Positions 1-64,000 of a stretch of 64,000 bases of DNA are shown one piece after another. The position numbers and the translations under genes are program-made. The DNA comes from Schmidtea polychroa. Its lineage: Eukaryota. The notes below the pieces were generated by a model. The model worked only from the letters and a program-made list of their open reading frames with translations. It did no database searches and had not been told where the DNA came from. The stretch covers positions 1,860,001 through 1,924,000 of the forward strand of contig CM097885.1 in assembly GCA_044892525.1 (NCBI GenBank). The letters run 5' to 3'. The first letter of the stretch is position 1, and each line of letters begins with the position of its first letter.

Positions 1-25033: not shown

Positions 25034-28000
25034 ATGGACTTAAAACATTCTCTAGTTCAATTGTATAATAATTCTCATAGTCTTGTTAGACATCATTTAG
25101 ATTCGTTCAATCATTTTGTGGAAGTCGAAATGGAAAAAATTGTTAAAACTCACGGCCGTATTGATATGCCTTCTTCAAAGTTTTTTGTGCAAATTTCTAA
25201 TATAAAAGTGGAAAAGCCAGCGATATTTGAATATCAAATCAAAATCCCATTATATCCACAGCAATGCCGTATCCGGAATTTCACCTATGCAGCAGATGTC
25301 ACTGTTGACATTCAATATCCTGGAGCTGGAAATAAATTAATTAAAAATGAAAAATTTGTCATTGGTAGAATACCGATAATGTTGCGATCGAAAATGTGTA
25401 ATTTATATGGATTATCGAATGAAGAACTGACGAAAAAAGGCGAATGCATTTACGACACTGGTGGATATTTCATAACGAAAGGAACAGAGCGAGTGTTTCT
25501 AATGCAAGAACAAATGGCGAAAAATCGAATGATAATAGAAAAGTTCAAAATCACAAAGAAAGGAGGAATAAAAGTGCCTCTGTCAGAGAAAGTTCCCGAT
25601 GAAGATATCGTATGCCATGTGACGAGTTACACGGTTGTCAACAAAACCAAAACGACAGTATTTAGAAACAGCGGCTATTTCTACGTGCAAAACTCGCTAT
25701 TTCATGAATCGATCCCGCTATTCGTGATGTTTGCTGCGCTTAACATGCCCGTTCACAAGCAGATATTCGAATCGATCGGATTGGAGAGGGAATTGCATAA
25801 CGAGTTGATTAGCAGCGTTGAGGAGGCGATTGGATTGGGGATATTCTCTCAGCGGCAAGCGCTGATGTGGCTGATGCCGAGGATCAAATTGGCAATGAAC
25901 AAGGAGAACAGGATGACAACGAGCCCGACATCAATTGAGGAGGGGGAACGGGGCCTGCTGATGGCCAAGCAGGAGATCTGCAGGCGGGTAATCAATCACG
26001 TGCCCGGCAGCATCGACAATATGAGGTGCCGTGCCCAATATCTGGGCTTGATGACCCGGCGCATCCTATTGGCTGAGCACGGATTGATCGCTGCCGATGA
26101 TCGGGATTTCTATGGGATCAAGCGGCTGGAGATGGTGGGCACATATCTGGGCCTCATGTTTGAGGACAAGTTCCAATCGCTCGTCTCATCGCTACAGATG
26201 GAATTGACCAAGACGATCAATACCAATAAGGCCAATCAGCTCGACCCTACTCAATATATCCGCCAATCAATGATCACCGAGGGAATGTTCCAGTGCATAT
26301 TCACTGGCAATTGGCATTTGATGCGGTTCTCAATGGCCAGGAGCGGCGTTACCCAGGTACTCAACAGGCTCAGCTATCTCGGCACGCTTGGACATCTCGG
26401 CAGGATCAGCAGCCAATTTGAGAAGGTGCGCAAGATCTCAGGGGCGCGGGCAATCCATCTGAGCCAACACGGATTTGTGTGCGTTGCTGATACGCCAGAG
26501 GGGGAAGCGTGCGGATTGGTGAAGAATCTCGCGTTCCTGGTGGAGATCACTGTCAATTTGCCACCGGATGAACAGGAGCAGTTGGAGAGGTTCATCACGG
26601 CGGCCAATTGCAATGATCTCTCCACATTTCATCACCAATCCCGCATGCACATCATCATGGTCAATGGGGTACCGATTGGGTGGACACACCACCCAATGGC
26701 ATTGGCTAATTCACTGAGACACATGAGGAGAACAGGACTCATACATAGCCACGTATCGATATATTATGAGAGGAAGATGGACACGCTGCATATATGTAGT
26801 GACGGCGGCAGGATGGTTAGGCCCTATATAATCATTGAGAATGGATATAGCAAGCTGACCAATGACATTTATCAAGATATCATTAGCGGCATAGTGGATT
26901 GGGATGGGTTACTGAGCGGCGGCATTATTGAATATATCGATGCTTTGGAGGGTTACGCTGAATGTCTGATGGCATTTGATGAGTCACAGATCACCAGTAA
27001 CCATACACACCTTGATATAGATCCAGCAACAGCATTAGGGGTCGTAGCAAGTCTCATTCCATTCCCTCACCATAACCAATCGCCTAGGAATACATATCAA
27101 TGCGCTATGGGCAAGCAAGCCCTTGGAGTTATCTCCACCAATCAGAGCCAACGATGCGATGGCACACAACACAAATTGCTAGCTCCTCAACGCCCATTGA
27201 CAATGAGCAATGTTGGAACATTGACCAATTATCAATGTTTGCCTGCAGGACAGAATGCAATTGTAGCGATCCTTTGTTTCGGTGGCTATGATATTGAAGA
27301 TGCCATCGTTATCAATCGAAATTCTCTCGAACGCGGCCTTTTCAAGAGCTTGACCTCAAAATGTTTCACTGATGTTGTCAAGGACAATGAATATCTGGCA
27401 GTTCCCACTAGGAAAGGTATGATTAGATTCTATTGGTTGGTTGTGGTGTTGTTGGATATTACTGATTGATTGTGATATATTGGATATTATTGATTGATTG
27501 TGATATATTGGATATTATTGCTTGATTGTGATATATTGGATATTATTGATTGTGATATATTAGATATTATTGATTGTGATATATTGGATATTATTGATTG
27601 TTATATATTGGATATTATTGATTGTGATATATTGGATATTATTGATTGTGATATATTGGATATTATTGATTGTTATATATTGGATATTATTGATTGTGAT
27701 ATATTGGATATTATTGATTGGTTGTGATATATTGGATATTATTGATTGTGATATATTGGATATTATTGATTGGTTGTGATATATTGGATATTATTGATTG
27801 ATTGATGTATAGGATATTATTGATTGTGATATATATTGGATATTACTGATTGATTGTGATATATATTGGATATTATTGATTGATTGTGATATATTGGCTA
27901 TTATTGATTGGTTGTGATATATTGGATATGATTGATGTATTGGATATTATTGATTGATTGATATATTGGATATTATTGGTTGTGATTTATTGGATATTAT

Positions 28001-29486
28001 TGATTGTGATATATTGGATATTATTGATTGATTGTGATATATTGGATATTATTGATTGTGATTTATCGGATATTATTGATTGTGATTTATTGGATATTAT
28101 TGATTGTGATTTATTGGATATTATTGATTGTGATTTATTGGATATTATTGATTGATTGTGATATATTGGATATTATTGATTGATTGTGATTTATTGGATA
28201 TTATTGATTGTGATTTATTGGATATTATTGATTGATTGTGATTTATTGGATATTATTGATTGTGATTTATTGGATATTATTGATTGTGATATATTGGATA
28301 TTATTGATTGATTGATATATTGGATATTATTGATTGTGATATTATTGATTTTGATATATTGGATATTATTGCTTGTGATATATTGGATATTATTGATTGG
28401 TTGTGATATATTGAATATTATTGATTGGTTGTGATATATTGGATATTATTGATTGTATTGATTATCCTTCTAGACAGGCGACAGCACGCGATTCAAGAGG
28501 ATGGAATGGCCGCCATTGGATCTGTCATCAAGAACGGCGATGTTGTCATCAGCAAAATCGTGAACCCAGTCAAGGATCCCGTCGTAGCGAGTGACGCATC
28601 CACGGTCGTGGATCCGAAGCCGTCGCCAACGTGCTATTCTGGCAGCGAGCCAACTCGTGTTGTGGAGAATATGATGACATTTGATGGACATTACGGAATG
28701 GTCCGTGTGAAAACCACTCAAATGCGGCAGCCGGAAGTCGGTGATAAATTGAGCAGCCGGCACGGGCAGAAGGGGGTCATCAGCCGGGTGGTTGAGATGG
28801 TGGATATGCCTTGCACAGAGGATGGGCTGGTGCCGGATATTATCATGAATCCGCATGGATTCCCTAGCAGAATGACTGTAGGGAAACTGATTGAGCTGCT
28901 CGCCAATAAGAGCGCTGTAATGGACGGTAACTATAGGGACAGCTCAGCATTCAGTGACGCGGGGCACAAGAGCATTGATGGAGATTACCAATCGGTGATG
29001 AGAGCAAATGGGTTTGCCATGTCTGGTAAGGAGGTGATGGTGACAGGCAGTAACGGTGCGGTGATGGAGTGTGACGTGTACATGGGGCCCGTGTTCTATC
29101 AGCGCCTGAAGCACATGGTACAGGATAAGGTACACGCCAGGGATTTCGGCAAGAACCAGCAGTTGACGCGGCAACCGAATGTGGGCAGGTCCAATGACGG
29201 GGGGCTCAGGGTCGGTGAGATGGAGCGCGACTGTCTCATTGGTTACGGAGCATCGCAAATCCTCAAGGAGAGGATGATGCTGAGCAGTGACCCGTTCAGG
29301 GGCTGGGTGTGTGAGAAATGCGGCCTATTGGCTACCAGCAAGGATTGGTGCCAGATGTGCCGCTCCAGCCAGCACATCTCGTCCGTTGTCATGCCCTACG
29401 CCACTAAGCTATTGATGCAGGAACTCATGACCATCCAGATCACTCCCAGATTGACACTGTCCAGGAATGAGACAGCTGTTTTGTGA
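25034..29486 (+). CDS. POLR3B: RNA polymerase III second-largest subunit (RPC2), 1131 aa, 2 exons
   Basis: Exons 25034-27416 and 28474-29486 (AAAG|gtatga ... ttctag|AC); 3396 nt in frame. RPC2-type motifs: HHLDSFNHF, GVTQVLNRLSY, DTPEGEACGLVKNLA, HNQSPRNTYQCAMGKQA, SSRHGQKGV, IMNPHGFPSRMTVGKLIELLA, GEMERDCLIGYGAS, C-terminal CxxC...CxxC. Confidence 0.93.
27455..28460. repeat. ~24-bp minisatellite (GATTGTGATATATTGGATATTATT)n filling the POLR3B intron
   Basis: About 40 copies with +GATT/+GGTT variants; periodic ORFs (DCDILDII)n. Confidence 0.95.
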
Positions 29487-29540
29487 ATAAATATTATCGT
29501 TTGTTATTTTGTCTTTTGTTCTTTCATGAATTGGAGCTGA

Positions 29541-29922
29541 TTGGTTGATTGTGGGAGATGAATACAGCTCATTGGTTGATTGCGGGAGATGAATACAGCT
29601 CATTGGTTGATTGCGGGAGATGAATACAGCTCATTGGTTGATTGCGGGAGATGAATACAGCTCATTGGTTGATTGCGGGAGATGAATACAGCTCATTGGT
29701 TGATTGCGGGAGATGAATACAGCTCATTGGTTGATTGTGGGAGATGAATACAGCTCATTGGTTGATTGTGGGAGATGAATACAGCTCATTGGTTGATTGC
29801 GGGAGATGAATACAGCTCATTGGTTGATTGCGGGAGATGAATACAGCTCATTGGTTGATTGTGAGAGATGAATACAGCTCATTGGTTGATCGTGGGAGAT
29901 GAATACAGCTCATTGGTTGATT
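29541..29922. repeat. 31-bp minisatellite (TTGGTTGATTGCGGGAGATGAATACAGCTCA) x12 downstream of the POLR3B stop
   Basis: Exact 31-nt period from 29541 to 29913. Confidence 0.95.
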
Positions 29923-32900
29923 GAGGTTGATTGATTTCCATTTTTATGAATTGATAGTGAAGTAAATAAGAAATATCCAAATCAGTGTTAAATCCAGGTG
30001 CCCCGAGTAAGAATTTCGAAGACCTATTTTTAATCTTAATACAGGTAGCCAGAATCCGAACGGAAGCGTTCATTTTTCAGTATTAGAACTATGTGAAGGT
30101 CGATTAAGATTTGAATGAAAAAGAAAATTCAAAATGCCTAATAAATCGGCTTGAGGTACATGGTTTAGCCCTGAGCAGATGAATCAAAGCAATTTTGAAT
30201 TTTCGATATCCCTTGTAGAAGTTGCTTAGGATTTGCAGTAACAGATAAACTTCGAAATAAAAGGTTTCTAGGAACGTTTGTCAATTTTTTGAAAGTAAAT
30301 TTTAGAGGATAGATTTAGGAAACATTGTTACCTATTTCTTAGTAGCGTACATTTCTAGTATTCCCATTTTCTATTTCTCACCTTAGAGCGAAGCTGTAGA
30401 CAAATTAGAATCCAGCTCTCACCATTTTAGAAATACCTGAGAATGGCTGGACAAAACCGATATCTTTGCTTTAGGATATTTTAGCGGCGTTTTTTAATAA
30501 AAAATTTATTTGTGTTATTGAATTTAATTGTGAGTAAACCGTATTGCACATTTATATCTAAATAAAATGTTTACTTTCGAAATTGTTTTATTTTAGTCAA
30601 TTTAACGCGCAGAATCGTTTGGAGTCAGATTTGATTGCGTTAGACGCATAAGCCGCATTTAATCTTACCAATGTAATTATATTTAATTTCTGCTCACATT
30701 TTGATTTATCAGGTTTTCAATTATTTATATTTTCATTTGTGATGATTTTAAGACACTCCATAAATAGTAGGACAAATGGATAATGAACAGCGATATAATG
30801 ATGGCACGGTAAACAAACGCTTCACCACATATCCTGGGAAAAATCCTACTGGCATAAATTCAAGTGGAACAGTCGAATAAAATGGTTGGGAACAGTGGCA
30901 TGGGGAGGGTGTGTGGCACACTGAATTGATCTATTACTCTATACCTTGAATTACAAGGCTGGTCGACCAACAATGTACTCAGTGGAGGTCAAACGGAACT
31001 TAATTGTGAAACCAAGGAGGTGAGCATGGACAAGCTTGTGTAGATGCTCAAGTAGAGAAAATTAAAACTAATACATAGGCCAAGGTCAACAGAAGCTATA
31101 AATTTAAAAAGCCAAGTTATTCAAAAGAAATAAATGAATGACAAATGATGTTAAGCAGCTAAATAAATGAAGAAATAGATCATCATATGATGGGTATTGC
31201 AGAATCATGAAAAGATGAGCCAGAACCGAGAAATGAGTGAAAGTAGCACACCGAACTTATCAAACAATATAGAAAGCTCACTGACAATACGAATGCAAGA
31301 GTTCAGAAATTCATCAACATTGCAGCCAAATCAACAACAATACCGCTGAGTAGCAAGAAAATTAAAACGGTAACAAATTTCTGTGCCAAGCTTTACAACA
31401 CAAATCCAAATGACAGACGCGTTGGAGGCTCCATGTTAGAGCAAAGGCCTTTAAGGGATAAATGGCTTGATCGTGAGCTTACCAAAATAGAAGGATTTGA
31501 TGGCTGAGTATCATATTAAAGGATTAAAGGATACGGCATGGTAAAAGGCTTAAAAGGAATTAATAATTGCCTGAATCTTGAACCACCGACAATACCAACA
31601 GTGAAAGAATCGAAAATCAACAAAAATCGGGGGAACACAAATGAAAATATAAACATGGATATAATAATTATAAATCGAGGGGGGTCACTAGGCAATGCTA
31701 TTGAACAATTACAATAATCAAACATTTGGGTGCCTGAACTTGAGATTACCCTATCAAGCAGTAAAGCAAATAAGATTTGGCGTCAACCAATACTAGGGGG
31801 CGCGCAAAATTAATTTAATTGACGTCAGGCAATCAGACAAATGAGAAATGATTGATGAGAATGCGTTCAGTAACATGGGAGCCGGATTCGGTGAGTAATA
31901 CGAGAAAGGTGGGGGGGGGGGGACTACAAGATTTACAGGAATTAGAATCTGGCCCATTACGTCAGAGGATTGATAGAATTCAGGTTGGGATTTGTTTGAG
32001 GGGGTTTCCTATCGGGTTGCATGGGAATATAATATTATTATTATCATTTCTATCTGTCTTGTTGCACTTACTTTTGTTATAAAGGCTAATATCATCTTCC
32101 ATCAGACCTAATCAAGATCCTTGTGATTAATTTCTCATTTTATTTATACTACATTTTGTCAACAAAAGAAGTCCCAACTAAACCATAGAAAATGATACGC
32201 TGTAAACCTGCCTCGGTTCAACTGATCTTGGATTCGCCTTTCAGCTGGTTGAGATTTTATGCGCATTTATCACATATCTTTCATTGGCATATCACAAGCA
32301 TTCAATTAGCTCACAGCAATTCATGACAACCGCTGGGTTTACCTTTTATGAAGCATGATAACCCTTTACCTTTACCCTTTTATAAATATCAAGCTGCCGT
32401 TATCACGCCCTGACCAGCATATCAGAAATAGTGACACTCTGTAATGATTGCCAGTACTGTGACTTGGTAATTGAGCCTCACATAATTACCATTGATCAAG
32501 GGTTACACATTGTCACCAGCCCAAATGACAATGCCACCCCCCCCCCCCCCCATTATACACTATAATAATAAATAGGCAGCTCAGTGATGACTCACATACT
32601 GCTCATAATGTGTATCATAAATTTATCCAATCACAAGAGCGGTAAACAAGTGGAACGCGAGATCAGCCGACAGCCAATCAGAAAATGCTAAAGCCAATAG
32701 CAATATTATGGGATGGAGAATGTTGTAACAATGAATGTGATAGATAGACAATAATCAATTCATCATAATCAATCAACCAATTAATCAATTAACCAATACA
32801 GCACATCAATGCTTAGTAACGGCCTTGACAACCAATTAATTGGATCATGTGATCACCAACAGTATGGCATCCATCCAATCAGCTGACCACATGTGCAAAT

Positions 32901-33047
32901 CATCAATTCAGATCACCAGCGATTCTCAGTGAAATAATCCGACAAATGCAACGCTCAATCACAGCGCTGCGAAACGCAAATATATCAATTCATAATTAAT
33001 ATAATAATTATTATGCACAAATAATTTGTATCGTGCCAGCCTCATCA

Positions 33048-33441
33048 TCACACTGAGATAAATATTTGCTTCACATACATGATATAGCTGACCACGGTCC
33101 AGAAGGTCACGCCCCAGATGTTCAGGATCAAGCTGTACACATGGTCATGCGCATATGAATTGATTGGCCATTGAGCTGGGAACCTTTTCTCCATGATGAT
33201 GTGCCCAATATATATGGCAATTGAGTTCATTCCTAGTAGCAATAATAATTCCTAGCACCACCAATACCAATGGCCTCACCTTGATACTTGAAGGGCGCCC
33301 CTGACCATATCTGCAGCACATCAACTATAACGAATATGAAACCCAATAAGAAAAAGCCCATTCCCCCCGTTACTAACACGAATGACACAGACCTATATCA
33401 ATAATATTTATTTATTATTAGTTAATAATAATTATAATTTA

Positions 33442-33494
<53 letters not shown>

Positions 33495-36400
33495 TTTATT
33501 ATTATTTATGTATTTCTTCTTCTTACTATTTATTTTTTATTTTTATTATTTATTTTTATTATTTTTTTTTTATTTTTAATATTATCACAATAATAATAAT
33601 AATAATAATATAAATTACCATAAATTCTTGTTGAGTGGAATGAGGCCTTCATTAATCTGACATTGGCAGAGGCCGGCTCCAATCGCGGCCTATTAGAAAT
33701 AGAAATGAGAATAAAAGAAAAGAGGATCAGAGAAAACCTACACACACGATTGCATAAATGAACAGTCGCTTGATGATGGCAACCCAATTGCGGTTCAGCA
33801 GCAAGACGTTGCCAGCCTAAAATATAAGGATCTTAAAGCAAGCCACTGGCTTTTGCAAGTGGGGAACACAGAGAGGAAAGCCAAAATCGAGCTAACCATC
33901 CCCTCCATTCACCCAGCACACAAAGGGATGTGCTCACCATCCCCTCCATTCACCCAAGGATCAGCAATCCAGCACACAAAGGGATGCGCTCACCATCCCC
34001 TCCATTCACTCAGCACACAAAGGGATGTGCTCACCATCCCCTCCATTCACCCAAGGATCAGCAATCCAGTACACAAAGGGATGCTCTCACCCTCCCCTCA
34101 CTCGACCCGCCCACCGGCAATACCAGAAAACAGCCTCACCCAGAACCCGATCAAGCAAAGAGCTGCTGAGGTAATATTGCCAAGAATGCCTTCTGGATCG
34201 TAGCGTTGCGAGGGCTCATAAAGCTTCCAACTGGTCGATCTGACATACATGTGATCAGGAGTGAGAATAAGCCGATCGATATAACCGGCAACTCCACCAG
34301 AGCAATTGCTACAACAGCCATGATCACCTATTCCTCCTGGACCTAGATATCCACGGGGACAGCCTGGCACCACCAGCAATAAGGAAATACACGCATGGCA
34401 CACCAGCATTCCTAGAGTAAGAGTGAAATCAACCAATCAAATTCCAATATCAATTGACATACCAACAGCCAGACAAATATAAGGTAGACATTTCCATAGA
34501 TCCGCCATGGCTTCACGGCATTTGCAGGAGAGAGAGCTGCGTTCTGTATAATTGATCTCATTTGGAGGGCTCTGTAGGAGGTCAGATTCAATATCATTGG
34601 ATAGCAATGACTGTCGGGTACAATTACACGCTGACACGATGCAAATCACACTTGTAAGCCACAAATATGAGATAGCCAGCCTTTGCAATGGTCCCATGAT
34701 TCGGAGCTGCCACAATTCCTTACCAGGATTCTCTAATGCAATACCTATCATAAACAATAACGCTGATCGCTTGACTGATTTCAACCAGAAATGGATGAGG
34801 AACTTTCTGCTGATCCGTTTGAGCGTTGCCCTGTAAATATCAGATGATGATACTAATGATGAGGAATATGCATTTGTCTCATGGTTGTCAGCAAGGGTGG
34901 GTGGGGGCTAGGGAGGTGATGATGAGATTGGCTGTCAGCTAGGGAGGTGATGATGAGATTGGCTGTCAGCTAGGGAGGTGATGATGAGATTGGCTGTCAG
35001 CTAGGGAGGTGATGATGAGATTGGCTGTCAGCTAGGGAGGTGATAATGGGATTGGCTGTCAGCTAGGGAGGTGATGATGAGATTGGCTGTCAGCTAGGGA
35101 GGTGATGATGAGATTGGCTGTCAGCTAGGGAGGTGATGATGAGATTGGCTGTCAGCTAGGGAGGTGATGATGAGAAACACCAAATCTGCACCCCATCAGC
35201 CATCATTACACATGCATGCCACATGAATGCCACCGTCAGGCCCATCACAAACAAAAACACAGGCACAGCATCCCCATCCCCATCAGCCCCCCCCCAACAA
35301 CAACAACAGCAACAACTGAATGCATACCGATAGAAACTGAATGCCACCGTCAGCCCCATCACAAACACAGGCACAGCATCCCCATCCCCATCAGCCCCCC
35401 CCCCCAAACAACAACAACAACAACAACAACTGAATGCATACCGATAGAAACTGAATGCCACCGTCAGGCCCATCACAAACACAAACACAGGCACAGCATC
35501 CCCATCCCCATCCCCATCAGCCCCCCCCCCCCCAACAACAACAACAGCAACAACTGAATGCATACCGATAGAAACTGAATGCCACCGTCAGCCCCATCAC
35601 AAACACAGGCACAGCATCCCCATCCCCATCAGCCCCCCCCCAACAACAACAACAGCAACAACTGAATGCATACCGATAGAAACTGAATGCCACCGTCAGG
35701 CCCATCACAAACACATGCACAGCATCCCCATCCCCATCAGCCCCCCCCCCAACAACAACAACAACAGCAACAACTGAATGCATACCGATAGAAACTGAAT
35801 GCCACCGTCAGCCCCATCACAAACACATGCACAGCATCCCCATCCCCATCCCCATCAGCCCCCCCCCCCCCCAACAACAACAGCAACAACTGAATGCCAC
35901 CGTCAGGCCCACCACAAACACAGGCACAGCATCCCCATCCCCATCAGCCCCCCCAAACAACAACAACAGCAACAACTGAATGCATACCGATAGAAACTGA
36001 ATGCCACCGTCAGGCCCATCACAAACACAGGCACAGCATCCCCATCCCCATCAGCCCCCCCCCCCCCCCAAACAACAACAACAGCAACAACTGAATGCAT
36101 ACCGATAGAAACTGAATGCCACCGTCAGGCCCATCACAAACACAGGCACAGCATCCCCATCCCCATCAGCCCCCCCCCCAAACAACAACAACAGCAACAA
36201 CTGAATGCATACCGATAGAAACTGAATGCCACCGTCAGGCCCATCACAAACACAAGCACAGCATCCCCATCCCCATCAGCCCCCCCCCAAACAACAACAA
36301 CAGCAACAACTGAATGCATACCGATAGAAACTGAATGCCACCGTCAGGCCCATCACAAACACAGGCACAGCATCCCCATCCCCATCAGCCCCCCCCCCCC

Positions 36401-37890
36401 CCCAAACAACAACAACAGCAACAACTGAATGCATACCGATAGAAACTGAATGCCACCGTCAGCCCCATCACAAACACAGGCACAGCATCCCCATCCCCAT
36501 CAGCCCCCCCCCCCAACAACAACAACAGCAACAACTGAATGCATACCGATAGAAACTGAATGCCACCGTCAGGCCCATCACAAACACATGCACAGCATCC
36601 CCATCCCCATCCCCATCAGCCCCCCCCCCCCAACAACAACAGCAACAACTGAATGCCACCGTCAGGCCCACCACAAACACAGGCACAGCATCCCCATCAG
36701 CCCCCCCCAAACAACAACAACAGCAACAACTGAATGCATACCGATAGAAACTGAATGCCACCGTCAGGCCCATCACAAACACAGGCACAGCATCCCCATC
36801 CCCATCAGCCCCCCCCAAACAACAACAACAGCAACAACAACAACTGAATGCATACCGATAGAAACTGAATGCCACCGTCAGGCCCATCACAAACACAGGC
36901 ACAGCATCCCCATCCCAATCAGCCCCCCCCAAACAACAACAACAGCAACAACTGAATGCATACCGATAGAAACTGAATGCCACCGTCAGGCCCACCACAA
37001 ACACAGGCACAGCATCCCCATCCCCATCAGCTCCCCCCCAACAAAAACAACAGCAACAACTGAATGCATACCGATAGAAACTGAATGCCACCGTCAGGCC
37101 CATCACAAACACAGGCACAGCATCCCCATCCCCATCAGCCCCCCCAAACAACAACAACAGCAACAACTGAATGCATACCGATAGAAACTGAATGCCACCG
37201 TCAGGCCCATCACAAACACAGGCACAGCATCCCCATCCCCATCAGCCCCCCCCCCCCAACAACAACAACAACAACAACAGCAACAACTGAATGCCACCGT
37301 CAGGCCCATCACAAACACAGGCACAGCATCCCCATCCCCATCAGCCCCCCCCAAACAACAACAACAACAACAACAACAACTGAATGCATACCGATAGAAA
37401 CTGAATGCCACCGTCAGGCCCATCACAAACACAGGCACAGCATCCCCATCCCCATCAGCCCCCCCCCCCCCAACAACAACAACAGCAACAACTGAATGCA
37501 TACCGATAGAAACTGAATGCCACCGTCAGGCCCATCACAAACACAGGCACAGCATCCCCATCCCCATCAGCCCCCCCCCCCAACAACAACAGCAACAACT
37601 GAATGCCACCGTCAGGCCCATCACAAACACAGGCACAGCATCCCCATCCCCATCAGCCCCCCCCAAACAACAACAACAACAACAACAACAACTGAATGCA
37701 TACCGATAGAAACTGAATGCCACCGTCAGGCCCATCACAAACACAGGCACAGCATCCCCATCCCCATCAGCCCCCCCCCAAACAACAACAACAGCAACAA
37801 CTGAATGCATACCGATAGAAACTGAATGCCACCGTCAGGCCCATCACAAACACAGGCACAGCATCCCCATCCCCATCAGCCCCCCCCCCC

Positions 37891-37921
<31 letters not shown>

Positions 37922-38118
37922 TGAATGCATACCGATAGAAACTGAATGCCACCGTCAGGCCCATCACAAACACAGGCACAGCATCCCCATCCCCATCAGC
38001 CCCCCCCCCAAACAACAACAACAACAACTGAATGCATACCGATAGAAACTGAATGCCACCGTCAGGCCCATCACAAACACAGGCACAGCATCCCCATCCC
38101 CATCAGCCCCCCCCCCCC

Positions 38119-38149
<31 letters not shown>

Positions 38150-39831
38150 TGAATGCATACCGATAGAAACTGAATGCCACCGTCAGGCCCATCACAAACA
38201 CAAACACAGGCACAGCATCCCCATCCCCATCAGCCCCCCCCCCCAACAACAACAAAAACAACAACAACTGAATGCATACCGATAGAAACTGAATGCCACC
38301 GTCAGCCCCATCACAAACACAGGCACAGCATCCCCATCCACATCAGCCCCCCCCCCCCAACAACAACAACAACAACAGCAACAACTGAATGCCACCGTCA
38401 GCACCATCACAAACACAGGCACAGCATCCCCATCCCCATCCCCATCAGCCCCCCCCAACAACAACAACAACAGCAACAACTGAATGCATACCGATAGAAA
38501 CTGAATGCCACCGTCAGGCCCACCACAAACACAGGCACAGCATCCCCATCCCCATCCCCATCCCCATCAGCACCCCCCCCCCAACAACAACAGCAACAAC
38601 TGAATGCCACCGTCAGGCCCACCACAAACACAGGCTCCCCATCCCCATCCCCATCAGCACCCCCCCCAACAACAACAGCAACAACTGAATGCCACCGTCA
38701 GGCCCATCACAAACACAGGCACAGCATCCCCATCCCCATCAGCCCCCCCCCCCCCCCAACAACAACAACAACAACTGAATGCATACCGATAGAAACTGAA
38801 TGCCACCGTCAGGCCCATCACAAACACAGGCACAGCATCCCCATCCCCATCAGCCCCCCCCCCCCCAACAACAACAACAACAACTGAATGCATACCGATA
38901 GAAACTGAATGCCACCGTCAGGCCCATCACAAACACAGGCACAGCATCCCCATCCCCATCAGCCGCCCCCAACAACAACAACAACAACAACAGCAACAAC
39001 TGAATGCATACCGATAGAAACTGAATGCCACCGTCAGCCCCACCACAAACACAGGCACAGCATCCCCATCCCCATCAGCCCCCCCAAACAACAACAACAG
39101 CAACAACTGAATGCATACCGATAGAAACTGAATGCCACCGTCAGGCCCATCACAAACACAGGCACAGCATCCCCATCCCCATCAGCCCCCCCCCCCCCAA
39201 CAACAACAACAACAACAACAGCAACAACTGAATGCCACCGTCAGGCCCATCACAAACACAGGCACAGCATCCCCATCCCCATCAGCCCCCCCCAAACAAC
39301 AACAACAACAACAACAACAACTGAATGCATACCGATAGAAACTGAATGCCACCGTCAGGCCCATCACAAACACAGGCACAGCATCCCCATCCCCATCAGC
39401 CCCCCCCCCCCAACAACAACAACAGCAACAACTGAATGCATACCGATAGAAACTGAATGCCACCGTCAGGCCCATCACAAACACAGGCACAGCATCCCCA
39501 TCCCCATCAGCCCCCCCCCCCAACAACAACAGCAACAACTGAATGCCACCGTCAGGCCCATCACAAACACAGGCACAGCATCCCCATCCCCATCAGCCCC
39601 CCCCCAAACAACAACAACAACAACAACAACAACTGAATGCATACCGATAGAAACTGAATGCCACCGTCAGGCCCATCACAAACACAGGCACAGCATCCCC
39701 ATCCCCATCAGCCCCCCCCCAAACAACAACAACAGCAACAACTGAATGCATACCGATAGAAACTGAATGCCACCGTCAGGCCCATCACAAACACAGGCAC
39801 AGCATCCCCATCCCCATCAGCCCCCCCCCCC

Positions 39832-39862
<31 letters not shown>

Positions 39863-40057
39863 TGAATGCATACCGATAGAAACTGAATGCCACCGTCAGG
39901 CCCATCACAAACACAGGCACAGCATCCCCATCCCCATCAGCCCCCCCCCCAAACAACAACAACAACAACTGAATGCATACCGATAGAAACTGAATGCCAC
40001 CGTCAGGCCCATCACAAACACAGGCACAGCATCCCCATCCCCATCAGCCCCCCCCCC

Positions 40058-40088
<31 letters not shown>

Positions 40089-42368
40089 TGAATGCATACC
40101 GATAGAAACTGAATGCCACCGTCAGGCCCATCACAAACACAAACACAGGCACAGCATCCCCATCCCCATCAGCCCCCCCCCCCCCAACAACAACAAAAAC
40201 AACAACAACTGAATGCATACCGATAGAAACTGAATGCCACCGTCAGCCCCATCACAAACACAGGCACAGCATCCCCATCCACATCAGCCCCCCCCCCCCA
40301 ACAACAACAACAACAACAGCAACAACTGAATGCCACCGTCAGCACCATCACAAACACAGGCACAGCATCCCCATCCCCATCCCCATCAGCCCCCCCCAAC
40401 AACAACAACAACAGCAACAACTGAATGCATACCGATAGAAACTGAATGCCACCGTCAGGCCCACCACAAACACAGGCACAGCATCCCCATCCCCATCCCC
40501 ATCCCCATCAGCACCCCCCCCCCAACAACAACAGCAACAACTGAATGCCACCGTCAGGCCCACCACAAACACAGGCTCCCCATCCCCATCCCCATCAGCA
40601 CCCCCCCCAACAACAACAGCAACAACTGAATGCCACCGTCAGGCCCATCACAAACACAGGCACAGCATCCCCATCCCCATCAGCCCCCCCCCCCCCCAAC
40701 AACAACAACAACAACTGAATGCATACCGATAGAAACTGAATGCCACCGTCAGGCCCATCACAAACACAGGCACAGCATCCCCATCCCCATCAGCCCCCCC
40801 CCCCCAACAACAACAACAACAACTGAATGCATACCGATAGAAACTGAATGCCACCGTCAGGCCCATCACAAACACAGGCACAGCATCCCCATCCCCATCA
40901 GCCGCCCCCAACAACAACAACAACAACAACAGCAACAACTGAATGCATACCGATAGAAACTGAATGCCACCGTCAGCCCCACCACAAACACAGGCACAGC
41001 ATCCCCATCCCCATCCCCATCAGCCCCCCCCCCAAACAACAACAACAACAACTGAATGCATACCGATAGAAACTGAATGCCACCGTCAGGCCCATCACAA
41101 ACACAAACACAGGCACAGCATCCCCATCCCCATCCCCATCAGCCCCCCCCCCCAACAACAACAGCAACAACTGAATGCATACCGATAGAAACTGAATGCC
41201 ACCGTCAGGCCCATCACAAACACAAACACAGGCACAGCATCCCCATCCCCATCAGCCCCCCCCCCAAACAACAACAACAACAACAACAACAACTGAATGC
41301 ATACCGATAGAAACTGAATGCCACCGTCAGCCCCATCACAAACACAGGCACAGCATCCCCATCCCCATCAGCCCCCCCCCCCCCCCCCCAACAACAACAG
41401 CAACAACTGAATGCATACCGATAGAAACTGAATGCCACCGTCAGGCCCATCACAAACACAGGCACAGCATCCCCATCCCCATCAGCCCCCCCCAACAACA
41501 ACAACAACAACAACAACAGCAACAACTGAATGCATACCGATAGAAACTGAATGCCACCGTCAGGCCCATCACAAACACAGGCACAGCATCCCCATCCCCA
41601 TCAGCCCCCCCCCCCAACAACAACAGCAACAACTGAATGCATACCGATAGAAACTGAATGCCACCGTCAGGCCCATCACAAACACATGCACAGCATCCCC
41701 ATCCCCATCAGCCCCCCCCCCCAACAACAACAGCAACAACTGAATGCATACCGATAGAAACTGAATGCCACCGTCAGGCCCATCACAAACACAAACACAG
41801 GCACAGCATCCCCATCCCCATCAGCCCCCCCCAACAACAGCAACAACTGAATGCATACCGATAGAAACTGAATGCCACCGGCAGGCCCACCACAAACACA
41901 GGCACAGGCACAGCATCCCCATCCCCATCAGCCCCCCCCAACAACAGCAACAACTGAATGCATACCGATAGAAACTGAATGCCACCGGCAGGCCCACCAC
42001 AAACACAGGCACAGCATCCCCATCCCCATCAGCCCCCCCCCAAACAACAACAACAACAACAACAACAACTGAATGCATACCGATAGAAACTGAATGCCAC
42101 CGGCAGGCCCACCACAAACACAGGCACAGCATCCCCATCCCCATCAGCCCCCCCCCCAACAACAACAGCAACAACTGAATGCATACCGATAGAAACTGAA
42201 TGCCACCGTCAGGCCCATCACAAACACAAACACAGGCACAGCATCCCCATCCCCATCAGCCCCCCCCAACAACAGCAACAACTGAATGCATACCGATAGA
42301 AACTGAATGCCACCGGCAGGCCCACCACAAACACAGGCACAGCATCCCCATCCCCATCAGCCCCCCCC

Positions 42369-42399
<31 letters not shown>

Positions 42400-43718
42400 T
42401 GAATGCATACCGATAGAAACTGAATGCCACCGGCAGGCCCACCACAAACACAGGCACAGCATCCCCATCCCCATCAGCCCCCCCCCCCAAACAACAACAA
42501 CAACTGAATGCATACCGATAGAAACTGAATGCCACCGTCAGGCCCATCACAAACACAGGCACAGCATCCCCATCCCCATCAGCCCCCCCCCCCCCAAACA
42601 ACAACAACAGCAACAACTGAATGCATACCGATAGAAACTGAATGCCACCGGCAGGCCCACCACAAACACAGGCACAGCATCCCCATCCCCATCAGCCCCC
42701 CCCCCCCCCCCAAACAACAACAACAACTGAATGCATACCGATAGAAACTGAATGCCACCGTCAGCCCCATCACAAACACAGGCACAGCATCCCCATCCCC
42801 ATCCCCATCAGCCCCCCCCCAACAACAACAACAACAACTGAATGCATACCGATAGAAACTGAATGCCACCGTCAGGCCCATCACAAACACAAACCACGGA
42901 AACACCAAATCCGCTACAGTCAGCCCATTCCATGCTGAATGCGCCATGAAATAGTAATTGCCGCCTCCATAATTCACAAATATCATCAGCATGATTGAGA
43001 TGCCCCGCAACGTATCGACTCCCTTCACGCGTTTCACCACCGACGATTCCGACCGCTACCAATGCAAAGATCAATCAACCCAAATTGTAACTAGGCAACC
43101 AACTAAGTGGCTGTCGGTATCAACCAACCTTCACAGAGGTGAAATTGACCTCCTCCTCAGTCAATGCAGGCGTGGCAATTGATGGATTACCGAGATCTAT
43201 ATAGGAATCAACCTGGTAGAGGAACACCCTTGAAAGGAGCCTATGGATCAATCGGTGACGGATAATCAATAATCCAGTATAGAAGAGAGCAGCACAAAGA
43301 CTCAATGCCACCAGAGCGATATAGAAAGGCATCATGAAATCACTAGTCTCACCATAGGGGATCATTATACACTTGATTGTATCATTTCCTTGCATCATAT
43401 CCCGGTTGACAATGGAATAATTATATTGCTTATACTCAATTAATTTCCACCGAGCTCTGATTGGTTCAAATTCATTCAACCGATTCAATGAAAATGATTG
43501 AATTACTTGCAAAGGGATCCATTAACAATTTTGTCTCGGCTATCCATTCGGTGAATCAAGATCTGGAACCACATGTTAGATATAATTGACAAATTTAAGC
43601 TGCTTGAGGCGTTTACGGATACATTTTTCATTAAACAATTGAAGCATTCGATATATTGAAATTGAAATAACAAACTGGCGTTTAGTTGGTTAATCAAATG
43701 GAAATTCACAATATCCAT
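33048..43718 (-). CDS. HGSNAT: Heparan-alpha-glucosaminide N-acetyltransferase, ~609 aa, 9 exons
   Basis: Exons 43718-43507, 43456-43129, 43055-42850, 34830-34463, 34411-34140, 33816-33742, 33689-33619, 33392-33280, 33232-33048; 1830 nt, phases consistent. Motifs: [86 protein letters not shown]. The start codon and exon 2 donor are less certain. Confidence 0.9.
33890..34095. repeat. Degenerate 38/56-bp tandem repeat in HGSNAT intron 5
   Basis: About 4 units of ccatcccctccattcaccc...cacacaaagggatgtgctca. Confidence 0.85.
34911..35174. repeat. 31-bp minisatellite (GGGAGGTGATGATGAGATTGGCTGTCAGCTA) x8.5 in HGSNAT intron 3
   Basis: Exact 31-nt period from 34911 to 35159. Confidence 0.95.
35224..42890 (-). 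repeat. ~7.7 kb compound satellite (~85-115-bp unit, roughly 70-75 copies) derived from the HGSNAT exon 3/intron 3 junction
   Basis: Unit on minus strand: GTGTTTGTGATGGGCCTGACGGTGGCATTCAGTTTCTATCG|GTATGCATTCAG(TTG)n-Gn-CTGATGG(GGATGG)nGGATGCTGTGCCT. The first part is the coding end of exon 3 ([14 protein letters not shown]). Confidence 0.93.
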
Positions 43719-46311
43719 TATCAAATATTAGAAAGTCTACAAAAAAAATATTAATATTAAAGATTTCAATAAAAAAATTATTAACATGTAATTATAAAAA
43801 TTTAAATTATTTATTCAAATCCAAATCGTTTTGCAAAAAAATAAAATTGAATGTAAATAAAATTTTAAATATTATTAAAAATTCCTTTATTTTAAATAAA
43901 TTTTAATAATGATTTAAATATTCAAAAAATTTTCAGATTACACAATTTATAAAAACAAACGAAGGTCAAATGACAAATAATAAATGTTTGTGTAAAATAT
44001 ATTAAAAATAGTTATAATTCGTAAAATATGATAGATGAAAATATTTTTCTAGCCGATATTTTACAAGGGAAAACCTAATTCGATTGGAATAACCTTTTTT
44101 AATTATTAGATTTTAAGCAGGACCTTGAAATTAAGTGAGAATTGAAACGTAACTGTTTTTCTTTTATTTCCGCAAATCTAACCAGAATTGAACTTCAACC
44201 TCACTCGTTTCACCTCGACTATCAAGCCGAAACGTCGTAAAAAGCACCCCGTCGAAATTGACAACCTGTGCGCTGCCATTCAGTCTGTGTATGCAATAAC
44301 AACCTCAGTTACTTTTCGATATAGATGGTCAAACTTAATAATCATGAAAGCATCTTGAAAATCGAATTATGCTTTCAGTTGCTTTTTACAATTTTTACAA
44401 AAAAATATACATAAATCCTTTCACCTCTTTCATTCCTCTTTATCTAATTCTCAAACCATCTTCACCATTCATAATTTTTGTATATGGACCATACATTTAG
44501 ATAATATTGTTCTGAAAAACTTGCTTGTTTTGGCAGTCTACACATGCTTGTTTACTTTTCTCATTTAACATATCATTTCATCAATTTTTGGCTTGGTTTT
44601 GAAATTCTGATTCATGGCAGTACATAAAAGTAGCTTTGAATGTAACAATATATCCTTTCAAAGATTTATCGCCATTGATTTTTATATTCACCATATTTAT
44701 CATGATATTGTTGAAATGTGTGAATATTCTTACTTAAATTATTATTTGAAAATACACTGAAGGAAAACTAAGTATATTAATAAACTTCAAAGAATGGACA
44801 AATCTTTTAGCTTTAGGAACCAATTTGATAATTAAGAAAAGATACAAAATTTAATACAGCCGAGCTCCTTTAGTTGGATCGGGATAACTCGGATTTTGAC
44901 TCAAGTCGTACTGTTTTCCAAATTCCGGATTTTTTGCTTTTACAATTCATATAAATTTTCACAACTTATCTGGTATAAATAAGTCGTACTTTTGATTATC
45001 TCGTAGCTAGGGTTACTGCCATGTATATGAGTATTTATCGATTTTTCCTACATAATAAGTACATTCACTGTCAGTAATGTTATTTAATTGTAATTAATTA
45101 TTTTATAATTAGCTTGTTTTCATAAATACACTTAAAATTATGTAAATTCAGCTTTATTATTTTTTAATCTGCGTTTGCTTTAGAATCCTTAAATGATTAT
45201 ATTTTTATGATTTTTTCATCCATTTATAATGTGTGAAAAATGCAGGTTACAGACTAAGATTTACGATGATAATCAAGTTTGTCAAACTTTCGAATGTGAC
45301 AATTAAAGATGTTGTTTCTCTTCATAATAGGAAACCTCAAACGGTAAACGACGTCTTGAAAAACAAAGGGAGATTTGAAGCATTTATTACTAAGATTTTG
45401 AAAAAGCAGTGAACAATAATGGAATTTTTTGAAAGAAAATAACCGAGTGATTATTACCTACCTACTCTTTTTTAATATTTTGAATTATGTACTATTATCC
45501 TCTATGTTAGGAAGTAAATTGGCAACTTTTCAGCCAACAATATAAACTGCTGTCATAACAATGAGAAATGAAAAATCAATCTATTTGATAGAAATCGCAT
45601 ATGACATAATTCGTATGAATTGTAGCATTCCAATCAAATCCGATTTAAGTGGGCACGACTGTATTACAGGTCAAACCTTTTTGTAGTAGAGAAATTTGTG
45701 GTCAATTAAAGGATCAAAATCCTGTAAACAGTACTCACGCGAATGTAGATACAATTTAAAATCTATCAACAAAGTTGGCTAGTCATGGGAAAATAGCGAA
45801 AGATATAAAGCTGTCGACGAAATATACGAAACCATAGCAAGCTTCTTGATACCTAACAAAATCTTAAAACTGATGTCTGAATATTTATATGTTACTCTTA
45901 TATCAAGTGTCCTAACCAATTGCAGGTATTAGCAGAACACGCGACCCTTACCTTACGGTAATTGTGTCTCAAATCTCATCATTTGTTTTACATTTAATTT
46001 TCACAGCATTTCAAAACAGCCAACAAACCTAGGAAAGGAAATAAAATTATTTCTGAAGCTAAAAGTTGGTAGCGAATCAGGAGAGATGTCCACAACAAGT
46101 CGAAATGGAATAATTGGACAACGAATATTTTATTAATATATCTTTCTATTAATTGGAGCATCGAATGAAACAGGTTATAGCGGATTATCCTGATGTGGTT
46201 ACCAAGGCAACGGAGAAGATAAAATTATATAAACGAGGGCAAATAAATAAGACAAAATCAAATTTATAAAACAAATAAAAAAAGATTTTCCTAAATCACA
46301 AAAAGCTCGAT

Positions 46312-48712
46312 TCATTTCTTAGGCTTGCTGGAGTAATCATAGAATCCCTTTCCGGATTTCTGACCGAGCTTCTTGTCGGCAACCATTTTGTCCAGCAACC
46401 CAATCGGACTGAACAGGGGATTCTCTGGGAATTTTTCGTGCCACCCGTCAAGAATGAATTTAGTCGTGTCGAGGCCAACATAATCCGCCAATGCAAGCGG
46501 GCCCATGGGATACCCAGCTCCCAGTCGCATGGCAACATCGATATCCTCACAGGTGGCCTCCCCGCGATCCAACATGCGTAACGCCTCACCAATATAGGGC
46601 ACCAATAACCGATTGACAATAAATCCCGGCGTGTCTCGGCACTTGACCGCAGTTTTGCCCACCGATTTCACAAACCCCATAAGAGCCTACCAATTATTCA
46701 ATGATATACATGAGACAAGCAGTAGCAGCAAGCCAATGGATGAGCTGCAGCATTTTGTAATGAGCATGGGACATGTAGCACTAGTAGATAGATAGGAGGG
46801 CTCCAGCCCAAAAGGAATCTTCGACTCTCACAATTTTTTGGTCAAATAGGGGGAGGCACGCTTCTTAGGTGACTTCTTCCCCGTTCCTGACAACCCCCGA
46901 TACATTTTTGTTTTAATCAGTGATTGCATAATATTTTCACGGTTGTTACGTCATAAATTTATATTTTTCATAAGAACTTCAAAGTAGCGATTGGCCGAAA
47001 CTAAATTCCCCATTTAATGCGCCTATGACGTAATCAACATTTTTAGTACAGAATTTTGAATTTATATATCAATTTAGCAAACTTGAGATATTTTCACTCA
47101 AACAATATATAGATAGAATTTAATTCTCTACAAAATGGCATCTTTATTTATGTCAAATTCACACCAATAGCTCCATAAACACGGTTAATTCACTCGCATT
47201 TGATTGGCTATCAGTAAGCAATGCGATATATTCCACATAATCATGCAATGTAACGGTCACAATTGTTGCCCCTCCCCTCCCCTCCCAGCTGGGATATTGA
47301 TGGATAATTCATGACTAGCTAGACTCTGTATGAGCTGTAATCTCCCCCCCCCCCCCATTAACGCCAGCGCATTCATAAGCACAGTTGCCATAGCTACAGA
47401 TAACTGCCACCGAATCCCTTTGCTCATTCAATCATGCATTCAATAGCGCAAAAGCAATTGCTACAATCATTATCATACTCATTCTCACCTCTGTCGTGTT
47501 GCTGCTGGTGTTGCCAGTGGAAACCACCTCAACCAATCCCATCACGGGCACCGGGTTAAAGAAATGCAGCCCTCCGAATCTGTCCTGCCTGTTGGTTGCG
47601 ACAGCCATTTCTGCAATCGATAGCGATGAAGTGTTGCTGGCAAATATGCAGTCAGCGGGGGCCACCTCATCGAGACTCCTGGAACAGAACCGCAATTAAT
47701 GGGGATCATTGCTAATATGGATGATTGCAAATACAGCACTGATGCATGCAGTAACCAAGGGAAACACGCCCCTCCTCCTGCTGGTCTCCCCCTCTCTCTA
47801 TTCCAATGAATAATGATTGAATCATCCAATCCATTTGCCTATCAACAGGGAAATATTTGCCCATTATCGATCTTACCGAGATTGCTAGCAACAGCACAAT
47901 TTGCTCGCGCAAATCCCCACAATCGTCACTGGATAAGCAATAATAATATTTCATTCACTCAATTGATACAATTCCGCTCAATAATTGTTGTCAATAACGG
48001 CCTCGACTTTGGCCGCTAATATCACGAATCGGTATCAGAGTCCACAGGTCAATCAATGCAGATACTCATATGACGCGTGTAAATAAATTGCTAGCACTAA
48101 TTACAGCAATTACAAATGAGATCCCTTACTAATGGCTCATTCATATTCATATATTACTCCATATTTGATTTTTCATTAATAATTTGCTTCCACTTTCCCA
48201 ACACAGCCAAAATATGCCAAACAAATATAATGAGAATAATGTAAAAGGTATTACACAATAATAATAATAATACGTAATTATAATCATTTGAATGCAAATT
48301 AATATTAAAATATTACAATTATGAAAGAAACTAACTTAAATAGTTTATTTTTAATTCCTATATTTTCAATTATCGCTTCAATTATTAAGTCTGATTTTTT
48401 TGCCGCTTCATTACTATTAGTTGAAGTTTGAATTAATTGTAAACTGGTTTCAACAAATTTCTCCTGTTCATCAATTTTATCAGCAAGCTTTTTTGCCGCA
48501 ACTCGTTTTAAATTAACTTTGATTTTTTCCATTGCTTTCTGCAAAAGACTTTCGTCTACATCTATCAAATTCACTTTATAGCCGCTTTGTGCTGATATTT
48601 GTGCTATTCCTGATCCCATCAATCCACATCCTATAACAGTTATGGTCTTCATCGAACGAGTTATATTATAAGTAAAACTAGATCGGCAAGCAGAATTAAA
48701 AATTCGAAACAT
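46312..48712 (-). CDS. HADH: Mitochondrial short-chain 3-hydroxyacyl-CoA dehydrogenase, 313 aa, 3 exons
   Basis: Exons 48712-48336, 47678-47489, 46686-46312; 942 nt in frame. Motifs: targeting-peptide-like N-terminus, [75 protein letters not shown]. Confidence 0.95.
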
Positions 48713-50799
48713 TTAGTATTTATAATTATTAACAATTTGATATGCTGTAATATATTTTCAAATGATTTAAAGATGATGTAATATTACAAATATTTAAACA
48801 AAATATTTTTATTGTAAAATATAAATCATTAAAATTTTTAACTTTAATCAAATTCATTATTATCATATCAGTGACATTTCAAACAATGTAATTTATATAA
48901 TTTAATGAAAAATGGAGTATAATCATCCTATTTTATTTGAAATATAATATCATATATTTTTCACACTGTTGTATCAATGTCTTAAAACAATGATGAGCTA
49001 GAGTCGAAAATCTGAGAGCTTGTTTAAAGACGTCGAAAATACATATAATGTAAACTGCACCAAGTCAAACTAAAATCTATTATCATACATAAAATAATAC
49101 AAAGTCAAGCACACAACACCATACAATAACAACAAAATACAACAAAATACAATAATAATGTTGGGCTAAATTTCGGAGTGGAGAGAACTGGAGCGAATAG
49201 AAAAAGTAAACCTCGAAAAATAAATGAAATAAGACAGAAATATAAATTACCATCAAATCTCACTAGTAAATAGGAAGGAACAATAAAATACCAATAAAAG
49301 AATAAGAATAAGTAACCAAACTAAATAAAACCCAATAAACCCCTTAAGATTTAGAAATAAAACGATTTAAGACACACAGCGGATAAAATAGAAATAGAAT
49401 AAGCAAAAAATTGAAACAAATAAACGGGAAATTAAAGAAATAAATAAAAAATAAAACCATTTTTAAGTCAAATTAAAACAAAAAAATGATATTACAATAA
49501 AATAGCAATAAGTCCGCAGGAAAAATAGGAGAAAAATAATAAAAATAAGAAAAATAAATAAAATAATAATAAGAAATAAGTCAAGTCATTAAAATTTAAT
49601 ATATGATAATAAAAACATAAAAATAAGAATAAATAGTAAAATTACAAGCAAGTCGCGTCCTGATTGGACGAAAAATACTATATATGTAACGTGAAAAAGT
49701 AGAAAACCACCACTTTAATTTTCACGATTACAGATTACAGATATTCCACAGATTACAGAACCATAATCACAGACACCAATTCAGAGACTCCAGAACTTAA
49801 ATTCAAGAAAACTTACTTAGCGACTAGCGACCAATTTATTCGAGACCAGTTTTAAATTTAATTCAATTTGTTCCAGTTTTCGAAGCTCTAGGTATGTTGA
49901 TCTATTTATGTTTGTTAGTTCAATTTATTCGATGGTAGAAAATAAAAATAAAACTCATTTCATATAATAAATTTATTTAATAAAAATAGCCTTTTTCTTC
50001 ATGGTGCCGGCGACTGTACCATCTGGGAGCTCCAAGTATGATGTGGACGAATCGGAGATACGTCGCGGTGGAGAACATAATCACGAGGAAAATTTTCATC
50101 ATATGTATCCGGAAGATGTTGAAAAGAAAATACGATGCTTGAGAAAATGGTATTTGTCGTATGAGAGGTTTGCCAAGAGCATGACAAAATTGCGATTGTA
50201 TAGAATAAAATACATCATACTTGGAGTCCAAATGATAGGGTCGCCGGGTGAGATTTTATTATTCATTTGATCATTTTTATTATTTGATTATCATAAATTG
50301 TGCACGAATGGTTGATTTGCGAAGAATGAGTCGAACGGTCCCTCATGACGGTGCAAGAACGGCGGCAGAGATGAATGCCTTCTTGGGTGGGTCATGAGGG
50401 GTGAGGAGACTCCGTAGGTTGAATCTAGTTAGCAGTGGAATTTCTCACACGGAGCGCGATCACTCATGGAGTATCTTCGTTTTTATGCATCCACGCCGAG
50501 GTTTCGAGAATAGAGAAAATAATGCAAATTTCTAAAGTCGGAGACATTTTCGGGTTGAGATCCATAGTTCTTCACTGTCAATAGCTTGCTTTCCGTCGAA
50601 TACCGATAATTGTCCTAGTTGGGGTGGGCGATGAATGGTTCGAGTTTTTTCCAGAAATAGATTTCATACCAGAGTATCAACGCCACACCGTCGTAGCGGA
50701 TCTATAGTTGAGATAAAAATTTTTTCTCTATGTCATGGACGAATCGTCGGACATCGTTTTAAAGAGGCGTTTCCTTCGAAAAATCACCGAGAATTTCTG

Positions 50800-51152
50800 C
50801 TAGACATTTTTGGAATTAAATCCTGAGATGTACATTGCCAGGGCATTAGCGAGTAAACCCATTCGTTGACTGAGTTTGACTCTAGTTTGACATGAGTATC
50901 CGATGAAGCTTGATTTGATATCGATAACGGCGCGCCTAAAATAGGAAAATATACATTTGTTCTTGATAAGGAAATGAATTACTTGTTGGGAGTCCGGACG
51001 GAGCTGTCAACGGCGATAGGAAACTCATCCGCCTGTTCCGTAGTTAGGTAGACTTTCGACTTGGAGGATTGGCCCAATAATCTGATAAAGACATCTAATG
51101 TATCGATTGAGGGAGGAGGCCGTCGAGAAAATGAGTGGACCATTTTTATCAT
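50800..51152 (-). CDS. Candidate two-exon orphan ORF (101 aa), antisense within cassette A
   Basis: ATG 51152; 47-nt intron 50982-50936 (AA|gtaatt...ttttag|G) joins the frames; stop 50802-50800. No recognisable domain; may be a pseudogene. Confidence 0.3.
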
Positions 51153-52139
51153 GAGTCAACATATTGAGCAAATCTGAATGATAAGATTAATTCTACTCTA
51201 CTATACCCACGAGTAACCTACACAATCAAGTTTCTTGAGTTTTCGAACACAATAAACTGAATTTTCTGTCTTAACTGGAACCGTATCTGCAACGCTATAT
51301 CTATTAATTACTGCCCACACATACACACCTGCATCACACTCAAATTAGATCACAGTGAACAAGTGGACATCAGTATTACTTAATCATAGTGAGAGAGTCG
51401 TAAAGCTGCATCTACGAGTGGTCCACTAGATTTCTTCAACGAAAAATCACAGCACGATGAGAATAATTTTTGTTGCATGCAAGTTGCTAATTAAATATTC
51501 AGACATGCATTGCAAAGGAACCGTCGATATTTGTTAGTATAGATAGAAAAGCCAATTAACACATATTTGCGTCCGATTTAGGCGTCGCCATGACGATTTT
51601 TATGGCGTTAAATGTAAAATAATTAAGTTATAATTTAGGATAGGAATTTTTAGCGAAAGTATCTTAATTGTCGTACAAACCCGAGGGGTCTACATACAAA
51701 TCGAGGAGATCCCGGTAATCGCTGAATTTTCTCGCATCATATAGTACATATAGAATTTAGTGACGCAGTAGCGAAATGGGGGAAAGTGGAATTGTTGAAA
51801 TATAATGAAACGAACTAAAATAATCGAGATCACAATAATGAAGTAATACTAATACATTAGTTAGGAATAGTAGCACTCGTAAAATAAACGTAAAGGTTGA
51901 AGTTAATATGAAGGAATGTTTTTCGTAAATTCCCGTTTTCTTCTCATTAATTAGTAATGATTGAATGGTTTAACTTGGATGTTTGAGATTGAATGAATGG
52001 GGGTATTGACTAACGGTGTGGATTTGTGACCCCTATTGAACAGCTTGATTAGGAAGATTTTAAATTTCGTATTCGAAAATATAAATAATACTCCAGCGAA
52101 TTTTACAATTTAAAGATAAAGATTTTCTTAAAACTTTAG

Positions 52140-52904
52140 ATGAATGCCTCAACCAGCTCCGGGAAAACCCTCCGTCCTTGCTTTTCCTGTGCTGATAAAA
52201 ATGCCGATATCGCACAGCTCCACTTATACATCGGGGAACTAAAGAAGAGAATTGACCTCTATGAGGGGACGTGGTTCTCCCCACCACAAATGAAGGAGGA
52301 GAAGAACAAGATTCTACGTTTGGAGCACTGCCGTGACAGTCTCCTGGAAGAGAGCAGGTGCCAGAGGCTAACCATAAAAGCCCAATCAGAGGCGCTGCAC
52401 AAAGTATATTCCGAATCAGAAATAGCGAAGCGAGTTCGCGAGTATCCAATACAAGATGGGACTAACGTGTTCCCAGGGCACCACCAATCAGCTGAAACAC
52501 CATCCACAACTAGTTGCAAGGGGCATGGATTACAATTGCCGCCAATCCCGGCCTCAGTCCTTTCTGGTTACCGGCCTATGCCTGGCGGTCCATCGGACCC
52601 TATCTTGGCTGCAATCCTTGTGTCACCCCTCATTCAGCCTCCAGCAGAAGCCACATTTCCACACCGAAAGCGTAAGCGGCCGACACGCTCAGAGAAAAAT
52701 CAGAAGCGCAGAAACGCCATGGCCGCGCTCGAGGCATCGTTATCTGCAGCCAAATCGACTATCAAGGAAATTACCGTTACCCATTTCATTCCTACAAAAG
52801 AAGTATTCCGGGTAGTTCCAGCCGACAGCATCAAATTCCTCGAAGATCGCCGATTGCCCGTTGACATCGACGAGATGCTCGCAGAAGGAGAAGCATTCCC
52901 GTAG
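52140..52904 (+). CDS. Orphan protein, 254 aa: CxxC, coiled coil, Pro-rich linker, basic NLS-like patch, acidic tail
   Basis: Open 765-nt GC-richer ORF: PCFSCADK, ELKKRID, EHCRDS, HRKRKRP. A diverged paralog lies at 54861-54113. Confidence 0.65.
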   Translation: MNASTSSGKTLRPCFSCADKNADIAQLHLYIGELKKRIDLYEGTWFSPPQMKEEKNKILRLEHCRDSLLEESRCQRLTIKAQSEALHKVYSESEIAKRVREYPIQDGTNVFPGHHQSAETPSTTSCKGHGLQLPPIPASVLSGYRPMPGGPSDPILAAILVSPLIQPPAEATFPHRKRKRPTRSEKNQKRRNAMAALEASLSAAKSTIKEITVTHFIPTKEVFRVVPADSIKFLEDRRLPVDIDEMLAEGEAFP

Positions 52905-54112
52905 TGAATCTTCCCATCGGCCCGGATTCCTATACCTTATGCATGAACTCGAATGATTTGACAATTATTGTGTGCATGTGCTTAAATGTTTCATCATTGT
53001 CCAAATAATATGTACTGTCGTTTATGTTTTTTTTCATTTCAATACAACTGTTCTATTTTCCCTGACTGTGTTAGTTATATGGGTGATTTGCGGTGGTTGA
53101 ATTGAACGAGAAGGGGATCCTGAAGATATAGTATGAGCTTAAATGTCGTCCCTTTGGGCCGGGGCCGGACTGAATCACATGTATAGAATGGGTAAGACCT
53201 CCTAAGGCACCGTAGAACCCGAACCGCGAAAGGGTTAGGAGTAGTCCTAAGGCAGGGGCTCACCTGCTAACCTTTTCCAACCCGTGTGAGCAGCACCAAC
53301 GTGGAACATCGCCACGGGCTCATGCGTGGGAATATGTGAATGATCATGTGGAGTATGTGAGGAAATAGTCTGAGCAGAACGATGTTACTGAATCTGTATG
53401 ATAATCATGTATGTATAAATTTTTTCTTTTTCGCATACGCCAACAATAACAATAAATTGGCAATGATAATAATAATTAAATTTTTATTTTTTTAATAATA
53501 ATAATAGTAGAAAAAAATAGCAGCGACGATATATGTTAATAAATAAATAAAATTACCATATTGTTGTCGCGCTACCCGATTGACACGAAAATTGGTACAC
53601 TGGTCTAAGGGATGATGATTTCTTTCAACACCGTATTCACCGGTTGTCAACCCAAATAGTACGCCAACAGACTGTCTCACATCATGGTACCTTCGAGTTA
53701 TATCGAGTTGGTACTGTACCACGACAACGAAACAGGAGGAAACAGGTGAGCCTTGCCTTAGAATTATTCTTTCATCCTGTCCCGACTCACTACATCCGAC
53801 TGCCGTTAGAAGGACTTACGTCTTAACTTCGTCCGGCTCCTTTCACACCACTTTTTCAGACATTTTCAACACAACCGCACCTGATTAGTAATCAAGGACC
53901 TTCTTTGTCATCACTTTAACTCCTTTCACTTCCCATCTTTACCCATGAATATTAACAAATTTTAGACAACAAAAATATTTACTGATTACGGTAAAACTCA
54001 TTAACACATCATGAAATTTATGACACAAAAAGTGTAGCTTGATCACGAATTACAGGTCAATCGTATATGTATGGTTCAAGAGAGAAGTAGACTACAAGGT
54101 GATCACTCGTGG

Positions 54113-54861
54113 TCATTGTGCAGCAGCTTCGGTGAACAACGCTTCGAGGTCAAAGAACTCGGCGTCATTCTCTTCCAAAGACACTCCTACCGTAGTAATT
54201 ACACGAAATTAGGCCGATGCATTGTTTGATTGTGGCGAAAGCGCGCTGTTGGACACTTGTCGCTCGTCAGGTTGTCGTTGGACCTTCTTCTCGAGCCTCC
54301 TGGCCTTTTGTCGCTTCTTCCACTCAACTCGAGATAACTGCCAGCGTTTTGGCTTTTCCACGGCTCCAAACTTTTTAGGTACTATCGGCTTTTCGACAGA
54401 TTTTGGTTTTACCTGATTAGTACTCGTGATGATTCTTTCAGGAGTAGCTGGCAATAACGCGGATTCTACACACTGTCGACATTTCTTCCTTAGGGTGATT
54501 CCGAGCGAGTTCGACGATCAAGATAAGAGGGAAAAAGATTGTCGGCTTCTCCGATTCGGATGTCTACTATCTTCTTTGTTATTGAGGCCTGTAGGTGGGC
54601 CTTGTAAGAGCTTCATATTGCTCCATTATCAAGACGCGCTGATCATGGCTTTTCTTAATGAAACTATCGCGACAGTGCTCGCTGCGAAATAACTTCTTTT
54701 GTACCTCCTTCATTTGGGTAGGAGAGACCCATGCCCCTTCTAATTGTTCTATTCGTTTTTTTTCACAGGCCAACTTTAATTTGTAGAGTTTAAATAACGC
54801 TGCTTTTGTCAGCACAGGAGAAGCATGGGGCCAGTAAAACTTTAGTTGGTTGTTTAGACAT
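54113..54861 (-). pseudogene. Frameshifted paralog of the 52140-52904 orphan ORF
   Basis: ATG 54861 MSKQ...PCFSCADK (frameshift), KKRIEQLEGAWVSPTQMKE...SEHCRDS, WKKRQKARR, then FRVITTVGVSLEENDAEFFDLEALFTEAAAQ* (compare FRVVPADSIKFLEDRRLPVDIDEMLAEGEAFP*). Confidence 0.75.
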
Positions 54862-57421
54862 TTTTCTAAAAGAAGATAAACGTGGTGAAAGTTTGCCGAA
54901 ATAGTCATGACTTCCTTATGAATATAACACACACAAGAGTTTTGAGATGTCATAAGAAATGACACGTACACCGGGGATCCTCGAATGTAGAATTCTCATT
55001 ACACCAAAATTAATATGTATAGAATAGGAATGAGGAATAAGAAGGACTTTCTCACGATCATAGACGATGCATCAAGACTTTAATTAAATGTCAAATATAT
55101 TTAATATGTATATCTACCATAAATGAATTTGTTTATTTACCAAATAGTGAATTAAACTTCCCAGTTGATGAAATTTCAGGTAATTGAGCTTATTGATATA
55201 AAATAATTGTACTGGTACTGAACGTACTGTCCGACGTGTGATTAGTCGATTATTTTGATGTTATCGTCAATGTGACGGGGTAATTTTTCACATGTGCCGT
55301 TATCTATATGTTACCTACTTTTTCGCATATTCACCACTTTCGTTGATGCCTATCTGTAAATGGTCAGTTGGCTAAGTTCGTCGTCAGTATTTACCGATTA
55401 TGTGTGCTACGAAAATTTGGTGTATTTTACCTAATGGGAAATTCTCGTGGTATTCCGTTCTGGATTTCAGCGATTTTACTCAGAAAACTCATAAAAATTG
55501 TGTTAATCCATCTCCTATCGACTTATGTCACCCTTCTCATTGTGATTTAACTCTCTCATGATCAATTAGTACGAAATTCTGTTCGTCGATGTTCTGTGGT
55601 TGATTTAGTGATGATGTGTTCCTGTGCATGTGATAAATTTTTGAGATTAAATTTCCTAATGTACTGGCTTCCGACATCTCAATCACGACGATACTCCCCT
55701 CGATTTATTTTCGAATGGTTCTTTGGAATGAAATAACACTAAGTGTAAATTTAACAGTTCATTTGTGAAGATGGATCCGATCTGTACATCACTCTATTTC
55801 TTCATCTACCGGTGATAGACCCGAGAGGAAGCCCCCACATTTTGGCCTTTGTGTCAAGTCGAGCGGTTGAAGAGCCCATGGTCCCGCCGATTCAAGCATC
55901 CCAAAGGTACCGTGAATTATAGAACCTCAACTCCGCTGACGATCCTGCATTATCATAAAATATACGAGACGAAAGTATAAATTTTGCATTTGTCATACTA
56001 GAAACCATCATCATTGAACTCCATTACGAGAAGTTACTCAACAACAATTCTTATATTCGTGATTATTATAGGAAATTATTAAATAAATAGTTATTAAATG
56101 CATTGTTGCGATCGAAAAGGAAAAGAAAAGCGTTCATTATTACAATTTAATTCATATTACATTAATACTATTTGATATTTACTAGATTTACTATAACAAC
56201 ATAATAAAAATTTACCGAACTACCAAGTAGTTACGAATAAAATGTTTTCTCGAATGAAGGTCCTGGATTCTAAGGTTGATGATTTCCCGAAAAAAATAAC
56301 TGCAATTCGAATTGATACTGTAATGTGATGCTGTCAACTGTAGAGTGTTTGAAATTAGCAGTGAAATTGTCGTCTCAATCTATTGTTTATATAGTTTTTG
56401 GGTTGGATATGTTGACCAATCACAGCTAAGTTAATTTAATTTTTCTAAGTTATTTTTAATTCAATACTGTTTAGGATGTTATTGGTCGATTTTTCTATTT
56501 TTAATTGATTTTATTTAATTTTTCTCTAATTTTATTTTCCCCGAATTAATTGTTAGTTATTAGTTTTCTATTTTCTCGTTTTACGTTTATTACTTTATTT
56601 TCTATCTGGTCGCTATTTTACTGTTCCTACCTTATTTTTGTTTATTTATTTTTTATTTTTATTTTACCCACTCTTCCACTGCACTTTCCTACATCATTAC
56701 AAAAGGAAATAGGAGTTAAGAAACGATAATATTTCAATCTTCAGCCCAACAATATGTTAACGCGCATGGAAAAATAGTATAAATAGCAACCTAAAATCAA
56801 TAGTGGTCGCCCAAAAATATTTACCACTTACAGTAAACTAAAAAGGGAAAATCCTTATTAGTTTTTAATATCGAACAGGACACAACAGAAACGTTCAAAC
56901 TTCACAACCAACACAACACGCATACATAACATATATCACGTATATAATTTTTTATTCATTTCTCTGAGTCATTTCTCAATGTTTATATAACACACCAGTA
57001 ACTGCTAATTGTAACTCAAATGAGTCTGTTGCTCGTTGCAAAGAAGGAATAGCAAATCAAATAAGTTAAAAATTAATTTTTACATAATTATTTAAATTCT
57101 TTCAACCCCATTTTTGAATGTGAGAAATTTATTTTGAAAACCGGTTTTGAAAAGCCGGCAAACCCCAGTTGATTGGTTGATAATAATAATTCTTTTTACT
57201 TTATCCCAAGTGTGGTGATTTTCCACGGGGAGTTTTTTGTTAAAAATTAAAATTCAAAAAAACGTTTCGTTAAAAATCAAATATTTATAATTAATTCATA
57301 TTAGAATTACAAAAGGTGATTGTTTAAATATTAAGTTATATATTGTGGCGGATTTTAAATATAGCTTTGGTAATTTTATTTTAAATATTTTTGATTTTAC
57401 AATTGTCGTCCGATTATTCGA

Positions 57422-57865
57422 ATGCCATTTGATGTTTTTCAAATGTTCAAACTGAGTTCACAATTTACAATGATTTCATTAATTTTTCTGGCTCTTGAAT
57501 TGGAATCAATGAAGGTGAATTCTCTTTCAGGCAATGAAGGCTTTTATTTGTTATCATATGGTTGTTTAAGCACATCACTGCATCTTGTTATTGTCCAAAC
57601 ATCATTCATGCTGCGCGTATTTCATCCCGTGTGTCCAATTCTTTTCATATTTTGGTTCGCATGCACAATTGCATATTTGATAAGATTCTACAGTGAAATT
57701 TTCGAATATTCTAACAATTCATCAAATTATATGATTGTCATTCGCCTTTCTGGAGAGTTATTATTTATGCTGTTTGTACTGAATCTTGTTAGTGAAGGCT
57801 CTCCTCGTTATGGCGAATTATCAACACCAAGTGCCCTTGAAACTCCTTTGAACACATTCGCATAA
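57422..57865 (+). CDS. Small multi-pass membrane protein (147 aa) resembling the ABCC/MRP TMD0-L0 region
   Basis: 3-4 hydrophobic segments; ILFIFW...LIRFYS...LNLVSEGSPRY recalls MRP1 IMLTFW...AILRS...LSCFSDRSPLF. Similarity is from memory and unverified. Confidence 0.5.
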   Translation: MPFDVFQMFKLSSQFTMISLIFLALELESMKVNSLSGNEGFYLLSYGCLSTSLHLVIVQTSFMLRVFHPVCPILFIFWFACTIAYLIRFYSEIFEYSNNSSNYMIVIRLSGELLFMLFVLNLVSEGSPRYGELSTPSALETPLNTFA

Positions 57866-58114
57866 CACGCATCAGCTGTGACAAGTTAGGAGTACAAACC
57901 AAGCAAAACATATTTCACAATTTTTAAAGTTACATAACACACACACAGATAATAATTGACATTTGACCTCTGACTACTCGCATCCCAATTGTCACAATAC
58001 CAAAATTCGTTGCTCTCCTCAGTTCACCAGAATTTGGGGTGAGGATTAATTGTAAAAGAAAAGAAAAAATGTCTACAAAATGATATTAATTTGGCGCGGA
58101 AATACAAATTATAA

Positions 58115-60338
58115 TCAATACATCGTCCCAGAATGTTCTTGGAACATTACATGTCTATCCTGAGAGGTTCGTTTGTAGCCTTCAACCACTGGATTTAAGG
58201 TTGACAATCTTGTACTGAAGCTCCGAGTCAGCCGTTGATAAGCCTTGGAATCAGAATTAGTAAATGGGGGAGAAATCGCGAGATTCCGTTCTATATTGAT
58301 ATCAGGATCTAATTCCAGAGACCTGTATCTTTGATGTGATGTATGTCTGCGCGCTTTGATCGAATTATCGGATGTCATCTTCCCATGTGAACCAGAATTC
58401 GAATGAACACCACTGTCTTCTTGAGGCAACTCATTGACCAGATAATCAATGTTCTTATATTCTCCTGAACTCGACCTTTCTGTTTTTGAGGAATGAGCAC
58501 TCTTATCTCTTTGTCTGCTATATCTGACCTTTGAATAGCGTTTCCAAATCGACGATGACGACTTGTTTGGAGGGGAGTCATCGTGGATTGCTAATGTGGA
58601 TAGCTTTGAATGAGAGGAGACCGATTTCCGACAAGAATTTGAGGAATTCAAATTTGAAACTGATTGAAGGCTTGAATTCCACAACCATTTTTGATGGTGA
58701 GGATTTGCATCATTACCAAAAGGCTCTTTGTCCAATTCTGAATACCGAGCGGAAAAATCTGCATTTGTAGAAATGAAAACAGGCTGGCTTTTACTATAGG
58801 AATAGTAAGGATATTCTTCTTCATAAAAATTGTTAATGTTTAGCTCTCGTGCCGTTGAGGATGGTGGACGGGATTTATGGGGTCGTGGCTTCAGTTTGGA
58901 AAAGAATTCTTTCACTGCAGATCTTGCTAAATAAAATATAATAACATTTAGTCTTTACTAAATAGTGATAAATATCTTGAAATTTTATTATTATTGATAT
59001 TATTATTTTTATTTATTATTATTATTATTGTTATTACAGGGCATTTCTGTATTATATATTGATATTTCAGAATCTTATCTCAATATTTCAAAATTATATA
59101 TTTTGATGCGAATTTAAAAATGATTAATGATGGAAGAATCAATTATTTTAATTCCAAACACACCTCAACGTAAAACATGAACTCCTGTCAACCTAGAAAA
59201 AATCAATACAATAAATCGACTTAAGCAATCAGGTCAATGCACAAAATTTATCGCCGAAGCATTAAATCTAAATAAATTAACAGTTACTAAATTATTGAAT
59301 AAAATCCACTACTGTAACGAAGAAAATCGAGAACTAAATACTATTCTTAACCTACTGATTTAGATTCGCCTGTGAATATGGCTCTGACTGAAATAATACA
59401 AGCAAATTCTACCCTCACCCAGAAGGGAATGCAACAAAAGTTGGGAGATTTAGGAATAACTGCATCTACACCTAAAATCTCAAAATGTTTCAAAAGATTA
59501 TCAATAACAAGAAAACGAATAAAAGAAATCATCACGAACGGTTTCTACTGATGTGATTAACCAATGAAAAGTATATTCAAGAGAAATGCGACTTATTCCC
59601 AATTCAAGATTTTTTTTTAGACGAGAGTGGATTTAATCTCTACACAGGTGCTCATTATGGATACTCACTTATCAATGTTGACGCTTTACAAATGGTTCCA
59701 TCACACAGAGGTAGGAATGTCAGTTTAATAGCATCATTATCAGTTAACAACATTAATGCATACAAATTAATCAATGGGGCATATAATACCACTAAACTAC
59801 AAGAATTTTTAAATGAAGCCTTTTTGAGTGAGAATATTAAAGCCAACGATATTCTAATAATGGATAATGTACGCCTTGTTCATAGTGATGATGTTAAAGA
59901 TTGGTGTAGAGAAAATGGAATCATTGTTAAGTACCTACCCCCATATAGTTCAGATTTAAATCCGAGCGAAAATATTTTTTCGACGATAAAGGCGCGGTAT
60001 TCAGCCATACGACCGATATCAATGACAAACGAAGAGCTAAAACAAAATGTTGCTATTGCTATTGAGTCGATGAACAATGGTCCTGATATGGTGTATGAAC
60101 TATATTTTGAACGAATGCGCGAGTTCTTAGGAATGGCTTTCAACGGGGAATATTCCTGATTAAGTAGTACATTTTATTATTTTCTATATACATTGTACCA
60201 CATTTTATAAATATTCATTGTTTATTTTAGTTTACAATTTGAATTATTCTTCTTCAAGCTTTTTAAAATAAAAAAAACTTTATTGTCTTAATAAATAAAT
60301 AATCACAACATATAATTCTGAAATATTGAGATAAGATT

Positions 60339-60397
<59 letters not shown>

Positions 60398-62879
60398 CCT
60401 TATATATGGATTGTATACATTGATTGTATATATGGATTATTTATATGGATTGTTTGCTGTTAAATTAAATAATTATTAAATGCCATTTTTTATTAATTGC
60501 TACAATTTAAAAAATGATTTTAATAATTTTTGAGCATAAAATATTTTTATAAAAATTTATTATAATTAATATAATTAATAAATTTATTCAAAAATCTATA
60601 AATTATATAGTTATTCTATCCTACATGATGATGACAGGAAAACTGTCGAAATATATCTTAAAACGAATGTTTGAGTGGCGCTTTATTATAATTAAATCGT
60701 TGACATGTATGTNNNNNNNNNNNNNNNNNNNNNNNNNNNNNNNNNNNNNNNNNNNNNNNNNNNNNNNNNNNNNNNNNNNNNNNNNNNNNNNNNNNNNNNN
60801 NNNNNNNNNNNNNNNNNNNNNNNNNNNNNNNNNNNNNNNNNNNNNNNNNNNNNNNNNNNNNNNNNNNNNNCATTTTAAAATGCCATCTAAATCCTAGTGG
60901 AACATCCTCAATAAACAGACATCTCCAACAATGTCAACCAACAGAGGAAAGAAAAAATATTTCAATAGAAATCATAGCTAATGGAAACATCCAAAAGAAA
61001 AATGTCAGATTCAAAGAAGCAATTCTCATCATAAACAGACAGCCAAAAATTAACACTAAAGAAGAAATCAATGAAATCATGAATTTGATCTGTTGTTATT
61101 GACCTTGAGAATAACTGACAATATATAAAAAATATCATAAATTAAAAAGTAATAATTAAAATAATATGGAAACATTTTAGGAAATATACTTTCAAAAGAG
61201 GATTTAAACATCAAAATTGACACATTTATTGAAATATTTGAATAGCGTATATAAAAAGTTATTGGAGGCTTTATTTTAAAATATTTTATTAGGCTTCTAG
61301 AAGCTAATTATAGAAGCTTTATAAAAAATTTTTAGTTTGTGTCATTTTGGAATTTTAAATGGTATTTATTTTATTTTTAATTTTAATTTTTAATAAAATT
61401 TTAAATAATTTTAATAAAAAAATTAAAAAAATTCATAAAACGAAAGTATATATTATATTTACAACCAATGAGAATTAAGAAAAATGAAATAAAAGAAAGA
61501 TAGAAAGGTATTTTGGGGAAGAAGAACATTGCTAAATTCCAGGAGATTGACAAGGACTATCTTATAGTCGAATGTTTTTTCATTAAATACATTATTTGCA
61601 GCAAAAGGCTTAAATTATCATTTTATTGTTTTAAATAATAAATGCTGCTACCAAGNNNNNNNNNNNNNNNNNNNNNNNNNNNNNNNNNNNNNNNNNNNNN
61701 NNNNNNNNNNNNNNNNNNNNNNNNNNNNNNNNNNNNNNNNNNNNNNNNNNNNNNNNNNNNNNNNNNNNNNNNNNNNNNNNNNNNNNNNNNNNNNNNNNNN
61801 NNNNNNNNNNNNNNNNNNNNNNNNNNNNNNNNNNNNNNNNNNNNNNNNNNNNNNNNNNNNNNNNNNNNNNNNNNNNNNNNNNNNNNNNNNNNNNNNNNNN
61901 NNNNNNNNNNAGAATATCTCACTTTTGATAGCCTTGCTGTTGTCTGTGGGCCCAAAATAGGGGGGCATACTTGATGCCAAATGAAATGAATTAGCCTTAT
62001 CAATAGGATTATATGGCATCCTCATTGTTTCCTTTCTATCACAATCGAATTTATTAGTTTTGGAATTGGCCCGTGAATCGGTCAAATCTTCCTCCGAGAG
62101 CTCAGACGTAGAGTTTCTATCTTCTGACAACCCAATGGTGTTATCTGGTCTGTCTGGGTCCTGTTGACCGAGCCAATGAGCAACTGTCTGTTTATCACTA
62201 GTCATAATGTTGTATCCATAACCTGTATATATATATATATATATCAATGCATTAAACCCTCAAATATATGATTGAGCTCGCCCCACCCAATCCTAGGCAA
62301 TATGTATTCAATGCAAATCAAGTGCATGCGATGGTGAATATTGAGAGACAGTATTGAGGCAATAATCACACAGAGAGAGACATATTGATAAGACAGAAAT
62401 TTATTATCAGATCAATTAGCATAGGGAAGCCCCAATCAGATCATATATAGTATACAAGAGGGAGAAATAGAGATGAATCATAGAGAATGAAATGACGAGG
62501 ACAATAATAATTGCTATTAGATATGAATCATGTTCATTTAAGGCAAAGATCTAATTATGGCAATGGGAAATTCTAAACCGCTGCATGCAGGGATAGGAAT
62601 TAGTAATTCTTCACTCCCTAGTTCAGTTGTATGAGGATTCTGACTCACCTGTATAGTAGACTTGATTTGCCTCTAATAAGTTGCGTAGAGTAGCCAATAT
62701 CAGGAATTGGGGTGGCAATTGTAGCGTGGGATACCATTCAGCAAGTCGGGAACAAATCATATCGAATGATGATGTCACACCATTCAGGTTCAGATCATAA
62801 ATGATGTAACATAATGATTCATCTAATGACACAAATTGTGATGGCAAAATGGATTGACATTGGATAGGATTAATATCTC
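58115..62879 (-). CDS. STOX: Storkhead-box winged-helix transcription factor (partial; 5' exon missing, one exon end in a gap)
   Basis: Exon 62879-62649 encodes GDINPIQCQSILPSQFVSLDESLCYIIYDLN...RLAEWYPTLQLP...TLRNLLEANQVYYTG, matching the STOX domain (GDVSPI..SQFIPLGE.LC..IS.MN...KIYHTG). Exon 62222 to the gap at ~61911 continues GYGYNIMT. Ser-rich exon 58926-58115 with a clean acceptor is assigned by position only. Confidence 0.8.
59056..60350 (+). mobile_element. Tc1/IS630-like DD34E DNA transposon (~1.3 kb), transposase 5' part frameshifted, in STOX intron
   Basis: 38-bp TIRs at 59062-59099 and 60310-60347 (1 mismatch), TA-rich flanks. Motifs FLDESGFNL, VPSHRGRNVSLIA, ILIMDNV, YLPPYSSDLNPSENIFS; 34 residues between D and E. 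Confidence 0.9.
60346..60395. repeat. (TA)n microsatellite at the right end of the Tc1-like element
   Basis: About 24 TA units. Confidence 0.95.
60440..60712 (+). mobile_element. Penelope pseudo-LTR of a related subfamily with degenerate hammerhead (60625-60657), cut by gap
   Basis: ATGATGA-T-GACAG(GAAAA)CTGTC-GAA-ATATAT-C, then MFEWRFIIIKSLT|GTATGT, homologous to 12032-12119. Confidence 0.75.
61551..61655 (-). repeat. Copy of the hairpin/MITE-like family at 10500-10663
   Basis: Reverse complement of 10500-10600 with few differences; abuts a gap. Confidence 0.8.
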
Positions 62880-63273
62880 CTGGAATTACAATTATTATAT
62901 CATTATTATTATTATATATAATGGGCCTCTATATAAATAATTAATATTTATTAATANNNNNNNNNNNNNNNNNNNNNNNNNNNNNNNNNNNNNNNNNNNN
63001 NNNNNNNNNNNNNNNNNNNNNNNNNNNNNNNNNNNNNNNNNNNNNNNNNNNNNNNNNNNNNNNNNNNNNNNNNNNNNNNNNNNNNNNNNNNNNNNNNNNN
63101 NNNNNNNNNNNNNTAATATTATTATAAGAACTTTATTTCTTCCAATTACCCAAATAATATTTCCCATTTTTTACATTTTAAATTCTATAATTTAATTTAA
63201 TTTAATTTTTTAATATTTTATTTTGTATATTATATATATATTTTTAATTTCTAATTTTAAATCAAATTAAATA

Positions 63274-63470
63274 TTAATTTAGTTGAAAGTTGATGGACGG
63301 TTTAAGTTTTTTAATATAAAGAGTCTCCGCGGCTAATCTTTGCAATGAATTTTTGAACGCTTCTTGTAACATTTTGCATTTTGTTTCGTGTAAGAGTGGT
63401 GCTGATTTGTGCACTTTTTTCCAGTGTTCGTGATAATTGCTGGTTTTGCTCTTGACGTGTTCTTATAAAA
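63274..63470 (-). mobile_element. Penelope GIY-YIG C-terminal remnant (distinct subfamily)
   Basis: Translates EHVKSKTSNYHEHW...LQRLAAETLYIKKLKPSINFQLN*, matching the EHC..S....EH...[13 protein letters not shown] end of the Penelope ORF; followed by AT-rich pLTR-like tail. Confidence 0.65.
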
Positions 63471-63790
63471 TATTGTGTTTTTTTATAAAATAAAATATTA
63501 AAAATTAAATAAAATTATAAAATTTAAAATCTAAAAAATAGGAAATATTATCTGGGTAATTAAAATAAAATATAAATAAAATATAATTAAACCAATAAGT
63601 TTATAAAATATGAAATAAATTTTTTTTTCCCCAACAATAATGATCAAATTCACTTGAAAAAGGCAGTGCCGAAAATTCGCGAGTATCAAAAACATTGATA
63701 TATTACTGATTTATAGCCTTCAAGCGCAATTTTTTAATAAATTCAATAAAAATAATAATAATAAACAATAATATTAATATTAATATTTGT

Positions 63791-63870
63791 AATACTGGGG
63801 TAATGCTGGGGTAATGCTGGGGTAATGCTGGGGTAATGCTGGGGTAATGCTGGGGTAATGCTGGGGTAAT
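63791..63870. repeat. 11-bp G-rich tandem repeat (AATGCTGGGGT) x7
   Basis: Direct reading; seven GGGG runs. Confidence 0.95.
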
Positions 63871-64000
63871 AGGGGATTCTCACCCCCAAACAGCCATTTC
63901 AATAATATAAGCGATCAATCAATCAATCAATCATTTACATAAATAAAGTGCTGTAAATCCATAGAGAAATCGATAATCAATCCGATCAATTGATCAGGAC

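What the first reader, a model, noticed from the sequence alone, without database searches (positions are those of the whole stretch)
35224..42890. A satellite made of an exon end and its own splice donor: ~60 tandem 5' splice sites in HGSNAT intron 3
Seen: the repeat unit begins with the last ~40 coding nt of exon 3 ([14 protein letters not shown]) and continues through the CG|GTATGC donor into (TTG)n, a G run and (GATGGG)n. The donor phase (2) matches the acceptor at 34830, so the first copy is the real exon end. By eye there are ~70-75 units, about 12 of which lack the donor-bearing 21 nt. The first unit reads through in frame (ORF 43040-42579). Inference: the spliceosome must choose among dozens of identical exon-context donors. 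Use of a downstream copy would add a Cys/Gly-rich linker plus a duplicated hydrophobic segment, or cause a frameshift and NMD. This could act as a copy-number-tunable expression or isoform dial, or as a substrate for recursive splicing (each unit also has CAG 9 nt before the GT).
Basis: partly seen in the sequence, partly recalled or inferred. Interest (0 to 1): 0.82.

Follow-up and report, generated by a model that had tools for sequence, protein, structure and literature searches.

The report
Intron minisatellite repeating a splice donor
An 8-kb intron of a lysosomal-enzyme gene (HGSNAT-like) is filled by about 70 tandem copies of the preceding exon's end, 57 of which repeat its splice donor exactly; this is a large, apparently strain-specific example of a known kind of repeat ("mirage" minisatellites), and there is no evidence that it regulates anything.

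Summary
On the minus strand, 35224-42891 holds 70 units of 85-124 nt plus one truncated unit. Fifty-eight carry an identical 20-nt exon-end/GT-donor motif, made up of the real donor and 57 copies. Twelve units lost 21 nt by deletion between two GCATTCAGTT repeats. The array occurs nowhere else in the 781-Mb genome.

The gene is HGSNAT-like. Spliced RNA contigs from two studies join the first donor (42850|42849) to the acceptor at 34830. Those RNAs carry six SNPs of a different haplotype. Its DNA-like contig runs unbroken through the exon end into other intron sequence, so that haplotype most likely has no array. Splicing of the array-bearing allele is therefore untested.

Only pseudo-donor 2 would keep the frame (+37 aa). 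Donors 3-58 all meet one stop codon.

The kind is already described: human F7, IFI6, CBS, LMNB2 and PDGFA minisatellites, and amphioxus "mirages". In those genes the authentic donor is used, and in two of them the next two sites as well.

The recursive-splicing idea fails, because no AG|GT is juxtaposed and there is no pyrimidine tract. The "dial" idea has no support.

A 1.9-kb block of the array is duplicated almost perfectly and may be an assembly artefact.

Verdict: a real, young, probably neutral array and a new member of a known kind.

The parts
43129..43456 (-).
   Evidence: RNA contigs in X8 and X9 show joints at 43456/43507 (50-nt intron) and 43055/43129 (73-nt intron).
42850..43055 (-). 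Exon 3 (206 nt). It encodes the conserved HGSNAT segment ...FVNYGGG...[14 protein letters not shown]...
   Evidence: RNA contigs cover 42849-43055. Homologues are named heparan-alpha-glucosaminide N-acetyltransferase. The alignment has 22 invariant columns. Pfam PF07786 and PF16401 match weakly, below their cut-offs.
42844..42852 (-). Authentic 5' splice site, TCG|GTATGC
   Evidence: mRNA contigs from two studies stop matching at 42849. They continue with the reverse complement of 34829-34800, which is the start of exon 4 (table 7; sequence).
34831..42849 (-). Intron 3, 8019 nt, GT...AG. The other introns of this gene are about 47-73 nt, with two longer ones of roughly 200-320 nt.
35224..42891 (-). 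Boundary-spanning minisatellite: 70 units plus 1 truncated unit, 57 pseudo-donors plus the real one. The sense strand is 42% G and 36% T and carries 65 G-quadruplex motifs.
   Evidence: It is the only locus in the genome.
42733..42741 (-). Pseudo-donor 2 (G of GT at 42738). It is the only pseudo-donor that would give an in-frame product (+111 nt, 37 aa).
   Evidence: Frame computation.
42579..42581 (-). Stop codon met by any transcript that uses donors 3-58
37104..39001 (-). Higher-order block A of about 18 units. It has no substitutions against block B and differs from it only in six C-run lengths.
39044..40940 (-). Higher-order block B, the copy of block A. It is either a very recent unequal exchange or an assembly duplication.
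35174..35219 (-). Diverged distal edge of the array. It resembles exon 3 positions 42942-42899 (GCATTCAG...GATTTGGTGTTTC). Its donor-like position reads GGCATGC, not GGTATGC.
   Evidence: Local alignment score 18 against a shuffle mean of 10; 0.17% of 3000 shuffles reach it.
42899..42942 (-). Exonic counterpart of the distal edge. It begins with the first of three GCATTCAG words (42942, 42866, 42845).
34907..35175 (-). Second array in the same intron: 31 nt x 8.7 copies. Each unit reads CTGAC, then 27 nt of C/T/A-rich sequence, then TAG, which looks like a branch site plus acceptor. It is unique to this locus.
34463..34830 (-). Exon 4. Its start is verified by RNA. Its end is inferred from the frame and from homology.

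Best explanation
This is a 'mirage'-type minisatellite, a tandem array whose first monomer is the authentic end of exon 3 plus its 5' splice site.

Origin (inferred). The array arose by misaligned replication or unequal exchange between short direct repeats at the exon/intron boundary. GCATTCAG occurs three times there, and a ~46-nt exon-like segment bounds the far end. Unequal exchange then expanded and homogenised it to about 70 units (7.7 kb) in the haplotype that was assembled. That inflated an originally short intron to 8 kb. The array is young and probably neutral or slightly harmful. Another haplotype of the same species appears to lack it, and 12 units have lost the donor by a 21-nt slippage deletion.

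Splicing. The normal mRNA joins the first donor to 34830 (shown, but in the other haplotype). I infer that the array-bearing allele does the same. The first donor is transcribed first and is paired across a 206-nt exon with its upstream acceptor, as in human F7, LMNB2 and PDGFA. The 57 pseudo-donors would be silent or used rarely. Use of donor 2 would insert 37 aa. Use of any other gives a premature stop and probably decay of the transcript.
For: - Array anatomy and exactness of the 58 donors.
- Unique locus and single-copy gene.
- The duplicated exon end is conserved HGSNAT coding sequence, so the repeat derives from the exon and not the reverse.
- Spliced contigs from two RNA studies join 42850 to 34830.
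- Haplotype difference. X5, X8 and X9 share six SNPs that X1 lacks. The 1326-nt intron-containing X5 contig (kind guessed as DNA) crosses the exon end without a break and leaves the reference at 42823. The sequence it runs into is absent from the assembly. X5-X7 hold 0.17-0.22 of the sampled words, which is below the 0.33 expected for a copy with identical flanks and no array.
- The 21-nt loss is flanked by GCATTCAGTT.
- The edge unit is diverged while the interior is homogenised, as described for mirages.
- Precedents where only the first site is used, or the first site plus the next two.
- Frame consequences.
- In the same-strain run X1, 270 short variant contigs lie on the units at a summed depth of 17,000-37,000, against 94-314 on the flanks. 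The tool warns that this is not a copy number.
Against: - No RNA from the array-bearing haplotype was available, so first-donor use there is inferred, not shown.
- In IFI6 and CBS the two pseudo-sites nearest the authentic donor are used constitutively. Here donor 2 is in frame.
- This gene's other introns are mostly tiny. If they are recognised by intron definition, that might favour donors near the acceptor.
- The 39-nt core around the donor is invariant in every unit that has it, while flanking columns carry some variants. This weak hint could mean constraint rather than recent homogenisation.
- Absence of the array from the other haplotype rests on contig topology and word shares, not on a read-through assembly.
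- In X8, a 38-nt exon-end/donor contig has depth 32, against 10 for its one laid continuation. This is unexplained.
Confidence: 0.7

Rival explanations
1. Expression or isoform dial. In the array-bearing allele the spliceosome uses downstream pseudo-donors at a meaningful rate. Array length would then set how much productive HGSNAT mRNA is made, or would produce a +37-aa isoform.
For: All 58 donors have an identical 39-nt context. Each is followed by G-runs; from general knowledge of mammalian splicing, G-runs downstream of a donor enhance its use. Donor 2 is in frame. IFI6 and CBS use their two nearest pseudo-sites. The last donor lies only about 500 nt from the acceptor.
Against: No transcript evidence exists for any pseudo-donor, although that evidence comes from the other haplotype. 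[quoted passage not shown] Twelve units lost the donor, and the array seems absent from another haplotype, so there is no sign of selection. A +37-aa product would add a hydrophobic segment to a multi-pass membrane enzyme and is unlikely to be functional (inference).
Confidence: 0.12
2. The array is real but its length is inflated by the assembly. The near-perfect 1.9-kb duplication, or more of the array, is an artefact.
For: Blocks 37104-39001 and 39044-40940 differ only in homopolymer lengths, a pattern typical of long-read error. Only collapsed contigs were available, so length could not be checked.
Against: Outside that block the units vary aperiodically in length and in point variants. 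An independent short-read contig set of the same strain shows 270 variant contigs on the units at very high summed depth. Recent unequal exchange produces exactly such blocks in real arrays.
Confidence: 0.2
3. The array has a function unrelated to donor choice. Examples: a G-quadruplex/R-loop element that slows or marks transcription, or a U1-binding platform that retains or protects the long pre-mRNA.
For: There are 65 G4 motifs on the sense strand, against 5 in the remaining 56 kb on that strand. The sense strand is 42% G, and the GC skew is about -0.55 on the plus strand. There are 58 U1-type sites and no poly(A) signal anywhere in the intron.
Against: The G-rich parts are microsatellite-like and the most length-variable parts of the unit. 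No RNA secondary-structure signal was found (z = +1.1) and no Rfam family. The array is apparently dispensable in another haplotype. The lack of poly(A) signals follows from 9% A alone.
Confidence: 0.05

Closest known systems
Human F7 intron 7 minisatellite of 37 bp (Borensztajn et al. 2006, PMC1557585)
   Same: The first monomer spans the exon-intron boundary, so the authentic donor is followed by identical pseudo-donors. The array is polymorphic in length. Only the most upstream site is used.
   Different: F7 has 5-9 repeats with 4 exonic nt per unit. Here there are ~70 units of ~110 nt carrying ~47 or more exonic nt, with 57 pseudo-donors spread over 7.7 kb. Splicing of this array-bearing allele has not been observed.
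Human IFI6 (6-16) intron 2 minisatellite, and CBS intron 13 minisatellite (both as summarised in PMC1557585)
   Same: Many reiterated donors (25 pseudo-sites in 6-16; 15-20 repeats in CBS) begin at the exon boundary.
   Different: [quoted passage not shown] Here the only in-frame option is donor 2 (+37 aa), and no use of it has been seen.
Human LMNB2 (100 bp x 10-15) and PDGF intron 4 (81 bp x 16-18) minisatellites (as summarised in PMC1557585)
   Same: Similar unit length (~100 bp), boundary-spanning, and only the authentic donor is used.
   Different: Copy number here is four to five times higher. The organism is an AT-rich invertebrate-like genome with mostly 50-70-nt introns.
Amphioxus 'mirages' in Adh3 and the globin genes BflGb6/9 (Ebner et al. 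2010, PMC3087553)
   Same: Minisatellite-like duplications of exon/intron boundaries. The haplotypes differ in copy number, the interior evolves in concert, and the edge units are excluded from homogenisation. Normal splicing is not disturbed.
   Different: The amphioxus arrays have 2-6 units in the globin genes. Here there are ~70, and the alleles appear to differ by presence or absence rather than by a few units.
Recursive splice sites (ratchet points) of long Drosophila and vertebrate introns
   Same: Both are internal intronic 5' splice sites that could in principle allow stepwise intron removal.
   Different: Ratchet points need a pyrimidine tract and an AG directly abutting the GT. Here the AG is 9 nt upstream and is preceded by G-rich sequence, so every step would leave a 9-nt footprint. 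None is seen.

Membership tests
Boundary-spanning ('mirage') minisatellite | Head-to-tail tandem array of 10-200-nt units lying in an intron | tested here: met
   TRF periods 107-116; 70 units of 85-124 nt at 35224-42891, inside intron 34831-42849.
Boundary-spanning ('mirage') minisatellite | The first monomer contains the authentic exon end and its splice site | tested here: met
   Unit homology starts within exon 3 at about 42896 and runs through the donor at 42850|42849. That donor is the one used in mRNA contigs.
Boundary-spanning ('mirage') minisatellite | The splice-site sequence is reiterated identically in downstream units | tested here: met
   58 exact copies of a 20-mer across the donor; a 39-nt core is invariant.
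Boundary-spanning ('mirage') minisatellite | The authentic site remains the one used for the normal mRNA | tested here: inconclusive
   Met in RNA contigs of two studies. Those carry the SNPs of a haplotype that seems to lack the array. No RNA of the array allele was available.
Boundary-spanning ('mirage') minisatellite | Length polymorphism between alleles | tested here: met
   The X5 contig leaves the reference 27 nt into the intron and crosses the exon end unbroken. Word shares of 0.17-0.22 compare with 0.65-0.71 in same-strain runs. The evidence is indirect, from contigs only.
Boundary-spanning ('mirage') minisatellite | Concerted evolution of interior units, with diverged edge units | tested here: met
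   Interior columns are 90-100% identical. The distal edge 35219-35174 is diverged and closer to the exon's upstream part.
Recursive splice site (ratchet point) | A 3' splice site (pyrimidine tract + AG) directly abutting a GT donor | tested here: not met
   The CAG lies 9 nt before the GT. The upstream sequence GTGATGGGCCTGACGGTGGCATT is G-rich.
Recursive splice site (ratchet point) | Lariat or junction intermediates | not testable with these tools
   Only collapsed contigs were available, from another haplotype.
HGSNAT (heparan-alpha-glucosaminide N-acetyltransferase) orthologue | Sequence homology of the exons to named HGSNAT proteins | tested here: met
   114 hits with E down to 7e-21, several named HGSNAT and carrying PF07786/PF16401. 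The alignment shows invariant FVNYGGG...[13 protein letters not shown]. Later exons read [15 protein letters not shown] and YDPEGILG. Single exons score below the Pfam cut-offs.

The most novel reading that the evidence does not exclude
In animals homozygous for the array allele, a substantial share of HGSNAT pre-mRNA is spliced from pseudo-donors, which lie nearer the acceptor in a genome built for tiny introns. That would yield mostly stop-containing transcripts. The array would then be a natural, length-variable hypomorphic allele of a lysosomal enzyme gene. It would also be an in-vivo test bed with 58 identical donors over 7.7 kb for how 5' splice sites are chosen.
Probability: 0.12. Interest if true: 0.6.

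Novelty: new member of a known kind. Interest (0 to 1): 0.36.

Why it matters
With 57 exact pseudo-donors it has more than twice as many as any case named in the two papers read here (25 in IFI6). It sits in a species for which public data already seem to include a haplotype with the array and one without. That pair could test whether 'first donor wins' holds over kilobases and outside mammals. It could also show whether such arrays cost the host gene any expression.

For annotation it is a warning. Short junction reads carry only about 47 nt that are shared by all units, so aligners can place them on any unit and invent pseudo-donor usage.

Otherwise it is an ordinary product of minisatellite turnover in a genome rich in intronic minisatellites.

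Tried and rejected
- Orthologous introns. A search with the 153-aa read-through ORF found only distant HGSNAT pieces (69% identity or less, apart from a few very short matches, and over exon 3 only). It found neither the window's own ORF nor any close relative, so no related intron could be fetched.
- Naming the organism. The neighbouring RPC2 exon gave one unnamed 72% hit and otherwise mostly under 50% (at most 56%), so no taxon could be assigned.
- The other haplotype's intron. Its first 30 letters are absent from the window and from the whole assembly at up to 3 mismatches, and no second copy or haplotig of the locus exists. Its in-register likeness to the unit is 21/30, which exceeds all 500 shuffles. 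A free local alignment is not significant (p = 0.16). I treat homology as likely but unproven.
- RNA structure masking the pseudo-donors. MFE is -100.9 against -105.7 for shuffles, z = +1.1. Rejected.
- A known RNA hosted in the intron. No Rfam match at gathering score.
- Plus-strand repeat ORFs (Pro/Thr/His-rich, up to 244 aa). They are by-products of the repeat, and no transcript supports them.
- Copy number from contig depth. The tool states that summed contig depth is not a copy number, so I used it only as a qualitative sign of many variant copies.
- The reverse origin, with the exon end captured from a pre-existing satellite. Rejected because the satellite exists nowhere else and the exon end is conserved coding sequence.
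Full report

Yes. Tandem Repeats Finder reports one array at 35224-42891 with periods of 107-116. Read on the minus strand, which is the gene's sense strand, exon sequence runs into CG|GTATGC. It is then followed by (TTG)n, a G run, (GATGGG)n and a new copy of the exon end.

The 20-mer spanning the donor occurs 58 times, all exact. Allowing two mismatches adds no further copies, against 0 expected by chance.

Cutting at an invariant anchor gives 70 units of 85-124 nt and a truncated 71st. Twelve full units lack 21 nt. The missing piece lies between two copies of GCATTCAGTT, so it is a simple slippage deletion.

A search of the 781-Mb assembly found the unit only here. The flanking gene parts and the rest of the intron are also single copy. 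No N runs lie in the region.

**2. The gene and its splicing**

- **Identity.** The exon before the array encodes ...[11 protein letters not shown]...[28 protein letters not shown]. Its homologues include proteins named heparan-alpha-glucosaminide N-acetyltransferase and carrying PF07786/PF16401. The alignment shows 22 invariant columns and continues through the duplicated segment. The exon end is therefore old coding sequence, and the repeat derives from it. Downstream exons read like HGSNAT too.
- **RNA evidence.** Contigs of two runs from different studies (X8, X9) were laid on 42300-43600. They show two clean GT..AG joints (43456/43507 and 43055/43129), which proves they are spliced RNA. 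They stop matching at 42849. Their next 30 letters are the reverse complement of 34829-34800 (sequence). One G is shared by both sides, so the junction is 42850|34830 with a GT...AG intron of 8019 nt.
- **Intron sizes.** The gene's other introns are about 47-73 nt, with two longer ones. Without the arrays this intron would be about 100-350 nt.

**3. Whose RNA is it?**

This is the main limit of the evidence.

- The mRNA contigs of X8 and X9 and a 1326-nt intron-containing contig of X5 (a third study, kind guessed as DNA) share six differences from the window. X1, from the study whose runs hold 65-71% of the region's words, has none of them.
- The X5 contig, and a low-depth unspliced contig in X8, follow the window through the donor and (TTG)5 to 42823. 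They then continue with sequence that is absent from the window and from the whole assembly.
- The X5 contig crosses the exon end without a break. In a k=31 graph that would not happen if near-identical copies of the exon end existed elsewhere in that genome.
- X5-X7 hold only 0.17-0.22 of the sampled words. A copy with identical flanks and no array would be expected to hold 0.33, and a copy with one extra unit 0.43.

I conclude that the other haplotype most likely has no array. Two things follow. The array is polymorphic and young. And the observed first-donor splice says nothing direct about the array-bearing allele.

X1 shows no sign of the other haplotype at the six sites. Animals of that sample are therefore probably homozygous for the array allele and viable.

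**4. Anatomy of the array**

- **Homogeneity.** Interior units are very similar. A 39-nt core (GGTGGCATTCAG...GTATGCATTCAGTTGTTG) is invariant in all units that have it. A dozen other columns carry minority variants. Length variation is confined to (TTG)n, the G run and (GATGGG)n.
- **Higher-order block.** There is a repeat at an offset of 1941 nt. Blocks 37104-39001 and 39044-40940 have no substitutions between them and differ only by six C-run length changes. This is either a very recent unequal exchange or an assembly duplication. It could not be resolved, because only collapsed contigs were available.
- **Composition.** The sense strand is 42% G, 36% T, 12% C and 9% A. It carries 65 of the 70 G-quadruplex motifs found on that strand in the whole window. 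The intron has no AATAAA or ATTAAA.
- **Structure and RNA families.** The sense RNA folds no better than shuffles, and no Rfam family matches.

**5. Origin (inference)**

- The word GCATTCAG occurs three times in the native exon/intron boundary, at 42942, 42866 and 42845.
- The distal edge of the array (35219-35174) is a diverged copy of the exon segment that starts at the first of these words (42942-42899). The alignment score is 18 against a shuffle mean of 10, p about 0.002.
- At that edge the donor-like position reads GGCATGC.
- An array bounded by two diverged direct repeats, with a homogenised interior and decayed edge units, is the expected result of unequal exchange between short repeats followed by expansion. 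It is also what is described for amphioxus mirages.
- The G-rich part of the unit resembles the other haplotype's intron at the same register (21/30, above all shuffles). A free local alignment is not significant.

**6. What would pseudo-donor use do?**

Translating exon 3 through each donor into exon 4 shows that only donor 2 (42738, +111 nt) keeps the frame. It would insert 37 residues with a second copy of the hydrophobic segment. Donors 3 to 58 all run into the same stop at 42581-42579, far upstream of later junctions, and are therefore likely targets of nonsense-mediated decay (established knowledge).

**7. Most likely mechanism and its rivals**

By analogy with F7, LMNB2 and PDGF, I think the first donor wins. 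It is transcribed first and is defined together with the upstream acceptor across a 206-nt exon. The pseudo-donors probably bind U1 but stay unused, or are used at a low level that decay removes. I put this at about 0.7.

The dial reading (0.12) remains possible. IFI6 and CBS do use their two nearest pseudo-sites, donor 2 is in frame, and this genome's tiny introns suggest recognition across introns, which could favour donors near the acceptor.

Recursive splicing is rejected as stated. The AG and the GT are 9 nt apart, the upstream sequence is G-rich, and each step would leave an in-frame 9-nt footprint that the mRNA contigs lack.

**8. Comparison with what is known**

The kind is well described. 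Borensztajn et al. 2006 (PMC1557585) list F7, IFI6, CBS, LMNB2 and PDGF as genes with minisatellites whose first monomer spans an exon-intron boundary. Ebner et al. 2010 (PMC3087553) describe amphioxus 'mirages' with haplotype differences, concerted evolution and diverged edges.

This case meets every structural criterion. It differs in three ways:
- scale, with 57 pseudo-donors over 7.7 kb;
- apparent presence/absence polymorphism;
- host genome.

In my window TRF finds six separate large arrays in 64 kb, three of them in this gene's introns, which agrees.

**9. Verdict**

The feature is real and accurately described, but it is a new member of a known kind. The regulatory interpretation is unsupported, and the recursive-splicing part fails a defining test. 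Its value lies in being a natural experiment on donor choice, if RNA of the array-bearing strain is examined.

Noticed in passing
window 34907-35175 (minus strand): The same intron ends with a second locus-specific array, 31 nt x 8.7 at 98% identity. Each unit reads CTGAC, then 27 nt of C/T/A-rich sequence, then TAG, so it looks like a branch site plus acceptor. Its last unit merges into the real acceptor-proximal sequence (CTGACAACCAT...CTCATCATTAG). The intron thus carries about 57 pseudo-donors followed by about 9 pseudo-acceptors.
   Followed up: partly
window 33891-34126 (minus strand): The intron after exon 5 (donor CTGG|GTGAGG near 34135) holds 2-3 copies of a G-rich 41/56/97-nt repeat. 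The repeat contains donor-like CTGGGTGAA and GATGGTGAG words and the GGGGATGG motif. It may be a small second boundary-derived repeat in the same gene.
   Followed up: no
window 42823 and beyond, in runs X5 and X8: Another haplotype of the species leaves the reference 27 nt into the intron, and its sequence there is absent from the whole assembly. In X8 a 38-nt exon-end/donor contig has depth 32, while its one laid continuation has depth 10.
   Followed up: partly
window 27452-28462 and 29535-29923: The C-terminal exon of an RNA polymerase III RPC2-like gene (28425-29486, plus strand; Pfam E 1e-74) is flanked on both sides by minisatellites, 24/28 nt x ~39 and 31 nt x 12.5. The upstream array runs into the ORF that contains the exon.
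   Followed up: no
window 46312-48712 (minus strand): A 3-hydroxyacyl-CoA dehydrogenase gene lies here (3HCDH_N and 3HCDH Pfam domains), next to the HGSNAT-like gene.
   Followed up: no
window 4864-5605: A 15-nt minisatellite, 49.5 copies at 87% matches. It is one more of six large arrays in this 64-kb window.
   Followed up: no
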